A stretch of DNA of 64,000 nt from Bacteroidales bacterium (GCA_965230045.1 OZ245940.1:458900-522899); one strand, 5' to 3'; shown: positions 1 to 64,000, numbered from the stretch's first letter. Numbers and translations are program-made. Notes: generated by a model not told the origin, from the sequence alone.

Positions 1-198
1 ACAGCCGTGTGAGCAAAAGATACATTATCCCCTGACAGATTAATGCCACTACATTGCTGCTGAAAACTTTAATGATGTCGTTAAGATAGTTTTTCACTTT
101 GGCCTGATTTGATGCAAAGATAAGACCTGCAATGGAATTTAAGGTCTGTTTGCTTTAAATTCAATGGATTGATTACCTTCGCATAGTAAAAATTTATT

Positions 199-1329
199 AT
201 GAACCCGATCATTCCTTTCAACAAACCCTATTTTACCGGCCGCGAAGCGCATAATATGACGCTTGGAGCAAGCTTGGGCAAGCTAAGTGGCAATGGAGAA
301 TTTACCAAAAAATGCCATCAATGGTTTGAAAGCAAGGGCTTCAAAAAATGCCTTTTAACAACCAGCTGCACCGATGCCCTGGAAATGGCAGCACTCTTGG
401 CACGAATAGAGCCGGGCGATGAGGTTATTGTGCCTTCATATACTTTTGTTTCTTCGGCTGTGGCTTTTGTGCTGCGCGGGGCGAAAGTTGTTTTTGCCGA
501 TTCATTGCCGCATCATCCCAATATTGATCCCGACCATATTGCCGAACTGATCAGCCCGAAAACCAAAGCAATCCTGGTTGTGCATTACGGCGGCCTTGCA
601 TGCGATATGGACCGGATTATGGAACTGGCCGGTCAGTATGGAATTATGGTAATTGAGGATGCTGCCCATGCTTTTGACAGCTTTTACAAAGAAAAACCTC
701 TGGGAAGTATCGGGCACCTGGGTACTTTCAGTTTTCATGAAACCAAAAATATCATCTCCGGAGAAGGAGGGATGCTGGCCATAAATGAAGGCGCATTTGC
801 CGAACGCGCAGAGATTCTTTGGGAAAAAGGAACAAACCGTGCTGCTTTTGCCCGTGGCGATGTAGCCAAATACGAATGGGTCGATCTGGGTTCGTCTTTC
901 CTGCCACCCGAAATGGTTGCGGCCTTCCTCTTTGCGCAGCTTGAAGATAAGGATTTTATCCAACAGAAACGAAAAGCCGTTGAAGAGCGCTACTTAGAAA
1001 ACCTGAGGCCGCTTGCAGAGAAAGGTTTTTTTGAAATCCCTGCACTGCCCGAATACGCCACCCGCAACGGCAATATGTTTTACCTCGTTTGTAAAAGCAA
1101 AAAACAACGCGATAAACTCATTGGTTTTTTACGGAAGAAAGGGGTTCATGCTGTTTTCCATTATTTACCGCTTCATCTGAGTAAATTCTACCGGGATCAA
1201 TATTCCGGCAGGGAATTAAACAACGCAGTCCGTTTCTCAGACACCATCATCAGGCTGCCTTTTTATAATGACCTTCAACCGGCTGATGTTGATTTTGTGT
1301 CGGAACAAGTACTTGCTTTTTTCCGATAG
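199..1329 (+). CDS. wecE: DegT/DnrJ/EryC1/StrS-family PLP aminotransferase, WecE/RffA-like (dTDP-4-amino-4,6-dideoxygalactose transaminase type)
   Basis: 376-aa ORF. It is collinear with my recollection of E. coli WecE across its length (IPFNKP, SCTDALEMAALL, GDEVIVPSYTFVSS, FSFHETKN with the PLP lysine, EKGTNR, NMFYL, FHYLPLH). Confidence 0.75.
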   Translation: MNPIIPFNKPYFTGREAHNMTLGASLGKLSGNGEFTKKCHQWFESKGFKKCLLTTSCTDALEMAALLARIEPGDEVIVPSYTFVSSAVAFVLRGAKVVFADSLPHHPNIDPDHIAELISPKTKAILVVHYGGLACDMDRIMELAGQYGIMVIEDAAHAFDSFYKEKPLGSIGHLGTFSFHETKNIISGEGGMLAINEGAFAERAEILWEKGTNRAAFARGDVAKYEWVDLGSSFLPPEMVAAFLFAQLEDKDFIQQKRKAVEERYLENLRPLAEKGFFEIPALPEYATRNGNMFYLVCKSKKQRDKLIGFLRKKGVHAVFHYLPLHLSKFYRDQYSGRELNNAVRFSDTIIRLPFYNDLQPADVDFVSEQVLAFFR

Positions 1330-1382
1330 CAACAAATATTTGAACACTTTCCAAAAAAATCTATACACTTAGCAATTATCTG

Positions 1383-1413
1383 TTTGATAAGGTGTTGAAT
1401 TCTATTATATTTG
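1383..1413 (+). promoter_or_regulatory. Bacteroidota-type promoter: -33 TTTG (1383-1386) and -7 TATATTTG (1406-1413)
   Basis: Exact TAnnTTTG motif lies 19 nt downstream of a TTTG and 17 nt upstream of the ATG at 1431. Confidence 0.45.
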
Positions 1414-1430
1414 AAAAAAAATAGCAGCTT

Positions 1431-3506
1431 ATGAGAAGGATATTGTTTTATTTATTATTCGTAACAGCAGGAAGCCTTGTGTTTTCGTCCTGCGTAAAAG
1501 ACCGCCCCGAAGAGCCGGAAGAGCCTTTTTTGACTGTAAATGACAATTCGGCTGAGCTTTCCAAACGTATTACCTACATCAACGAGCCCCTCGATATAGG
1601 AGGAGATAGCGGTGGGCAAAAATCTACTTTGGATATTGATCCAATTATTCCAACGCCTGAAATGGACTGCGCCACCGGCTGCACCATGGTCATCAACGAT
1701 ACTTACAGCGGGGAACTGAAAATCAAAAACGGTGAAACGGTTTGTATTACCGAAACCGGTGTATTTACCGGAGGGTTGAAGATGCAGGGCGGAACGCTCT
1801 CGGTTTGCGGTACGGCAAATGTGAGCTATATCTCTACCGGAAACGGTACCATTGTTGTAAACCAAACCGGAACGTATTCTGCCAACAGCATTTATATTGA
1901 TCCGCAACTGACATTTGCTGTTTACGGAACCCTCGACCTGCCTTCATGGGCCAGTATGGATGTTAAAGGGCAATTTGAAAACCACAGTACTGTGGCTTTT
2001 GCATCGGTTTCAACCAGTGCACAGGGAGTCCTTTATAATGCAGGGAATATGTCCATTACGAATGGTTTGTCAATAAATGACCGTGTGGAGAATCACGGAA
2101 CACTTAATGTTGGAGGCCAGTTAAGCCTGAACAACAGCGCCAGCCTGATCAATACATGTACATTAACTATTGGTGCAAATTTCACAATCGATAACACGCT
2201 CATCAATGAATCCTATATTGAGGTTGGCGGTGATGTTTACCTGAACAACAACTCCGAAATTGAAATGAAGGGCGGGGCTTTGCTTTCCTGCTACAAAATC
2301 AATGTTGTTGGTGATATTTATAATAATGACGGCGATTATGCCATGATTGAAGCTACGAACCAGCTTGCGATGAATGGCGGGGATGTTGCCGGAAAAATTG
2401 ACCTTTGTTGTCCCAATGGCGTAACAGATTGGGGTGGAAGTGTTGGCCCGCAGGTGAGTTATTGCACTGCATATATTCCGCCAACGGAATGCAATCCCGG
2501 TCATGGCGAACCGCTTGAACCGCAGTTTACCCTGGTTGCCAATGTGCCCCCGATTACCCTTGAAGGAAATAACCTCAGCGCAACAAGTGTGCAGATCATT
2601 GGCGATCTGGCCTATGTGTCCTACCATTTGCACGGCGATCCTTATGGTGCGGCCATTGAAATTATTGAGCTTAATGAAAATGACCAGCCGGTTATCCTTC
2701 AGCAGCTAACATCAAACAATTTTGATTTTAATGAGCTGAAGCTGGATGATGTTACCAACGGAAATACACGCAAAATGTGGGTAATGGGATCACAAAAGCT
2801 CAGCACATCCGAAGAAATTTTTAGCCCGGCTATTCTTGCCGAACTAACGTTGGAAGATAACCTTATGGTGGATCCCTTTATCGACCTGATTGTTGACCTG
2901 AGCGGATATTCAGGGAACTCGGTGCAAAAAGACGGAACATCACTTATTGCCGTAACCGGTAGCGATGGCGGGATTACAGTGCTGGACTATGAAACAAAAA
3001 ACTTACTGGATTATACCCCGCTGGCTTTTGCAAAATACCTGAGTGCAAATGGGAATAATATTGTCAGCCTTACTGCATCTGAAACTGAGGCAACATTATA
3101 TCATTATCCTCAGGCAGACCCCGGTTTTTCAAGTCCGGATTTTTCTGAAAATATTGGAAGCATTGAGCCGCGCGACGGAAAATCGGTTGTTCATCTCGAT
3201 AACGACCGCGCCTATGTAGCCTGTGGCGAAGCTGGTTTGAAAGTTTATAACGCAAGTGATCTGAACGGCCCGGTGCTTTCTTATGATCCTGAACAGGGAA
3301 ACAGCAATGGTGTTGATTCAGACGACGACCTTATTTATCTCGCAAATGGAGCCGGCGGTTTATACCTTTTGAATAAATCCGACCTCGAACTAATCGGAAA
3401 TTACCAGTTCGACGGCTCTGCAAATTTTGTTACAGCCGGAGGAAATGATTATATCTTCCTGGCGAATGGTATTGGTGGTTTGTTTATCATCCACCGTGAT
3501 GAATAG
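1431..3506 (+). CDS. Lipoprotein with a beta-helix-like N-terminal half and LVIVD-type beta-propeller repeats at the C-terminus
   Basis: Signal peptide ending in a lipobox-like LVFSSC. N/G-rich repeats occur in the first half. The C-terminal half repeats the motifs GDLAYVSY, DRAYVACGEAGLKVY, DDLIYLANGAGGLYLL and NDYIFLANGIGGLFII. Confidence 0.5.
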   Translation: MRRILFYLLFVTAGSLVFSSCVKDRPEEPEEPFLTVNDNSAELSKRITYINEPLDIGGDSGGQKSTLDIDPIIPTPEMDCATGCTMVINDTYSGELKIKNGETVCITETGVFTGGLKMQGGTLSVCGTANVSYISTGNGTIVVNQTGTYSANSIYIDPQLTFAVYGTLDLPSWASMDVKGQFENHSTVAFASVSTSAQGVLYNAGNMSITNGLSINDRVENHGTLNVGGQLSLNNSASLINTCTLTIGANFTIDNTLINESYIEVGGDVYLNNNSEIEMKGGALLSCYKINVVGDIYNNDGDYAMIEATNQLAMNGGDVAGKIDLCCPNGVTDWGGSVGPQVSYCTAYIPPTECNPGHGEPLEPQFTLVANVPPITLEGNNLSATSVQIIGDLAYVSYHLHGDPYGAAIEIIELNENDQPVILQQLTSNNFDFNELKLDDVTNGNTRKMWVMGSQKLSTSEEIFSPAILAELTLEDNLMVDPFIDLIVDLSGYSGNSVQKDGTSLIAVTGSDGGITVLDYETKNLLDYTPLAFAKYLSANGNNIVSLTASETEATLYHYPQADPGFSSPDFSENIGSIEPRDGKSVVHLDNDRAYVACGEAGLKVYNASDLNGPVLSYDPEQGNSNGVDSDDDLIYLANGAGGLYLLNKSDLELIGNYQFDGSANFVTAGGNDYIFLANGIGGLFIIHRDE

Positions 3507-3528
3507 AAACGAAAACAACCTATAAATA

Positions 3529-3566
3529 AAAAGGCTGCTTCATTTCTACGGAGCAGCCTTTTTTGA
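3529..3566. terminator. Bidirectional rho-independent terminator between convergent genes
   Basis: Stem AAGGCTGCT (3531-3539) pairs with AGCAGCCTT (3552-3560). It is followed by TTTTTT on the plus strand and preceded by AAAAA, which gives a T-run on the minus strand. Confidence 0.7.
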
Positions 3567-3582
3567 TGAAGGAAATTGATTG

Positions 3583-4545
3583 TTAAATCAGTCCTTTTTT
3601 ATGTTTTTCTCCTATGACTTTCAGCATATCTTCGGTCATGCGGTCGAGGTCCCATTTTGGATTCCAGCCCCATTCTTCACGTGCAGCCGTATCGTCCATT
3701 TTGTTTGGCCAGCTTGCTGCAATGCCTTTTTTCACATCATCTACATCATAATCCATTTCAAAGCCGGGCAGGAATTTTTTCACAGATTCCCTCATTATTT
3801 CCGGGTTGAGGCTCATGGCTGTGATGTTGAAGCAGTTGCGGTGCTTGAGTTTCGACGGGTCAGCTTCCATTAAGTTGATGGCGGCATCAATTGCATCGGG
3901 CATATACATCATATCGAGTTGTGCATCGGCAGGGAGCGGGCAGGTAAATTTGCCGTGCTTAATGGCATCGTAATAAATCTCTACGGCATAATCGGTTGTA
4001 CCGCCACCGGGCAGTGTTACATTGGAGATAATCCCAGGGTAACGGACGCCGCGTGTGTCCACACCAAAACGCTTGAAATAATAATCGCTCAGCAGTTCGC
4101 CCGAAACTTTGGTGACACCGTACATGGTGCCGGGGCGCTGGATCGTGTCCTGAGGAGTGTTATCAAGAGGGGTGGAGCTTCCAAAAGCACCGATAGAGCT
4201 TGGAAAAAATACCGCACAATTGTTTTCGCGTGCTACTTCCAAAACATTGAAAACGCCATTGATACCTACATGCCATGCCGATTGAGGGCGCTCTTCGGCA
4301 ACAGCCGACAAAAGGGCGGCAAGGTTGTAAATCGTATCGATTTTGTATTTTTTCACTATTTCTGCAATCCTAGGGCCGTTCGTAACATCAATACATTCCA
4401 TCGGGCCGTCAATTGCATGGGCAGCACCGCTCGTAAGGCGCATATCGCTGGCAATAACGTTATTGGCGCCATAACGTTTGCGTAGCTCAACCACAAGTTC
4501 GGAGCCGATTTGCCCCAAAGAACCAATGACCAGAATTCTTTTCAT
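3583..4545 (-). CDS. tdh: SDR/epimerase-fold L-threonine 3-dehydrogenase-like NAD-dependent enzyme
   Basis: 320 aa. N-terminal GSLGQIGS Rossmann motif, YGVTK catalytic YxxxK, and GGGTTDYAV plus MMYMPDA segments typical of UDP-glucose-4-epimerase-like TDH. Confidence 0.65.
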   Translation of the reverse strand: MKRILVIGSLGQIGSELVVELRKRYGANNVIASDMRLTSGAAHAIDGPMECIDVTNGPRIAEIVKKYKIDTIYNLAALLSAVAEERPQSAWHVGINGVFNVLEVARENNCAVFFPSSIGAFGSSTPLDNTPQDTIQRPGTMYGVTKVSGELLSDYYFKRFGVDTRGVRYPGIISNVTLPGGGTTDYAVEIYYDAIKHGKFTCPLPADAQLDMMYMPDAIDAAINLMEADPSKLKHRNCFNITAMSLNPEIMRESVKKFLPGFEMDYDVDDVKKGIAASWPNKMDDTAAREEWGWNPKWDLDRMTEDMLKVIGEKHKKGLI

Positions 4546-4686
4546 TTCTGCAGTTAATTTGTTTGTTAATTCATTAACGGCAAAATTAGATTTTTTTAAA
4601 GAACAGCAATGCCGGCGCGATGATTATCAGCCATAATTTAGATTCAGCTTTAATAACCGGCTGGTTTTCTGCTAAATGACAGGAGG

Positions 4687-5358
4687 TCAGCTTTTGATGT
4701 TTTTCAAAGCTTCTTTTTTGCTCAGAGGCTGCAAGGGATGATTTTCCACAAAATCCATAACCATAGCGGGATTTGTTTTGGCATACTCCCGCAGCGACCA
4801 GCCAATGGCCTTCCGGATAAAAAATTCCTTTTCGTGCATCAATGCGCGAATCAGACGGAACAGCAGCTCCGAATCCGTTTTGTCTTTGTATTTCAACTGA
4901 AACAACAAGCAACTTCTTTGCAGCCAAAAATTTCCGGAAGCCATCCACTCTTTGCAAACCGGTTCTATTTGTCCGGGAAATTGTTTCATGTATTCGCCCA
5001 GCGTCCAGGCCGCAATGTAATCTACAGTATCCCACCAGCTTTTTTGCTCAATGCTGTGCCTGATGAGTGCAATTTCATCAACAGTAAAATTTTTCCTGCA
5101 ACGCAAATGCAACTCCATGGCGAAGTACTGATATTCCCTTTCGGCTTTTGCCCAAAGTGCAGGGATCAGCTTTTCGCGCTCATCGCAGGGGAAAGGGTTC
5201 TCTTTCAGGAAATTTTTTTGCAAAAGCCGCCGTTCAGGAGCCTTAATTCCAAAAAAGCCAAACTGATCGCGCAGATAGGCTTTCATTTGGGCAGCCCTGC
5301 TTTCGTCTTTTTGCGCCGCGAGATGATCGCCAAGCTTTTCAATCCAGTTGGTTTTCAT
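4687..5358 (-). CDS. DNA alkylation repair protein (AlkD-like HEAT-repeat family)
   Basis: 223 aa. Contains MKAYLRDQFGFFGIKAPERR and a C-terminal IRKAIGWSLREYAK, which I recognise as family hallmarks. Its start codon directly abuts the stop of the upstream AraC gene (TAA at 5359-5361, ATG at 5356-5358 on the minus strand). Confidence 0.65.
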   Translation of the reverse strand: MKTNWIEKLGDHLAAQKDESRAAQMKAYLRDQFGFFGIKAPERRLLQKNFLKENPFPCDEREKLIPALWAKAEREYQYFAMELHLRCRKNFTVDEIALIRHSIEQKSWWDTVDYIAAWTLGEYMKQFPGQIEPVCKEWMASGNFWLQRSCLLFQLKYKDKTDSELLFRLIRALMHEKEFFIRKAIGWSLREYAKTNPAMVMDFVENHPLQPLSKKEALKNIKS

Positions 5359-5937
5359 TTATAAAAGGCTTTTATTCAAAAAATTAAGCGGATCTTTTTT
5401 GAAATCAGAAACGGAAATCCCGCAAATGCTTTTAAACTGAGTACTGAGGTATTGTACGCTGCTATAGCCATTTATAAAAGCAATTTCGCTCAGGCTCATT
5501 TCATCCCGTATAATCATGTCCTGAACTTTTCGGATCTTTTGATGGATGATGTATTTTTCCAGTGTAATATCTTCTTTTTTCCTGAAAATGGCAGAAATAT
5601 ACTGATAGGACAAATTGAATTTCTGCACCAGGAAATCAGAATTGCGCACCATTGCATTGTCGGTGGTAAGATGCACCAGCTCATGTACCGTGGTTTTGAT
5701 CTGTTCCACCAATTGCTGTTCGCGATCTTTTACCGGCTCAAAACCTTCTTTTTGTATCAGGCTGATGATTTCTTTTTCTGAAATCATGCTTTCATCAAAA
5801 GCAAGCCGGACAAATCCGAGTTTGATCTGCAGAACCTGCACACCGGCTTTTTCCAGCAACAGTTCCAGCAGCCGAACACAGCATTGGCACTGCATATTGC
5901 TGAGGATCAATTCCAGTTCCCTGTTTTCAGAAATCAT
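5359..5937 (-). CDS. AraC-family transcriptional regulator with an N-terminal HMA-like metal-binding domain
   Basis: 192 aa. The N-terminus has NMQCQCC, fitting the MxCxxC metal-binding motif, in a roughly 70-aa domain. The C-terminus has the AraC HTH (SLSEIAFINGYSSVQYLSTQFKSICGISVSDFKK). Confidence 0.7.
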   Translation of the reverse strand: MISENRELELILSNMQCQCCVRLLELLLEKAGVQVLQIKLGFVRLAFDESMISEKEIISLIQKEGFEPVKDREQQLVEQIKTTVHELVHLTTDNAMVRNSDFLVQKFNLSYQYISAIFRKKEDITLEKYIIHQKIRKVQDMIIRDEMSLSEIAFINGYSSVQYLSTQFKSICGISVSDFKKDPLNFLNKSLL

Positions 5938-5942
5938 CAGGT

Positions 5943-7118
5943 TTATTCTTCATTAAGCAAATAGGACGATTTTATGAAATAAGCGCCGTCCACCACAAAT
6001 ATAGCATTCTGCGGCGGTTTTTCAAGGAAATCAAAAGCGGAATATTTTCCTTCGGTATCGCCTTTTTTGATTTTTAATGACTGAAACCAGCTTCCGTCCT
6101 GTTCTTTCCATTCGGGCAAAGTGTAAAAAACAGTTTCGTGGCCTTTGAAATAAACAAAAGCCGTTTCATCCAAACTTAACTGATCTTTAAGGTCGTAGTG
6201 AATATTGGCGGATACGAACATGCCGGGCAGCAGAATGTTTTCCGGATTGCTGCTTTTTACAATGACTTTCACGGTGCGGTCTTGCTCATTTACCTGTGCG
6301 CCAATGGTTTCAATAGTCCCGTCCATCAATTGTGATTCTTCTGAGCTGCCGGGTTTAAAGCTCACCTGCTGGCCTAAACGGATCAGGTGGATGTCTTTTT
6401 CAAAAACCATAAGCTCAATCAGGACTTCTTCGGTGTTCAGGATTTCAAATATTTCCTCGCCACTTTCTATAAATTCACCCGACTGGATGTTTTCGTTTAT
6501 GTGCAGTTTTCCTCCAATATGTGCGATAAGCGGGTAGGCATCTTTAATATTTCCATCCAGCAATTCCGAAGTATCAATATTCAGGCTCAGCAATTGTTCG
6601 GCCTCTGCTTCACAAATTATATTGAGGGCTGCAAATTGGTTTTTCAAGCTTTCAAGTTCTGTTTTAGCAATCATTTTTTGCGCGGAGAGCTGCTCTTTTG
6701 CGGCAATTTCAATTGCCAGGTTTTTGCGCTTAAAATAGTTTTGTGCAAATAGTTTTTGCATTTCAATAATCTCGGGATTTTGTATATAGGCCAGCACAGC
6801 GCCTTGTTTCACCTTTTGTCCCGGAATTGATTTAAGCCTGATGAGGCGCCCCGGGAAAAGCCCGCTGATCTGTACCTCATTTTGCGGTGGCAAAATCACT
6901 TTTCCCCTTGCCTGAACATGGCCCGAAACCGCTCGGATTTCCGCTTTACCGTATTGAAGACTGGCATTTTTGATTTGCTCGTTATTCATAAAAATCCTGT
7001 TTTCGGTCTTTTCTTCCGAATTTTCCTCAACAGGCTGCGGCGTGTTGCAACTGCTCAAAATAAAAGCAGCAAGAATTAATGTGAGATAATATTTATTCTG
7101 AAACATAACCCAGTTCAT
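5943..7118 (-). CDS. Efflux RND periplasmic adaptor (membrane fusion protein, CzcB-like)
   Basis: 391 aa. Signal/lipobox ILSSC, a coiled-coil hairpin segment and beta-barrel motifs (GQKVKQGAVLAYI). It overlaps the 3' end of the pump gene by 26 nt. The start could instead be M5 at 7106. Confidence 0.75.
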   Translation of the reverse strand: MNWVMFQNKYYLTLILAAFILSSCNTPQPVEENSEEKTENRIFMNNEQIKNASLQYGKAEIRAVSGHVQARGKVILPPQNEVQISGLFPGRLIRLKSIPGQKVKQGAVLAYIQNPEIIEMQKLFAQNYFKRKNLAIEIAAKEQLSAQKMIAKTELESLKNQFAALNIICEAEAEQLLSLNIDTSELLDGNIKDAYPLIAHIGGKLHINENIQSGEFIESGEEIFEILNTEEVLIELMVFEKDIHLIRLGQQVSFKPGSSEESQLMDGTIETIGAQVNEQDRTVKVIVKSSNPENILLPGMFVSANIHYDLKDQLSLDETAFVYFKGHETVFYTLPEWKEQDGSWFQSLKIKKGDTEGKYSAFDFLEKPPQNAIFVVDGAYFIKSSYLLNEE

Positions 7119-10100
7119 TTATGGCGTTAATAAATCCTGATTCGATAATAAGTTTATTGTGTTTTTTAATGGCATCCAGATAATCGGTTTGAAGCTCCAG
7201 CGCTTGCCGGCTTTGTAAAATGAAGGTGCCCAACTCGCCCGATTCTCCGCGAAGGGCATTTTCTGCACTTTGGAATATCTGATTGCCGGAAGGCAGCACG
7301 CTTTCTTCATAAAAGCGCAGTTGTTGCGCAGATATCCGGATTTGTTCTTCAAAAACCCGTTTTTTTCTTTTGGCGTTTTCCCGGAGGCTGTAGTGCTGCA
7401 GTTCGTATTGTTCCTTCATCAGCTTAGAGGCTTTTCTTTTGGCCAAACCGTCCCAGGCCCAGATGGGAAGCTGTATGCCAAATTCCCAGCCGGCAAACCC
7501 GCTCGTTTTGTCAATGCTTTGCGTGAAATAGCCAATGCGGAAAGAGGGCATCATTTCCCAGCTGTTTTGATGGATCAGGTTTTGGCTTTTTTCAATATTT
7601 TTTGCAGAAACCTTCATTGCCGGGCTTTCGGAACCGCCTTCCGGTATCCGTGCAATTGGCTGAAAAATTTCAGGCTGTACAATACTTTCGGGCAGGCTGT
7701 CTGTTCCGCAAATTTGTTGCAAATCTGCAAGCACTACATTTATAGCACTTTCATTATCAAGCAATTGATTTTTTGTTTTAATTGCTGCGGATTGTGCCGA
7801 AAGGTAATCCAGCTCAGGAATTAAACCGGCCTTTGCTTTTTCTTCAGCAACCTTTGCACTGAGCTCAGCAAGACTGTCGAATTTCATCAGCAGGTGGTGA
7901 TAGGCGATGGCGTAGTTGTATTCATTCCATTTTGTCAACAGCTCTTTAATGATGTTGTTGTGCAGCTGAAGGTACTCCAGTTGGGCAATTTCAGTTTCAT
8001 TCTTTAGGATTTTGCCTTTGCTGATATAGCTCATGGGGAAATCAAACGACTGGCTGATCCTTAAATTATAATCATTCAGGCTGCTGTTTATTTGTCCGGT
8101 TTCATAGCTTATTTCCGGTGCCGGAAGTGAAAAAGCAGTGGCTTTGAGATGATCTGCTTTTTCAATTTGGAGTGCTGCCACCTTAAGCATATTATTGTTT
8201 TCCCGTGCCAGGTCAATGAGCTCTTGCCTGCTGTTTTGTGCCTGTGCAGCGGTGCCCATGGCAAGCAATACCGGCAGTATAATTAGCGGCAGTTTGGCTA
8301 TTTTTTTAACAGCAGATGATTGAAAGAGTATATAAATAACCGGCAGCACCACGAGTGTCAGGAAAGTGGAAGTAACAAGCCCGCCGATTACCACGGTAGC
8401 CAGAGGTTTTTGCACTTCTGCGCCCGGAGCGGTGCTCAGCGCCATCGGGATGAATCCCAGTGCAGCAACAGAAGCCGTCATTACAACCGGGCGCAACCTG
8501 AGGCGTGTGCCTTTCATAACCCGCTCATAAATATTGCCCATGCCTTCTTTTTCGAGTTGGTTGTAATAGGATATGAGCACAATTCCATTGAGCACGGCCA
8601 CACCAAAAAGTGCAATAAAACCAACACCCGCCGAAATACTGAAGGGCATATCGCGCAGGTGCAGTGCCCAAATACCGCCGACTGCTGCCAGAGGAATGGC
8701 AGTAAACACCATAAAGGCTTCGCGTAAGCTGTGGAATGTGAAAAACAGGATTAAAAATATGGCCAGAAGCGCTATGGGAACGGCAATGGCGGAGTTTTCG
8801 CGGGCGGCCTGCAAATTCTCAAACTGTCCGCCATAAGTGGTATAATAGCCCGGCGGCAGGCTGAGATTTTTATCCAGTTTGTTTTGTGCTTCCAAAACGA
8901 AGGATTCCACATCGCGCTTCCTGATATTGATGCCAATAGTGATACGCCTTTTGGTGTTGTCGCGGCTGATTTGCATGGGGCCGTTTTCATAGCGGATATC
9001 CGCAACCTGCTGCAATGTGATCAGCTCGCCACCTGAGCGGTTTACACGCAGGTTTTGCAGGCTTTTCAGCTGATTGCGGCATTCTTCGCAAAGGCGCACA
9101 ACAAGCCCAAAACGCCGTTCTGCCTCAAAAACATGGCCTGCGGTCAGGCCGGCATAAGCGGTGCGGATTATTTGGTTTAATTCGTTGATGTTCAAACCAT
9201 ACAAAGCCAGTTTGTCCCTTTTGTAGCGGATTACAATTTGTGGCAGGCCCACAATTTGTTCCACGCGCACATCTCCTGCGCCATCAATTTCCTGAATGAT
9301 CGCAGCAGCATCCTGTGCTTTTTCAAAAAGGACATCCAGGTCTTCGCCGTAAATTTTGACAGCTACATCCGATTTTACACCGGTCATCAGCTCATTGAAG
9401 CGAAGCTGAATGGGTTGTTGGAATTCAAATGCTGCACCGGGAATAACCGATAGTTTTTCTTTCATTTTTTCTACGATTTCTTCCCGTGTTTTGGCTGATG
9501 TCCATTCCTCTTTACGTTTCATGATAATCATGATGTCGGCATCTTCAATGGCCATAGGGTCGGTGGGGACTTCTGCCGTACCGATTTTACTGACCACCTC
9601 TTTTACTTCAGGAAAATTTTCCAGCAGGATTTTTTCGGCTTCTGTTGTGGTGGCCACGCTTTGCTTCAGTGAGGATCCGGGAGCAAGGGTCATTTGCGCG
9701 GCCAGGTCGCCTTCTTCCAGTGTGGGGATAAACTCGCCTCCCATACGGCTGAACGACCAGAAGCTGACCGCAAGTATTGCCAGCACAATCATAAGGACAC
9801 TCCATTTTTTTTGCAGTGATTTGCGCAAGACCGGTTCGTGCATGCGGTTTAGAAAACCAATAATTGAAGCGCTGATCTTGCTGTCGGCATTCACTTTTCT
9901 TTTCAAAACCATTTGCGACATTACCGGAACATAAGTAAGTGAAAGCAGCAGTGCCCCGATTAGCGCGAAGCTGACGGTTTGCGCCATGGGTTTAAACATT
10001 TTGCCTTCAATGCCTGTGAACGTGAGGATGGGGATATACACGATCAGGATGATCAAAACCCCAAAAATAGCCGATTTGCCCACTGACATTCCGGCAATGA

Positions 10101-11412
10101 GGATGTTTTTGTTCATTTCTTCCCCACTGGGTTTTTTGCCCTTTAGGTGGGTTTGGAGCCGGTGGATAATTCCTTCAACAACAATCACCGAGCCGTCCAC
10201 AATCAAACCAAAATCGATGGCGCCTAAGCTCATCAGGTTGGCGGAAACACCAAAAAGGTTCATCATCGAAAAAGCAAAAAGCATGGATAAAGGAATTACC
10301 GAAGCAACAATTAGTCCGGCACGGAAATTCCCCAAAAGGAGTACGAGGATGAAAATCACGATCAATCCGCCTTCGATGAGGTTGCGGCTGACCGTTGCAA
10401 TGGTTTTGTCAATCAGTGCGGAGCGGTCAAGGTATGGATGGATGTGCAAACCTTCGGGCATCATTTTTTCGACTTCGGCCACGCGCTCTTTAACTTTTTT
10501 GAGGGTTTGTGCGGAATTTGCACCCTTGAGCATGAGTGTAATGCCACCAACGGCTTCGCCTTCCCCATTGCGGGTCATGGCACCAAAACGGGGCGGGGCA
10601 CCGATATTTACTTCGGCAACATCGCCAATCAGTATGGGCAGCCCGTTTACTGTTTTTACCAAAATATTGTGGATGTCGTCCTGGTTTTTGATCATGCCTT
10701 CTGCCCTGATATAAAAGGCTTCCGGCCCTTTTTCGATATAGCTTCCACCTGAATTTTGGTTGTTGCGCTCCAGGGCATCGTAAATTTCCAGCAGGCTGAT
10801 GTTCATATCGACAAGCCTGCGCGGCTTAATGCTCACTTCGTACTGTTTTAAAAAACCGCCAAAACTGCTTACTTCCACAATACCCGGAATTCCGGCCAGG
10901 TTCCGTTTTACGATCCAGTCCTGCACGGTGCGCAAATCCATGGCAGTATAAACATCTTTGTAATCGTCATCGGCCTGGATAACATATTGATAAATTTCAC
11001 CCAAACCGGTAGTGACCGGCATCATCTCCGGCGTGCCATATCCTTCGGGAATTTCGGCTGAGGCCAATTGAATTTGTTCACTTACCATTTGCCGTGCCAG
11101 ATAAGGATCAATGCGGTCTTTGAAAACAATGGTAACTACTGATAAACCGTATCGGCTTATCGAACGTATTTCCGTAACATCCTGGATGTTGGCCATTGCA
11201 ATTTCAACAGGATAAGTGATCAATTGCTCCACTTCCTGAGGGGACAGCGATGGGGCGCTGGTAATGACCTGAACCTGGTTGTTGGTGATATCCGGAACCG
11301 CATCGAGCGGAAGGTTAAAAAAGTTGTAAATGCCCCAAAAAGTCATGGCAACCGTTGCCAATAGTATAAGCAGCTTGTTTTGGAGCGAGAAATTTATAAT
11401 TTTCCCAGCCAT
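7093..11412 (-). CDS. CzcA/CusA-family heavy-metal RND pump fused in frame to a TolC-like outer-membrane-factor domain
   Basis: Uninterrupted 1439-aa ORF. Residues 1 to about 1030 are a 12-TM HME-RND pump (PLDAVPDITNNQVQV, repeated TM bundles). A signal-peptide-like linker follows (KKIAKLPLIILPVLLAMGTAAQAQ). The last roughly 380 aa carry two TolC-type repeat halves. Confidence 0.8.
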   Translation of the reverse strand: MAGKIINFSLQNKLLILLATVAMTFWGIYNFFNLPLDAVPDITNNQVQVITSAPSLSPQEVEQLITYPVEIAMANIQDVTEIRSISRYGLSVVTIVFKDRIDPYLARQMVSEQIQLASAEIPEGYGTPEMMPVTTGLGEIYQYVIQADDDYKDVYTAMDLRTVQDWIVKRNLAGIPGIVEVSSFGGFLKQYEVSIKPRRLVDMNISLLEIYDALERNNQNSGGSYIEKGPEAFYIRAEGMIKNQDDIHNILVKTVNGLPILIGDVAEVNIGAPPRFGAMTRNGEGEAVGGITLMLKGANSAQTLKKVKERVAEVEKMMPEGLHIHPYLDRSALIDKTIATVSRNLIEGGLIVIFILVLLLGNFRAGLIVASVIPLSMLFAFSMMNLFGVSANLMSLGAIDFGLIVDGSVIVVEGIIHRLQTHLKGKKPSGEEMNKNILIAGMSVGKSAIFGVLIILIVYIPILTFTGIEGKMFKPMAQTVSFALIGALLLSLTYVPVMSQMVLKRKVNADSKISASIIGFLNRMHEPVLRKSLQKKWSVLMIVLAILAVSFWSFSRMGGEFIPTLEEGDLAAQMTLAPGSSLKQSVATTTEAEKILLENFPEVKEVVSKIGTAEVPTDPMAIEDADIMIIMKRKEEWTSAKTREEIVEKMKEKLSVIPGAAFEFQQPIQLRFNELMTGVKSDVAVKIYGEDLDVLFEKAQDAAAIIQEIDGAGDVRVEQIVGLPQIVIRYKRDKLALYGLNINELNQIIRTAYAGLTAGHVFEAERRFGLVVRLCEECRNQLKSLQNLRVNRSGGELITLQQVADIRYENGPMQISRDNTKRRITIGINIRKRDVESFVLEAQNKLDKNLSLPPGYYTTYGGQFENLQAARENSAIAVPIALLAIFLILFFTFHSLREAFMVFTAIPLAAVGGIWALHLRDMPFSISAGVGFIALFGVAVLNGIVLISYYNQLEKEGMGNIYERVMKGTRLRLRPVVMTASVAALGFIPMALSTAPGAEVQKPLATVVIGGLVTSTFLTLVVLPVIYILFQSSAVKKIAKLPLIILPVLLAMGTAAQAQNSRQELIDLARENNNMLKVAALQIEKADHLKATAFSLPAPEISYETGQINSSLNDYNLRISQSFDFPMSYISKGKILKNETEIAQLEYLQLHNNIIKELLTKWNEYNYAIAYHHLLMKFDSLAELSAKVAEEKAKAGLIPELDYLSAQSAAIKTKNQLLDNESAINVVLADLQQICGTDSLPESIVQPEIFQPIARIPEGGSESPAMKVSAKNIEKSQNLIHQNSWEMMPSFRIGYFTQSIDKTSGFAGWEFGIQLPIWAWDGLAKRKASKLMKEQYELQHYSLRENAKRKKRVFEEQIRISAQQLRFYEESVLPSGNQIFQSAENALRGESGELGTFILQSRQALELQTDYLDAIKKHNKLIIESGFINAINELGYVSE

Positions 11413-11469
11413 AATTTTGATGATTTAGTGATAAAGGTACGAAAAAGAAAGCTTAGATTTACACTTAGG

Positions 11470-11847
11470 TCAGAGTAACAGAGGATGGATACCTTTTAAA
11501 GTAGCAGCAGGAACCAGGGTTTTATGTGTGTCATAGCCTGATTTTTTCAGAGGATTTTTTTCACAGATATAAAATAAGCATAAAAAATCGGGCGCGCTTT
11601 GTTTGTCCGGTTCCGATAATATTGATGGGTTGCCGGGCAGGATATCTTCAAGATGATCGGGTCCGGGGTTAAAATGCGCAAAAACATCTGTTGCACCGGC
11701 ATTCATTTCCGGGCTTTGCCAAAATGTACTGTCATAACCGGCTCCCTCCTCATGCGAATGCGGAATTGATTGATGCAGCAGTATAATTGAGATACTGATG
11801 AACATCATAATCAGCGCCGGTTTCCTGATATTTTTGTTTTGTGGCAT
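11470..11847 (-). CDS. Small membrane-anchored His-rich hypothetical protein heading the metal-efflux operon
   Basis: 125 aa. One N-terminal hydrophobic segment is followed by HQSIPHSHEE. It sits 57 nt upstream of the pump gene on the same strand. I recognise no family. Confidence 0.4.
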   Translation of the reverse strand: MPQNKNIRKPALIMMFISISIILLHQSIPHSHEEGAGYDSTFWQSPEMNAGATDVFAHFNPGPDHLEDILPGNPSILSEPDKQSAPDFLCLFYICEKNPLKKSGYDTHKTLVPAATLKGIHPLLL

Positions 11848-12057
11848 GATCTTTAAACAGAGAACCGGCAGTAATGTTTATTGGGGAGAAGCTTCCTTTC
11901 TTTGTAGCTTTGGGCTAAACTTGAATAATTTACGGCCAAAGCAGGCCTTCAATGCAATAAAAAAGCGAAAATCCGTTTATTTCTTAGTATAATTGTAGCA
12001 TCAAAGCGCTCCTTATCGGAAGTGTTAATGCTTTATTCAAATGAAACATATTTTTTT

Positions 12058-14364
12058 ATGAAATCCATATTTATCTCCCTTATTTCGTTACTGATATCAT
12101 TTACAGCAATCGCACAAGAAGTAGCAATCGGACAATGGCGGGATTATTTGCCCTATCGTGAAGGTACAAATGTAGCCGTTACTCCTGATGGGGTTTATAG
12201 CGCAACACCATATAGTTTGTTTTTTTATGATACGGAAGAAAACAGTATAGAGCGCTATTCAAAAATTAATGGACTGAGCGAAAGTTTTATCAGTACAATC
12301 CGTTATAACGATTATAACAACACTTTGCTGATTGCCTATCAAAATACTGATATTGATCTGATTACCCCTAATGGTATTGTGAACATCCCGGACATAAAAA
12401 TATATTCGATTTTGGGAAAAAAGACCATTAACGACATTATGTTTATTGATAACCTGGCTTATCTTTCCTGTGGTTTTGGAATTGTGGTTTTGGATATGGA
12501 CCGTCAGGAGATTTATGACACTTATTACATCGGGCCGGAAGGAAAACAATTAGATGTGCGCAGCCTGTGCGTAAGCGAAGACTCTTTTTATGCTGCCACG
12601 GAAGACGGTATTTATACCGCGGAACGTGAAAACCCGCAACTGGCGTTTTATGAAAACTGGTCAAAAGACACAACTTATCCCTATCCGAATGATATTGTGA
12701 GCAATATTGTATTTTTTGAGAACAATCTTTTTGCCAGCACCGGAAACGAAGATTTCACGCATGATACCATTTTCAGGCGTAGCTTAGAGGTTAACACCTG
12801 GGAGGCTTTTATGCCGGCGGCAAATTATTCCTGCTACTCTATGGGTGTTTCGGAAGATCATTTATTGATTTCTTTTTCGTTTCAGGTACGGGTTATCAAC
12901 AGCAACTTAGAGCAGGAATATACTATTGGAAAACCGTCAGGGCGGGCTATTTATCCGCGCGATGCCGAAATGAGCAATAAATTTGTTTGGGTTTCCAATC
13001 ATAACAGCGGTTTGGTTAAAGTTAGCGAAGGAGGAGGTTATGGTGAGTTTATTGCGCCAAACGGCCCGTACAGCCAAAAAGTGTTTTCAATGGAATATAC
13101 TTCTGCCGGCCTGTGGGTTTCTTCCGGTGGCCATAATGCGCAATGGGGCAACCTTTATCAGGGAGAAGGGGTCTATCATTTTGATGGCACAAGCTGGGAC
13201 AATTACAATAAAACAAACACTTCTGCTTTTGACAGCATTACCGATCCCGTTGTTGCGGCAACTAATCCGGCGCAAAATAAAACCTATATCGGAACCTGGG
13301 GCAAAGGCATTATGCAGTTCGAAAATGGAGAAGTAACCAACGTATATTACTCAAATAACAGTAGTCTTGCCGGAATGCCTTCTTGGGAATCTTTTGTGGC
13401 CGTTGGCGGGCTCGCCTTCGATATTGAAGGAAACCTCTGGGCTGTCAATACAAGCACAACGAACATCCTTTCTGTGCTGAAAACAGATGGAACCTGGCAG
13501 GCATACAACCTGGGTGGTTCCGCAAGTAATATTGATGTTGATAAGCTGATCATCGATCAAAATGACCAGAAATGGATTCGGATGCGTGCCGATCATTCCG
13601 TATTGGTTTTTGATGAATCGCAGCCTGTTGGGAACCAATCCAAAATTCTTACCAGCAGCACAGGCAACGGAAATATCCCCGGAAATAAAGTTTATGCCAT
13701 TGAAGAAGATAAAGACGGGGAAATCTGGTTGGGAACTGATGAAGGTATTGCAGTAATTTATAGCCCGTGGAATGTTTTCCAAGGCGGAGATTATGATGCC
13801 CAGCGCATTAAAGTTGAATGGGAAGGATATGTGCAGTATTTGCTCGAAACAGAAGTTATTACTTCAATATGTGTTGATGGAAACAACCAGAAATGGATCG
13901 GAACCGACCGCTCGGGCGTCTTTTTGCTTTCGGCAGATGGCACCGAACAAATCCATCATTTTACTGCCGAAAACAGCCCGCTTTTCTCAAATTCTATTGT
14001 TGATATTGCCATAAACGGCGAAAACGGTGAAGTTTATATCGCCACCGATAAAGGAATTATCAGTTATAAAGCCAAAGCAACCGAAGGCGGTGATACCAAT
14101 GAAAATGTTTATGCTTATCCGAACCCTGTGAATATCGGCTATGCCGGATCCATTGCGGTAAAAGGGCTTGTTGAAAATGCTTATATAAAAATAACCGACA
14201 TCAGCGGAAACCTGGTTTATTCAGGTCGTGCCGAAGGTGGACAGGCCGTTTGGAACGGAAAAACAATGAATGGCGATGACGTGCATACCGGTGTTTACCT
14301 GGTGTTTATTACCGATCAGGAAGGTGAAGAAACCATGGTAACAAAAATCATGTTCCTGAAATAA
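12058..14364 (+). CDS. Double beta-propeller (two-component-regulator-propeller-like) protein with a T9SS C-terminal sorting domain; PorZ-like
   Basis: The ORF opens at 12022, but the signal peptide MKSIFISLISLLISFTAIAQE begins at 12058. It has repeated propeller blades and a C-terminal CTD (YAYPNPV...IKITDISGNLVY...GVYLVFI...KIMFLK). Size and architecture match PorZ as I remember it. Confidence 0.55.
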   Translation: MKSIFISLISLLISFTAIAQEVAIGQWRDYLPYREGTNVAVTPDGVYSATPYSLFFYDTEENSIERYSKINGLSESFISTIRYNDYNNTLLIAYQNTDIDLITPNGIVNIPDIKIYSILGKKTINDIMFIDNLAYLSCGFGIVVLDMDRQEIYDTYYIGPEGKQLDVRSLCVSEDSFYAATEDGIYTAERENPQLAFYENWSKDTTYPYPNDIVSNIVFFENNLFASTGNEDFTHDTIFRRSLEVNTWEAFMPAANYSCYSMGVSEDHLLISFSFQVRVINSNLEQEYTIGKPSGRAIYPRDAEMSNKFVWVSNHNSGLVKVSEGGGYGEFIAPNGPYSQKVFSMEYTSAGLWVSSGGHNAQWGNLYQGEGVYHFDGTSWDNYNKTNTSAFDSITDPVVAATNPAQNKTYIGTWGKGIMQFENGEVTNVYYSNNSSLAGMPSWESFVAVGGLAFDIEGNLWAVNTSTTNILSVLKTDGTWQAYNLGGSASNIDVDKLIIDQNDQKWIRMRADHSVLVFDESQPVGNQSKILTSSTGNGNIPGNKVYAIEEDKDGEIWLGTDEGIAVIYSPWNVFQGGDYDAQRIKVEWEGYVQYLLETEVITSICVDGNNQKWIGTDRSGVFLLSADGTEQIHHFTAENSPLFSNSIVDIAINGENGEVYIATDKGIISYKAKATEGGDTNENVYAYPNPVNIGYAGSIAVKGLVENAYIKITDISGNLVYSGRAEGGQAVWNGKTMNGDDVHTGVYLVFITDQEGEETMVTKIMFLK

Positions 14365-14585
14365 GGTTCGCCCGAAAAGTGTAGCTTGGGAAAAGTTCTT
14401 TTCCTGCTAATTATCCATATGCCTGCATTGTCGTTTATCGACCAAAGCACATAAATTCCTTCCTTTTTTGGTGTTAATACCGGCTCAAAACTTATACTCC
14501 CTTGCCAAAAAGTGAGCCCGTGCCCAATATTGTTTCAGCTAATTTTACTACCTTTATGCAGTTCGTAGCTTAATTCTAAAGGGCA

Positions 14586-17500
14586 ATGAAACTCTTCAGG
14601 CAAAAAAAGGGAAGGTCGATCAGCAGGGCATATATTACCAACAGCCTGCTTATGGTGTCAATAGCAATAGGGGCTATGGGCGCGTATTGGTTGATCCGCG
14701 AATGGAGCGATTTTTCTGAAAACGCTGAAAGCATTAAAGAAGAGTATTTCCGGGATCAGAAGCAAATCCTCAAAAGTCAGGTAGATAACACACTCAGTTA
14801 TATCAATATTGCCGCTCAGTCCGTCGAAGGTCGGATGAAAAATGAGCTCAAAAGCCGTGTTTATGAAGCATGGTCTATTGCCAACAGCTTATATCAGACC
14901 AATAAAGGAAAACGATCCGATGATGAAATAAAAGAAATGATAAAACAGGCTTTGCGTCCTGTCCGCTTCCTTAATGGAAGGGGTTATTTCTTTGCGACAT
15001 CACTGAAAGGTGTTGAAATCTTGCATCCTGTTTTCCCCGAATTTGAAGGAAAAAATATTATTGACCTTCAGGACGGGCATGGCAATTATGTAATTCGCGA
15101 TGAAATTAATATTGTAAGTACAAAAGGGGAAGGCTTTATTTTGGATTATTGGCCAAAACCCAACGGAAACCCGGATTCATTATACCCAAAAACCTCTTTT
15201 GTAAAATTGTTCGAACCCTTTAACTGGTATATTGGCACTGGCGAATACATGGATAATATTGAGGCGGATGTGCAGGAAGAAGTCATCGAAAAAATAAGCC
15301 GCACAAAATTTGGCGAAGAAGGATACATTTTTGTAAACACCTATGATGGGTATGCTGTAATAATCGACTCCGATAAGCTGAAAAGGGGTGCATATGTTTG
15401 GGATGTTACGGACCCTAATGGTGTTAAAGTAATTCAGGAAGAATATAAAATTGTAAATACACCCGAAGGAGGCGGCTTTATTGAGTATAGCTGGAAAAAA
15501 AGAAACAGCGACATAATAGCACCGAAAATATCATATATAGCCGGTTATCCCAAATGGCAGTGGATGATTGGGGCAGGCGTTTATGTTGATGATATTCAGC
15601 AATTAGTCGATAATGAACGCCAGGAATTAATGAGCAAGACATTGATCCAGATTATGGAGATCATTTTTATCCTGGTCCTGACATGGATTGGTGTGTATTT
15701 GCTGCTCCAGCGGACAACCACTTTAATGAGAGAGAATTTTTCGAGCCTGATACATAGTTTTCAAAATGCTATATTGGCAGGGAAGCCTACTGCGAAAAAT
15801 GATTATCTCTTTTCGGAGTATAATACAATGGCCAGTTCATTGAACCAGGTAATTTCCGAACGTAGCGAAGCCCAAAAAGCACTGGAATTGCAAAAAGTAC
15901 GTTTTGAACAGCTTTTTTTGCATAATCCCGATGGGATTGCCCTTACGGATTCCAATGGCATTATCCATAAAGTGAATCAGGCGTTTACTGATATTTTTGG
16001 GTATGGGGAAGATGCTGTTGGGAAAAACTTAAAATCGTTATTGGTTTCAGACAGCTTAAAAGAGGAATCCATTAATTATTTCAATCAGGCAGTAAAAGGA
16101 AAATCCATTCAAAACGAAACCAAAAGAAGCCATAAAGAAGGACGACTGATAGAAGTCTCTGTTGTAAGTACCCCTATTCGTATCAAGAATAATACTATTG
16201 GGATTTATTGGGTATATCGCGATATCAGCGAACGCAAAAAAGCCGAACAGCTGCTAAGGGAAGAAGAGAAACGCTGGCGCGACCTTTTCAATAACCTGCC
16301 CGGTGGCAGTTTTGCGTACAATAAGGATTATGATATTGTTGATGCTAATGATGCATTGAGCGAATTGACGAATTATTCAAAAGCCGAACTTCTCGGGATG
16401 AAGGTAGTGCAAATAACCAATTTGAGCAAAGAAGAGTTAATTTGGGCCGATAGCCTCAATCAAGGTAAAAACAATATTGAATCAGTCTTGAAAAACCGCG
16501 ATGGTAATGAATTCCCTATTGTAAAGAGCCTCCTCAAGGTGAACTTGATTGATCACGATATTATCACCTGTAATTTTCAGGATATCACCAGTTTGAAATT
16601 ATATGAAGAGCAGTTGAAATCTGCCCGAGACCAGGCCACCGAAGCCGATAAACTGAAAACAGTTTTCCTGGCCAATATGAGCCACGAAATCCGTACGCCC
16701 ATGAATGCTATCCTTGGATTTTCCGAATTGCTGCGCGACGATGGACTGGATAAAGAATCCCGGGATCAATCACTCGATATTATCACCAAAAACGGCCAAA
16801 GCCTCATGAAGCTTATCGATGATATTATTGATGTTGCCAAAATAGAAGCCGGACAGGTGAAACTAATAAAATCAGAAGAAGAACTGGGCGAAATCCTTGA
16901 TGATGTTTATGCTACTTGCCGCCAAGATTTTGACCGACGAAACAAAAAGCATATCGAACTGCGTTTACAGATACCGCCACATCTTAAAAAACTGCATTTT
17001 GAAACAGACCGGTACCGCCTCAGGCAGGTTTTGATCAACCTGCTCACAAATGCCGTAAAATTTACTGATAAAGGCTTTATCGAAATCCGTATTGAAGAAC
17101 AAAAAACCAATGAGCTTACTTTTCATGTGACCGATACGGGCACGGGAATACCGGCCGAAAAACTGGAGATGATTTTTACACGGTTCCGTCAGGTAGAAGA
17201 AACTTTGGGAAGAAATACAGGCGGCGCAGGATTAGGGCTGACCATTTCCAAAAGTATTGTCGAATTGCTGGGCGGACGAATATGGGCCGAATCCGAAATG
17301 GGAAAAGGAAGCTGTTTCAGCTTTACGCATCCGCATAATGGCTTTATCCCTTTGCAAGACAAGCAAACCCAAACGCAAAAGCCACAAGAAGGCCCGGTGA
17401 TTTTCGAAGGAAAGAAAATACTCATTGTCGAAGATGTAATGTCGAATTTTGTTTTTCTGAAAACCGCACTCCGTAAAAATAAAGTGGAAGTGCAGCATGC

Positions 17501-17765
17501 TGTCAGTGGTATAGAAGCTGTAGAAGCAGTGCGCAATGAGTATTTCGATTTGATTTTAATGGACATTCAACTGCCCGAGATGGACGGTTATACAGCAACC
17601 CGTGAAATATTGAAAATAAAGCCGGAAATACCCGTGGTGGCGCAAACTGCCTACGCAATGTCGGGCCAGTCCCAAAAATGCAAAGAAGCCGGTTGCGTGG
17701 ATTACCTTGCAAAACCTATACGTACTGAACAGCTGGTTAAGGTGTTGCAGAAATATCTCGGATAG
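14586..17765 (+). CDS. Hybrid sensor histidine kinase/response regulator with a periplasmic Cache-like domain and PAS domains
   Basis: 1059 aa. Two TM segments flank a roughly 300-aa extracytoplasmic domain, followed by two PAS-like modules. H-box FLANMSHEIRTPMNAI, N box LLTNAVKFT, G boxes DTGTGIP/GAGLGL, and a C-terminal receiver (ILIVEDV...DLILMDIQLPEMDG...K). Confidence 0.85.
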   Translation: MKLFRQKKGRSISRAYITNSLLMVSIAIGAMGAYWLIREWSDFSENAESIKEEYFRDQKQILKSQVDNTLSYINIAAQSVEGRMKNELKSRVYEAWSIANSLYQTNKGKRSDDEIKEMIKQALRPVRFLNGRGYFFATSLKGVEILHPVFPEFEGKNIIDLQDGHGNYVIRDEINIVSTKGEGFILDYWPKPNGNPDSLYPKTSFVKLFEPFNWYIGTGEYMDNIEADVQEEVIEKISRTKFGEEGYIFVNTYDGYAVIIDSDKLKRGAYVWDVTDPNGVKVIQEEYKIVNTPEGGGFIEYSWKKRNSDIIAPKISYIAGYPKWQWMIGAGVYVDDIQQLVDNERQELMSKTLIQIMEIIFILVLTWIGVYLLLQRTTTLMRENFSSLIHSFQNAILAGKPTAKNDYLFSEYNTMASSLNQVISERSEAQKALELQKVRFEQLFLHNPDGIALTDSNGIIHKVNQAFTDIFGYGEDAVGKNLKSLLVSDSLKEESINYFNQAVKGKSIQNETKRSHKEGRLIEVSVVSTPIRIKNNTIGIYWVYRDISERKKAEQLLREEEKRWRDLFNNLPGGSFAYNKDYDIVDANDALSELTNYSKAELLGMKVVQITNLSKEELIWADSLNQGKNNIESVLKNRDGNEFPIVKSLLKVNLIDHDIITCNFQDITSLKLYEEQLKSARDQATEADKLKTVFLANMSHEIRTPMNAILGFSELLRDDGLDKESRDQSLDIITKNGQSLMKLIDDIIDVAKIEAGQVKLIKSEEELGEILDDVYATCRQDFDRRNKKHIELRLQIPPHLKKLHFETDRYRLRQVLINLLTNAVKFTDKGFIEIRIEEQKTNELTFHVTDTGTGIPAEKLEMIFTRFRQVEETLGRNTGGAGLGLTISKSIVELLGGRIWAESEMGKGSCFSFTHPHNGFIPLQDKQTQTQKPQEGPVIFEGKKILIVEDVMSNFVFLKTALRKNKVEVQHAVSGIEAVEAVRNEYFDLILMDIQLPEMDGYTATREILKIKPEIPVVAQTAYAMSGQSQKCKEAGCVDYLAKPIRTEQLVKVLQKYLG

Positions 17766-17847
17766 TTGTTTCTGAGCATGGCCAAAAAGTATTATTCGGC
17801 ATTTCTGTGCATACAATAAGCTTAACTGCCATTTAAAAGGCAGAAAT

Positions 17848-19422
17848 TTATTCCTCCGGCGCTTTATAATCCATAAGACGATAAACAAAGAAAAACTCCG
17901 CAATTTTCCCCGAACGGTAAATTTTAACAGTATCCGTCGGGATGATTTCTTGAAATTGCTTTCCATAAAGGGGCAGCGGATCTGTATAAAGATGGCTTCC
18001 GGTGATATAGTAAAAATCATCACCTGAATTGATCCCGCCCCGTTCCTGGCTGATCCAGTGGTATTTATGCGTATCAGTGATATGCCCCAGCGTTTTCATG
18101 CTGAAACCTGCCGGGCGGGCTACATAATGCTCCAGATTGGCTGCCGGAAACCATTTATGGCTGAGCAAAAAGCTGTTTGGCGGCATTTCACCGGCATTGA
18201 TATCGCGCGCTGCTATTTCCTTAAATTTCGCCCCGAGCTGTTTCCAGCCATACATGTCGAGCGATGGGTCTTTCTTGCCAATATTGGTCACAGCACTGCC
18301 TTCATCATGATAAAAAAGACCCGTATTGATTTGCAAAAAACCCAGCAAAATGACCAAAAGAAAGAGTATCAAGGCGGCATTGACCGAAGGCGGTATGAGC
18401 TGATGATTTTCTTTTTCCTTCATGATGTAATCCAGACGCCAGGCAGCCAAAGGAATCAGCGTGATGTATGCAGGGCCTGTCCAGTGGGGAAGCGTGCGTT
18501 TAAAGAGCGCAAAAAACAGAAAAATCCCGATTAAAGGCAAAGCGGTAAGCAAAAGGAACTGCGCATTTTTGTTTTTGAGGAAACGTTTTTTTTGAAACGC
18601 AAATATAATCGCCAGCCATATCAGCACAAATACAACCGGATTGTTATAAAATGCCTGTCCGGCAATTTCTGTCCCGAAATAATCCAGGCGCAGGCCGGAA
18701 GAGAAAAGCCCGACACGGCCACTGTGAAAGCTCAGGCTGATAAAATCGTGCTCCATATTCCAGAAAAGTATGGGCAATGCCAGAAATATGGACGCAACGA
18801 CAGCAAAATATAACTCCTTTGTTTTAAGCCATCTGCGGTCGCTTATGAGGATATACAGCCCCAGCCCCGACCATAAAAAAACCGAAGTGTATTTAGACAA
18901 AACAGCCAGCCCGATACTTACGCCGCTCAGGAAAAACAGGTTTTTGCTGGTGGCATTCATTGGTTTTTTGCTAAGCACAGATTCGGAAAGCAGATACAGG
19001 CTCAAAATCCAGAAAAATCCCTGTGGCGTATCAGGCAAAATAAAAGTATTGCTGATAATTCCGGCATATATGGAAGCGGTATAAAGCAAGGCGCTCAGCC
19101 ATCCGCTGCGTGCATTAAAAAGGTTTTTTGCAGTCAGATAAATCATCCAGGTATTGATGCCGCCAAGCACAATCCCGCCCAAACGGATAAAAAACTCGGA
19201 CTGCAGCGCCATATCCAGTGTTGACAGCTGGATTAAAAAACCAAGCATGGGCGGATGATCAAAATGGCTGATATCCGGAAAAAGGGCATAGGTCAGATAA
19301 TAAACTTCGTCATTGCCCAATTCTGTAAACGCAGCGACCAAAGCCCGGATCAAAGCCGAAAAAGCGATCAGTACTAATAGCGGCTTCGTGTAAATCTTCT
19401 CCTGCGATTTTTTCTCTTCCAT
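17848..19422 (-). CDS. GT-C fold glycosyltransferase family 39 (ArnT/PMT-like) membrane protein
   Basis: 524 aa. About 11 or more hydrophobic segments, with GNDEVYY (the DE motif in the first loop) near the N-terminus and a soluble C-terminal domain. Confidence 0.6.
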   Translation of the reverse strand: MEEKKSQEKIYTKPLLVLIAFSALIRALVAAFTELGNDEVYYLTYALFPDISHFDHPPMLGFLIQLSTLDMALQSEFFIRLGGIVLGGINTWMIYLTAKNLFNARSGWLSALLYTASIYAGIISNTFILPDTPQGFFWILSLYLLSESVLSKKPMNATSKNLFFLSGVSIGLAVLSKYTSVFLWSGLGLYILISDRRWLKTKELYFAVVASIFLALPILFWNMEHDFISLSFHSGRVGLFSSGLRLDYFGTEIAGQAFYNNPVVFVLIWLAIIFAFQKKRFLKNKNAQFLLLTALPLIGIFLFFALFKRTLPHWTGPAYITLIPLAAWRLDYIMKEKENHQLIPPSVNAALILFLLVILLGFLQINTGLFYHDEGSAVTNIGKKDPSLDMYGWKQLGAKFKEIAARDINAGEMPPNSFLLSHKWFPAANLEHYVARPAGFSMKTLGHITDTHKYHWISQERGGINSGDDFYYITGSHLYTDPLPLYGKQFQEIIPTDTVKIYRSGKIAEFFFVYRLMDYKAPEE

Positions 19423-20606
19423 TTTCTGCGGATCCTGAATGCAATAAGTAAAATCAATAAAAGGGCAATAACAGCTCCGGCACGGTTCAGATAGCCGGCT
19501 TCCTTATCAATGTGTGCAAGATAAGGATTTTGTGGTTTTCCGTTTTCGGTGCGAACCACCGGATTAAGATAAAACCAGTTTTTCAGGCTGTCGATGGCCT
19601 CTGTGCGCACATAGGTGTCGGTGTCTTTAATAAGATAAAATGCTGTATCCGTGTTTTGGCTGTAGCCCAGCATTTTTCCGTTTTGACCGATAAAACGAAT
19701 TTGGTTCATGGGTTGGCTGAAAACAACCATAATACTGTCGTTCTGAACTTCCAGCTTGCGCAGATGCGGCAAAAGGGGCGCTTTGCGGATTTTCTCTTCC
19801 CAGCCTTCATCTTCTGTGCGATAAAACCGGACGCCATAGGTTTTTCCGGCTTTCATCGCTTTGATAACCAAATCTTTTTCGTTTTGTGGAGCATTGATGA
19901 AGGTCGCTCTTATGCCCACTTCATCGGCATTGGAAATATCGTGCGCATCGTCGTTGGAAAGGATTGGCGCAAAATGTCCGGCAGAAAGCGCAGAATCCCA
20001 GTGTTTAACCGAATTGCGTGCGCCATTGAGCACCTCGATCATATCATAATTCCCCAAATACTTAAAATCTTCGGGCCAATAGCCATCGCGTAGATCGGGA
20101 TGCGCCAAGGCAATAATTTCGTTATCAGGGCGGAGCATGTCGATGATGCCTTGCTTTTGGCTAAGGTTCTGCCGGCAAAGATAATCGCGCCAGTGTACCT
20201 TTTGAGAACCGATGCACACCTGATGGGTTTTAAAAATATTGTAGCCGTGCTCATAGGTGGGAATAAAATAGGCGCTGTCTTCCTCAAAATAGTTGATTTT
20301 TTGATAATCGCTGATGGCTGCAATATCATAGCCCAATTTTCGGTATATGGCTTTTACCGAATCATTTTGGTTTTTGCGCCCATTGGTTATGCCGCCCCAC
20401 GCGCGCGATTGCAACTGAAAATTGGCTTTGAGCCAGTCGTTTTCATCGATATCGGTATAAGGATTGAAAAGTATTTCGCCATGAAAAGCTTTGGGTTCAT
20501 CGAATTGGTAAACAGGTGCCGTAGCATAAAAAAATGCTTGTAATCCAATGAACGAGAGCACAATGGCAATCAGTAAAAAAGCAAATAATTTAAAAAATTT
20601 CTTCAT
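19374..20606 (-). CDS. Bitopic membrane protein of unknown function with PHP-like His/Asp motifs
   Basis: 410 aa. N-terminal and C-terminal TM anchors. YEHGYN, LAHPD and NDDAHD motifs weakly suggest a PHP-type metal phosphoesterase. It lies 6 nt downstream of the TolC gene and overlaps the GT39 gene by 49 nt. Confidence 0.35.
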   Translation of the reverse strand: MKKFFKLFAFLLIAIVLSFIGLQAFFYATAPVYQFDEPKAFHGEILFNPYTDIDENDWLKANFQLQSRAWGGITNGRKNQNDSVKAIYRKLGYDIAAISDYQKINYFEEDSAYFIPTYEHGYNIFKTHQVCIGSQKVHWRDYLCRQNLSQKQGIIDMLRPDNEIIALAHPDLRDGYWPEDFKYLGNYDMIEVLNGARNSVKHWDSALSAGHFAPILSNDDAHDISNADEVGIRATFINAPQNEKDLVIKAMKAGKTYGVRFYRTEDEGWEEKIRKAPLLPHLRKLEVQNDSIMVVFSQPMNQIRFIGQNGKMLGYSQNTDTAFYLIKDTDTYVRTEAIDSLKNWFYLNPVVRTENGKPQNPYLAHIDKEAGYLNRAGAVIALLLILLIAFRIRRKWKRKNRRRRFTRSRY

Positions 20607-20612
20607 TCGTGT

Positions 20613-21899
20613 TTAGTTTTCGGTCAGCAAGCCACCGCTGAGCCGCATGAGTTCCAGATGCGATTCAATGAGGTTGTAACGGCTTTGCAGCTCGGCTATT
20701 GCCGCATTCAGATAAGTAAGTTGTACATCGCGGAAATTGAAGGAATTAATGGCGCCGCTGCGGTACTTTTGTTCCGAAATTTCCAGATTGAGCTTAGCAC
20801 TTTCCAGCCGCTCGCGTGCTACGTTCAGCAGCTCTTTGCGGTTGTTGTACAAATCAAGCTGGTTGAGCATTTGTAAACGCAGGCTGTGTCGCATCTCGGT
20901 AATTTGTATCAGTCCCGCGGCTTCTTTCAGGATTTCCTGTTCGATGGCACCACGGATGTTTCCTCCGTTGTAAAGCGTATAGGAGAGCGAAAAGGTCGCA
21001 TAAACACCAAGCGCATCCGACCAGCTCCCGTCCACATTTTTGGGTTTGGAATAGCTTTCCGAATAATCGGCGCCGGCATTGAGGCTAAGCCAGGGATAAA
21101 GCTGTGATTTGCTCAGGCCGATATTGTTTTCCAGGATTTTTTGGTTGATATACTTATTTCGCAAAGAGCGGTTGCTGCTGAAAAGCGCATTGATGAGCGA
21201 ATCTTCGCTGAAATCAAAAGCCGGGCTTTCCAGCTGTCCATCGGCTGAATACAGATTTCCGGTAGAATCTGCCAGCAAAAGGCTGAGTGTTCGGTTGGCG
21301 CGTTTCAGGAAATATTTTTGTTGTATATAATTTGATGAATCGCTCAAATAAGCAATTTTGGCCTGAAGCACATCATATGTTACGGCTCCGCCCAGCTCTT
21401 TTTTGTGCTGGAAATAGGCATAACGGTCGCCGGATAAATCCATGAGTTCGGTCAGCACTTCGAGTTGCTTTTTTTGCAAAAGGATGTTGTACCAGGCAAG
21501 GCTAATGGCCTGAATGCTGTTTTCGACCAGAATGGCCGTATTGCCCTGGCTGAGTTCGTAAATCCGGTCGTAATTATCTTTGCGGATTTGTGCCGAAAAG
21601 CCCCCGAAAAGCGTCCAGTTGAGGTTTACATTTGGTGTGAAGCCGTGTGAGCGCACAGAGGCCGTATTGTCGTCAAAACGGTTGCTCTGGCGCAAACCCA
21701 GGGTGATGATGGGCAATCCGCCGGCAGTGGCCAGGCCAAGGTCCCATTCCGCTACTTCTTCCTGAAGCAGGGAAACCCGGATGCCATAATTTTTTTCCAG
21801 GCCGGTATTGATGGCTTCATCAAGGCTGAGCGATTGCTGTGCGTTCAGCTGAAGCGCAACAAAGCCTAAAATCAAGATTAATCCAATTGTTTTCTTCAT
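20613..21899 (-). CDS. TolC-family outer membrane efflux protein
   Basis: 428 aa. Signal peptide (LNAQQ), two internal repeat halves and coiled-coil heptads typical of outer-membrane factors. Confidence 0.8.
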   Translation of the reverse strand: MKKTIGLILILGFVALQLNAQQSLSLDEAINTGLEKNYGIRVSLLQEEVAEWDLGLATAGGLPIITLGLRQSNRFDDNTASVRSHGFTPNVNLNWTLFGGFSAQIRKDNYDRIYELSQGNTAILVENSIQAISLAWYNILLQKKQLEVLTELMDLSGDRYAYFQHKKELGGAVTYDVLQAKIAYLSDSSNYIQQKYFLKRANRTLSLLLADSTGNLYSADGQLESPAFDFSEDSLINALFSSNRSLRNKYINQKILENNIGLSKSQLYPWLSLNAGADYSESYSKPKNVDGSWSDALGVYATFSLSYTLYNGGNIRGAIEQEILKEAAGLIQITEMRHSLRLQMLNQLDLYNNRKELLNVARERLESAKLNLEISEQKYRSGAINSFNFRDVQLTYLNAAIAELQSRYNLIESHLELMRLSGGLLTEN

Positions 21900-21920
21900 T
21901 TTTTCCTTCCTTTGGATGGA

Positions 21921-24900
21921 TTATTCAATTTTCTTTTTTTGGTAAATAACCGCTTTTTCAACTTCTTCCGCTTCCATTTTTCGGCCGTACCACCAACCGA
22001 AAACGAGCCTGCGCAAATCATTGAGCGCCAGGATAAGCACAGGGAAAAACATCAGTATGAAGCCTGTACCGATCATCACGCCATAAGCGAGCGAAACAGC
22101 CATAGGCACCAGAAACTGTGCCTGGAAACTGGTTTCGAGGATAATCGGATAAAGCCCCACAGTGGTCGTTATGGTAGTCAGCATAATGGGGCGGAAACGG
22201 GATATCCCGGCATTATATAAAGCGTCTTTTACTTTCATGCCTTCGCGCAGGTTGCTGTTGTACTTCTGCAGAAACACCACAGCATCGTTAATGATGACCC
22301 CCGATAAGGCCACCATGCCCCAGGCGCTGAGAATGGAAACCGGAATGCCTTCGATTCCATGGCCCCAAAGCGACCCCAGCCAACCCAAGGGAATCATCAT
22401 CAGGATAATTAAACCCTGGCTAAAGGATTTAAAATGGATCATGATAATGACGACCATCAGCAGAAAAGCGATGGAGTAATATTTCCGCAGGTCGCCCATA
22501 GTTTCTTCACTGTCGCGCTGCTGGCCTTGGAACATAACATTTACGCCCGGATATTTTGCTTGCAGTTTGGGAACGATTTCGCTGCTGATGCGCTCCAGAA
22601 TGGGCGGAACAGGTTCGTAAGGATCCACCAAATCGGCATCAATACGCACTTCGCGCTGCATGTTGAAACGTTTTATGTTTACCGGGCCGCGTTCAATTTT
22701 GTAGGTCACCAGTTCGCTGAGCGGATATTCGCCTCTTGGTGTTTTGATTTTCATGCTTTCCATTTGTCCGATGCTCATGCGTCCCTGCTCGGGATAGCGC
22801 ACCCACACACGGATTTCGTCTTTGCCTGATTGCATGCGCTGCGCCTGGCCTCCAAAAAAGCCCTGACGCACCTGCTGACTGATGTCGTTGAGGTTCAAAC
22901 CCAGAAAATAAGCTTTGGGTTTGAGCTCCAGACGTACTTCGCGCTTTCCGATGGCGTTGTTGTCGGTAACATCTTTCAGGGCTTCAAAAGATTTCATTTC
23001 GGCGATCATCAGTTCTTTTGCTTTTTTCAACTGATCCAGATCTTTGCCCAAAAGGCTCACCGAAACCGGCGAACCAAAACGGTTGCGTCCGCCAATAGAG
23101 AATTTTTCGGCCTTTTCAACCAAACCAATTTTCTTACGGATACGGTCGGCAATCTGGAAACTGGAAAGCGGGGCGTCTTCCATATCGCGCAGCAAAACAA
23201 AGATATTTCCTGCATGGGCACCGTTTTCCTGACCTTCGAAAGCATTGCCGAGATTCTGGAAGGTATAATCCACAAAATTGGCGGTATCATTAAATTCTTC
23301 CATCAAATCCTGGTTTACTTCCCAAACTTTTTGTTCGAAATAATCCAGAAATTCTTTGGTTTGTTTTTCTCCGCTTCCGGGTGTAAAAGCGACATTGATG
23401 TTAAAACTGTCGAAAGGGATGGAAGGGAAAAATGTGCTTTGGATAATGCCGCCGCCAAACATTCCTGCCGTGATGATAATCAAGGCGATGGGAGAAAACA
23501 CATAAATCCAGCGCCAGTGCATCACATGGCGGAGCAAATGGCCGTATATCCGGTCGCGCATCAGGGCGATGAATTTATCGAGGTAGTGGCGGATGTTGCG
23601 GCTTTCCTGCTCGTGCACACGTGAACGCAACACATGGCGGCTTCCTAAGTGGGCAGGAAGCACGAAAAAGGCTTCGAGCAGCGAAAATCCCAGACTGGCA
23701 ATAACCACAAAGGCCATCTCGTACATAAATTCCATGCGGCCTTCTGCAACCAAAAGGGGAGAGAAGGCGATCATAGTGGTCAAAACACTGGTTACAACGG
23801 CAGGCAAAACTTCCATCGTGCCATCTACTGCCGCCTTTTTCGGACTTTTGCCTTTTTCAAAATGAGAGTAGATGTTTTCGGCGATTACAATTCCGTCATC
23901 TACCAAAATCCCAATAACCAAAATCATCCCAAAAAGGGAAATCATATTGATGGTAACGCCTGACATGCTGGCAATTACAAACATCCCGAGGAAGGAGCTT
24001 GGAATGCCCCAGGCCACCCAAAGCGAAAGCCGGATGTTGAGGAAAAGCCCTAAGGCAATTAAAACCAGCAACAAGCCGATACCGCCATTATTGTAGAGCA
24101 GGTGCAGGCGGCTTTTGAGGAGTTCCAGAAAATCATAAGTGATTTCCAGTTTTACATGATCGTGATCATCGTTGAATTTTTTTACATAATCGTTCAGGAA
24201 AACAGAGATCGCTTTCAGGTCTTCTGTGCCCAGTTTCTGGATATTAAAACTAACGGATTTTTGTCCGTTCATGGTCGATCCGCTGGGCACATCGGCGAAT
24301 TTCATTTTCACAGTGGCCACATCGCGAATAGTAAGCATGCCGCCATCTTCCTGGGCTCGGATTACAATATCACCGATATCGTCGGGATCAACCGAGCGGT
24401 TGCGGGAGCGGATCAGGATTTCTTCATCTTCGGAGCGTATGGTACCGCCCGAAATATCGCGGTTGTTCAATGCAATGGCGCGGCTGATTTCGTCAAAAGT
24501 GAGGCCATAGCGCATCAGGTCTTCTTCGCTGGCTTCCACCGAGATTTCTAAAGCCGGATAGCCGCCTAAACTTACCTGCGAAATGACTCCGGAAGCCAGA
24601 AGGTCGTCTTCAATATCCTGGGCCATATCTTTAAGCGTCATTAAATCCACATCGCCGCTCAGGCCAACAAATGCAGCCATAGTAACTGCCCGTTGTTTGA
24701 AAATTACAGGTTTTTCGGCGTCAATCGGGAAAGAGCTGATCCCGTCCACGGCATTTTTGACTTCCGTGAGGGTTTCGTCGATATCGTATTCTCCTGTGGT
24801 AGTTATGGTTACGCGGGCAAAGTTTTCCGATGATGTACTGTTGATTTCCTTGATGCCCACCAAACCGCGCACGGCCATTTCCACACGGGTGGTGATGCCT

Positions 24901-25085
24901 TCTTCCATTTCCTTGGGCGATGCCCCGGGATAGGCCACCGAAACAATGATGTCGGTGGTGCTGCGCTCCGGAAAAAAGGACATATGCATATTGTTGAACG
25001 CAAATCCCCCGGCAATCAGCATGAAAGCGATAATCATGTTGGCATAGAAGGGATACTTAACAAAAGTACTGACCAGATTTCTCAT
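21921..25085 (-). CDS. AcrB/AcrD/AcrF-family RND efflux permease
   Basis: The ORF opens at 25148, but the typical RND N-terminus MRNLVSTFVKYPFYANMII starts at the ATG at 25085. About 1054 aa with the 12-TM, two-large-loop architecture. Confidence 0.85.
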   Translation of the reverse strand: MRNLVSTFVKYPFYANMIIAFMLIAGGFAFNNMHMSFFPERSTTDIIVSVAYPGASPKEMEEGITTRVEMAVRGLVGIKEINSTSSENFARVTITTTGEYDIDETLTEVKNAVDGISSFPIDAEKPVIFKQRAVTMAAFVGLSGDVDLMTLKDMAQDIEDDLLASGVISQVSLGGYPALEISVEASEEDLMRYGLTFDEISRAIALNNRDISGGTIRSEDEEILIRSRNRSVDPDDIGDIVIRAQEDGGMLTIRDVATVKMKFADVPSGSTMNGQKSVSFNIQKLGTEDLKAISVFLNDYVKKFNDDHDHVKLEITYDFLELLKSRLHLLYNNGGIGLLLVLIALGLFLNIRLSLWVAWGIPSSFLGMFVIASMSGVTINMISLFGMILVIGILVDDGIVIAENIYSHFEKGKSPKKAAVDGTMEVLPAVVTSVLTTMIAFSPLLVAEGRMEFMYEMAFVVIASLGFSLLEAFFVLPAHLGSRHVLRSRVHEQESRNIRHYLDKFIALMRDRIYGHLLRHVMHWRWIYVFSPIALIIITAGMFGGGIIQSTFFPSIPFDSFNINVAFTPGSGEKQTKEFLDYFEQKVWEVNQDLMEEFNDTANFVDYTFQNLGNAFEGQENGAHAGNIFVLLRDMEDAPLSSFQIADRIRKKIGLVEKAEKFSIGGRNRFGSPVSVSLLGKDLDQLKKAKELMIAEMKSFEALKDVTDNNAIGKREVRLELKPKAYFLGLNLNDISQQVRQGFFGGQAQRMQSGKDEIRVWVRYPEQGRMSIGQMESMKIKTPRGEYPLSELVTYKIERGPVNIKRFNMQREVRIDADLVDPYEPVPPILERISSEIVPKLQAKYPGVNVMFQGQQRDSEETMGDLRKYYSIAFLLMVVIIMIHFKSFSQGLIILMMIPLGWLGSLWGHGIEGIPVSILSAWGMVALSGVIINDAVVFLQKYNSNLREGMKVKDALYNAGISRFRPIMLTTITTTVGLYPIILETSFQAQFLVPMAVSLAYGVMIGTGFILMFFPVLILALNDLRRLVFGWWYGRKMEAEEVEKAVIYQKKKIE

Positions 25086-25169
25086 TATTTTGTGTGTTTC
25101 CTGATGTGATGTTCGTTTGTTCAATTTGTGCCCCAAAATCAGGCACAATCTTTTAACATTTGATTGCTT

Positions 25170-25619
25170 TTATTGTTTTTGCACGTTTAGCTTTAATTTT
25201 TTAATGGCCAGATCGATAATTTCCTGATGGTCAAATGCCAATTCGGGAAGACGGTCGGTGGAAAACCATTTTGCTTCTGCTGCATCATCACCGCCTGTTG
25301 CTTGCTGCCGTGCCACAATAATGCCCGTAAAAGCCACGCTTACAGTGCGGTGGCGCGGGTCGCGCTCAATGGCGGAAAAAGCATGGAGCTGTTCCATTTT
25401 GTCCAGGCGGATGCCTGTTTCTTCTTCGAGTTCGCGCAGAACGGCCTCTTCCAGGGTTTCGTCCATATCAACAAAACCACCGGGAATGGCCCATTGATTT
25501 TTATAGGGTTCGTTTTTCCTGCGGATCAGCAAAAGCGAAAACCCATCCTGCCGGTTTCCAGCAAAAACCAAAGCATCTACGGTTAAAGCGGGGCGGGGAT
25601 ATTTGTAGGTATAGCTCAT
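25170..25619 (-). CDS. NUDIX hydrolase
   Basis: 149 aa with the Nudix box GGFVDMDETLEEAVLRELEEETGI. Confidence 0.85.
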   Translation of the reverse strand: MSYTYKYPRPALTVDALVFAGNRQDGFSLLLIRRKNEPYKNQWAIPGGFVDMDETLEEAVLRELEEETGIRLDKMEQLHAFSAIERDPRHRTVSVAFTGIIVARQQATGGDDAAEAKWFSTDRLPELAFDHQEIIDLAIKKLKLNVQKQ

Positions 25620-25622
25620 AAA

Positions 25623-26303
25623 TTATTCTGTTTTTCCGGCCACACAAAGTACGATTTCTCCTTTTACGCCCACTTTTTCGTAATGCTGTGCCAGTTCGGC
25701 AAGGGTTGCGCGACGGTTTTCTTCATGCAGCTTGGTGAGCTCGCGCGATACGCAGGCAGGGCGCTCTTCGCCCAAATGTTCGGCGAGTTGGTTGAGCGTT
25801 TTTACCAATCGGAAAGGCGATTCGTAAAAAACGAGGGTGTAGTCCGAATCCTTTAATTTCTGCAAACGGCTTTGACGGCCTTTTTTGTGCGGGAGGAAAC
25901 CCTCAAAAACAAAGCGGTCGCAGGGAAGCCCTGAGTTTACCAAAGCAGGAACAAAAGCCGTTGCGCCGGGCAGGCTTTCAATTTTGATGTCGTTTTTAAT
26001 GCATTCGCGTGCCAGCAAGAAACCCGGATCGCTTATGCCCGGACTGCCGGCATCGGTAATAAGCGCCAGTTTTTGCCCGCCGCGCAACATCTCCATAATT
26101 TTTTCCAGGCTTTGATGTTCGTTGTGCTGGTGAAAGGCCATCATCCGGGTTTCGATGCCGTAATGCTGTAGGAGCCTGCCGCTCACGCGTGTGTCTTCTG
26201 CCAAAATGATGTCGCTTTCCTTCAGCACACGAACGGCCCGGTAGGTGATGTCCTCCAGGTTTCCGATAGGCGTTGGAACGAGAATCAGAGATGCTTCTTC
26301 CAT
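25623..26303 (-). CDS. rsmI: 16S rRNA (cytidine1402-2'-O)-methyltransferase
   Basis: The conserved RsmI N-terminus LILVPTPIGNLEDITYRAVRVLKE begins at the internal ATG at 26303. The 69-codon upstream extension has no RsmI similarity and contains an intergenic repeat. Confidence 0.8.
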   Translation of the reverse strand: MEEASLILVPTPIGNLEDITYRAVRVLKESDIILAEDTRVSGRLLQHYGIETRMMAFHQHNEHQSLEKIMEMLRGGQKLALITDAGSPGISDPGFLLARECIKNDIKIESLPGATAFVPALVNSGLPCDRFVFEGFLPHKKGRQSRLQKLKDSDYTLVFYESPFRLVKTLNQLAEHLGEERPACVSRELTKLHEENRRATLAELAQHYEKVGVKGEIVLCVAGKTE

Positions 26304-26394
26304 GGGGCTGTGATTTATTGCAAAGATAGGAACTTTGTAATAAGGGCTCCGGTATATCGCGGATTTCCGCGGATAAGCTTTTTCTATATCATCA

Positions 26395-26420
26395 TTGCGT
26401 CTTAGCGCCTTTGCGAGAAA
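26395..26420. repeat. 26-nt intergenic repeat, copy A (TTGCGTCTTAGCGCCTTTGCGAGAAA)
   Basis: 24/26 identical to copy B, which lies exactly 120 bp downstream. Confidence 0.7.
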
Positions 26421-26514
26421 AACGTGTACTCTGAGGTTTTTCTCAAAGATCATGTGGACTTCAGCTATTAAGATTTTCTGCCTCATATCCGCAACCCTTG
26501 TAGGGATCAAAACT

Positions 26515-26540
26515 TTGCGCCTTAGCGTCTTTGCGAGAAA
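26515..26540. repeat. 26-nt intergenic repeat, copy B (TTGCGCCTTAGCGTCTTTGCGAGAAA)
   Basis: See copy A. The 3' core CTTTGCGAGAAA recurs at 31298-31310. Confidence 0.7.
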
Positions 26541-26667
26541 TTTTTTTCTTCAGCCCTATGTTCTTTAAAAAGCCAAATGAAATAAGAAGTTTTCTTAAAA
26601 CATTCAATTCATCTTGTTTTTGTATTTGGTTTTGTTTACTTTTGGAGTTTTATAAAACCATCAGAAA

Positions 26668-28965
26668 ATGAAGCAGTTGATCTTATTAATATCATCCGTT
26701 TTGTGCCTTAATATATTGTTTGCGCAGCAGGTACATCAAATAATGCCCAAACCAACCGATCAGAGAATTTACGATATTGAGTTTTTTGATATCGCGCGGG
26801 GTATAATGGTTGGGGCGAATGGAACTATTTTGCTTACCGATGATGGTGGTGACAATTGGGAGGCCATCAATACCGAAATTACAGAAGGAATCACCGAAGC
26901 AGAGCTTATTGATCGCGGGAACTGCATCATACGGACTTCACATAATCTCTACAAAACATCCGATTATGGCCAAAGCTGGGAGCTGCTTTTTGAAGTGCCG
27001 GATACAGCCACCTTTTCCAACATTGATATGGTGGATCGGGTTTATGGCTTTGCCGTTTGCAAAAACAGGACTTCCGAAGCTACTATTTTAGTCGCAACGG
27101 ATGATGGAGGGCGAAGCTGGCTTGTGAAAGAAATGAAAGGGTTCCGGTATGGTAAGGATAAACTTGGGAAATTTGCTTTTGAGGATAAGGAAAGAGGGAT
27201 GTTATTAATACAGCAAAAGTACCAGAATTATAATGATTATGATTGGGCCATCGCAAGAACCTATTCTTCAGGTGGCAGTGTGGAGTTTGTTTTTATTGTG
27301 GACGAGTATGAAGCAATATCTGCAATAGTCAGCAATGGAAATGGTCAGTTTTATACAGGTGGTTGGGAACAGCTTAATAAAGGTGAGGGTGAAGGATATT
27401 GGTATGGAACAACATGTTATGAAGTCAAGAATTTCGGGGATTCTATTGAATATGTTCATTATCCCTGGACTTATGATTTTCCGTTGAAAACCTCAAATAT
27501 AAAAATATGGAATGATTCTCTAATTTGTTTAACGGGTACATCATTCTATCAGGAAGAACCTATTTGGAGTTTATATTGTGTCTTTTCCACTGATAAAGGC
27601 AAAAACTGGGAATGGGCTCAGTATTATTGCCCTCTTGGATTTGCAAAGCCTAATGCGGATGCGATGAATATTAGACCGGATGGGAAAATATTTATTAGTC
27701 AATCTGGTGGTGGTTATTATTCAAATGGGTTTATACAATTATTTGCAGTGCTCTCCAGTGACGGATTGTGGCGTTCTATGAACAGTAATTTTTACGGAAA
27801 TATTCTTAAACTGACCTTTGATAATTCCAATGCCAATATTGTAAGTGAGAACGCCATTGTTCGTTCACATGGCAATATAACTCATTGGTCGCCTAATATT
27901 GATAATGATTGGTATCAGAAAATTAAACTAATCAGTTTTGCTGACAACAAAAACGGTGTGGTTCATGGCTGGACATATCATAATAATCATAGGTATCATC
28001 TTTTATATCACACAAAAGATGGAGGTGAAAACTGGATTACATCAATTTCGGATTCACCGGTGCATCATTGGACAAGCTGCATGAGCTATCCTGAAGAAGG
28101 AAGATTGTATTTTTTTAAATCAGAAGATGATTACCCATATTATGCATCACTTCAGTTTACTGATAATCTGGGAGAAACCTATACAGAAATTCCTTTGCCC
28201 GAAGATGAAGGAAGTCTCAGGTATATGGAATTTACACCAACGGCTGGCTATCTTTTTGGTGGTTTTGCAGATGGGCGTGGGGGTTACTATAAATGTACTG
28301 ATGAAAATTATAACTGGACTTTTTATGATCTGGGAACGGAGATTATCAGCAAGGCATACATTGTAAATGAAGATTTGATGTTTGTGCGGCATGGAAATAC
28401 CTTGCAGGCTGTTGATATGGTTAATGACCAACTCCTGGATGGCCGGATTTCAGAAACGAGTAATTATCGAGTACAGGATGTGGTTCAGGATGATTTGGGA
28501 AACTATTGCTTTGTGGCCACTTCTGATTTCGACACGTATTTCTATTTTGGGCCCGATTTGAATGTTTTAAAATCTTCCGGTCCTTATCCGCCTATGCGTG
28601 GCCTGACTGTAGATCCCGACGGAAAACATATCTGGGCGTTTGGAAATAACGGACGTTTATACTACCTGGGCGATGGCATGCCTGTAGGCGTTGACCCGAT
28701 CAGCCATCCCGATGCCTTTCCCTTCAAAATCTATGGCAATCCTATATCAAATAATCTGGAGTTTTCTGTGAATCTTGATTTTCAGGGAGAAACCTGGTTG
28801 CAAGTGTTGGATATGAATGGCAAACTGGTTCAGGAAAACCGGATATTCCTTCAGGGCAATGCTGCACGTTTTCTGGTCAACACCAGCAGACTCCCTTCAG
28901 GGACTTATATATGCAGCCTCATTGCCGGGGATAAACGTTTTAGTGAGAAAATAGTGAAAGAATAA
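26668..28965 (+). CDS. Secreted BNR/sortilin-type beta-propeller protein with a T9SS C-terminal sorting domain
   Basis: 765 aa. Signal peptide (LNILFAQQ). Repeated S/T-x-D-x-G-x-x-W motifs (TDDGGDNWEA, TSDYGQSWEL, TDDGGRSWLV, STDKGKNWEW, TKDGGENWIT). CTD: IYGNPISNNLEF...VLDMNGKLV...GTYICSL...KIVKE. Confidence 0.75.
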   Translation: MKQLILLISSVLCLNILFAQQVHQIMPKPTDQRIYDIEFFDIARGIMVGANGTILLTDDGGDNWEAINTEITEGITEAELIDRGNCIIRTSHNLYKTSDYGQSWELLFEVPDTATFSNIDMVDRVYGFAVCKNRTSEATILVATDDGGRSWLVKEMKGFRYGKDKLGKFAFEDKERGMLLIQQKYQNYNDYDWAIARTYSSGGSVEFVFIVDEYEAISAIVSNGNGQFYTGGWEQLNKGEGEGYWYGTTCYEVKNFGDSIEYVHYPWTYDFPLKTSNIKIWNDSLICLTGTSFYQEEPIWSLYCVFSTDKGKNWEWAQYYCPLGFAKPNADAMNIRPDGKIFISQSGGGYYSNGFIQLFAVLSSDGLWRSMNSNFYGNILKLTFDNSNANIVSENAIVRSHGNITHWSPNIDNDWYQKIKLISFADNKNGVVHGWTYHNNHRYHLLYHTKDGGENWITSISDSPVHHWTSCMSYPEEGRLYFFKSEDDYPYYASLQFTDNLGETYTEIPLPEDEGSLRYMEFTPTAGYLFGGFADGRGGYYKCTDENYNWTFYDLGTEIISKAYIVNEDLMFVRHGNTLQAVDMVNDQLLDGRISETSNYRVQDVVQDDLGNYCFVATSDFDTYFYFGPDLNVLKSSGPYPPMRGLTVDPDGKHIWAFGNNGRLYYLGDGMPVGVDPISHPDAFPFKIYGNPISNNLEFSVNLDFQGETWLQVLDMNGKLVQENRIFLQGNAARFLVNTSRLPSGTYICSLIAGDKRFSEKIVKE

Positions 28966-28978
28966 AAGAGTATCGAAG

Positions 28979-31255
28979 ATGAAAAAGCTTTTGTTTTTAT
29001 TGATTCTGAGTTTTGGATCCGGACTGCTGGCTCAGGAAGCGCATTGGGTAAACCCTTTGCCTTTTGGCAATGAACCTCAGGATATGGAGTTTTTTGATGA
29101 GCAAAGAGGAATCCTTTGTGCCCGTTCAGCCGGGATGGCCTTTACTGAAGATGGAGGGGAAAGCTGGACGATTTGCCCTACTGAAAGCAAATCCGATTTT
29201 ATGGAAATAAAAATAATCGGTGAGGGCATGGCTTATTGCTGGACAAAGCTTGAACTTTTAAAAACAAATGATTACGGCAAAAACTGGGAGATTGTTCATA
29301 AACTGGTTGATGGTAAATGGTTTATGGACTTTTTCTTCTTTGATGAGCAGCAAGCCTATTGTTTGATCAATGACACCAAAAATGAGTGCCTGCATTTTTC
29401 AGAAACGAATGATGGAGGATTGCAATGGCATTATAAAAAGGCCGATGGTTTGAATGAGTTTAATTATTCATGGTTATATGGTAACAAAGGGGGAATGGCT
29501 TTTGAATCCAAAACCAAAGGAATATTGTTTATTAGGATTGAAGACCATTTAAACGAGATTTTTTATACAGCAAATGCTGCGGATAGCTTTACCAGAGAGT
29601 CGCCATATACTTTTTCTGATAAAGATTTAAGGGATGTTATTTTTGTAGGTGATAGCTCATACCTTTTATGCGGCAGCTACGGAGATTACAAAGCAAACCA
29701 ACCGTTTTTGGGTGGCGCAGTATTTAAAACGACCGATTTTGGCCAAAACTGGTTAAGGGTTGTGGATGGAAATCTCAGTTGGGCCTATCTTCATCGCATA
29801 AAAAGCAATGGGGATTCTGTTCTTGTCACCTATGGGGTAATTTACTACTATGGTAAAGGCTACCAATCCTGTATTGTTTCCTCATATGATTATGGTAATA
29901 CCTGGGAGATTAGTGAAGCTACTCACATTTCTTCTCAATATTTGCTGTCATCATCACGTATATGTGCCTTGGCTTTTCAAAACAGCTCAAAACTACTGGC
30001 TTATCTGAGCGATGTAATTCATACACGCATTCGAACCGATTCATTGCCTATATGGCAAGCTGAAAAGATTGCCTATGAAGAAAATATTGATGATATTGGG
30101 TTTTTAAGCGGGAAAGAGTATTTGATTTCTGATCGTCAATTAATCAAAGTAAATGGGTTTTTCCCATATTGGGATACCTTAAGTGTTCCCGGCTCATTAT
30201 TTGCTGCGGTTTACGATGAAGAAGAGCTCGTTTTGATCTCAACTTTTTATCATGAAACATTGGCACCTACTTATTTTTTGAAGGCTACAGATGGTAATTT
30301 GAACTGGGAGCAAAAGCTCATGTATCCGGGTGATAGATTTGGAGCAGATCATGTATTGAAGAAAAGGGGGGATGAGTTGTTTATATTGTTTACGGAAACA
30401 TATACCTCAAGAGAGTTTTATTATTTGGCGAACTGGGAATCAGAAACACAATTATTGCCACTACCTATGGAGGATACTATCTTCAACAGTATGGATGTTT
30501 CAGAAAAAATGCTGTTTCTGTTTGGGGAGCAATTAATTGAAGGAGCCGGCTACTACTATAGTTCCAACCTAGGTCAACAATGGCATTTCCGCGATATCGG
30601 CCTGGATTTCATTGATTATGGCTTCGCTAAATCAGATGATGAAATTTATGTGTTTGATACAGCTACTCATTATCTTTGGTTAGATCGTTTTTCTCAAAAT
30701 GCTCCCCCGGAACCTATTCTTGAGATTGAAGGTGGCGATCATATTGTTGATATTATTCAAAAACAGGACGGGCGTATGGTTTTATTAAGTGATTTAAATA
30801 CGCCTCGATATATTGCCGGGAACTCATTTATTTTTCTTGAACAATCAGAAGGTGTTTATGAAAAAATGGGTCCTTTCCCGCGTTTAAAGGGTTTGGCTCT
30901 TGATCCAGAAGGGCAGCATGTATGGGCATATGGACGACAGGGGCGTTTGCTTTATATTGGTGAAGGGCTTCCGGTGGGTTTATCAGCTCTTGAAGATCCT
31001 GAGCCATCCCCCTTCAAAATCTATGGCAATCCTATATCAAATAATCTGGAGTTTTCTGTGAATCATGATTTTCAGGGAGAGGCCATGCTGCAACTGATGG
31101 ATATGAATGGTAAACTAGTTCAGGAAAACCGGATAATCCTACAGGGCAACGCTGCACGTTTTTTGGTCAACACCAGCAGACTACCTTCCGGGATTTATGT
31201 ATGCAGCCTCATTGCCGGGGACAAACGTTTTAGTGAGAAAATAGTGAAAGAATAA
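28979..31255 (+). CDS. Paralogous BNR/sortilin-type beta-propeller protein with a T9SS C-terminal sorting domain
   Basis: 758 aa, starting 13 nt after the previous gene. BNR motifs TEDGGESWTI, TNDYGKNWEI, TNDGGLQWHY, TTDFGQNWLR and SYDYGNTWEI. The CTD is almost identical to that of the upstream paralog. Confidence 0.75.
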   Translation: MKKLLFLLILSFGSGLLAQEAHWVNPLPFGNEPQDMEFFDEQRGILCARSAGMAFTEDGGESWTICPTESKSDFMEIKIIGEGMAYCWTKLELLKTNDYGKNWEIVHKLVDGKWFMDFFFFDEQQAYCLINDTKNECLHFSETNDGGLQWHYKKADGLNEFNYSWLYGNKGGMAFESKTKGILFIRIEDHLNEIFYTANAADSFTRESPYTFSDKDLRDVIFVGDSSYLLCGSYGDYKANQPFLGGAVFKTTDFGQNWLRVVDGNLSWAYLHRIKSNGDSVLVTYGVIYYYGKGYQSCIVSSYDYGNTWEISEATHISSQYLLSSSRICALAFQNSSKLLAYLSDVIHTRIRTDSLPIWQAEKIAYEENIDDIGFLSGKEYLISDRQLIKVNGFFPYWDTLSVPGSLFAAVYDEEELVLISTFYHETLAPTYFLKATDGNLNWEQKLMYPGDRFGADHVLKKRGDELFILFTETYTSREFYYLANWESETQLLPLPMEDTIFNSMDVSEKMLFLFGEQLIEGAGYYYSSNLGQQWHFRDIGLDFIDYGFAKSDDEIYVFDTATHYLWLDRFSQNAPPEPILEIEGGDHIVDIIQKQDGRMVLLSDLNTPRYIAGNSFIFLEQSEGVYEKMGPFPRLKGLALDPEGQHVWAYGRQGRLLYIGEGLPVGLSALEDPEPSPFKIYGNPISNNLEFSVNHDFQGEAMLQLMDMNGKLVQENRIILQGNAARFLVNTSRLPSGIYVCSLIAGDKRFSEKIVKE

Positions 31256-31285
31256 GAATTAAGCCCGGAAGTCTAAGAAGCCCGG

Positions 31286-31310
31286 TTTCGCAAATCACCT
31301 TTGCGAGAAA
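31286..31310. repeat. Third copy of the CTTTGCGAGAAA core, here forming a hairpin (TTTCGCAAA-tcacc-TTTGCGAGA)
   Basis: Shares CCTTTGCGAGAAAAA with copies at 26409-26422 and 26529-26540. It sits between convergent genes. Confidence 0.5.
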
Positions 31311-31331
31311 AAAGTCTTTGTGCTTTAATGA

Positions 31332-32669
31332 TTAATATACATACCCGGCCTGTTCCAGATAACTCCAGCCCCGTAGCCAGTTATCATTATAAAATGCACT
31401 GCGGTATTTAACTTCTTCAAACCAGGCATTTTCGGCTTGCACTACATCCGCATCGGGGAATTCCGGTAAAATTCCTATGCTCTCTTCGGTAAACCTAATG
31501 CCCGGATTGCGGATATTGTTGTTTCCCCCTTCGAAATAGGCAATCCATTGATTCTGTTCTGTTTCGCCAAATCCAGATCCGGTCAGTACAAAAATGCCGG
31601 CAGCGGAATTGCCATCTACGCCATAAAAACTATTGTTTTGTAGGCTTGTATATCCGTTCTTCCAGTGGTCAAAAGAAGAGCTTCCCCCGCTTTGATATTC
31701 AATTCCAACACCATTTTCTTCTTCCAGAAAAATACTGTTCATGATATGCGCTCCGCCTTCATTTTGAAAACGGCAGAGCCATCCGCCGGCAGTATTTCCA
31801 CGTCCTATTGCCGTCAGATTGCTGATTACCGGGTTGGTGAATGGCCTTGCGCCTGTATGGTCTGCATTGCCATCGGATTCGATCAGGCAATTGCCGTCGC
31901 CGGGATCCTGTATGCCCAACCAGTATTGGCCCATTCCGGTGAAGCCCATATCAAAATCAAAGGCATCATCACCACAAAAAGCGGATACCAGATAGCGGCA
32001 ATTTACCGTTCCGCCAAAAAACTCGATGCCATCATCGGCATTGGCAACGACCTCTACATGGTCAATACGAGTTCCACTGCCTACTCCGCCAAGTGTCAGT
32101 CCATTGATTTCGTTTCCTTCGCCAATATTGGTTCCGCCATGCCTGATGCTCACATATTGCAGGATTCCGGAATTGTCTTCGGCATTTTGTCCGCCAAATA
32201 CGCCGCGTGGCTCACTGATCGGAATGCCTTCAATACGTGCTTCGCCACCGGAAGTGTTGAGCGGTGCGTTGCCCAGCAGGATCAACCCGCCCCATAATCC
32301 ACGTGCTTTGAGCGGTGTGCTGCCCTGCAGGTCATCGCCTTCAACCGTAAAAATAATGGGTTGCTGGCTGTTGCCTTGCGCAATGATTTTTCCTCCACGA
32401 CTAACGATTAAAGCTGTAGCATTGATGCCCTGTCCGGTTTTGGCCTGGATTATTGCTCCGGCTTCTATGGTCAGAACTTGTCCGTCGTTTACGAAAACCA
32501 AGCCTTCAAGTACATATTCTGTTCCCGCTTTCCATGTTACGGTTCCGGTTCCGTTGCCATTATCAGTGATGTATTGTGTGGCGGGCGTTTCGTAATCGCT
32601 TTTGCGGCATGATGAAAAAATAAACAGGAGGCCGGTTATTAGGAAGAAAGAAATATATAGTTTCTTCAT
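31332..32669 (-). CDS. Surface lipoprotein with a probable right-handed beta-helix fold; function unknown
   Basis: 445 aa. Lipobox FSSC. G/N/D-rich repeats (GGTNIGEGNEINGLTLGGVGSGT, DDGIEFFGGTV, DDAFDFDMG). The porin-like gene upstream ends 2 nt before its start. Confidence 0.45.
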   Translation of the reverse strand: MKKLYISFFLITGLLFIFSSCRKSDYETPATQYITDNGNGTGTVTWKAGTEYVLEGLVFVNDGQVLTIEAGAIIQAKTGQGINATALIVSRGGKIIAQGNSQQPIIFTVEGDDLQGSTPLKARGLWGGLILLGNAPLNTSGGEARIEGIPISEPRGVFGGQNAEDNSGILQYVSIRHGGTNIGEGNEINGLTLGGVGSGTRIDHVEVVANADDGIEFFGGTVNCRYLVSAFCGDDAFDFDMGFTGMGQYWLGIQDPGDGNCLIESDGNADHTGARPFTNPVISNLTAIGRGNTAGGWLCRFQNEGGAHIMNSIFLEEENGVGIEYQSGGSSSFDHWKNGYTSLQNNSFYGVDGNSAAGIFVLTGSGFGETEQNQWIAYFEGGNNNIRNPGIRFTEESIGILPEFPDADVVQAENAWFEEVKYRSAFYNDNWLRGWSYLEQAGYVY

Positions 32670-32671
32670 GA

Positions 32672-33688
32672 TCAGAGTTTTATTTCAAAGTTGAGATAAA
32701 TAAATGCTTCGTTTTCTTCGTTGGATGCATAAGGATACCAATCCTGATAATTCAAGGCCATGCGCAAACCTTTTATGGGCGCATATTGCAAACCGGCTAT
32801 TACGGCTGAACCATCTTTGGCCAAAGCCCAGGGCAATTCTTCCGATTCGAGTATGTTGGAAGTAATTTTGTCGAAACGCCCAAAAAGCTGAAAATGCTTC
32901 CAGAAGTCCCAGGAAAAATAAGCCGACCAGGCTTCGCGTTGGTGATCTTCCAGATAGCGGTAGTTCTCTGTTTGATTGTATTCAAAGCCCGCTTTGATGT
33001 TTTTCGTGAAGTGGTAACCCACAAATCCGGTGAGGCTGTAATAGCTGACGTCTTTTTCTTCATAATCGCCATACATCCGTAAAATCAAGCCCTTAATAGG
33101 TTTAAGTGTAATACCCAAACCGGCTTTGTAGGTATTGTCGGTTTGCAGGTGCGTATATCCTTCGCCGTTCATAAAGGTAAAATCTGCCGATAGCCATTTG
33201 AGGAATTTATAGCTGATTGATGCGCCAATATCTGCCGAATATCCCAGTTTATGTTCATCAATTACGTTTTTATAGATATATCGGTGCCCCCAGAATTTTT
33301 CTTGTATTTTAAACTGATGCAGCCCGATAATCCCGAAATTGGCTGTCAGGCGCTCATCTTCATAAGCCACATAAGCGTTTTTGAAATAGGCAAAGCGCCG
33401 TAAAAGTGCATATTGCGACTCATCGTTGGGGCTTCCGATATCCAGGTTTACCTTGGCATAAACATTCTTCGACAGATGTTTTTTATAGCCGAGATAAGCA
33501 CGGGTTATTTCCATGCCCGAAGGGTTATTGCCCTCACTGATGGAGCTGTGAAAATTACTGTAAATAGTGGCAAAAGTCTGTTCGTTTGATTTGAATATCT
33601 GTTTGACAGACAGTGAGTCGGGGTTTAGCGCAAACATATTGCTACTGGCAAGCGACAAGATGAGCAAAAGTGGGTAAAAGCGTTTCAT
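32672..33688 (-). CDS. Putative outer-membrane beta-barrel porin
   Basis: 338 aa. Signal peptide (SSNMFA), alternating amphipathic strands rich in Y/G/F, and a C-terminal IYLNFEIKL. The family is not confidently recognised. Confidence 0.4.
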   Translation of the reverse strand: MKRFYPLLLILSLASSNMFALNPDSLSVKQIFKSNEQTFATIYSNFHSSISEGNNPSGMEITRAYLGYKKHLSKNVYAKVNLDIGSPNDESQYALLRRFAYFKNAYVAYEDERLTANFGIIGLHQFKIQEKFWGHRYIYKNVIDEHKLGYSADIGASISYKFLKWLSADFTFMNGEGYTHLQTDNTYKAGLGITLKPIKGLILRMYGDYEEKDVSYYSLTGFVGYHFTKNIKAGFEYNQTENYRYLEDHQREAWSAYFSWDFWKHFQLFGRFDKITSNILESEELPWALAKDGSAVIAGLQYAPIKGLRMALNYQDWYPYASNEENEAFIYLNFEIKL

Positions 33689-34044
33689 TTATGGTTTTGA
33701 GATGTCCAATTAATTGGGCAAAAATAGTAAAATGGCTTTTGCGTTGGTAAAACTAATTGGCTCTTGTATCATTCCAATTGCTGATTCAAGGCCAGGAGTT
33801 TTAAAAGACGGGCAAGGTGTTGCTTAAATGCATGTTAATGAGGCTTTTAACACGAATTGAAGACTTATCAGGCAAGATTAATTTTGTGTTAAATTTACCG
33901 GAAGCTTCGTTTTATTCGTGCTTGTCTCTATTATGGGTTTCTGGAATAAGCCCTTTGGATGGTTTAAATCCGCCATAAAATGATATATTCGTGCTTCATT
34001 TGGCAGCAAGAAAGCCGGTTTTGAAATAATACAACACAATTATA

Positions 34045-34488
34045 TTGATTATGAACGAATTCAAAAAATTTATCAGCAAAGGAAATGTAGTAGAAATGGC
34101 CGTAGGCTTGATCATGGCCACATATTTTGGAGCCATTGTCAAATCGCTGGTCAATGATGTTTTGATGCCGCCAATTGGTGAGCTTCTGGGAGAAGTTGAT
34201 TTTTCAAAGTTCAAAATTATTATCCAGTCGGCCATTCCGGAATCTGCTCCCGGCGCGGCTGATGGAGCTGCAGAGATTGCAATAAAATACGGTTCTTTTA
34301 TCAATTCGGTTATTACATTTCTAATTGTGGCTTTTGCCGTTTTTATGCTTGTGAAGGCGTACAACAAAATGAAAGACAAACTGGAAAAGAAAAAAGAAGA
34401 AAAGCCTGCCGCACCGCCTGCCCCCTCTAAAGAAGAAGTTCTTTTGACCGAAATCAGGGATTTATTAAAGCAGCAAAACGCCAAATAG
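34045..34488 (+). CDS. mscL: Large-conductance mechanosensitive channel
   Basis: 147 aa. FKKFISKGNVVEMAVGLIMATYFGAIVKSLVNDVLMPPIG is the canonical MscL N-terminus/TM1, followed by TM2 and a charged C-terminal helix. Confidence 0.9.
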   Translation: MIMNEFKKFISKGNVVEMAVGLIMATYFGAIVKSLVNDVLMPPIGELLGEVDFSKFKIIIQSAIPESAPGAADGAAEIAIKYGSFINSVITFLIVAFAVFMLVKAYNKMKDKLEKKKEEKPAAPPAPSKEEVLLTEIRDLLKQQNAK

Positions 34489-34507
34489 AGTCCTTGTCTT
34501 ATGAAAT

Positions 34508-34606
34508 TATACCTTATAAGGTATAAAGAGCTTTATTTTGATGGGTTTATACCCGAAACGGTATAATTTCAATAATTTTTCGTACTTTTATACCCGAAAT
34601 GGTATA
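34508..34606. promoter_or_regulatory. Three phased 18-bp palindromes TATACC-N6-GGTATA (34508-34525, 34548-34565, 34589-34606); putative operators of the downstream HTH gene
   Basis: The inverted half-sites are perfect in all three copies. Start-to-start spacing is 40 and 41 bp. The last copy ends 4 nt before the ATG at 34611. Confidence 0.6.
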
Positions 34607-34610
34607 TAAA

Positions 34611-34832
34611 ATGAAAAAACTGCGCGATTTTGTGAAAAGCAAGCGAAAAGAACTGGGTTTAACTCAGGAAGATTTATCCTTTAAAGCAGGAGTAGGACTT
34701 CGGTTTGTGCGGGATTTGGAGCAAGGCAAGCAAAGTTTGCGGACGGATAAAGTGAATCAGGTTTTATCACTTTTTGGTTATGAACTGGGGCCTGTAAAGT
34801 CGGAGCGTGATGAAGAAAGCCAGATTGTGTAA
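34611..34832 (+). CDS. XRE-family HTH protein, HipB/Y4mF-type antitoxin-like
   Basis: MKKLRDFVKSKRKELGLTQEDLSFKAGVGLRFVRDLEQGKQSLRTDKVNQVLSLFGYELGP matches the Y4mF antitoxin pattern I recall. The ORF-track start at 34599 lies inside the third palindrome, so I prefer the ATG at 34611. Confidence 0.7.
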   Translation: MKKLRDFVKSKRKELGLTQEDLSFKAGVGLRFVRDLEQGKQSLRTDKVNQVLSLFGYELGPVKSERDEESQIV

Positions 34833-34927
34833 AAAACAATATTAGGTATCAATATGAATTTTTCGGTTTGAACTGTTGGCTTTAATTCTGCCCATTAATT
34901 TCGTAGATTTGTGTCAAAACAAACGTT

Positions 34928-35536
34928 ATGACAAAAAAGTTACTCCTATCCATATTTCTTGGCCTGTTTTTCCTGGCTGCCCAGTCGCAGGATTTCCGGG
35001 GCGGCCTCAAAGCCGGAGCCAATGCATCACAGGTTGCAGGCGATTGCTGCTCGGGTTATGATAAAGCCGGTATTTTTATTGGCGGATTTGTGAATTATCC
35101 CATCTCCGAAAATGCTCAGCTGCAAATGGAGCTGGAATACAGCCAGAAAGGCAGCCGCAGAAACCCTACGGAAGAAAATGGCTATCAGCAATATCTTTTG
35201 CGCCTCGATTATATCGACCTGCCGGTTTTATATCAGTATGTTTATGGGAAATTTACCTTCGAAATCGGCCTGGGATATGGGTATCTGCTTCATACTTATG
35301 AAGAAGCCGATTTCAGCGACCAGATTGCCGGCACGGAATTTAACAGGCATGCACTCAATCTTTTAGGAGGCTTGTATTATCGCTTTGCGGATCAGTGGCA
35401 GGTGAACTTCCGCTCTACCAACAGCCTGATGGCCGTGCGTGAACATGCTTCGGGCGTAAAACGTTTGTTTAACCGTGGTCAGTATAATGATGTTTTGACC
35501 CTTTGCCTGGTTTATGAATTCAAAAAAAGACGATAA
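34928..35536 (+). CDS. Small outer-membrane beta-barrel (porin-family, OMP_b-brl_2-like) protein
   Basis: 202 aa. Signal peptide (FLAAQSQ), GLKAGANASQV, alternating aromatic strands, and a C-terminal LVYEF followed by a basic tail. Confidence 0.6.
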   Translation: MTKKLLLSIFLGLFFLAAQSQDFRGGLKAGANASQVAGDCCSGYDKAGIFIGGFVNYPISENAQLQMELEYSQKGSRRNPTEENGYQQYLLRLDYIDLPVLYQYVYGKFTFEIGLGYGYLLHTYEEADFSDQIAGTEFNRHALNLLGGLYYRFADQWQVNFRSTNSLMAVREHASGVKRLFNRGQYNDVLTLCLVYEFKKRR

Positions 35537-36083
35537 AAAGAAAATCCTTCTCGGTGTAACCGGCGCCAGCGGTTCTGTTTATGCAAAAATGCTGATGGAA
35601 CAATTGAGCAAAAGGGACGAAATCCAGCTGGATGTCATCTTCTCAAAAACAGCCAAAGAAGTTTGGAAGTATGAATTAGATAATGCTGATTTTATGGGCT
35701 ATCCGTTTCGTTTTTTTGAACACGATGATCTTTTTGCTGCCCCTGCCAGCGGTTCCGCAAATTATCAGGCTATGATTATTATTCCATGCAGCATGGGCAC
35801 TTTGGGGCGCATCGCCTCGGGTATTTCCAACGATTTGATGACACGTGCTGCTGATGTGATGCTCAAAGAACGCAGAAAACTGATACTCGCTACCCGCGAA
35901 GCACCATTGAGCAAAATCCATATCGAAAATATGTTGCGCGTTACCGAAGCTGGCGGCATTATATGCCCTGCATCGCCGGGTTTTTATCATAAACCCAACA
36001 ATATCGAAAGCTTATTGCAAAATACCATTGACCGGGTTCTGTCTTTGGCAGATATTGATGCAGATGGTTTTGAATGGGGGTAA
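35514..36083 (+). CDS. ubiX: UbiX-family flavin prenyltransferase
   Basis: 189 aa. ILLGVTGASGSVYA, IIPCSMGTLGRIASGIS and LILATREAPLS are hallmarks of the UbiX/Pad1 flavoprotein family. Confidence 0.85.
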   Translation: MNSKKDDKKKILLGVTGASGSVYAKMLMEQLSKRDEIQLDVIFSKTAKEVWKYELDNADFMGYPFRFFEHDDLFAAPASGSANYQAMIIIPCSMGTLGRIASGISNDLMTRAADVMLKERRKLILATREAPLSKIHIENMLRVTEAGGIICPASPGFYHKPNNIESLLQNTIDRVLSLADIDADGFEWG

Positions 36084-36100
36084 GAATGGGATAATAAATA

Positions 36101-36139
36101 AAAACCCGGTCTCTTCAGTATTGAACGACCGGGTTTTTT
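36101..36139. terminator. Bidirectional rho-independent terminator (ubiX / aspS)
   Basis: AAAACCCGGTC (36101-36111) pairs with GACCGGGTTTTTT (36126-36138). A-run and T-run flanks serve both strands. Confidence 0.7.
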
Positions 36140-36156
36140 ATCTTAAATGAGATGTA

Positions 36157-37914
36157 TTAATTTTCCTTTGGGTTCAGTTTGATTTCCAGCTCATCAAGCT
36201 GCGCTTCTGCTACAGGCGATGGTGAATCGATCATCATATCGCGGCCTGCATTGTTTTTTGGGAACGCGATATAGTCGCGGATGGAGTCGGAACCGCCGAA
36301 AAGTGCTGCCAAACGGTCGAAACCCAGGGCAATGCCACCGTGTGGAGGAGCGCCAAATTCGAAAGCATTCATCAGGAAGCCAAATTGTGCCTGTGCTTCT
36401 TCGTCAGTAAAACCAAGATGTTTGAACATCAGCTTTTGCAGGTCACGGTCGTGGATACGGATGGAGCCGCCACCGATTTCCACTCCATTGATTACCATAT
36501 CGTATGCATTGGCACGTACTTTTCCGGGATCGCTGTCGAGCAGGGCAATGTCTTCTGTTTTTGGCGAAGTAAAGGGATGGTGCATGGCATAAAAACGTTT
36601 GCTGTCTTCGTCCCATTCCAGCAGCGGGAAGTCCGTAACCCACAGCGGACGGAAAGTGTTCGGATCGCGCAGGCCAAGGCGTTCGCCCATTTCAAGGCGC
36701 AGTTCGCAGAGTGCTTTGCGTGTTTTCTCGGCATCGCCGGCAAGCACAAGCATCAGGTCGCCGGGCTTGGCACCAAAGGCTTCAGCCCAGAGCTTGAGTT
36801 GCTCTGCATCGTAAAATTTATCCACGCTGGATTTGAAACTGCCGTCTTCATTGTATTTTACATAAACCAAACCGCGGGCGCCAACCTGTGGCTTTTTCAC
36901 AAAATCGGTGAGTTTATCGAGTTGTTTGCGGGTGTAATTGGCACATCCTTCGGCATTGATGCCCACAACGAGTTCGGCATCATCAAATACCTGGAAGCCT
37001 TTATTTTGAACTATTTCATTGAGCTCAACAAATTTCATTTCAAATCGGATGTCCGGCTTGTCAGAACCATAATATTTCATGGCATCGGCATATTCCATGC
37101 GCTCAAAATTACCGGGGTCAAAACCTTTTACAATCTGGAAAAGGTGACGGGCCATGCCTTCAAAAGTGCTCAGCACATCTTCCTGCTCCACAAAGGCCAT
37201 TTCGCAGTCGATTTGCGTAAATTCGGGCTGACGGTCTGCGCGGAGGTCTTCATCGCGGAAGCATTTTACAATCTGATAATAGCGGTCGTACCCGGCTACC
37301 ATCAGCAATTGCTTGAATGTTTGCGGGGATTGCGGCAGGGCATAAAATTCGCCGGGGTTCATGCGCGAGGGCACAACAAAATCGCGTGCTCCTTCCGGTG
37401 TGGATTTGATGAGGTATGGTGTCTCGATTTCCATAAATTTCTGGCGGTCGAGATAATTTCGGGTTTCCAGGGCCAAACGATGGCGCAGTTCGAGATTGCG
37501 GCGTACCGGGTTACGGCGCAGGTCGAGGTAGCGGTACTTCATGCGCAGCTCATCGCCGCCATCGGTTTCGTCTTCAATAGTAAAAGGAGGCAGCTTGGAT
37601 TTGTTGAGTATTTCAAGTTCTGCTACAGCAATTTCAATATCACCGGTAGGCATATTCGGGTTTTTTGATTCCCTTTCGATTACCGTACCTTTTACCGAAA
37701 TAACATATTCGCGTCCCAGGCTGCGGGCTTTTTCCACCAGGCCTTCCGGGGTGTCGCTTTCCTGCATAAAAAGCTGTGTGATGCCATAACGGTCGCGCAG
37801 GTCGATCCAAAGCAGGCTGCCTTTATCGCGGATGCGCTGAACCCAGCCGCTGAGTTTTACTTCTTGTCCCTGATGTTCCAGGTTCAATTCGCCACAAGTG
37901 TGTGTCCGAAGCAT
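36157..37914 (-). CDS. aspS: Aspartate--tRNA ligase
   Basis: 585 aa. [11 protein letters not shown] start, class II motifs ([31 protein letters not shown]), and a bacterial-type insertion domain. Confidence 0.95.
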
Positions 37915-38013
37915 AATATCTTGTTTTTATTGATGATCTGTTGAAAACGAGGGCGAAATTACGAATTTTTGAGGAACACAAAAGATGTGTAAAGCCAATG
38001 TATGTACTTTCCT

Positions 38014-39126
38014 TTACGCCTTCTTCTTATATCGGTTCACCGCCAGGCCGAGCATCAAAACAGCATAAATGCAAATGGCTGTAAACTGATGAGTGATATC
38101 CGAAAAGCGGCTGCCTTTCAGTAAAACCATACGCATTACCTCAATAAAATAGGCAATCGGATTGATGATGTTGAAATGCTGGGCCCAGTCGGGCATGCTT
38201 TCAACCGGAGTGAACAGGCCGCTCAGCAGGATAAAGATAATGGCAAAAAACCAGGCGATAAACATGGCCTGCTGCTGGGTTTCCGTGATGGTGGAGATAA
38301 ACAGTCCGATGCCCAGGATGACCATCAGGTAAACGGATGCAAATCCAAATACCAGCCATAAACTGCCCAGCATGGGAATATCGAAAGCTATTTTCGCCAC
38401 AGTAAGTCCAAAAGCCAGTTCAAAAAGGGCAATGACCCAAAAAGGGATCAATTTTCCGCTGATAAACTGCCAGCGTTTGATGGGCGTTACATTGATCTGT
38501 TCAATCGTACCGATTTCTTTTTCGCGCACGATGTTCATGCCGCTCAAAAAGAGGGCGATAACTGTGACCAACAACACCAATATCCCGGGAACCATATAAG
38601 TTTTGTAATTCAATTCGGGATTGAACCAAAAACGCCAGCTGCTTTGGATAAGCTCGGGTTTACCCAATAAAGGATAGGCTTCTGCAATCAGATTATTGTT
38701 GAAATCGCGAATAATCGAAGTAGCATAAGCGTTGCGCAGGCTGGCAGCATTTCCATCTACAGCATCATTCAGGAGCTGAACTTTTGCTTTTCCTTCTTTA
38801 TTCAGCCTGTCGCCAAAAGCTGGTTCAATCACCAAAACCTGGTGTGTCTGGCTCAGAAGAAGCGCTTCTTTGGCCTCAGCAACATCGTTCGGGTATCCAA
38901 CAATGGTAAAAAAATTGCTTCCATCAAATTTTCGTACCAGCTCACGCGATGCCGGACTTTTATCATGATCAACTACCATGATGTTCGTATTCTGGATATC
39001 AAAAGTGGCCGCAAAAGCCAGCACCAAAAGCTGCACAACAGGTACCACAAAAATTATGGGAAGCATGGTGCGGTTGCGGAAAATCTGCAAAAACTCCTTC
39101 TGTATAATAAATAATACTGTTCTCAT
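38014..39126 (-). CDS. ABC-2 type transporter permease (YbhR/YbhS-like)
   Basis: The ORF opens at 39291, but MRTVLFIIQKEFLQIFRNRTMLP (typical ABC-2 N-terminus) starts at 39126, overlapping the upstream stop as ATGA. It has six C-terminal TM segments. Confidence 0.8.
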   Translation of the reverse strand: MRTVLFIIQKEFLQIFRNRTMLPIIFVVPVVQLLVLAFAATFDIQNTNIMVVDHDKSPASRELVRKFDGSNFFTIVGYPNDVAEAKEALLLSQTHQVLVIEPAFGDRLNKEGKAKVQLLNDAVDGNAASLRNAYATSIIRDFNNNLIAEAYPLLGKPELIQSSWRFWFNPELNYKTYMVPGILVLLVTVIALFLSGMNIVREKEIGTIEQINVTPIKRWQFISGKLIPFWVIALFELAFGLTVAKIAFDIPMLGSLWLVFGFASVYLMVILGIGLFISTITETQQQAMFIAWFFAIIFILLSGLFTPVESMPDWAQHFNIINPIAYFIEVMRMVLLKGSRFSDITHQFTAICIYAVLMLGLAVNRYKKKA

Positions 39127-40223
39127 TGTAGCCTGATTTTGAATTTTTTGATGCTGAGCACGATAAAAAACAGGGTCATTAGGCCCAGGATCAGGGTTTC
39201 TGACCATAGTTCGGCTATGCCGTTTCCTTTCAGCATTATGCCGCGCAGGATGATGATAAACCATTTGGTGGGCATCAGGTTGCAAAACCATTGCAGAACA
39301 ATCGGCATGTTTTCAATAGGGAAGATGAAGCCACTCAATAAAATCGTTGGCAACATCATTACAAACATGGAAAGCATCATGGCAGTTTGCTGGCTGTTGC
39401 TGATGGTGCTGAAGAAAATGCCCAGTGCCAGTGCCATTATGATAAACAGAATGCTTTCAGCAAGCAACAGTGCCAGACTGCCCACAATGGGCATCCCAAA
39501 AACAAAATATCCCAAAACAAGTATGGTGATGGCGTTGATGAAGCTCAGCAAAATGTAGGGAAAAACTTTTCCGATGATGATCTGCGCGGGTTTCAATGGG
39601 CTGACCAGCAGTATTTCCATGGTTCCGAGCTCTTTTTCGCGGGCGATGGAGATAGATGTCATCATGGCTGAGAGCAGCATCAATATCACCGCAATAGTGC
39701 CGGGAATGAAAAGATAAACACTTTCGAGCTCTTCGTTGAAAAACATCCGGCTTTCTGTTTCCACTTCAATAGGAGGCTCCATTAAATCCTGTGTATATTC
39801 CAATTGATATTTCATGAGTATGCCATTGGTATAATTTACCAGCAGATTGGCCATATTGGGATCGGAAGCGTCTGCCAGGATTTGTACCGATGGTTTTTGT
39901 CCGCTGCCGAGTTTTGAAGCAAATTTGTTTTCAAAAACAATAACTTCCTTAATTTTCCCTGAGCGAAACCCTTCTTCAATCTGATTCGGGCTTTGCAGTT
40001 CGTCCTGCAATATAAAATAGCCGGATGAGGTGATTTTATCGATGATTTTTCCGGTTTCCGCATCGCGGCTGTTGTCGAGCACGGCCAGGCGGGCATCCTT
40101 CAGGTCGTTGGTTATGGCAAAACCAAAGATCATGACCTGGATGAGCGGCATGCCAAATAAAATGATCATGCTGCGCACATCGCGAAAAATATGATAGAAC
40201 TCTTTGATTATAAATGATTTCAT
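39123..40223 (-). CDS. ABC-2 type transporter permease (YbhS/YbhR-like)
   Basis: 366 aa. MKSFIIKEFYHIFRDVRSMIILF, a large first periplasmic loop and a C-terminal TM bundle. Confidence 0.8.
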   Translation of the reverse strand: MKSFIIKEFYHIFRDVRSMIILFGMPLIQVMIFGFAITNDLKDARLAVLDNSRDAETGKIIDKITSSGYFILQDELQSPNQIEEGFRSGKIKEVIVFENKFASKLGSGQKPSVQILADASDPNMANLLVNYTNGILMKYQLEYTQDLMEPPIEVETESRMFFNEELESVYLFIPGTIAVILMLLSAMMTSISIAREKELGTMEILLVSPLKPAQIIIGKVFPYILLSFINAITILVLGYFVFGMPIVGSLALLLAESILFIIMALALGIFFSTISNSQQTAMMLSMFVMMLPTILLSGFIFPIENMPIVLQWFCNLMPTKWFIIILRGIMLKGNGIAELWSETLILGLMTLFFIVLSIKKFKIRLQ

Positions 40224-40237
40224 AATGTCATTTTTAT

Positions 40238-40966
40238 TTAACCCCTTGCCAGGTGAATAAAAACCTCTTCGAGTGTTGGAACCTCAAATTGTTTTTTTAG
40301 GCCGGCAGGTGTATCCAGGGCACCGATGCGCCCGGCAACCATAATGGAAACCCGCTCGCAGTATTCCGCTTCGTCCATATAATGGGTTGTTACGAAAACC
40401 GTTGTGCCTTTATCGGAAGCTTCATAAATCAAATCCCAGAATTGCCTGCGTGTTACCGGATCCACTCCACCGGTGGGTTCGTCCAGGAAAACAATGGCCG
40501 GTTCATGGATCATTGCCAGGCTAAAGGAAAGCTTTTGTTTCCAGCCCAACGGAATGCTTTTCAGGAGCGTGTCGCCGGCCTTTTCCAAATCGAGTTTGTG
40601 CAGATAAAAGTCGGTTTTTTCCCGGATTTCGCTTTTCGACAGGCCGTAAATGCCTCCATAAAAGCGAAAGTTTTCGCGAATGCTTAAATCGTCGTACAAA
40701 CTGAATTTTTGGCTCATATAGCCAATATTTTTTTTGATGTGCTCACTTTGTGTATGTGCGTCATAACCTGCTACTTTGATATCGCCGGAAGTAGGGCGGG
40801 AGAGGCCACATAAAATGCGGATCGCGGTGGTTTTCCCAGCTCCGTTGGCGCCCAAAAAACCGAAAATCTCTCCTTTGTACACATCAAAACTCAAGTTGTC
40901 GTTGGCCGTGAAATCGCCAAACTTTTTCACCATATTGCGCACTTCTATTACTTTTTCCCTGCTCAT
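40238..40966 (-). CDS. ABC transporter ATP-binding protein
   Basis: Walker A GANGAGKTT, signature LSFSLAM-type segment, Walker B IVFLDEPT. I prefer the start at M11 (40966), which forms an ATGA overlap with the upstream ATPase gene. Confidence 0.85.
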   Translation of the reverse strand: MSREKVIEVRNMVKKFGDFTANDNLSFDVYKGEIFGFLGANGAGKTTAIRILCGLSRPTSGDIKVAGYDAHTQSEHIKKNIGYMSQKFSLYDDLSIRENFRFYGGIYGLSKSEIREKTDFYLHKLDLEKAGDTLLKSIPLGWKQKLSFSLAMIHEPAIVFLDEPTGGVDPVTRRQFWDLIYEASDKGTTVFVTTHYMDEAEYCERVSIMVAGRIGALDTPAGLKKQFEVPTLEEVFIHLARG

Positions 40967-41868
40967 GATACCTCCTTCATCAGGTTCATAAAACAATCTT
41001 CAATACCTGCAGAAATTTGCTTTGTATTGATGTTTTTGTGCCCGTCACATTTAAGTGATTCAGCAATGTTTTCTATACGGCCTTCTGCTTTCAGGCTGAT
41101 ATGGGCATATTCGCCAAAGCTGAAAACCGAATGGAGCTCTTCGTAGGTACGCAGATCCTGCATCATGCGATAGAAGTTTTCTGTTTTTATGGCATAAAGC
41201 GGATGAGGATAAGCCGCGCAGATGTTTTGGGGTGTGTTTACCTCCATCAAATGTCCGCCCTGTATGAGCGCTATACGGTCGCAAAGCATGGCTTCATCCA
41301 TATAGGGCGTGGAAACAATAATGCTGATGCCTTTTTCTTTGAGTTTTTTCAGCATCTGCCAGAATTCTTTGCGCGAAACAGCATCCACACCTGTGGTGGG
41401 CTCATCGAGGAAAAGCATTTCAGGTTTATGAATGAGTGCGCAGCTGAGTGCGAGTTTTTGCTTCATGCCTCCGGAGAGTTTTCCGGCCCGCCGCTTTTTG
41501 AAAGGCTCGATTTGCTGGTAGATATCTTTGACCAAATCGTAGTTTTCTTCAATGGTGGTTTTGAATATGCTTGCAAAGAATTTCAGGTTTTCTTCTACGC
41601 TCAGATCCTGATAGAGCGAGAAACGGCCCGGCATATAGCCCACGGATTGGCGGATTTTTTTGTATTCCTTCACCACATCGTAACCAGCTACTGTGGCTTT
41701 CCCTTCATCGGGCAATAAAAGACTGGTGAGTATGCGGAAAAGCGTGGTTTTCCCCGCACCGTCCGGTCCAATGAAACCAAACAGCTCTCCAGGCGATGTT
41801 TCTACATGCACGTTTTGCAGGGCTTTCGTGGCTCCGTAGGATTTGCTTATGTTTTCCAGCTTGATCAT
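40963..41868 (-). CDS. ABC transporter ATP-binding protein
   Basis: 301 aa. Walker A GPDGAGKTT, LSGGMKQKL signature, Walker B MLFLDEPT. Confidence 0.85.
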   Translation of the reverse strand: MIKLENISKSYGATKALQNVHVETSPGELFGFIGPDGAGKTTLFRILTSLLLPDEGKATVAGYDVVKEYKKIRQSVGYMPGRFSLYQDLSVEENLKFFASIFKTTIEENYDLVKDIYQQIEPFKKRRAGKLSGGMKQKLALSCALIHKPEMLFLDEPTTGVDAVSRKEFWQMLKKLKEKGISIIVSTPYMDEAMLCDRIALIQGGHLMEVNTPQNICAAYPHPLYAIKTENFYRMMQDLRTYEELHSVFSFGEYAHISLKAEGRIENIAESLKCDGHKNINTKQISAGIEDCFMNLMKEVS

Positions 41869-41904
41869 TCGCTTGCTTTGCTTGTTTTGCTTGTTTTTTA
41901 GAAA

Positions 41905-42798
41905 CTACTGCTTAAAATAGAGCTCGCCCGGCATCCCGATCTTAATTTTGCCGTCTTTATTGTCCACCCTGATTTTCACGGCATAGACTAGATTTACCCT
42001 TTCTTCTTTTGTCTGGATCACCTTTGGGGTAAACTCAGCCTGATCGGCAATCCAGCAAACGATACCGTCAACATTCTGGTTGCTTTTTTCATTTTTATCG
42101 AAACTTACCACGGCATTTTGTCCGATTTTTACATTGGGCAATTGAGCTCCGCTTACAAAAGCTTTGAGTTTCATGGTGTTGAGATCCGCAATTTTATAAA
42201 GGGGCTTGCCAAAAGCAGTAATTTCATTGGCATAAACGTATTTGGCCAAAACCACTCCGTCTATTGGATTTATAATAACCGATTTGTTGATCTGGTCTTC
42301 AATCTCAGCCATTTGGCGGTCTGCTACAGCAGCTTCATCCAATACGGACTGCTTCTGCGAACTAATGGAGGTAATTTGCTTCTGAGCAGCACTTACCTGC
42401 CCATCGATATCATCTTTTTGTTGCTGGGTAGCTGCTCCGGCGGCAAATAAATTATCGATCCGTTTTTGGGTGATGATGAGATTTTCCAGGATTTGTTCCT
42501 GCACTTTAATCTGTGCATTGATACTGCTTAAATGCGAGAGGATGGCTTTTTGAGATTGGATCAATTGCATTTTTCGCAGGTGGAGGCTTGTGGTATCTAC
42601 ATATCCGATCATTTGGCCTTCGCTGAGCTGTTGGCCTTCTTCCAGATCAAATATTAAAAGTTTTCCGTTGGCTTCTGAAGAGATGGTGATTTCATCCGAT
42701 TCAAAATTACCAAAAGCATCCGGTTTCTCTTTCATTTTCGGGCAGCCTGTCATTAATAATGCTACCAGTCCTATAATCCAAAAATTCTTGATTTTCAT
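41905..42798 (-). CDS. HlyD-family membrane fusion protein (YbhG-like)
   Basis: 297 aa. Lipobox MTGC, a long coiled-coil hairpin and a C-terminal beta-barrel (PGMPGELYF). Confidence 0.75.
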   Translation of the reverse strand: MKIKNFWIIGLVALLMTGCPKMKEKPDAFGNFESDEITISSEANGKLLIFDLEEGQQLSEGQMIGYVDTTSLHLRKMQLIQSQKAILSHLSSINAQIKVQEQILENLIITQKRIDNLFAAGAATQQQKDDIDGQVSAAQKQITSISSQKQSVLDEAAVADRQMAEIEDQINKSVIINPIDGVVLAKYVYANEITAFGKPLYKIADLNTMKLKAFVSGAQLPNVKIGQNAVVSFDKNEKSNQNVDGIVCWIADQAEFTPKVIQTKEERVNLVYAVKIRVDNKDGKIKIGMPGELYFKQ

Positions 42799-42826
42799 GA
42801 TATTCTGTATTGGAGGTGTTTTGTTT

Positions 42827-44086
42827 TTAAAGTTTGCCTAAAGCGATATTATAATTCAGTTTTGCGTTGATTAACTGTATTTTATGATTTTCGGCATTGA
42901 TTTTTGCCTGTGTTTCCTCATTCAGCTGATTGATATACTCTGATGAGGTGATGATTCCGTTACTCAATTGAGCTTCTGCTGTTTTCACCACATTTCCTTT
43001 TAGCGCAATGATTTCCCGGTCACTTTGCATCAGGTTTTCATATTTCAGGATTTCCTTTTGGATTTGAAGCAACTCGGCCTGCACTTCTGTTGTAAAGGTG
43101 TTTTGATTTTCCGTGATGATTTCCTGGCGCAATCTGTTGATCTTCTGCTCGCGCTCTACTTTATGCCAGTTCCATGGCTTCCAGTACAGCCGGATTCCTA
43201 CCAGATAATAGCCGCTAAAATCATCATCAAGCATATTCAGGCCCGGGCGGCCATATCCGGCCTGACCGAAGCCACTGAGTTTGGGCAGGTTTTGCAATGC
43301 TGTGAGCTTATCCGAAGTTTCCACTAATTTCTTTTGTGATTCGAGGAGCTGATATTCAGGGCGCAGGGCAATATTATTGTCCGGACTAAATGCAGCGGAA
43401 GGGTGTAGCAACTGGACGGTGGTGAGCTTCATACCGCAATAATGTGCCAACATATCGAGCAGCCCTTCCTGTGTGAAATTCGTTTCACTGAGTATTTGCT
43501 GACTTTTAATTTTTCCGGCTCTGAGATTGTCGCCAATGCTCGATAAAACGGCACCATTTTGAATGCCCACATCTACTTCTTTAATGCGTGCATCAAGGCT
43601 GCTGATGTTTTCGATAATTAATTCTTTGCTGTTTTCGAGCATGATCACTTGCAGATAAAGCTCTTTGATGCGCTTTTTTAAGTTGTATAATTCTACGGCA
43701 ATTGCCTGATGTTCCGTTTGGGCATTGGCTTCTTCCAGCTCCCGGCTGTGCTTTAGCGAACCTCCATCGTATATCAGTTGGCTCATTTCCAGATACATTT
43801 TATATTGATCCTTGCTCAGTTCGGGAATGTTTAAATTGGGAACAGGGATGTCGATTTTCGTAACATCTGATTGGTAAGTAGCCTGAGCATTGAGGCTGAT
43901 CTGTGGAAGCCAGCTGCTCTGGTGGTTGCTTTCGGCGAGCTCTTTCTTTTGGTCAATCAATGCGTTTTCCCGGATTTTGGGGTAATTTTCTACGGCCAGG
44001 CTCATCAGGCTGTCGAGGCTAAACTGCTGCTGTGCCTGCAATGCCAGAAAAGGGAATAAACTGAGGAAAATAAGTAATTTCCGCAT
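42827..44086 (-). CDS. TolC-family outer membrane protein
   Basis: 419 aa. Signal peptide (LALQAQQQ) and the two-repeat coiled-coil architecture. Confidence 0.8.
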   Translation of the reverse strand: MRKLLIFLSLFPFLALQAQQQFSLDSLMSLAVENYPKIRENALIDQKKELAESNHQSSWLPQISLNAQATYQSDVTKIDIPVPNLNIPELSKDQYKMYLEMSQLIYDGGSLKHSRELEEANAQTEHQAIAVELYNLKKRIKELYLQVIMLENSKELIIENISSLDARIKEVDVGIQNGAVLSSIGDNLRAGKIKSQQILSETNFTQEGLLDMLAHYCGMKLTTVQLLHPSAAFSPDNNIALRPEYQLLESQKKLVETSDKLTALQNLPKLSGFGQAGYGRPGLNMLDDDFSGYYLVGIRLYWKPWNWHKVEREQKINRLRQEIITENQNTFTTEVQAELLQIQKEILKYENLMQSDREIIALKGNVVKTAEAQLSNGIITSSEYINQLNEETQAKINAENHKIQLINAKLNYNIALGKL

Positions 44087-44088
44087 GA

Positions 44089-44697
44089 TTATTGGTTTTT
44101 AAGGTTTTCGTTTATCATTTTTACAATATTCTCAATCCGGTGATCGAGGAATTGATTGTATTCATCTATTTTGCCCTGAAAAACAATTCCTGCCATGGTG
44201 GCGCGGGCGGCAATCGGGAATAGGATCAGCGACAGAATGTTAAGAATAATCTCCCTGGGGTCGATGGGGCGGATTTCGCCGCTTTCTATTGCCTGATGTA
44301 CGCGCTCAAAAAATGCTTTCAAGGGAAGACGCTCCGACAAAAAGGACTGGACAATTTTTTCAGGATTGCGGTTAATTTCATTGATTACAAACAGCGGCAA
44401 AAAGGGATTTTCCTTAATAAAACCGTAATAAGTACGAATAAACCTGTTGATGACTTCACTGAAAGGCACATTGTCCTGTGTAATCTTTTCAAGATTGGGA
44501 ACCAGTCTCTTTAAAATGCTTTGAAAAATGGAATCGAAGAGTTTTTCCTTGCTGCGAAAATAATAATGGAGCAGGGCTTTATTGATTCCTGCTTCATCGG
44601 CGATATCCTGCATGCGTGCCGCATCAAAGCCTTTGCGGATAAATACTTTTTTTGCGGCCTCAAAAATTTGTTGTTCCGTATTGTGTTCTTCTGACAT
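44089..44697 (-). CDS. TetR/AcrR-family transcriptional regulator
   Basis: 202 aa. N-terminal HTH GFDAARMQDIADEAGINKALLHYYFRSKEKLF. Its stop is 2 nt from the TolC start. Confidence 0.85.
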   Translation of the reverse strand: MSEEHNTEQQIFEAAKKVFIRKGFDAARMQDIADEAGINKALLHYYFRSKEKLFDSIFQSILKRLVPNLEKITQDNVPFSEVINRFIRTYYGFIKENPFLPLFVINEINRNPEKIVQSFLSERLPLKAFFERVHQAIESGEIRPIDPREIILNILSLILFPIAARATMAGIVFQGKIDEYNQFLDHRIENIVKMINENLKNQ

Positions 44698-44736
44698 TTT
44701 AACCTCCTACTTTAAACATTAAGTTTAATTTTTTGA

Positions 44737-44754
44737 TTTAACCATATGATTAAA
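44737..44754. promoter_or_regulatory. Imperfect 18-bp palindrome TTTAACCATATGATTAAA; candidate TetR operator
   Basis: 16/18 positions are self-complementary around a CATATG centre. It lies 40 nt upstream of the TetR start. A second inverted repeat, TTAAAC-N5-GTTTAA, is at 44712-44728. Confidence 0.35.
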
Positions 44755-44905
44755 CCATGTGGCAAATATACGTGCATTCGATTGTGTTTGTCAAGTGTTT
44801 TTACTATTAATTTTTTCATTTTGATGTATGTAACTGATTGTCAGTAAAAAAATCAAGTATCTTTTTTTTGAGCTTTAATAAAAATGATTATCTTTATGCC
44901 TTGAG

Positions 44906-45556
44906 ATGATGATGACTTCAAAAGAAACATACAACACCTATCTTGAAAACCTGATTCAAGGCAACCGGCATACCTGTGCAGGTATCGTAAATGATTTAAT
45001 GCAAGAAGGCCATAGCGTTAAATCGGTTTACAATGATATTTTCAGGGATTCGCTTTACGAAATCGGGCGCAAATGGGAGCGCAACGAGATTTCTGTTGCC
45101 GTCGAACATTTGGCCACATCCATTACCGAAAGCCTGATGAACCTTGTATATCCCTATCTTTTTAATCAGGAACATAAAAACCGAAAGGCCATAATCAGTT
45201 CAGCTGTAAACGAATACCACCAGATTGGAGGCCGTATGGTTGCCGACATCATAGAAATGAACGGGTGGGACAGTTATTACCTGGGCGCCAATACACCGCT
45301 TACGGAATTGCTGCGCATGATTGAAGAAAAAAAGCCGGATGTTGTGGGTTTATCGGTGAGTATGTACTATAACCTCTACCGCCTAAGCGATTATATTTCG
45401 AGCATCCGGCAGCAGTTTCCTTTTGTTGAGGTGCTTGTGGGCGGACATGCTTTTGCACATGGTGCAGAGGAAGTGCTTTCAGCGCATTCAGGCGTGGTAC
45501 ATCTCAAAGGACTGGAGGATCTGGAAGATTATCTGAAACAGAAATATGCCGAATAA
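44906..45556 (+). CDS. Stand-alone cobalamin (B12)-binding domain protein, CarH/AerR-type module without an output domain
   Basis: 216 aa. Helical cap with W-x9-EH (KWERNEISVAVEH). Rossmann half with E-x-H-x-x-G (NEYHQIGG), then 41 aa to SVS and 26 aa to GG (VLVGGHAF). Confidence 0.75.
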   Translation: MMMTSKETYNTYLENLIQGNRHTCAGIVNDLMQEGHSVKSVYNDIFRDSLYEIGRKWERNEISVAVEHLATSITESLMNLVYPYLFNQEHKNRKAIISSAVNEYHQIGGRMVADIIEMNGWDSYYLGANTPLTELLRMIEEKKPDVVGLSVSMYYNLYRLSDYISSIRQQFPFVEVLVGGHAFAHGAEEVLSAHSGVVHLKGLEDLEDYLKQKYAE

Positions 45557-46667
45557 AATACTACATGAGCTTTGCTTCAGGCATTTGTGGGAAAATGCCG
45601 AATCGCCTGCCTTTATTTTTTCTCCGGAAGGCGATTTATTGGACATGAACAACTTTGCAAAAGAAACCATCGGCCGCGCTGCACACGCGCTTGATTTCAA
45701 ATCTGTTTTTTTGGATTTTTACAATCAGCTGTCATTATCGACTTTATGCCAAAAAGAGCAGGCCAGTTTGTTGAACCTGAATACAGGTGGTGATTTGCCT
45801 TTGAGTTTTTATTTCAGGTTTTATTGCATTGGTGGCAGCATTATGGCCATTGGTGAGCGCGGCAGCCGGGAAACAGACCGCATGCAAAAACAAATGGTGG
45901 AACTGAACAGCGAGTTGAATGTTAAAACGCGCGAACTTTTTAAAGCCAATGCGGAATTACAAAAGCTGAACAAACAAAAAAATGAGTTTATCGGCATTGC
46001 AGCCCATGACCTCAGGAACCCGATTGCTTCCATTATGATGTACAGCGATTTTTTAATTGAAGAATACGATGAAAAGCTTTCTCCGGATCAGTTAAAAATT
46101 CTCAATACCATAAAAAACCAAAGTGAGTTCATGCTTCACTTGCTCAACGATTTACTGGACATCTCCAAAATTGAACTGGGAAAACTTGATTTGCAGAAAG
46201 AAAAGTTTGCTTTGGACCAGTTGATTTTGGATAATATCCGCTTGAACCAATCATTGGCCGACAAAAAGGACATCAAAATTGTTTTTACCAATCTGGACAC
46301 CATTCCGAAAGTCAATGCCGATATAAATAAAATCAGGCAGGTATTTATTAATTTGCTCACCAATGCCATTAAGTACAGCAGCAAAGGAAGCAAAGTTGAG
46401 GTAAATATTTTTTCGACCGGCAAAGATATAGCTGTGGGCATAAAAGATGAAGGAATTGGCATCCCGCTGGAAGAACAGGATAAAATATTTAAGCCTTTTG
46501 CAACTACATCGGCCAAACCTACCGACGGAGAAAAAAGTACCGGGCTTGGCCTCGTAATTGTGAAGCGTATCATTATCGGACATCAGGGGAAAATATGGTT
46601 TGAAAGCCAGCCCGGAAAAGGCACTACCTTTTATTTTTCATTGCCCATCAATCAAAAACCAAAATAA
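45546..46667 (+). CDS. Cytoplasmic PAS-like sensor histidine kinase
   Basis: 373 aa with no TM segment. PAS-like N-terminus, coiled-coil linker, H-box IAAHDLRNP, N box LLTNAIKYS, G1 DEGIGIP, G2 GLGLVIVK. The start overlaps the preceding gene by 11 nt. Confidence 0.85.
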   Translation: MPNKILHELCFRHLWENAESPAFIFSPEGDLLDMNNFAKETIGRAAHALDFKSVFLDFYNQLSLSTLCQKEQASLLNLNTGGDLPLSFYFRFYCIGGSIMAIGERGSRETDRMQKQMVELNSELNVKTRELFKANAELQKLNKQKNEFIGIAAHDLRNPIASIMMYSDFLIEEYDEKLSPDQLKILNTIKNQSEFMLHLLNDLLDISKIELGKLDLQKEKFALDQLILDNIRLNQSLADKKDIKIVFTNLDTIPKVNADINKIRQVFINLLTNAIKYSSKGSKVEVNIFSTGKDIAVGIKDEGIGIPLEEQDKIFKPFATTSAKPTDGEKSTGLGLVIVKRIIIGHQGKIWFESQPGKGTTFYFSLPINQKPK

Positions 46668-47108
46668 ATGGATAATCAGAATCTTATCGAACAGGCAGAA
46701 CAAATTCAGGCGATCAGCTCCGAAACAGCAGAGAAGTTTTATAATTCTTCGCCGAAAATGATCGTGGATTTGAATATAAAAATGCTGGTTCGGCCCGATC
46801 TCGAAAGGCTTATTGGCAAGGATAACAAAGATATGATGGTGCAGAACCACCAAAATCAGTTTCGTTTTATGCAGTCGGTCATGACGATGTATAAAGCCAA
46901 TGTTTTTGTTGAAACCCTGACCTGGGTTTTTCATACATACCGCTCACATGGCTTTACCGAAGCTTACTGGCCGGCAATGCTCAATACACTTTTCGGGGTG
47001 ATGGAAGCACATTTAGATGAAGCAGCCTATAAGGAAGTGTATCCTTTTTACCATTTCATCCTGATAAACCAACCGGCGATTAACCAATTGGCTTTTTCGG
47101 ATGATTAA
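46668..47108 (+). CDS. Small all-helical hypothetical protein coupled to the kinase gene
   Basis: 146 aa. Its ATG immediately follows the kinase TAA (46665-46670). Aromatic/His-rich helices (WVFHTYRSHGFTEAYWPAM). I recognise no family. Confidence 0.5.
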   Translation: MDNQNLIEQAEQIQAISSETAEKFYNSSPKMIVDLNIKMLVRPDLERLIGKDNKDMMVQNHQNQFRFMQSVMTMYKANVFVETLTWVFHTYRSHGFTEAYWPAMLNTLFGVMEAHLDEAAYKEVYPFYHFILINQPAINQLAFSDD

Positions 47109-47157
47109 AATATTTTGCATAACAAACAGGTTTATGCAAGCGTTAGAAGAATAAAAT

Positions 47158-47451
47158 ATGGACAAACCCAAACTGGATCAACGGCTTTTCTGGGATGTGG
47201 ATGAAAAAACCATCGACTACCAAAAAAATGCAGCTTTTGTAATTGAGCGCGTTTTTGAACGTGGCGATGTGGAAGACATCCGCCAATGCCGCCGTTTTTA
47301 TGGCGATGATAAAGTGCGGGAGGTGCTCTTAAACGCTAAGTTTTTGCCGCTTTATACCATGCATCTTGCAGCAGCTGTAGTAAATGAACCCATAGAAGAA
47401 TTCAGATGTTACAAACGCAGACAGTCGAACCCGGAACTTTTTCCGTACTAA
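47158..47451 (+). CDS. Small conserved protein, putative cognate partner/antitoxin of the downstream AbiEii-type nucleotidyltransferase
   Basis: 97 aa. FWDVDEKTIDYQKNAAFVIERVFERGDVEDIRQCRRFYG and the C-terminal FRCYKRRQSNPELFPY resemble a family I recall upstream of short AbiEii genes in Bacteroidota. It overlaps the next gene by 46 nt. Confidence 0.5.
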   Translation: MDKPKLDQRLFWDVDEKTIDYQKNAAFVIERVFERGDVEDIRQCRRFYGDDKVREVLLNAKFLPLYTMHLAAAVVNEPIEEFRCYKRRQSNPELFPY

Positions 47452-48032
47452 AAAAATTGATGGAAATTAAAAGCCTCAAACCCTTCGCATTGGTTGGAGG
47501 CACCGCATTGTCATTGAAATACGGACATCGGATTTCTATTGACCTTGACTTGTTCCATAACCAAAAATTTGATAATAAAACCATAGCTAATGCGCTGTCA
47601 GATTCATTCGGTTCTGCATTTGATTATAAACCGCAACACGAATATTTTGGCGTTTTTTGCTATATCTCCGGGGTTAAAACAGATATGGTACATTATCCAC
47701 ACCCTCTGATTCAACCCATTGAAGAAAAAGAAGGCATCCGGATGTATTCCGATGCTGACCTGGTTGCCATGAAAATCCAGGCCATACTCGGTAGGGGGCG
47801 CCGAAAAGATTTTTATGATCTTTATGAACTATTGCAGCATTATGAACTTAACCGGATTATCGATTGGCATAAACAAAAATTCCCTAACCAGATGCTGGCC
47901 ATTAGCATCCCTCATGCAATGACGTATTTTACCGATGCAGATGATGATGCAAGCCCGAAAAGCCTGAAAGGAATAAGCTGGGAGGATGTGAAAAGCGGAA
48001 TTTCGGGCATAGTGCGTGATTTCCTTTCTTAG
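47406..48032 (+). CDS. Nucleotidyltransferase AbiEii/AbiGii toxin-family protein (short form)
   Basis: 208 aa. FALVGGTALSLKYGHRISIDLDLF is the GG...S-x-D-x-D nucleotidyltransferase signature of DUF1814/AbiEii. Also KDFYDLYELL. Confidence 0.65.
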   Translation: MLQTQTVEPGTFSVLKKLMEIKSLKPFALVGGTALSLKYGHRISIDLDLFHNQKFDNKTIANALSDSFGSAFDYKPQHEYFGVFCYISGVKTDMVHYPHPLIQPIEEKEGIRMYSDADLVAMKIQAILGRGRRKDFYDLYELLQHYELNRIIDWHKQKFPNQMLAISIPHAMTYFTDADDDASPKSLKGISWEDVKSGISGIVRDFLS

Positions 48033-48130
48033 ACAAAAAATATTTTCAAAAAACCAATGCGCAAATATTGTTTATAAAGCGCTGTTTATCATGATATTAT
48101 ATGCTAAACAACAGCAAGCCAAAAATAAAT

Positions 48131-48226
48131 TTGTCTAAAAGACAGGGTTGTTTTAGAGGTTTTTGTCTAAAATAAGGGGTTGTTTTCGACATTTTTGTCT
48201 GAAAAACAGGCTTGTTTTAATTTTTT
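48131..48226. repeat. Three tandem 32-bp direct repeats (TTGTCTRAAA..A..GG.TTGTTTT........TT)
   Basis: Units start at 48131, 48163 and 48195 with an exact 32-bp period. There are no spacers. They lie 170 bp upstream of the ATPase gene. Confidence 0.75.
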
Positions 48227-48395
48227 ATGTAACTTTGGTAAAATATTTATCTACAAATGAGCATGAAACTGAACATGACTGAATAATATAAACCCCAGTT
48301 CTACTGAGCCATGCAGAAGTGAACGATAAAGATTGTTCTGTCATGTGATGTTCTCTTATAGTTGTTAGATTCATAAAAAATCAAATTATAATCTG

Positions 48396-49757
48396 ATGAA
48401 ACGTTTTTTAATGGAATATCTGGAGGGCTGGATTGCCAACTCACGACGCAAGCCCTTAATTTTGCGCGGTGCTCGTCAGGTTGGGAAAACTTACCTGATT
48501 GATAAATTAGGCCAGAGCTCATTCAAATATTATCTGAAGGCTAATCCTGAAAGAAATCCTGAGTTAAAGTCGGTTTTTGAACAGAATAACCCCCAGATTA
48601 TTATCAATGAGTTGTCAGCCATTTATAATGTACCCGTTATAGAGGGCGAAACCCTTATCTTCATTGACGAAATCCAATCGCTTCCTGAAGCAATTATTGC
48701 CTTAAGGTACTTTTATGAAGATATGCCCGGATTGCATATTGTTGCGGCGGGATCTCTTTTGGACCACACACTTAACGAGATCCAATATTCAATGCCAGTA
48801 GGCCGTTTGGAGTTTGCTTATCTTTATCCAATGAATTTCCCGGAATTTCTTATCGCTAATGGTCAGGAAGCACTCTATAACTATATTTCATTATTTGATT
48901 TCCATAAAACTTTCAGCAAGGCAATTCATAAAAAACTTGCCGGCTGGCTGCGTTTATATTTCTTCATAGGGGGGATGCCGGAAGCTGTAAAAGCTTATGT
49001 GGAAACTCAAAATTTACTTGAAGTAGAAAAAATACAACAATCCATATTGACCTCTTTCAAATATGATTTCGCAAAATACGGTTCCAGAAAAGAACAGGAA
49101 TATCTGAATGAATGCCTCGAATATGCCGGAGGAAATATCGGAAAAAAAGTAAAGTACAGCAATATCAACAAAAACGCCCATTCACGTGATTTAAAGGAGG
49201 CATTGATTAAATTGCAATTAAGCAGGATTATCCATCTTGTTTATAAAACCGGATCTTCTAAAGTGCCCATTAACCAGTATCAAGACAAAAACATTTTTAA
49301 ACTACTGTTTTTGGATATTGGTTTGGCCTGCAATCTGGCAAAAATTAAACTTAACGAGATTCAGGACATTGTTACGGATTTTGAAGGGATCCTTGCCGAA
49401 CAGTTTATTGGTCAGGAGTTAATCAGTGGTTTTGAGCCTTTTGAAGATGCAGGTTTGTTTTATTGGTTACGAGAAAAAAGAGGCTCCGGTTCGGAAGTTG
49501 ATTTTTTGTTTCAAATTGGCAACCATATTTTCCCAATTGAAGTAAAAGCAGGCAAAACAGGATCGCTAAAATCGCTCCATGTATATTTAGCTGAGAAAAA
49601 ACAAAACAAAGCCGTGCGCTTTAATCTTGATTTGCCCTCCTTTGGCGAGGGTCTCACGGCTAAAACCAACCTCAACATGGAAAACAGTTCATTTGAATTT
49701 GACCTTTACAGTCTGCCGCTTTATTTGGCCGCTTTCATCAGGAAGATAGTGAAGTAA
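48396..49757 (+). CDS. AAA-type ATPase with a DUF4143-like C-terminal domain (PD-(D/E)xK-like motif)
   Basis: 453 aa. Walker A GARQVGKT, Walker B LIFIDEIQ, and a C-terminal EVDFLF...PIEVKAG motif. Confidence 0.7.
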   Translation: MKRFLMEYLEGWIANSRRKPLILRGARQVGKTYLIDKLGQSSFKYYLKANPERNPELKSVFEQNNPQIIINELSAIYNVPVIEGETLIFIDEIQSLPEAIIALRYFYEDMPGLHIVAAGSLLDHTLNEIQYSMPVGRLEFAYLYPMNFPEFLIANGQEALYNYISLFDFHKTFSKAIHKKLAGWLRLYFFIGGMPEAVKAYVETQNLLEVEKIQQSILTSFKYDFAKYGSRKEQEYLNECLEYAGGNIGKKVKYSNINKNAHSRDLKEALIKLQLSRIIHLVYKTGSSKVPINQYQDKNIFKLLFLDIGLACNLAKIKLNEIQDIVTDFEGILAEQFIGQELISGFEPFEDAGLFYWLREKRGSGSEVDFLFQIGNHIFPIEVKAGKTGSLKSLHVYLAEKKQNKAVRFNLDLPSFGEGLTAKTNLNMENSSFEFDLYSLPLYLAAFIRKIVK

Positions 49758-49761
49758 CCAA

Positions 49762-49795
49762 CCAAAAAAAGCCACAGGTCATCCCCGCGGCTTTT
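49762..49795 (-). terminator. Rho-independent terminator of the ECF sigma operon (may also serve the convergent plus-strand gene)
   Basis: On the minus strand, AAGCCGC-loop-GUGGCUU (49769-49793, with one G-U pair) is followed by UUUUUUU (49764-49770). Confidence 0.6.
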
Positions 49796-49814
49796 GAAAA
49801 TACTGACTGATAAG

Positions 49815-50396
49815 TTATTTTTTGTCCGAATCGGAATCTTTATCTTCATCATGATCATTCAGCTTGTCCAGTTTTTCCATGCCCTTCATGTTCATGGTCT
49901 GGGCAATTTTGCCAATGTTCTTCATGTCCAGCATACCCGTAATGCTGATGGCTGTTGAGCTGTTGCCTTCTTCAACCAGCAAAAGAAGTTCCTTGATCTT
50001 TTTGCCTTTTTTGTGGATCAGGAATTTTACATCCTCTCCGCCGTCTTTTACCGACATCAGCTCCACATAGGATTTTGGCAAATCTTTCATTACTTCTTCA
50101 TAAAGGTTGACCACCGGGCCGTCATAATCGTCGCCGGGTTCAAAAGAAAGCACACGGATTCCTTCGAGTTGTTCGGTCAGCTCTTTGATCTGTTCGAGTT
50201 CTTCCACATTTTCGCCATCTTTATTTACTTCGATTTCGTTGAAAAGGGCGAAAAGTTCTTTGTTCATTTTCACGGTAGTGAAACCATCTTTGCCGTTGTA
50301 TTTTTCAAAAACAGCATCCATCGGGCTCTGTGCCATCATCATTGCAGGGATAGCGAGCATGAGCAGTGTTGCGAAAATTGATTTAATTGTTTTCAT
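49815..50396 (-). CDS. DUF4252-family secreted protein
   Basis: 193 aa. Signal peptide, FEKYNGKDGFTTVKMNKELFALF, and an acidic tail. It has the typical position downstream of an ECF sigma/anti-sigma pair. Confidence 0.7.
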   Translation of the reverse strand: MKTIKSIFATLLMLAIPAMMMAQSPMDAVFEKYNGKDGFTTVKMNKELFALFNEIEVNKDGENVEELEQIKELTEQLEGIRVLSFEPGDDYDGPVVNLYEEVMKDLPKSYVELMSVKDGGEDVKFLIHKKGKKIKELLLLVEEGNSSTAISITGMLDMKNIGKIAQTMNMKGMEKLDKLNDHDEDKDSDSDKK

Positions 50397-50400
50397 GGTA

Positions 50401-50982
50401 TTAGTTGTTTAAAGGTGATTTAATTTTCTGTGAATATGTATTAAATTTCTTGATCTGATCAGCCGTTTGATCTACTTTACGGTTCAACAGGTCAAATTTA
50501 TCAAGCGATGATCCGGCTTCGTTCAGTTTGCCAACCGGTGATGCAGATTCCATTCCGGTATTCATTTTTGCGGAAATAAATCCCAGTACTTTTTTGGTTT
50601 GATCGTAGGCAATATTGACTTCTTCCTGTGAATAGGTATTCATCATGCCCGAATTATTTAAAAAGAGGAAAGTTGTGGCCAGAATAAGGGCCAGCGCTGC
50701 GGCTATAGCAAAACGTCCGTTCCAGAAGCGCAGGGATTTCCTGTCGGCGGCGGTTTCTTCCTCGTCCAAGCCGAGCCATTCGTCGAGCATTTCACCGGAA
50801 GGGCCGCTCAGTGCGCTGCTTTGCTCGATACCGCTAAAAAGTTTTTTATAGCATTTTAAATGCTCCGGCACATCATCGCGCCGGAAGAGCTCTTTCAGCT
50901 CCTTTTCTTCCTCCAGCGTGCTGAGGCCGCTGAAGTACTTCTCCAATAACTTATCTGCCACCTGCCAGTTCATAATTTTCAA
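50401..50982 (-). CDS. Putative single-pass anti-sigma factor
   Basis: 193 aa. Cytoplasmic N-terminal domain and one TM segment (FAIAAALALILATTFLFL). It overlaps the sigma gene's 3' end. Confidence 0.5.
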   Translation of the reverse strand: MKIMNWQVADKLLEKYFSGLSTLEEEKELKELFRRDDVPEHLKCYKKLFSGIEQSSALSGPSGEMLDEWLGLDEEETAADRKSLRFWNGRFAIAAALALILATTFLFLNNSGMMNTYSQEEVNIAYDQTKKVLGFISAKMNTGMESASPVGKLNEAGSSLDKFDLLNRKVDQTADQIKKFNTYSQKIKSPLNN

Positions 50983-51469
50983 TTTTTTGATATTCGTTCC
51001 TTATTTTCTTTCTTGCCCTCGAAAGATTTACCCTTATATAATTTACCGTCATTCCGGTGATCTCCGAAATCTCCTCATATTCATATTCTTCCACATCCCG
51101 CAAATACATAATTTCGCTTTGTGCTTCCGGTAGTTTTTGCATCAGCTTGCGGATAAGCCCCAGCGAATCCTTGTCGGAAGCAATGTGAAAAGGGGTTTGC
51201 TCCTGCATTTGCTCCGGCACTTCCTGTGTGCTTTTCAGGCGGTTTTGCGCCGATTTAAGTTTATCGAGGCAATAATTCCGCATCATTTTTATGGCCAAAG
51301 CTTCCTGACTTTCGTATTTATCCCATCCATCGCGGCCTTTCCACAGGCGGAGGTAAATCTCCTGCACGGCGTCCATGGCCTCTTCGGGCTTTCGCAGGAA
51401 AGCCAATGCATATCGGTATAGCCTGTCTTTCATGGGATAAAATATTGTTTTAAAGCTTTCAGCAGTCAT
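50951..51469 (-). CDS. ECF-type RNA polymerase sigma-70 factor
   Basis: 172 aa. Region 2 (AMDAVQEIYLRLW) and region 4 HTH (YEEISEITGMTVNYIRVNLSRARKKI). Confidence 0.85.
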   Translation of the reverse strand: MTAESFKTIFYPMKDRLYRYALAFLRKPEEAMDAVQEIYLRLWKGRDGWDKYESQEALAIKMMRNYCLDKLKSAQNRLKSTQEVPEQMQEQTPFHIASDKDSLGLIRKLMQKLPEAQSEIMYLRDVEEYEYEEISEITGMTVNYIRVNLSRARKKIRNEYQKIENYELAGGR

Positions 51470-51565
51470 AACACTAAGATAGACGATAAAGCGTGGATTG
51501 CATTACACGAGGCTCAAAAAAAAATTCAATTATGTTGAAATCGGGTTTGCAAGCGCTTGATTCTT

Positions 51566-51596
51566 TTTGGATAAGTGTAGGATTTACCTATTTTTG
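51566..51596 (+). promoter_or_regulatory. Bacteroidota-type promoter: -33 TTTG (51566-51569) and -7 TATTTTTG (51589-51596)
   Basis: Exact TAnnTTTG with a 19-nt spacer, 58 nt upstream of the transporter ATG. Confidence 0.5.
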
Positions 51597-51654
51597 TAGC
51601 CTTTATCTGGGAATCATGACCACTAAATTAATTATAAATTAAAATTCTCCAATT

Positions 51655-53190
51655 ATGTTTAAAGGACAACCTAAAGGACTGATCCCTGCTGCTTTGGCAA
51701 ATATGGGTGAACGTTTTGGTTTCTACACCATGATGGCTATCCTTGTACTGTTTCTCCAGGCAAAATTCAACCTGGATGAAACCAATGCAGGAATCATTTA
51801 CTCAATTTTCTACTTCTCGATCTACTTCCTTGCGCTTGTTGGTGGTATTATTGCCGACAAAATCAAAAACTTTAAAGGCACCATTCTCGTGGGTATTATT
51901 ACCATGACGATTGGTTACCTGATTCTCGCAATTCCTACAAAAACACCTGTTCCTAATCAAACCCTCTTCCTGGCCCTTTCCAGCTTTGCACTATTTATTA
52001 TTGCTTTTGGTAATGGCCTTTTCAAAGGGAACCTTCAGGCTTTGGTGGGTCAGATGTACGACAACCCCAAATATGATGGAGTAAGGGATTCCGGTTTCCA
52101 GATTTTCTATATGTTCATTAATGTGGGTGCTGTTTTTGCTCCATTTACTGCTGTAGGTATCCGTAACTGGTGGCTTGCCAACAATGGTTATGAATATGAT
52201 GCCGCACTTCCCGGCCTATGCCACCAGCAATTAGGCGGAACACTCTCCGAAACCCAGGCAGCTGCATTCCAGGAAGCTGCAAATACAGCCACAATGAACG
52301 GTAGCGCTGCTAACCTTACCGAATTTGCTTCTGATTACCTGAATGTATTTACTACCGGTTTCCACTATGCTTTCGGTATTGCCATTATTGCCATGCTTAT
52401 CTCACTGGTCGTTTATATCGTAAACAAAAACGGATTCCCGGATGTGAAAGTCAGCAAAGATACTGACGACAGCGATTCAACAAAAATCAAGATGGATCCT
52501 AAAGAAGTGAAACAACGTATTTACGCACTGGTTGCTGTATTTGGTGTTGTAATTTTCTTCTGGTTCTCCTTCCACCAAAATGGACTTACACTCACTTATT
52601 TCGCGAAAGATTATACCGATTTAAGTGCTATTAAACTAGATATAGGCGGTTTCAAACTGGTAGGTGCCGAACTTTTCCAGTCTGTTAACCCATTCTTTGT
52701 AGTATTCCTTACGCCTATTATTGTTGCTTTCTTTGGATGGCTGCGTGCTAAAGGCAAAGAGCCCAGTACTCCTAAAAAGATTGCTATTGGTATGCTTATC
52801 GCCGCTTTAGGTTATGTTGTTATGGTTATGGGATCACTGGATCTTCCTATGCTGAGCAAGGTAAAAGAAATGGGTGGACTGCCCGATGCGCAAAAAGTTA
52901 CTCCTTTTATCCTGATCGGAACCTACTTTATCCTTACTGTTGCTGAGCTTTTCATCAGCCCGCTGGGAATTTCATTCGTTTCAAAAGTAGCTCCTCCACA
53001 ATACCAGGGTATTATGCAGGGGCTGTGGCTTGGCGCAACAGCAGTAGGTAACCAACTGCTCTTTATCGGTGCCATCTTCTACGAAAGCATCCCAATCTGG
53101 ACAACCTGGAGCATCTTTGTTGTAGCTTGTCTGATTTCCATGTTCACAATCCTCTTTATGCTTAAGTGGCTTGAAAGAGTATCCAGCTAA
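51655..53190 (+). CDS. Proton-dependent oligopeptide transporter (POT/PTR2 family, MFS)
   Basis: 511 aa. GERFGFYTMMAILVLFL (the ExxERFxYY-like motif), FYFSIYFLALVGGIIADK, and 14 TM-like segments. Confidence 0.85.
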   Translation: MFKGQPKGLIPAALANMGERFGFYTMMAILVLFLQAKFNLDETNAGIIYSIFYFSIYFLALVGGIIADKIKNFKGTILVGIITMTIGYLILAIPTKTPVPNQTLFLALSSFALFIIAFGNGLFKGNLQALVGQMYDNPKYDGVRDSGFQIFYMFINVGAVFAPFTAVGIRNWWLANNGYEYDAALPGLCHQQLGGTLSETQAAAFQEAANTATMNGSAANLTEFASDYLNVFTTGFHYAFGIAIIAMLISLVVYIVNKNGFPDVKVSKDTDDSDSTKIKMDPKEVKQRIYALVAVFGVVIFFWFSFHQNGLTLTYFAKDYTDLSAIKLDIGGFKLVGAELFQSVNPFFVVFLTPIIVAFFGWLRAKGKEPSTPKKIAIGMLIAALGYVVMVMGSLDLPMLSKVKEMGGLPDAQKVTPFILIGTYFILTVAELFISPLGISFVSKVAPPQYQGIMQGLWLGATAVGNQLLFIGAIFYESIPIWTTWSIFVVACLISMFTILFMLKWLERVSS

Positions 53191-53212
53191 GAATATTTTA
53201 TCTGATATATGC

Positions 53213-53246
53213 AAAAACCGGGTTCTGATGAGCCTGGTTTTTTTGA
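53213..53246 (+). terminator. Rho-independent terminator of the POT transporter gene
   Basis: AACCGGG (53216-53222) pairs with CCTGGTT (53233-53239, one G-U pair), followed by a T-run to 53245. Confidence 0.6.
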
Positions 53247-53256
53247 TTTTAGCGCT

Positions 53257-53289
53257 ATTCATCGGATGACTCAAAGTCATCCGATGAAT
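53257..53289. repeat. Perfect 15-bp inverted repeat with a 3-nt loop (ATTCATCGGATGACT-caa-AGTCATCCGATGAAT)
   Basis: Read directly from the sequence. There is no adjoining T-run on either strand. Confidence 0.8.
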
Positions 53290-53391
53290 GAGCCAACAAT
53301 TCAATCATGATAAACGCCAAATGGTTCTTTTATAAACACTTTTGCACCATAATCGCAATGGGCGGGGTAGTGGAAAATGTTGCAAGAGGTA

Positions 53392-53814
53392 TTAATAAAA
53401 TCCAGGGAAATAACAAACACTCTTAATAAACACAGTGTCATAAGCTTTTCCAACTACAAATATCTGATTGTCCGTATTACATTCAATTAGTTTCAGTTCA
53501 CTGTTTATAAATTTCAATCCAATTGTTTTTACTTGCTCAATTGACCCAACTTCAATATATCCGGCTAAACCAATTATACAAGATGTTGTTAGCTTAAGTT
53601 TTTCCAATAAAGAATCATTCTTATATAGAAAAAGGGGTTCATTATCAAAGCCGGAGGTAAAACAGATTGCTACATTTCCTTTTCTAAGATCCTTTTGGCA
53701 ATCATCAACTTCTAAAGGTTCATAGATAATATTTAGTAGTCGATTCTTTGTTTGACAAGAACATGAAACTAACAGAACAGATAAAAGAATAAAAATTTGC
53801 TTATATTTTTTCAT
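53392..53814 (-). CDS. Small hypothetical lipoprotein
   Basis: 140 aa. Signal plus lipobox (LLVSCSC). AT-rich gene with no recognised family. Confidence 0.45.
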   Translation of the reverse strand: MKKYKQIFILLSVLLVSCSCQTKNRLLNIIYEPLEVDDCQKDLRKGNVAICFTSGFDNEPLFLYKNDSLLEKLKLTTSCIIGLAGYIEVGSIEQVKTIGLKFINSELKLIECNTDNQIFVVGKAYDTVFIKSVCYFPGFY

Positions 53815-54004
53815 GATAGTTTTTTGAAGCCATACCTATAATTCTTTTAGAGCTTTTGCAGGTTACCCGTATTAAGCACCGGGCTAATGTACAAACTTCT
53901 CCTGTTTGTGATTGTTTTGGCAAAAATGAGCAAAGAAAGAAGAAGTGATATTACTGTTCGTTGCATAACTCATAATGATTAGTAAAATGCGCAAAAATAG
54001 CTCA

Positions 54005-54235
54005 TTACTTCTTTTTCTTACCTTCTTTTGGTCTAATGTAAAAGATGCCTACAGTTAACAATAAAGAATTAAAAGCATACCTGTCCAAGTCATTGCAAAC
54101 CTCACGCCATGTTTTTGTTTTTGTTAAAGAAGGATCAATTCGAGCACCAGGAGGGCCAATTACCATTTCTCCAATAATGAAAATAGAAGCAAACGCCACA
54201 AACATAATAGAAAACAAAATCAAATCACGTTTCAT
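54005..54235 (-). CDS. Small hypothetical two-TM membrane protein
   Basis: 76 aa. Two hydrophobic segments and a lysine tail (KEGKKKK). Coding status is uncertain. Confidence 0.3.
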   Translation of the reverse strand: MKRDLILFSIMFVAFASIFIIGEMVIGPPGARIDPSLTKTKTWREVCNDLDRYAFNSLLLTVGIFYIRPKEGKKKK

Positions 54236-54262
54236 ATCTCATCATTTATAAAGTATTATATT

Positions 54263-54844
54263 TTAAGGCTTTGGCAAAGCATAATATGAGGGGTCGTTTT
54301 GGAGTTTTTCATAAACTTCTAAAAAAAAGCTATAAAAGCTGCTTTCCAAGCCTTTTTGTATCATAATTCTATCCCACTCAACAGAATATACAGCAATAAA
54401 ACCGTAACTGGCATTATAAAAGTACAGGCTCATTGGAACAGCATCCGGATCATCAACAATACAAGCAAACACATATATATCTTCTGTTTTTAAGTTATTA
54501 ACATTTGCCGGGATCGTATCTAAAAGAAAGAATAAACCGGCATATTTGCTACTTGCTTTTGCCGAAACCAAAGTATATGGAGAGAATATCAACACATTCC
54601 CAATGGGTATATCTTCATCATATCTAAATGCGCCCTCATTATAATGCTGAAGTATCCCCAAAGTTGAATCATTTATTACTTTCACTTGCATATCGAAAGT
54701 GTCTATGCGATCTACTTTTAGTGTCCCTGTACTATAGTTGTCTATTACCAGAAACTCTTGACTTTGTCGAATCCCACGCTCAAAACATGAACTTGATAAA
54801 GCCAGAAAAAGAACGACTGCCACTTTGTATATCTTGAATTTCAT
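54263..54844 (-). CDS. Small hypothetical lipoprotein
   Basis: 193 aa. Signal plus lipobox (ALSSSC). AT-rich gene with no recognised family. Confidence 0.45.
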   Translation of the reverse strand: MKFKIYKVAVVLFLALSSSCFERGIRQSQEFLVIDNYSTGTLKVDRIDTFDMQVKVINDSTLGILQHYNEGAFRYDEDIPIGNVLIFSPYTLVSAKASSKYAGLFFLLDTIPANVNNLKTEDIYVFACIVDDPDAVPMSLYFYNASYGFIAVYSVEWDRIMIQKGLESSFYSFFLEVYEKLQNDPSYYALPKP

Positions 54845-55093
54845 TTTTTTTTGAATTTCATTTTTCCTTTTAAAGCCATACCTATAATTCTTTTAAAGCC
54901 TTGTTGGCAACCGCATTCACTAACTATTATTTGTCTGTTATAGGTTTGTAGGCTATCCAATCTTACTACAATGCTAATTTACAAATATTTCAAATTGTAT
55001 CTACCACATCAATAATGCCATAAACTGAGTATCCTTCGTTAAGATTTTTTCTAAGTGCCCTGATCCTATCAAAGCAATACGTACTTTTGCCCT

Positions 55094-56041
55094 ATGAATC
55101 AATATCCCTGGGGGCATGATCGGCCTTTTAATGCTTATGCGGCTTATTTTAAAAAATATTTTGGTGAGCGGGTACAGAAACTTTCGGTTGATGCCGGTTT
55201 TACCTGCCCAAACCGTGATGGCAGCAAAGGAAACGGTGGTTGTACCTATTGCAACAACAGGGCATTCAATCCTTCCTATTGCACGCCTCAGAAGTCCATT
55301 CGTCAGCAATTGCTGGAAGGGATGGAATTTCATCAGATCCGGTATAAAACCAAAAAATATCTGGCCTATTTTCAGGCGTTCAGCAATACTTATGCCCCGC
55401 TGGATATCCTCAGAAAACGCTATGAAGAAGCCCTGGAAACAGAAGGTGTTGTTGGTCTGGTGATCGGTACACGCCCGGATTGCGTTAATGCGGAAATACT
55501 GGATTATCTGGCCGGGCTGGCAAAAAACAAATACATCATCGTGGAATATGGCATTGAGAGCGTTTATGACCAAACTCTGGAGCGTATCAACCGGGGACAT
55601 GATTTTGCCTGCGCCCAAAAAGCTGTGGCCGAAACCGCAAAAAGGGGTTTAAAATGCGGCGCACACTTTATTTTTGGACTGCCCGGTGAAAGCCGCGAAA
55701 TGATGCTGAACTCTGTAGAGGCCATCAAACAGCTGCCTTTATCGAGTATTAAGTTCCATCAGTTGCAAATAATCCGCGGAACACGCATGGCTGAGGAGTT
55801 TGCATTAAATCCGGAAGCATTTGCCCTCTTTGCGGAGATGGAGGATTATATTGATTTCATAGTGTCTTTCACGGAGCGGTTGAAGCCGGACATTATGATC
55901 GAGCGTTTTGCCGGAGAGGTAAGCCCAAAGCTGATTACAGGTCCGCGCTGGGGCAATATCCGCTACGATCAGGTATTGGTAGCGATTGAGAAGGAACTAA
56001 AAAGGCGGAATAGCTGGCAGGGAAAACTATACGCTGATTAA
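55094..56041 (+). CDS. TIGR01212-family radical SAM protein (YhcC-like)
   Basis: 315 aa. FTCPNRDGSKGNGGCTYCNN cysteine cluster, and the overall length and order typical of this family. Confidence 0.8.
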   Translation: MNQYPWGHDRPFNAYAAYFKKYFGERVQKLSVDAGFTCPNRDGSKGNGGCTYCNNRAFNPSYCTPQKSIRQQLLEGMEFHQIRYKTKKYLAYFQAFSNTYAPLDILRKRYEEALETEGVVGLVIGTRPDCVNAEILDYLAGLAKNKYIIVEYGIESVYDQTLERINRGHDFACAQKAVAETAKRGLKCGAHFIFGLPGESREMMLNSVEAIKQLPLSSIKFHQLQIIRGTRMAEEFALNPEAFALFAEMEDYIDFIVSFTERLKPDIMIERFAGEVSPKLITGPRWGNIRYDQVLVAIEKELKRRNSWQGKLYAD

Positions 56042-56045
56042 ACCC

Positions 56046-56079
56046 ACAAAAAAAGCCACCCCAAAATGGAGCGGCTTTA
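56046..56079 (-). terminator. Rho-independent terminator of the 995-aa T9SS cargo gene
   Basis: On the minus strand, AAAGCCGC-loop-GUGGCUUU (56052-56078, one G-U pair) is followed by a U-run (56048-56054). Confidence 0.55.
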
Positions 56080-56100
56080 TTATTAAGTCGGAAACTTTAT

Positions 56101-59088
56101 TTATTTCTTAACAACTTTCTTAAGGAAAGTAGCAGTTTCACTTGTCATACGGATGATGTACATGCCTGACTCCTGATTTTCCATATTAATAACAATTTGG
56201 TTAGAAATCATTTGTGCATTAGCAATAACGCGTCCGCTCAGGTCAATTACTTCAACAGTATAGTCACGGTCTGCAGCAACAGTAATATAGTTTGTTGCAG
56301 GGTTTGGACGGATGCTGATCAGAGATTCAAGCTCTTCGATTCCAACATGTAAATTAGCAAAGTAGTCATCAAGCACTACATCTGCATCAACAACGCTGAA
56401 ATCACGGTTTGGATCACCGACCCATTCGCCACCGTCCCAGCCGGCATTCTTGAAATACTTATACTGGTAGTCACCAACTTCAACATCCATCAGGCTGGCA
56501 GTATAAATACCGTCGCCATCATCGTCTAACATCATAATAGAACCCTCTTGTCCCGGTTCAATCCAGCCGATCATGCTACCTGTTACATAAACAACATCTG
56601 CAGCAGGATCAAAAATTCCAATTTCAATTGCGCCATTCAGGTCAGCATTGAAAGTTACCATATAAGTTACGATATCCATTTCGAGTGTTACATCTTCGGT
56701 AACAGCAGCACCGGCAACGGTTACAGAGCCTTCAGCATCCATATAACCTTCGGCCATAACAGTATAAGGATAATCACCATCCATGAGGTCGATTGTAGCA
56801 ACACCACTGGCATCAGTACTTACATCCATACCATTGATGGTAACAGTAGCGCCTTCAATTGGGTTGGTTTCCATATCAGTTACGTTGAAAGTAACGGTAT
56901 ATTCTTCAGCAGCAGGAACGATGAAAGAAACGTTGATTTCGGTAAATTCGTTGGCAGCGTCATTAGCAGCAACAACGAGTTTTGCTACGTTTGTAGAACC
57001 TGGTTCCAGATCAGAAGCATCGAAAGAAACTGTGATATCATCAGTTTCGCCACCTTCGAGAGCACCGGCTGTTGGGTTTGTAGAAAGCCATTGAGGAACG
57101 CCATCGCCAACGAGGTTACAAACGATAAAGAGGTTGCTTTCGATAGTTTCGTTCATTTCGCTCCAACCCGGACCTGTAGAGAGCCAGTTTACGCCAGGAA
57201 CCCTTGGGCCTTCATCAAGTCCCATTGGGAACAGATCGGCACCCGGATCAGTTACCTGATAACCTACCCAGATTTCGTTACCATCGAGGTAAATAGGATC
57301 ATCAAGAGTAATCAGCACCTGTTCACCTACTTCGGTTACAGTAAAATCTTTTTCCATTACGAGCGCACCGGGGCCTGGAGCATCAAATGAACCGCGATTC
57401 CAGATCATCAGCGTACCTTCGTTGTTCAATGGAAGGTCATTGATGCCAATAAGTACAGATGCGATTTCCATTCCAATATAAGGAGCAACATCAGCGGGTT
57501 CAAATACAGTAGCAGCACGTACTGTTACTTCGCTTCCGTAACCAACACCACCACCGAATGCACTTTGAACGTGTGTGAGTGTACCATCGCGAGTAATTTC
57601 AGCATTGTTTGTGCTTGTAGCACGAACTGCCTGAAGCTCGCTCATTGGGATATAATTTTCTTTTGGAAGATCCTGCTGTGGGATTGGGCTAAGGGCTTTA
57701 CCTGCATCAGGATAAATAGGATAGATAGCGTAAGTAAGCTCTTCTTCACCAACATTACCAACAGTGAACATTTCATCGTCACCGGTAGTAGAAAGGATTG
57801 TGCTTGTGCTTACGTCAATAGTTGCAGGAGTAAGACTGCTTGATCCGATATAATCTACGTCATCAACATAGAAGTTAGGAGTACCTGTATCAGCGCCTGC
57901 GTAAATATTAACACCACCAAGCTGTGCAGTACCTGCACCACCACTGGCCTGTGTTGCGAAAGGCCATGTTACGATGTGCTCACCATCAATGTAGAAAGCA
58001 GCAGTGTCGGCATCGATGTCAATGTAGTTCTGAACATAAACCCATGCGCCTTGCGTATAATTAAAGGTAGTTGTTTCGCCATTGGCGTCAAAAGTACCTG
58101 TACCATCAAGCAGGAAGAATACTTCGCAAGCCCACTCAGTACCGGGTGCTTCGAAGTGCTGCAGGTTGAAATAACCTTCAGAGTTTCCATCATTTTCAAC
58201 GTAATAGTACATGTTTACCCAGAACTGGCCGCTGGTTTTGTTTCCAAGAGGAAGAACCATGTCGTTTGTTCCGCTCACGTGCATTGATTGTGTTGGGCTG
58301 TTGGAGAATGCAGAAGAAATAATTGCATCTTCGGCAGTGGCAGGAGCATTGCTCCAGGTAGTCCATACGTCAGAATTTTCGGCTACATAAGCACCATCTG
58401 CATAATCTTCGAAATCATCAAAGAAAAGAGAAGTAGGAATTGATTCATAAACTACATCGTCCATATAGAAGTTTGCTGTACCTGTTTCTGCACCTGCATA
58501 AACGTTCATGCCACCAAGTTGTGCAGCACCTGCACCACCACTGGCTTGTGTTGCAAACGGCCATGTATGAACAAGCGTACCATCAATATAAATCATAGCT
58601 TCATCAGCATCGATATCAATGATTGTTTCAACAAAAACCCATGCGCCTTGTGTGTAATCGAAAGTAATTGATTCGCCATTAGCATCAACGTGACCCGTGG
58701 CATCAAGGTTGAAATAAACCTCAAGTGCCCACTCAGTACCGGGAGCTTCATAATGCTGCAGGTTGAAATAACCTTCAGAGTTACCGTCATTTTCTACGTA
58801 AATGTAGAAATTCACATTATATTTTCCGCTGGTTTTGTTGCCCATTGGAAGAACCATATCGTTGGTTCCGCTGATGTGCATTGAGTTTGCTGGACTGTGT
58901 GCAAAAGCATCCGAAACAACGGCATCTTCTGCCGATCCGGGATCGTTGCTCCAGGTAGTCCAAACATCAGAATTCTCGGCTACGTAGTCACCTACGGCAT
59001 AGCCTTCGAAATTGTCTTCAAAGATGACCTGAGCATTCAAAGCGAATGCGAATACCATCATCATTGCAAGAGTAAATAGTTTTCTCAT
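56101..59088 (-). CDS. Large secreted multidomain protein with a T9SS C-terminal sorting domain and duplicated lectin/LamG-like N-terminal domains
   Basis: 995 aa. Signal peptide (ALNAQ). Two roughly 195-aa tandem repeats, a CarboxypepD_reg-like segment (YTVTFNVTD...GATVTING), a CBM20-like segment (VYVTGSMIGW...GDYQYKYF) and a CTD (IRPNPATNYITV...VIDLSGRVI...GMYIIRM...KVVKK). Confidence 0.75.
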   Translation of the reverse strand: MRKLFTLAMMMVFAFALNAQVIFEDNFEGYAVGDYVAENSDVWTTWSNDPGSAEDAVVSDAFAHSPANSMHISGTNDMVLPMGNKTSGKYNVNFYIYVENDGNSEGYFNLQHYEAPGTEWALEVYFNLDATGHVDANGESITFDYTQGAWVFVETIIDIDADEAMIYIDGTLVHTWPFATQASGGAGAAQLGGMNVYAGAETGTANFYMDDVVYESIPTSLFFDDFEDYADGAYVAENSDVWTTWSNAPATAEDAIISSAFSNSPTQSMHVSGTNDMVLPLGNKTSGQFWVNMYYYVENDGNSEGYFNLQHFEAPGTEWACEVFFLLDGTGTFDANGETTTFNYTQGAWVYVQNYIDIDADTAAFYIDGEHIVTWPFATQASGGAGTAQLGGVNIYAGADTGTPNFYVDDVDYIGSSSLTPATIDVSTSTILSTTGDDEMFTVGNVGEEELTYAIYPIYPDAGKALSPIPQQDLPKENYIPMSELQAVRATSTNNAEITRDGTLTHVQSAFGGGVGYGSEVTVRAATVFEPADVAPYIGMEIASVLIGINDLPLNNEGTLMIWNRGSFDAPGPGALVMEKDFTVTEVGEQVLITLDDPIYLDGNEIWVGYQVTDPGADLFPMGLDEGPRVPGVNWLSTGPGWSEMNETIESNLFIVCNLVGDGVPQWLSTNPTAGALEGGETDDITVSFDASDLEPGSTNVAKLVVAANDAANEFTEINVSFIVPAAEEYTVTFNVTDMETNPIEGATVTINGMDVSTDASGVATIDLMDGDYPYTVMAEGYMDAEGSVTVAGAAVTEDVTLEMDIVTYMVTFNADLNGAIEIGIFDPAADVVYVTGSMIGWIEPGQEGSIMMLDDDGDGIYTASLMDVEVGDYQYKYFKNAGWDGGEWVGDPNRDFSVVDADVVLDDYFANLHVGIEELESLISIRPNPATNYITVAADRDYTVEVIDLSGRVIANAQMISNQIVINMENQESGMYIIRMTSETATFLKKVVKK

Positions 59089-59451
59089 AATGTTAAAAAT
59101 TTGGTTAATAAATGGTTAAATCCTATAAAATGCTAATTTTAAAATTCTCCAATAACAACAGTAATTGTTTGAAAAAATATCCAAATTCACTGTTTTCCAA
59201 TGTCTTTTCAGTCGTTTTAAACAATCTATCCGAATAAATATCCAGATTTTCAAGCCCAAAGATATAAAAACTATTTTATATACTGACCGACTTTGCATGC
59301 TTTTGTTTAATTGAGATATGCATCAAATTAATCAAAAGCTTAAAAAGGAACAAGCCTGGTCTTTGGATGTTTATGTATTTTAAAAATAGAGTTATAAATC
59401 ACTTTGGATCAATGATTTATATGAACAAATATGGCGTCGGGGATATATTCG

Positions 59452-59491
59452 GCCCCAAAAAAAGAAAGAGCCGGACCGGGTGGTCTGGCTC
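59452..59491 (-). terminator. Rho-independent terminator
   Basis: On the minus strand, GAGCCAGACC-ACCC-GGUCCGGCUC (59468-59491) is followed by CUUUCUUUUUUU. It lies 37 nt past the stop of the 59528 gene. Confidence 0.7.
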
Positions 59492-59527
59492 GTTTCGGAG
59501 AGGGTAAATATTTGGATGACAAGTGGC

Positions 59528-59899
59528 CTAACACATTTTGCAGATCATTTCGCCCCAGGAGTTGCGTTTTCTTATTACAAAGCGGAGTTCTTTGCCCGCT
59601 TTGGTAACAAGATTGAGGCCGTTTGACTGCAAGAAACCTGATTTAAAATACATTACATCGCTAATTTCGGAAGGTTCCACTGCAAGCTGCTGATCTCCGG
59701 AATATCCGTTTAAGGAGAAAAAATAGATCCGTTGATTTGTGATGATCAATTTTCCTTTTACTGCATCACCACCACCGTTCAGGTATTTGCTGTCGCCTGC
59801 GCGGATCACGGTTTCGTTGGGTTTCAGGTCAATTTTCATGATGCATTTTTCTTTGAAGGAAGCAATCCCTTTATTCAGCATGTGGGGGATTGCTTCCAT
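59528..59899 (-). CDS. GRAM/bacterial PH-like domain protein
   Basis: KGKLIITNQRIYFFS, together with the surrounding beta-rich roughly 100 aa, resembles GRAM/bPH domains. The start is uncertain: 59899, 59881 and 59839 are all ATGs, and the ORF opens at 59974. Confidence 0.4.
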   Translation of the reverse strand: MEAIPHMLNKGIASFKEKCIMKIDLKPNETVIRAGDSKYLNGGGDAVKGKLIITNQRIYFFSLNGYSGDQQLAVEPSEISDVMYFKSGFLQSNGLNLVTKAGKELRFVIRKRNSWGEMICKMC

Positions 59900-60059
59900 G
59901 GTAATTTTTTCTTCTTTATACCGAATTCCGTGCCATAATTTATAAAACACTGAATAACAGAAATATATGGACAATAGGGCTTAACTGCAAATCCAATTGT
60001 GTCCGTATTCGTCCATTGGATTGTCCGTTTATACACAAAATAAAGCCGGAGGAAAAAAA

Positions 60060-61046
60060 CTAGACTACCATCAAATTACAGCCACGCACATCGCTTTCGT
60101 CAAAACGCCCCAATACTTCAAAACTGCCGTCCGGATGCACTTTTCCCAAATCCTGTGTAGCAATAAAGGGGCAGGAATTGATATTGGCCAGATCGATTAC
60201 ATTAATGCCCCCGCTTTTTCCATGCGGGAAAATTGTAAAGGGATCATTGGTGTCGCGAATTAGAACCTTCATCCAGGGCGGGCAAAAAAAGCGGCCGTTG
60301 CCTTTGGAATATGCCTGGCTCAAAAGTTCGGTCATTCCGTATTCCGAATGAATTTCATTAAGTCCAAAAGCGCAGCATAAGCTTTCGTGCAGTTCTTCGC
60401 GTATCATTTCTTTGCGGCGCCCTTTCATGCCACCGGTTTCCATAATAATGGTATTTTCGAGTTGCTGCGGGAATTGTTCCGCCAGATCGAGCAAGGCAAA
60501 GCTAACGCCAATCAGCAATGTTTGGGATTTTGTGGGTGCGGCCAGATGCCTGCTCAATTCTTCAAGATTGTTGAGGTAAAATCCGCTTTGCGCATGATCG
60601 CTTTTTTGGATCAGCTTTTCAACCATATAAATCAGGGAGCTGCCTTTACGTTCCAAATAGGCAGGAAGCAAGGCCAGAATACGCATTTTTTTTGCGGGGC
60701 CGTAAAACAATTCAAAAGCCCTGAGGAAGGACTCTTCGTAAACAGACAAGTCCGAAACATAATGCCGGCTTTGGCTCATGCCACCGGTGCCACTGCTGAG
60801 GAAACAAATTTCATCTTTTTTTTCGGGCCAACAGGCAATGCGGTGCTGCTTGAAAAAAGAAATGGGCAGAAAAGGGATTTGGCTCAATATTTCCGGGCGA
60901 AAATTTTCCGGGAAAGCATTTCTAACAAAATCGCGATACACCTGATTTTCTTTCATTTGCATATCAAACATCTGCAGGGCTAAATTTTGAAATGCCTGTT
61001 CGTCAGCAAGCGAAAATATTTCTTTTGGATTAATATTCATCAGCAA
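60060..61046 (-). CDS. LuxE/PaaK-like acyl-adenylating enzyme (usually annotated as acyl transferase)
   Basis: 328 aa. SSGTGGMSQSRH (AMP-binding P-loop-like), ETGGMKGRRKE, and a C-terminal GRFDESDVRGCNL. Confidence 0.5.
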   Translation of the reverse strand: MLMNINPKEIFSLADEQAFQNLALQMFDMQMKENQVYRDFVRNAFPENFRPEILSQIPFLPISFFKQHRIACWPEKKDEICFLSSGTGGMSQSRHYVSDLSVYEESFLRAFELFYGPAKKMRILALLPAYLERKGSSLIYMVEKLIQKSDHAQSGFYLNNLEELSRHLAAPTKSQTLLIGVSFALLDLAEQFPQQLENTIIMETGGMKGRRKEMIREELHESLCCAFGLNEIHSEYGMTELLSQAYSKGNGRFFCPPWMKVLIRDTNDPFTIFPHGKSGGINVIDLANINSCPFIATQDLGKVHPDGSFEVLGRFDESDVRGCNLMVV

Positions 61047-61057
61047 TAGTGGTGCAC

Positions 61058-61534
61058 TTAATGCGCATCCTTTTCTTTTTTAATTACAATCCCGATTTTA
61101 TGAATACCTTTCAGGCTGCTTTTCCCGCTGATATTCGAAAGGGTAAAGGTATAATTTCCTTTGCTGTGAAATTTAAAGTGATGGCGCAGGGGCACGCAAA
61201 GCTGGCGGTAATCTCCTTTTAATTCGCCTTTAAAAGCGCCATTGCGTTGGCGGATCGGCAAAACAACATCCAGGCTGCGTTTTTCTCCTGCATCGGATTT
61301 AATGTTAAGTGCCAGTTCGATGTCATCGAGCAAGAGCGCAGAAGTATGTTCAATATCGGCCAAAACCTGATATTCACCCTGTGTGTCATTCATGCGGAAA
61401 ACAAATTCCGGTTGCACAGAAACATCCCAGCGGTTATCTTCAAAAGTGTATTGTTGCTTTTTCACACCGTTTGAACCACAGGAAAAAAGCATGAAGATTA
61501 AAAAGGCTGTAAAGGTATATTTCAACAATTTCAT
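61058..61534 (-). CDS. gldH: GldH-like gliding-motility/T9SS-associated lipoprotein
   Basis: 158 aa. Lipobox LFSCG. The size, W after the lipobox region, and the C-terminal LKGIHKIGIVIKKE resemble the GldH pattern I recall. Confidence 0.45.
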   Translation of the reverse strand: MKLLKYTFTAFLIFMLFSCGSNGVKKQQYTFEDNRWDVSVQPEFVFRMNDTQGEYQVLADIEHTSALLLDDIELALNIKSDAGEKRSLDVVLPIRQRNGAFKGELKGDYRQLCVPLRHHFKFHSKGNYTFTLSNISGKSSLKGIHKIGIVIKKEKDAH

Positions 61535-61537
61535 AAT

Positions 61538-62608
61538 CTATTTTTTAAAAGTAAACTGCATCAGCACCGGCTGATGGTCTGAATATTCAAACGAAAGGTC
61601 GGTGTTTTTAATTGCCAGGGGCTGCACATTTGGTGAAACTACAAAAAAATCAATGAGGTGCACTTCAGTTTGCCCTTTTATGTAGGGCGCTGCCACCGAA
61701 CGGTTTGTTGGTGTGTGATGTTCCGTTACATACGACCAGCCTTTGGGCAGCCAGCCATTAGGAATACGGTCCGGATTTTCTTTTGCTTTATCACCATTAC
61801 CGATCATGCCTGCTTTAAAAAAACCGGGCGTCATGTTCCAGTCCCCGCCGATAATCACATAATTTCCTTTTCTGTGTTCGGTTGTCATAACTTGCCTGAG
61901 TTTATCCAGTTGTTCCAGCCTGAGGCTACCATCGTCAAAAGCCGAATTATGCGTATTGATGATGACCAGTTGCCTTTGGTTGGTCATCTGAAAACGACTC
62001 AGAATAAAACAGCGGTCGAGCATGAAGAGGTTTTTCGGGAAGGCAAAATTTCCTTCAAAAGCATAACGCTCGGACGATACCGGCAGTGGCAGCGATAAGC
62101 TCAAAAGCCCACTCAAGACCCTGCCCATGGGGCGGAAAAGCGGTACAGGCACAAAAGGAACTTTGTAATTTGGGGCAAAAGCGCCGCTGTAAAACCACAA
62201 TTCGTTGAGGAGGAATTTTTCCTGATCTTGCTCATAGGAGCGTTTCGATCCGCGATCCACTTCCTGAAGCAGGATAAAGCTCACATTATCGTGATCGAGC
62301 AGAAAATCAGAAATTCCTGCCAGGTTTTGGTTTATCCGTTCTTCGGTTGGGCGCACCATCTGGCCTCCGTCATAAAAAAAATCTTCTTCTGCACCCAGTC
62401 CGGCATAGCCGATATTCCAGCTCATAATACTGAAGGTGTCCAAAGGAAGCGCCATAATTTCTTTTGGCTCGGGGCTGTGCAGATTGAGGCGTTCAAGCCT
62501 TTCGGGCTGATAATCACCAAAATACGCGATAAGCAGTACAGCACAAAAGTACAGCACAAAAGCCAGAGGCAGCAGCAACAAATATTTCAGCATCTTCTTC
62601 ATAAGCAT
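61538..62608 (-). CDS. Endonuclease/exonuclease/phosphatase (EEP) family protein, membrane anchored
   Basis: IMSWNIGYAGLG, LLQEVD, INTHNSAFD, IGGDWN and SDHQP are EEP catalytic motifs. I prefer the start MLMKKMLKYLLLLPLAF at 62608 over the ORF opening at 62704. Confidence 0.7.
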   Translation of the reverse strand: MLMKKMLKYLLLLPLAFVLYFCAVLLIAYFGDYQPERLERLNLHSPEPKEIMALPLDTFSIMSWNIGYAGLGAEEDFFYDGGQMVRPTEERINQNLAGISDFLLDHDNVSFILLQEVDRGSKRSYEQDQEKFLLNELWFYSGAFAPNYKVPFVPVPLFRPMGRVLSGLLSLSLPLPVSSERYAFEGNFAFPKNLFMLDRCFILSRFQMTNQRQLVIINTHNSAFDDGSLRLEQLDKLRQVMTTEHRKGNYVIIGGDWNMTPGFFKAGMIGNGDKAKENPDRIPNGWLPKGWSYVTEHHTPTNRSVAAPYIKGQTEVHLIDFFVVSPNVQPLAIKNTDLSFEYSDHQPVLMQFTFKK

Positions 62609-62747
62609 CGGGCAAATTGTTTGTTGGGCAAAAATACGAAGGAAAGCCAATATGGAAAAGCCGGGGCACGATAGAATTAGCTTGGTTTTAAAACAGCTTT
62701 TCAATAAAAACGTTTAATTTTGTGCGCTTTAGTATTAAGTCCTGATT

Positions 62748-63440
62748 ATGTTACCTGTAGTTAACGGTATTTTTGTTGGTATAACTTTGGCTCTTATCGT
62801 TGGTCCGGCCTTGTTAGTTTTGCTTCAAACCAGTATCCACCGGGGATTTAAAAGCGGTCTTTTTATTGCTGCGGGAATATTCCTGAGTGATGTAACCGTT
62901 TTGGCCCTGGCCTATCTGGGTATATCACAGGTTCTGGGGCATGATCCCCGTGAAAACATGTGGTTTGGAATGATTGGAGGCATTATTCTGATCATTTTTG
63001 GCACTGTAACGTTTACGCGAAAAGTTAGCATACAAAGCAAGGAGGAGGCCGAAAAAAACGGTAACCGCCCCAAGCACCCGATGGTTTATGTCACCAAAGG
63101 ATACTTCCTGAACATTGCCAATCCCGGAGTTTGGTTTGTTTGGCTTACAGCAATGGTCACCGTTAGCTCATCTTACCAGGCCGACTGGAAAGCAGTTACA
63201 TCTTTTTTTGCGGGAACTTTGCTTACCGTACTGGCAACCGACACATTAAAATGCTTTATTGCCCACCGCATCAAAACGCTGATGACGCCAAAAATCGTAA
63301 CCATAATAAACAGGATCGTAGGCTTGATCCTCGTGGTTTTTGGTGCTTACCTGATTTTAAATGTTTTTTACGATGTGGAAAGCATGGTGCATCTCGATGA
63401 AATTGGAAAAGCAGTAGATAGCCTGCGCAGCGGAAGTTAA
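62748..63440 (+). CDS. LysE/RhtB-family amino-acid exporter
   Basis: 230 aa. N-terminal GPALLVLLQTSIHRG motif and six TM segments. A TAATTTTG -7-like box is at 62715-62722. Confidence 0.65.
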   Translation: MLPVVNGIFVGITLALIVGPALLVLLQTSIHRGFKSGLFIAAGIFLSDVTVLALAYLGISQVLGHDPRENMWFGMIGGIILIIFGTVTFTRKVSIQSKEEAEKNGNRPKHPMVYVTKGYFLNIANPGVWFVWLTAMVTVSSSYQADWKAVTSFFAGTLLTVLATDTLKCFIAHRIKTLMTPKIVTIINRIVGLILVVFGAYLILNVFYDVESMVHLDEIGKAVDSLRSGS

Positions 63441-63446
63441 AATAGC

Positions 63447-64000
63447 TTAATACGGATATCCGTATTCATCACCATAATCCGGCTTGATATCTTTTACATT
63501 CAGTTGTAAGCTGACTTTTCCGTTCCATTCATTTTCTTCGAGATGGTAACAGAGCGAAAACGGCTGGTTGCTTTTTACAACATCAAAATGATCACCGAGC
63601 TGGAAGGCAATCCCGGAAACAGGAAATCCCGAAATATGCGGATGCACAACAGAAAGTTTGATATGGTTTTTGCCCACAATCCTGCTGAATCCGGTATCAA
63701 TAAGGCGGCGTGTACGGAAAACCGGCGACATATTTCCGGGGCCGAAAGGAGCAAATTGCCTGAGGATCCTAAAGAATTTAGGACTGATATCCGTTAAATT
63801 GATTTCGGCATCAATTTCAATTTCCGGTATCATCATTTCTTCGGTAATGGTATCTTCAACAATTTGCATGAAGCGTTTTTGGAAAGCTTCGAGCTTCTCC
63901 GGTTTTAGAGAAAGCCCAGCCGCATATTTGTGTCCCCCGAAATGTTCGAGTAAATCACTACAGGCATCAATGGCGTCATAAATGTCAAAATCCTTTACAG
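63447..64000 (-). CDS. recJ: Single-stranded-DNA-specific exonuclease RecJ, C-terminal part (gene continues beyond the window)
   Basis: The frame stays open upstream of the listed Met. My translation reads ...LLEHFGGHKYAAGLSLKPEKLEAFQKRFMQIVEDT (the DHHA1 GGHxxAAG motif), followed by the C-terminal OB-like domain. Confidence 0.8.
   Translation of the reverse strand, partial: VKDFDIYDAIDACSDLLEHFGGHKYAAGLSLKPEKLEAFQKRFMQIVEDTITEEMMIPEIEIDAEINLTDISPKFFRILRQFAPFGPGNMSPVFRTRRLIDTGFSRIVGKNHIKLSVVHPHISGFPVSGIAFQLGDHFDVVKSNQPFSLCYHLEENEWNGKVSLQLNVKDIKPDYGDEYGYPY

Follow-up and report, generated by a model that had tools for sequence, protein, structure and literature searches.

The window analysed here, a 64,000-nt stretch of Bacteroidales DNA, contains on its minus strand an open reading frame of 1439 codons that runs from ATG to stop without interruption and joins, in frame, an RND pump of the CusA/CzcA type to an outer-membrane factor (OMF) of the TolC/CusC type, both of them complete (Table 1). 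An initial annotation had described a single 1439-aa frame fusing a CzcA-type pump to a TolC-like OMF; the ORF list and the translation bear out the former, and the domain order (a Pfam ACR_tran match at residues 5–1031, followed by two OEP repeats) confirms the latter. The pump occupies residues 1 to ~1032, and the OMF residues ~1059–1439. The gene for a CzcB/CusB-type periplasmic adaptor overlaps the 3′ end of the fusion by 26 nt. The order fusion-then-adaptor is kept in the distant loci L004–L009, and an adaptor gene lies 3′ of the fusion in all orthologous loci. A gene for an AraC-type regulator, possibly co-transcribed with the adaptor gene, begins 5 nt after it and is syntenic in close relatives (L001–L003) only. 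The small ORF upstream of the fusion has no match in Pfam or NCBIfam; its position is that of DUF6660 genes in other fused operons, and a small same-strand ORF precedes every fused pump examined.

Table 1 Features of the fused pump–channel locus (nucleotide positions in the 64,000-nt window; residue numbers refer to the fusion protein).
Feature	Position	Strand	Description	Evidence
Fused RND–OMF gene	7093..11412	-	1439 aa, 159.5 kDa precursor, stop codon included	ORF list, translation
Heavy-metal-efflux RND pump domain	8311..11412	-	Residues 1–1034; 12 TM helices by homology	TIGR00914, ZneA/CusA alignments
TM12 of RND domain	8320..8412	-	Residues ~1001–1031, ATVVIGGLVTSTFLTLVVLPVIYILF, cytoplasmic end	AF2 helix, alignments
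Linker segment VKKIAKLPLIILPVLLAMGTAAQAQ	8236–8310	-	Residues 1035–1059	
A7 tract (T7 on + strand)	8301..8307	-	Encodes n-region Lys-Lys; ordinary homopolymer	
n-region	8293..8310	-	Residues 1035–1040, VKKIAK, three Lys; predicted cytoplasmic	
h-region	8257..8292	-	Residues 1041–1052, LPLIILPVLLAM; prospective 13th membrane helix, N-in/C-out	
c-region	8239..8256	-	Residues 1053–1058, GTAAQA	
Junction-spanning peptide LLAMGTAAQAQNSR			Spans predicted cleavage site	
Mature OMF	7096..8238	-	Residues 1059–1439, 381 aa, 43.3 kDa; predicted N-terminal Gln, to pyroglutamate	AF2, Foldseek
CzcB/CusB-type periplasmic adaptor (MFP)	5943..7118	-	391 aa; lipoprotein signal ILSS|C	Pfam HlyD_D23, HlyD_3; TIGR01730, TIGR00999
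AraC-type HTH regulator	5359..5937	-	192 aa	Pfam HTH_18, HTH_AraC
Small upstream ORF	11470..11847	-	125 aa; one hydrophobic segment and His-rich stretches	

The ACR_tran match covers the entire profile (E 1.7e-284), and the NCBIfam model TIGR00914 (CusA/CzcA; cut-off 701.45 bits) is matched over residues 1–1032 with a score of 1194.5 bits; both ends agree with the boundary near residue 1030 that had been proposed for the pump. In single end-to-end alignments, the RND half is co-linear with ZneA (4k0e; residues 10–1032 against 10–1017 of 1045, 695 bits) and CusA (residues 5–1029 against 12–1044, 625 bits), which by homology gives it their architecture of 12 TM helices and two large periplasmic loops. 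TM12 corresponds to helix 142–172 in the AF2 model of construct 860–1439, and its region carries an invariant ATVVIGG...LP..Y block in the alignments; the cytoplasmic exit of this helix follows from solved RND structures. The TM4 motif DFGLIVDGSVIVVEG (residues 400–414) reads DFG...DGS...VEG. The acidic proton-relay motif of HME-RND proteins, reportedly defined by Nies in 2003 as DFGx3DGAx3VEN, differs from it in that Ser stands here for Ala and Gly for Asn (the classical form being DGA...VEN), with D, D and E kept. The substrates of the fused pump would be heavy-metal cations. At one related locus (L011), two frameshifts and a stop interrupt the pump gene.

In the OMF half, Pfam OEP matches two stretches, from residue 1063 onwards (E 9e-25; 88 bits, cut-off 22). 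Each protomer of the TolC fold contributes four β-strands, two helices of ~100 Å and paired shorter helices. The AF2 monomer model of the OMF (pLDDT 92, pTM 0.87) displays this topology, with β-strands at 44–51, 57–67, 234–244 and 247–258 and long helices at 70–138 and 264–332, and Foldseek matched it to OprM, CmeC, TolC, SilC, CusC, OprN and VceC (TM 0.72–0.83, E 5e-15 to 1e-13). Its sequence is very divergent (12–17% identity in the structural alignments), and a phmmer search of the PDB gave no match at E 1e-3. The presence of a full OMF domain after the linker, noted initially, is thus upheld by Pfam, by the modelled topology and by structural matches; the model indicates a full TolC-type protomer, β-barrel strands included. 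Such a protomer makes sense only if the domain reaches the outer membrane, where it would be expected to assemble.

The segment between the two halves had been read as a secretory signal peptide with an AxA-type site; its limit at 8236 was placed correctly, whereas the other lies at 8310, not 8315. Sequence heuristics place the putative signal peptidase I cut at AQA|Q1059, after A1058 and between nt 8239 and 8238, with Ala at −3, Ala at −1 and Gln at +1; an alternative predicted cut follows A1056. Among 128 divergent fused homologues, the n-region has a net charge of at least +2 in 125, and all 128 contain a 12-aa window with a mean Kyte–Doolittle value of at least 1.88. A small residue at −1 followed by Gln at +1 occurs in 127 of the 128 (Ala 100, Gly 16, Ser 9, Cys 2), with a classical residue at −3 (A, V, I, S or L), a count in which small −1 and Gln +1 were fixed by construction, so that only motif frequency and −3 composition are independent, and in which the shared phylogeny of the homologues means that 127 cases are not 127 independent events. 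The same motif is found in 19.6% of background 21-aa windows. Because n-region, h-region and small|Gln site recur together in 127/128 fusions against this background, the resemblance to a signal peptide is not due to chance. The linker sequence varies freely among fusions while these features persist, and Q1059 is conserved in at least 90% of an 80-sequence alignment. The initial reading therefore stands up to comparison: the fusion and its cleavage motif are both kept among orthologues, and the linker is, to judge from its anatomy, a retained Sec/signal peptidase I signal peptide of the Bacteroidetes Q-rule type. With its first residue at 1035, it lies behind 12 TM helices and not at an N-terminus; it is thus better termed an internal signal peptide that may act like a canonical one without being a member of that class. 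In 29 of the 128 linkers, the n-region starts with Met followed after 0–2 residues by K/R, which is consistent with a relic start codon.

Exported proteins of Bacteroidetes have Gln at +1 in 71% of signal peptidase I substrates on average (PMC5837995). A stand-alone ‘OM Efflux protein’ of T. forsythia has been identified by mass spectrometry with the N-terminal peptide pyroGlu-QEVLTLDQCR, after ...FCAMA/Q, and is the only kind of OMF listed in that supplement, which contains no cleavage of a fused member (PMC5837995 supplement). In the window, seven of the eight apparent signal peptidase I signal peptides end in A|Q. Stand-alone OMF homologues, one of which belongs to an unfused RND-then-OMF pair in the window (OMF gene 20613..21899), carry an A|Q signal peptide at the N-terminus, and its spacing from the first conserved helix is the same as in the fusions, in which a median of 10 residues separates the +1 Gln from the first conserved OMF Leu, and the −3/−1 composition of fused linkers resembles theirs. 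The fusion therefore shares with stand-alone proteins such as Tanf_07615 of T. forsythia and the product of 20613..21899 the design of an A|Q signal peptide with an OMF helix a few residues on. By contrast, the signal peptides of the latter are N-terminal and discarded, whereas that of the fusion follows 1034 residues of polytopic protein and would stay as a 13th helix. The hydrophobic-plus-c stretch after the last K/R is also slightly longer, with a median of 20 residues in fusions against 17 in stand-alone OMFs.

The fusion is a real feature and occurs widely among Bacteroidota. Three related Bacteroidales genomes (L001–L003) carry the same intact ORF with the same A7 tract, and the fused frame is therefore genuine and not an assembly artefact. 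Uninterrupted fusions are also present in Pontibacter (3), Flavobacterium (2), Crocinitomicaceae and Saprospiraceae, the distant orthologues L004–L009 all being intact. All 120 of the best 120 database matches to the C-terminal 476 aa (junction and OMF) carry both PF00873 and PF02321, and all 10 loci examined are fused; orthologues with a stop and a start at the junction, which would have spoken for separate genes, were encountered in neither set. A full-text literature search found no description of an RND–OMF fusion and no experimental evidence of cleavage for any fusion member, and the fusion is apparently unstudied.

Of the two fates initially envisaged for the fusion protein, release of the OMF by signal peptidase is strongly favoured and a permanent tether is disfavoured on geometric grounds. 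Cleavage is favoured because the A|Q site is near-universal, its spacing is identical to that in stand-alone OMFs and the linker is too short for tethering. The fusion is most probably a membrane polyprotein that is processed to a 13-helix pump of ~116 kDa and an OMF of ~43 kDa. In the proposed sequence of events, the ribosome would produce a 160-kDa precursor, of which the CzcA/ZneA-like pump would insert 12 helices into the inner membrane and end in the cytoplasm. The signal peptide, with its Lys-rich n-region, 12–17-residue core and A-Q-A, would then insert N-in/C-out as a 13th helix and thread the 381-residue OMF domain into the periplasm, where signal peptidase I would cut at AQA|Q1059. 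The ~116-kDa pump would retain the signal peptide as its C-terminal 13th helix. The free ~43-kDa OMF would begin with Gln, which probably cyclises to pyroglutamate, as happens in other proteins that Bacteroidetes export, and would trimerise, enter the outer membrane and associate with the pump and the CzcB-like adaptor as a tripartite metal-efflux machine of the ordinary kind. Fusion would guarantee synthesis of pump and channel at 1:1.

Were the linker instead a permanent 13th TM helix, the OMF-like domain would stay on the pump in a non-canonical envelope-spanning or periplasm-only architecture. A single ORF, a hydrophobic segment that is helical in the AF2 model and a hydrophobic-plus-c stretch whose greater length would also fit a stable anchor are compatible with this arrangement, and cleavage of the fusion is itself inferred, not demonstrated. 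An anchor has no need of a small|Gln site, yet 127/128 fusions keep this motif with a constant spacing to the OMF fold; the unconserved h-region sequence argues against a specific packing contact of the helix, and the β-barrel strands are wholly retained. In the AF2 model, a low-confidence helix at 1041–1057 (pLDDT 56–72) is followed by a three-residue break at A|QN (1058–1060) and then by OMF helix 1, so that the hydrophobic segment is only ~3 non-helical residues away from a helix that starts mid-way up the ~100-Å α-barrel. With 36 helical residues from the OMF N-terminus up to the barrel and a long helix of 69 residues, at 1.5 Å per residue, the N-terminus would lie ~54 Å below the barrel and ~50 Å above the periplasmic tip, estimates that derive from helix lengths of a predicted monomer and general dimensions of solved pumps as opposed to measured coordinates. 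A tether would require the barrel tip to cross the inner membrane and would hold the β-barrel only ~55 Å above it. Because the linker is short and the helix starts ~50 Å above the tip, an uncleaved tether misfits the canonical tripartite pump: on the predicted model, the OMF N-terminus lies too high in the assembled complex for a few residues to link it to the inner membrane. We regard a permanent tether as unlikely. It is improbable, too, that the OMF is also or instead translated from an internal start near the 3′ terminus of the RND-coding part. Such a start would account for the n-region Met that 29/128 homologues keep where the ancestral OMF start would sit, and in-frame GTG codons occur within TM12 of the window gene (V1022, V1023); however, these would add a second hydrophobic stretch before the signal peptide, and from TM12 to the hydrophobic core there is no ATG, GTG or TTG in the window gene or its three relatives, V1035 being GTT. 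The other 99 of the 128 homologues lack the relic Met, and in all of them the frame is open, which would be needless if the OMF were made separately.

The A7 tract, whose position had been given exactly in the initial annotation, had suggested either slippage-based uncoupling of the two halves or an error of assembly. A one-nucleotide deletion would indeed yield an RND-only product ending ...AVKK-TAG directly after the tract, an A8 version would stop 32 codons later, and the tract is conserved in four genomes. These genomes are, however, too close (91–97% nucleotide identity) for such conservation to imply selection. The tract is unremarkable: it simply encodes Lys-Lys in a 43%-GC window that contains 54 A/T runs of at least 7 nt, three of them inside the fused ORF, and it is not a feature of the family, since junction homopolymers in distant fused orthologues reach at most 4–6 nt. 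Programmed or stochastic slippage thus appears very improbable. That a miscounted homopolymer joined separate czcA and czcC genes is scarcely credible. Long-read metagenome assemblies do carry indel errors, and the broken pump gene at L011 could be taken as an instance, but the A7 tract is identical in three independently assembled relatives that differ from the window by flanking synonymous changes, Pontibacter and Flavobacterium isolate genomes are fused without the homopolymer, all of the best 120 matches are fused, and a split version would leave the OMF without a start codon ahead of its signal peptide.

The components encoded here are those of the CzcCBA, ZneCBA and CusCBA HME RND pumps of Proteobacteria: an RND pump, a CzcB/CusB-type adaptor and an OMF of the TolC/CusC fold. 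A 3:6:3 assembly and proton-driven metal export, as in those pumps, would be expected. In these systems the genes are separate (czc being C-B-A), whereas here a single A::C frame precedes B, the OMF signal peptide is internal and the OMF sequence is very divergent. A further bacterial parallel is the FbcH cytochrome b-c1 precursor of Bradyrhizobium japonicum, which Thöny-Meyer and colleagues reportedly found, in about 1989–1991, to be processed into two subunits. In FbcH, likewise, a polytopic inner-membrane protein is linked through an internal signal peptide to a domain that is exported, and the precursor gives two subunits of one complex at 1:1; both of its products remain at the inner membrane, whereas the OMF released from the fusion would have to cross the periplasm to the outer membrane. 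Internal signal peptides located behind membrane-spanning segments are described for the polyproteins of Flaviviridae and bunyaviruses (PMC7601889, PMC5402940); they direct translocation of the domain that follows, and host signal peptidase cuts them, the spent peptide persisting as C-terminal anchor of the upstream product. Those are viral proteins cut by the eukaryotic ER signal peptidase and share no homology with the fusion, so the likeness is one of analogy only. Natural fusions of parts that are separate elsewhere include SecDF of Thermus and fused dimeric adaptors such as DSY0927 (PMC8277102 and PMC4446572, respectively); the text covered of these two reviews does not mention a natural RND–OMF fusion. 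In both examples the fused parts share one compartment and stay joined, in contrast to the fate proposed here. The literature search likewise found no such polyprotein route described for any outer-membrane protein (OMP) or tripartite pump.

In a large group of Bacteroidota, a single translation product thus comprises both pump and channel. Textbooks present tripartite efflux pumps as machines of three genes; how the channel is matched to its pump, and how its dosage is set, is still debated. Probably, although with somewhat less assurance than cleavage itself, the fusion represents a phylum-wide route in which an OMP is made behind a 12-TM protein, translocated co-translationally and released by an internal Q-rule cut that leaves a spent 13th helix on the pump, with 1:1 synthesis and perhaps assembly in cis. 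Entries of 1,440 aa annotated as ‘CusA/CzcA family’ hide an OMF, and counts of OMFs or of metal-efflux operons across Bacteroidota genomes will therefore overlook them. The usual OMP route is post-translational; if the proposed route is correct, an OMP precursor would here follow a 12-helix membrane protein into the Sec channel during translation, and the RND pump would be left with a 13th helix. If cleaved, as the conserved A|Q site indicates, the fusion would be a polyprotein, natural to bacteria, whose products go to two different membranes.

The reading frame described in the initial annotation as an in-frame fusion of an RND pump and an outer-membrane factor (OMF) is confirmed as a single ORF by translation, Pfam and NCBIfam. 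A full AcrB-type RND permease spans residues 5–1031 (Pfam, E 1.7e-284) and is followed by two OEP repeats beginning at residue 1063; the N-terminal 1032 residues fall into the CusA/CzcA heavy-metal-efflux subfamily (NCBIfam, 1194.5 bits versus a cut-off of 701). That description, including the position of the seven-A run (A7) at the junction, was right except for one coordinate, which was off by 5 nt. Full-length alignments to the solved pumps ZneA (695 bits) and CusA (625 bits) show that no part of the RND half is missing. Given the CusA/CzcA family assignment, the transported substrate is probably a metal cation, and the better score of ZneA than of CusA hints at divalent cations. Each part by itself, RND pump, periplasmic adaptor (MFP) or OMF, is an ordinary representative of its family (HME-RND, MFP and OMF, respectively); the unusual element is the covalent RND–OMF precursor bearing an internal signal peptide. 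The database label for such fusions is merely 'CusA/CzcA family heavy metal efflux RND transporter'.

Coordinates of the fused gene, its junction and other genes of the window
Feature	Position (nt)	Strand	Basis or context
Fused RND–OMF ORF, 1439 codons, ATG to stop without interruption	7093..11412	-	ORF listing, translation
Linker segment VKKIAKLPLIILPVLLAMGTAAQAQ, residues 1035-1059	8236-8310	-	Sequence
A7 run	8301-8307	- (coding strand)	Sequence
Upstream small ORF, 125 aa	11470-11847	-	Position before fused gene
AraC-type regulator	5359..5937	-	After adaptor gene, almost no spacing
DNA-alkylation-repair-family protein	4687..5358	-	After adaptor gene, almost no spacing
PorZ-like type-IX-secretion protein, C-terminal sorting domain	12022..14364	+	Divergent neighbour
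Large hybrid sensor kinase (dCache, PAS, HisKA, HATPase, receiver domains)	14586..17765	+	Divergent neighbour
Unfused RND permease, 1075 aa	21921..25148	-	Same RND-then-OMF order
Stand-alone OMF, 21 nt after RND gene	20613..21899	-	Product begins MKKTIGLILILGFVALQLNA/QQSLSLDEAI
Third stand-alone OMF-like protein, 419 aa	42830-44086 (3' end from ORF length)	-	Heuristic signal-peptide scan only

The window belongs to an uncultured Bacteroidales bacterium. The same 1439-codon ORF is present in three related genomes (nucleotide identity over the gene 97.0, 95.4 and 91.2%), in which the A7 tract is identical and has synonymous differences flanking it on both sides. Isolates of three Pontibacter species and two of Flavobacterium encode unbroken fusions of 1446–1461 aa, a Crocinitomicaceae MAG encodes one of 1451 aa, and a fused C-terminal part lies on a short Saprospiraceae contig. 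RND and OEP Pfam domains are both present in 120/120 best matches to the last 476 residues, with Bacteroidales, Chitinophagaceae/Chitinophagales, Flavobacterium, Paludibacter, Pontibacter and 'Candidatus Kapabacteria' among their sources (by source name). That a sequencing or assembly error joined two separate genes, as had been raised initially, is therefore barely conceivable: it is contradicted by the relatives' intact ORF and A7 tract, the fusions in distant isolates and the uniformly fused best matches. Moreover, in a hypothetical A6 version the pump terminates at ...AVKK-TAG, and in an A8 version 32 codons further on; under either, the OMF frame holds no ATG, GTG or TTG before the hydrophobic core, and the OMF, as a gene of its own, would therefore lack a signal peptide. 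Programmed slippage at A7, decoupling the two halves, is likewise unsupported and highly improbable. A7 is an unremarkable homopolymer encoding Lys-Lys, A/T runs of at least 7 nt number 54 in the window (43% GC), three of them within the fused ORF, and A7 is missing from the distant orthologues, the junction homopolymers being at most 4–6 nt in 6/6 full-length examples.

Recurrent database matches of 552 aa, consisting of half an RND pump and an OMF, at first resembled a natural split within the pump. Near residue 835–890, the orthologous fused gene at the single locus inspected (L011, 3266–7659, in a metagenome contig of 2.75 Mb) contains an in-frame stop and two frameshifts that break it, probably a long-read indel error or a pseudogene. 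Because of this disruption, and because the 552-aa gene calls all begin at a conserved Met within ...AVPMSAIGG, these proteins reflect faulty gene calling or assembly, or a pseudogene, and do not represent a new architecture.

Linkers were aligned from 128 non-redundant fused sequences (~30–35% identity over the junction-plus-OMF region). Their sequence is free to vary, yet three features are kept: an n-region of net charge at least +2 (125/128), a hydrophobic core (128/128; 12-residue Kyte-Doolittle mean of at least 1.88) and, a short way beyond it, a small residue next to a Gln (127/128: Ala 100, Gly 16, Ser 9, Cys 2), the −3 position being A, V, I, S, L, G or T. The orthologue alignment proposed in the initial annotation thereby finds fusion and site retained, and bears out its view of the linker as a retained signal peptide. 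The small/Gln motif has a background of 19.6% among 21-residue windows of the OMF body, and Q1059 is among the few positions at least 90% conserved outside folded domains (80-sequence alignment). In sequence terms, this pattern is the Bacteroidetes signal-peptidase-I signature or 'Q-rule', by which Gln is exposed in 71% (mean) of Bacteroidetes signal-peptidase-I substrates and cyclised to pyroglutamate (PMC5837995). For a stand-alone Tannerella forsythia 'OM Efflux protein', pyroGlu-QEVLTLDQCR was observed after ...FCAMA/Q (PMC5837995 supplement), the same layout as AQA/QNSRQELIDLAR in the fusion (slashes mark the cleavage site); the same supplement contains no peptides of any fused pump. Within the window, 7/8 apparent signal-peptidase-I signal peptides end in A/Q.

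Searched by sequence, the OMF domain had no PDB match at E 1e-3, and because RND residues in the alignment rows dominated an OMF profile search, the fold was compared instead. The OMF model (65-sequence alignment) is a confident TolC-type protomer (pLDDT 92, pTM 0.87) with four beta-strands, two ~69-residue helices and paired shorter helices, and superposes on OprM, CmeC, TolC, SilC, CusC, OprN and VceC (TM 0.72–0.83). A second model, covering residues 860–1439, has TM12 at 1001–1031, the hydrophobic segment as a 17-residue helix (1041–1057), a three-residue break (1058–1060) right at A/QN, and OMF helix 1 from 1061; the linker is its least confident part (pLDDT 56–72 versus >90 on both sides).

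Two fates for the OMF had been put forward, release from a polyprotein and permanent tethering. Among homologues, the first conserved OMF leucine comes a median of 10 residues (range 7–29) after the +1 Gln. With 36 helical residues from the N-terminus to the first barrel strand and a long helix of 69 residues in the OMF model, the barrel is ~54 Å above the N-terminus and the periplasmic tip ~50 Å below it (1.5 Å per residue). The RND periplasmic domain is ~70 Å high in AcrB and CusA. A chain kept on an inner-membrane helix would therefore put the lower half of the alpha-barrel in or below the inner membrane, and the gap between barrel and inner membrane would be smaller than the pump's periplasmic domain is tall. 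Taken together, this modelled geometry, the retained barrel strands and the selection of an A/Q site that an anchor would not need argue for cleavage, and make an OMF that stays attached to the pump unlikely. Separate translation of the OMF from a start within the fused gene is very unlikely; it could be permitted in the lineages of 29/128 linkers in which Met, 0–2 residues and K/R stand at the n-region start (for example, ...KPMKRKLKK). We favour, with good confidence, a precursor cut by signal peptidase.

In this polyprotein reading, the 12 RND helices of a 159.5-kDa precursor would go into the inner membrane, and the internal signal peptide would enter N-in/C-out as helix 13, translocating the OMF domain. 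Signal peptidase I would cut after A1058, or possibly after A1056, to give a predicted ~116-kDa pump retaining helix 13 and a ~43-kDa OMF, which would assemble in the outer membrane and dock onto the pump via the adaptor. The adaptor gene, encoding a CzcB-like lipoprotein, overlaps the 3′ end of the fusion by 26 nt and comes after the fusion in every orthologous locus examined. The fusion would set pump:channel synthesis at 1:1, in agreement with the 3:6:3 stoichiometry of tripartite pumps given in a review (PMC4446572).

Directly upstream of every fused pump gene examined lies a small same-strand ORF (107–162 aa). Their N-termini are hydrophobic, and they carry motifs rich in His or in Cys and His (window, the distant loci L004–L009, and L011). 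The Flavobacterium ORF matches DUF6660 (PF20365, E 5e-12), the Pontibacter ORF matches DUF6660 below the Pfam cut-off (E 1.7e-4), and those of the window, L006 and L011 gave no family match. Such ORFs could encode a conserved partner of the pump that binds metal or acts in regulation. The AraC-type regulator and DNA-alkylation-repair-family gene show synteny only in the three close relatives.

When the OMF domain alone was searched against 1.84 billion representatives, the matches were mixed: stand-alone proteins of ~400 aa, in which an N-terminal signal peptide with an A/Q end precedes the aligned part, and fusions of ~1440 aa, in which the aligned part begins near residue 1070. The window also holds an unfused RND/OMF pair, whose OMF signal peptide ends ...LQLNA/QQ. 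No MFP gene adjoins this pair; its neighbours are a NUDIX gene and a gene whose 410-aa product weakly matches a CehA/McbA-like family. The third OMF-like protein begins MRKLLIFLSLFPFLALQA/QQQFSLDSLMSLAVENYPK, with the same signal-peptide-to-first-helix layout. Most simply, adjoining RND and OMF genes would have lost the stop and spacer that separated them and kept the OMF signal peptide, and the n-region Met of some linkers is consistent with a relic start codon of a formerly separate OMF gene. A nearest-neighbour analysis of fused and stand-alone OMF domains gave no signal on one versus many fusion events: neighbours were intermixed (23 fused closest to stand-alone, 43 stand-alone closest to fused), the 'stand-alone' class being contaminated by truncated gene calls.

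The closest mechanistic precedents are viral polyproteins, which are cut at internal signal sequences, and, reportedly, the Bradyrhizobium FbcH cytochrome b-c1 precursor. Unlike the proposed route of the fusion, neither sends a product to a bacterial outer membrane. A full-text literature search found no described natural RND–OMF or CzcA–CzcC fusion, no proteomic evidence of one and no experimental work on any such protein, and the accessible portions of RND and tripartite-pump reviews (PMC8277102, PMC4446572) mention no such fusion. The RND–OMF fusion is a widespread, apparently uncharacterised variant of a well-known machine, in which the pump and channel parts are familiar and the biogenesis route would be unfamiliar.
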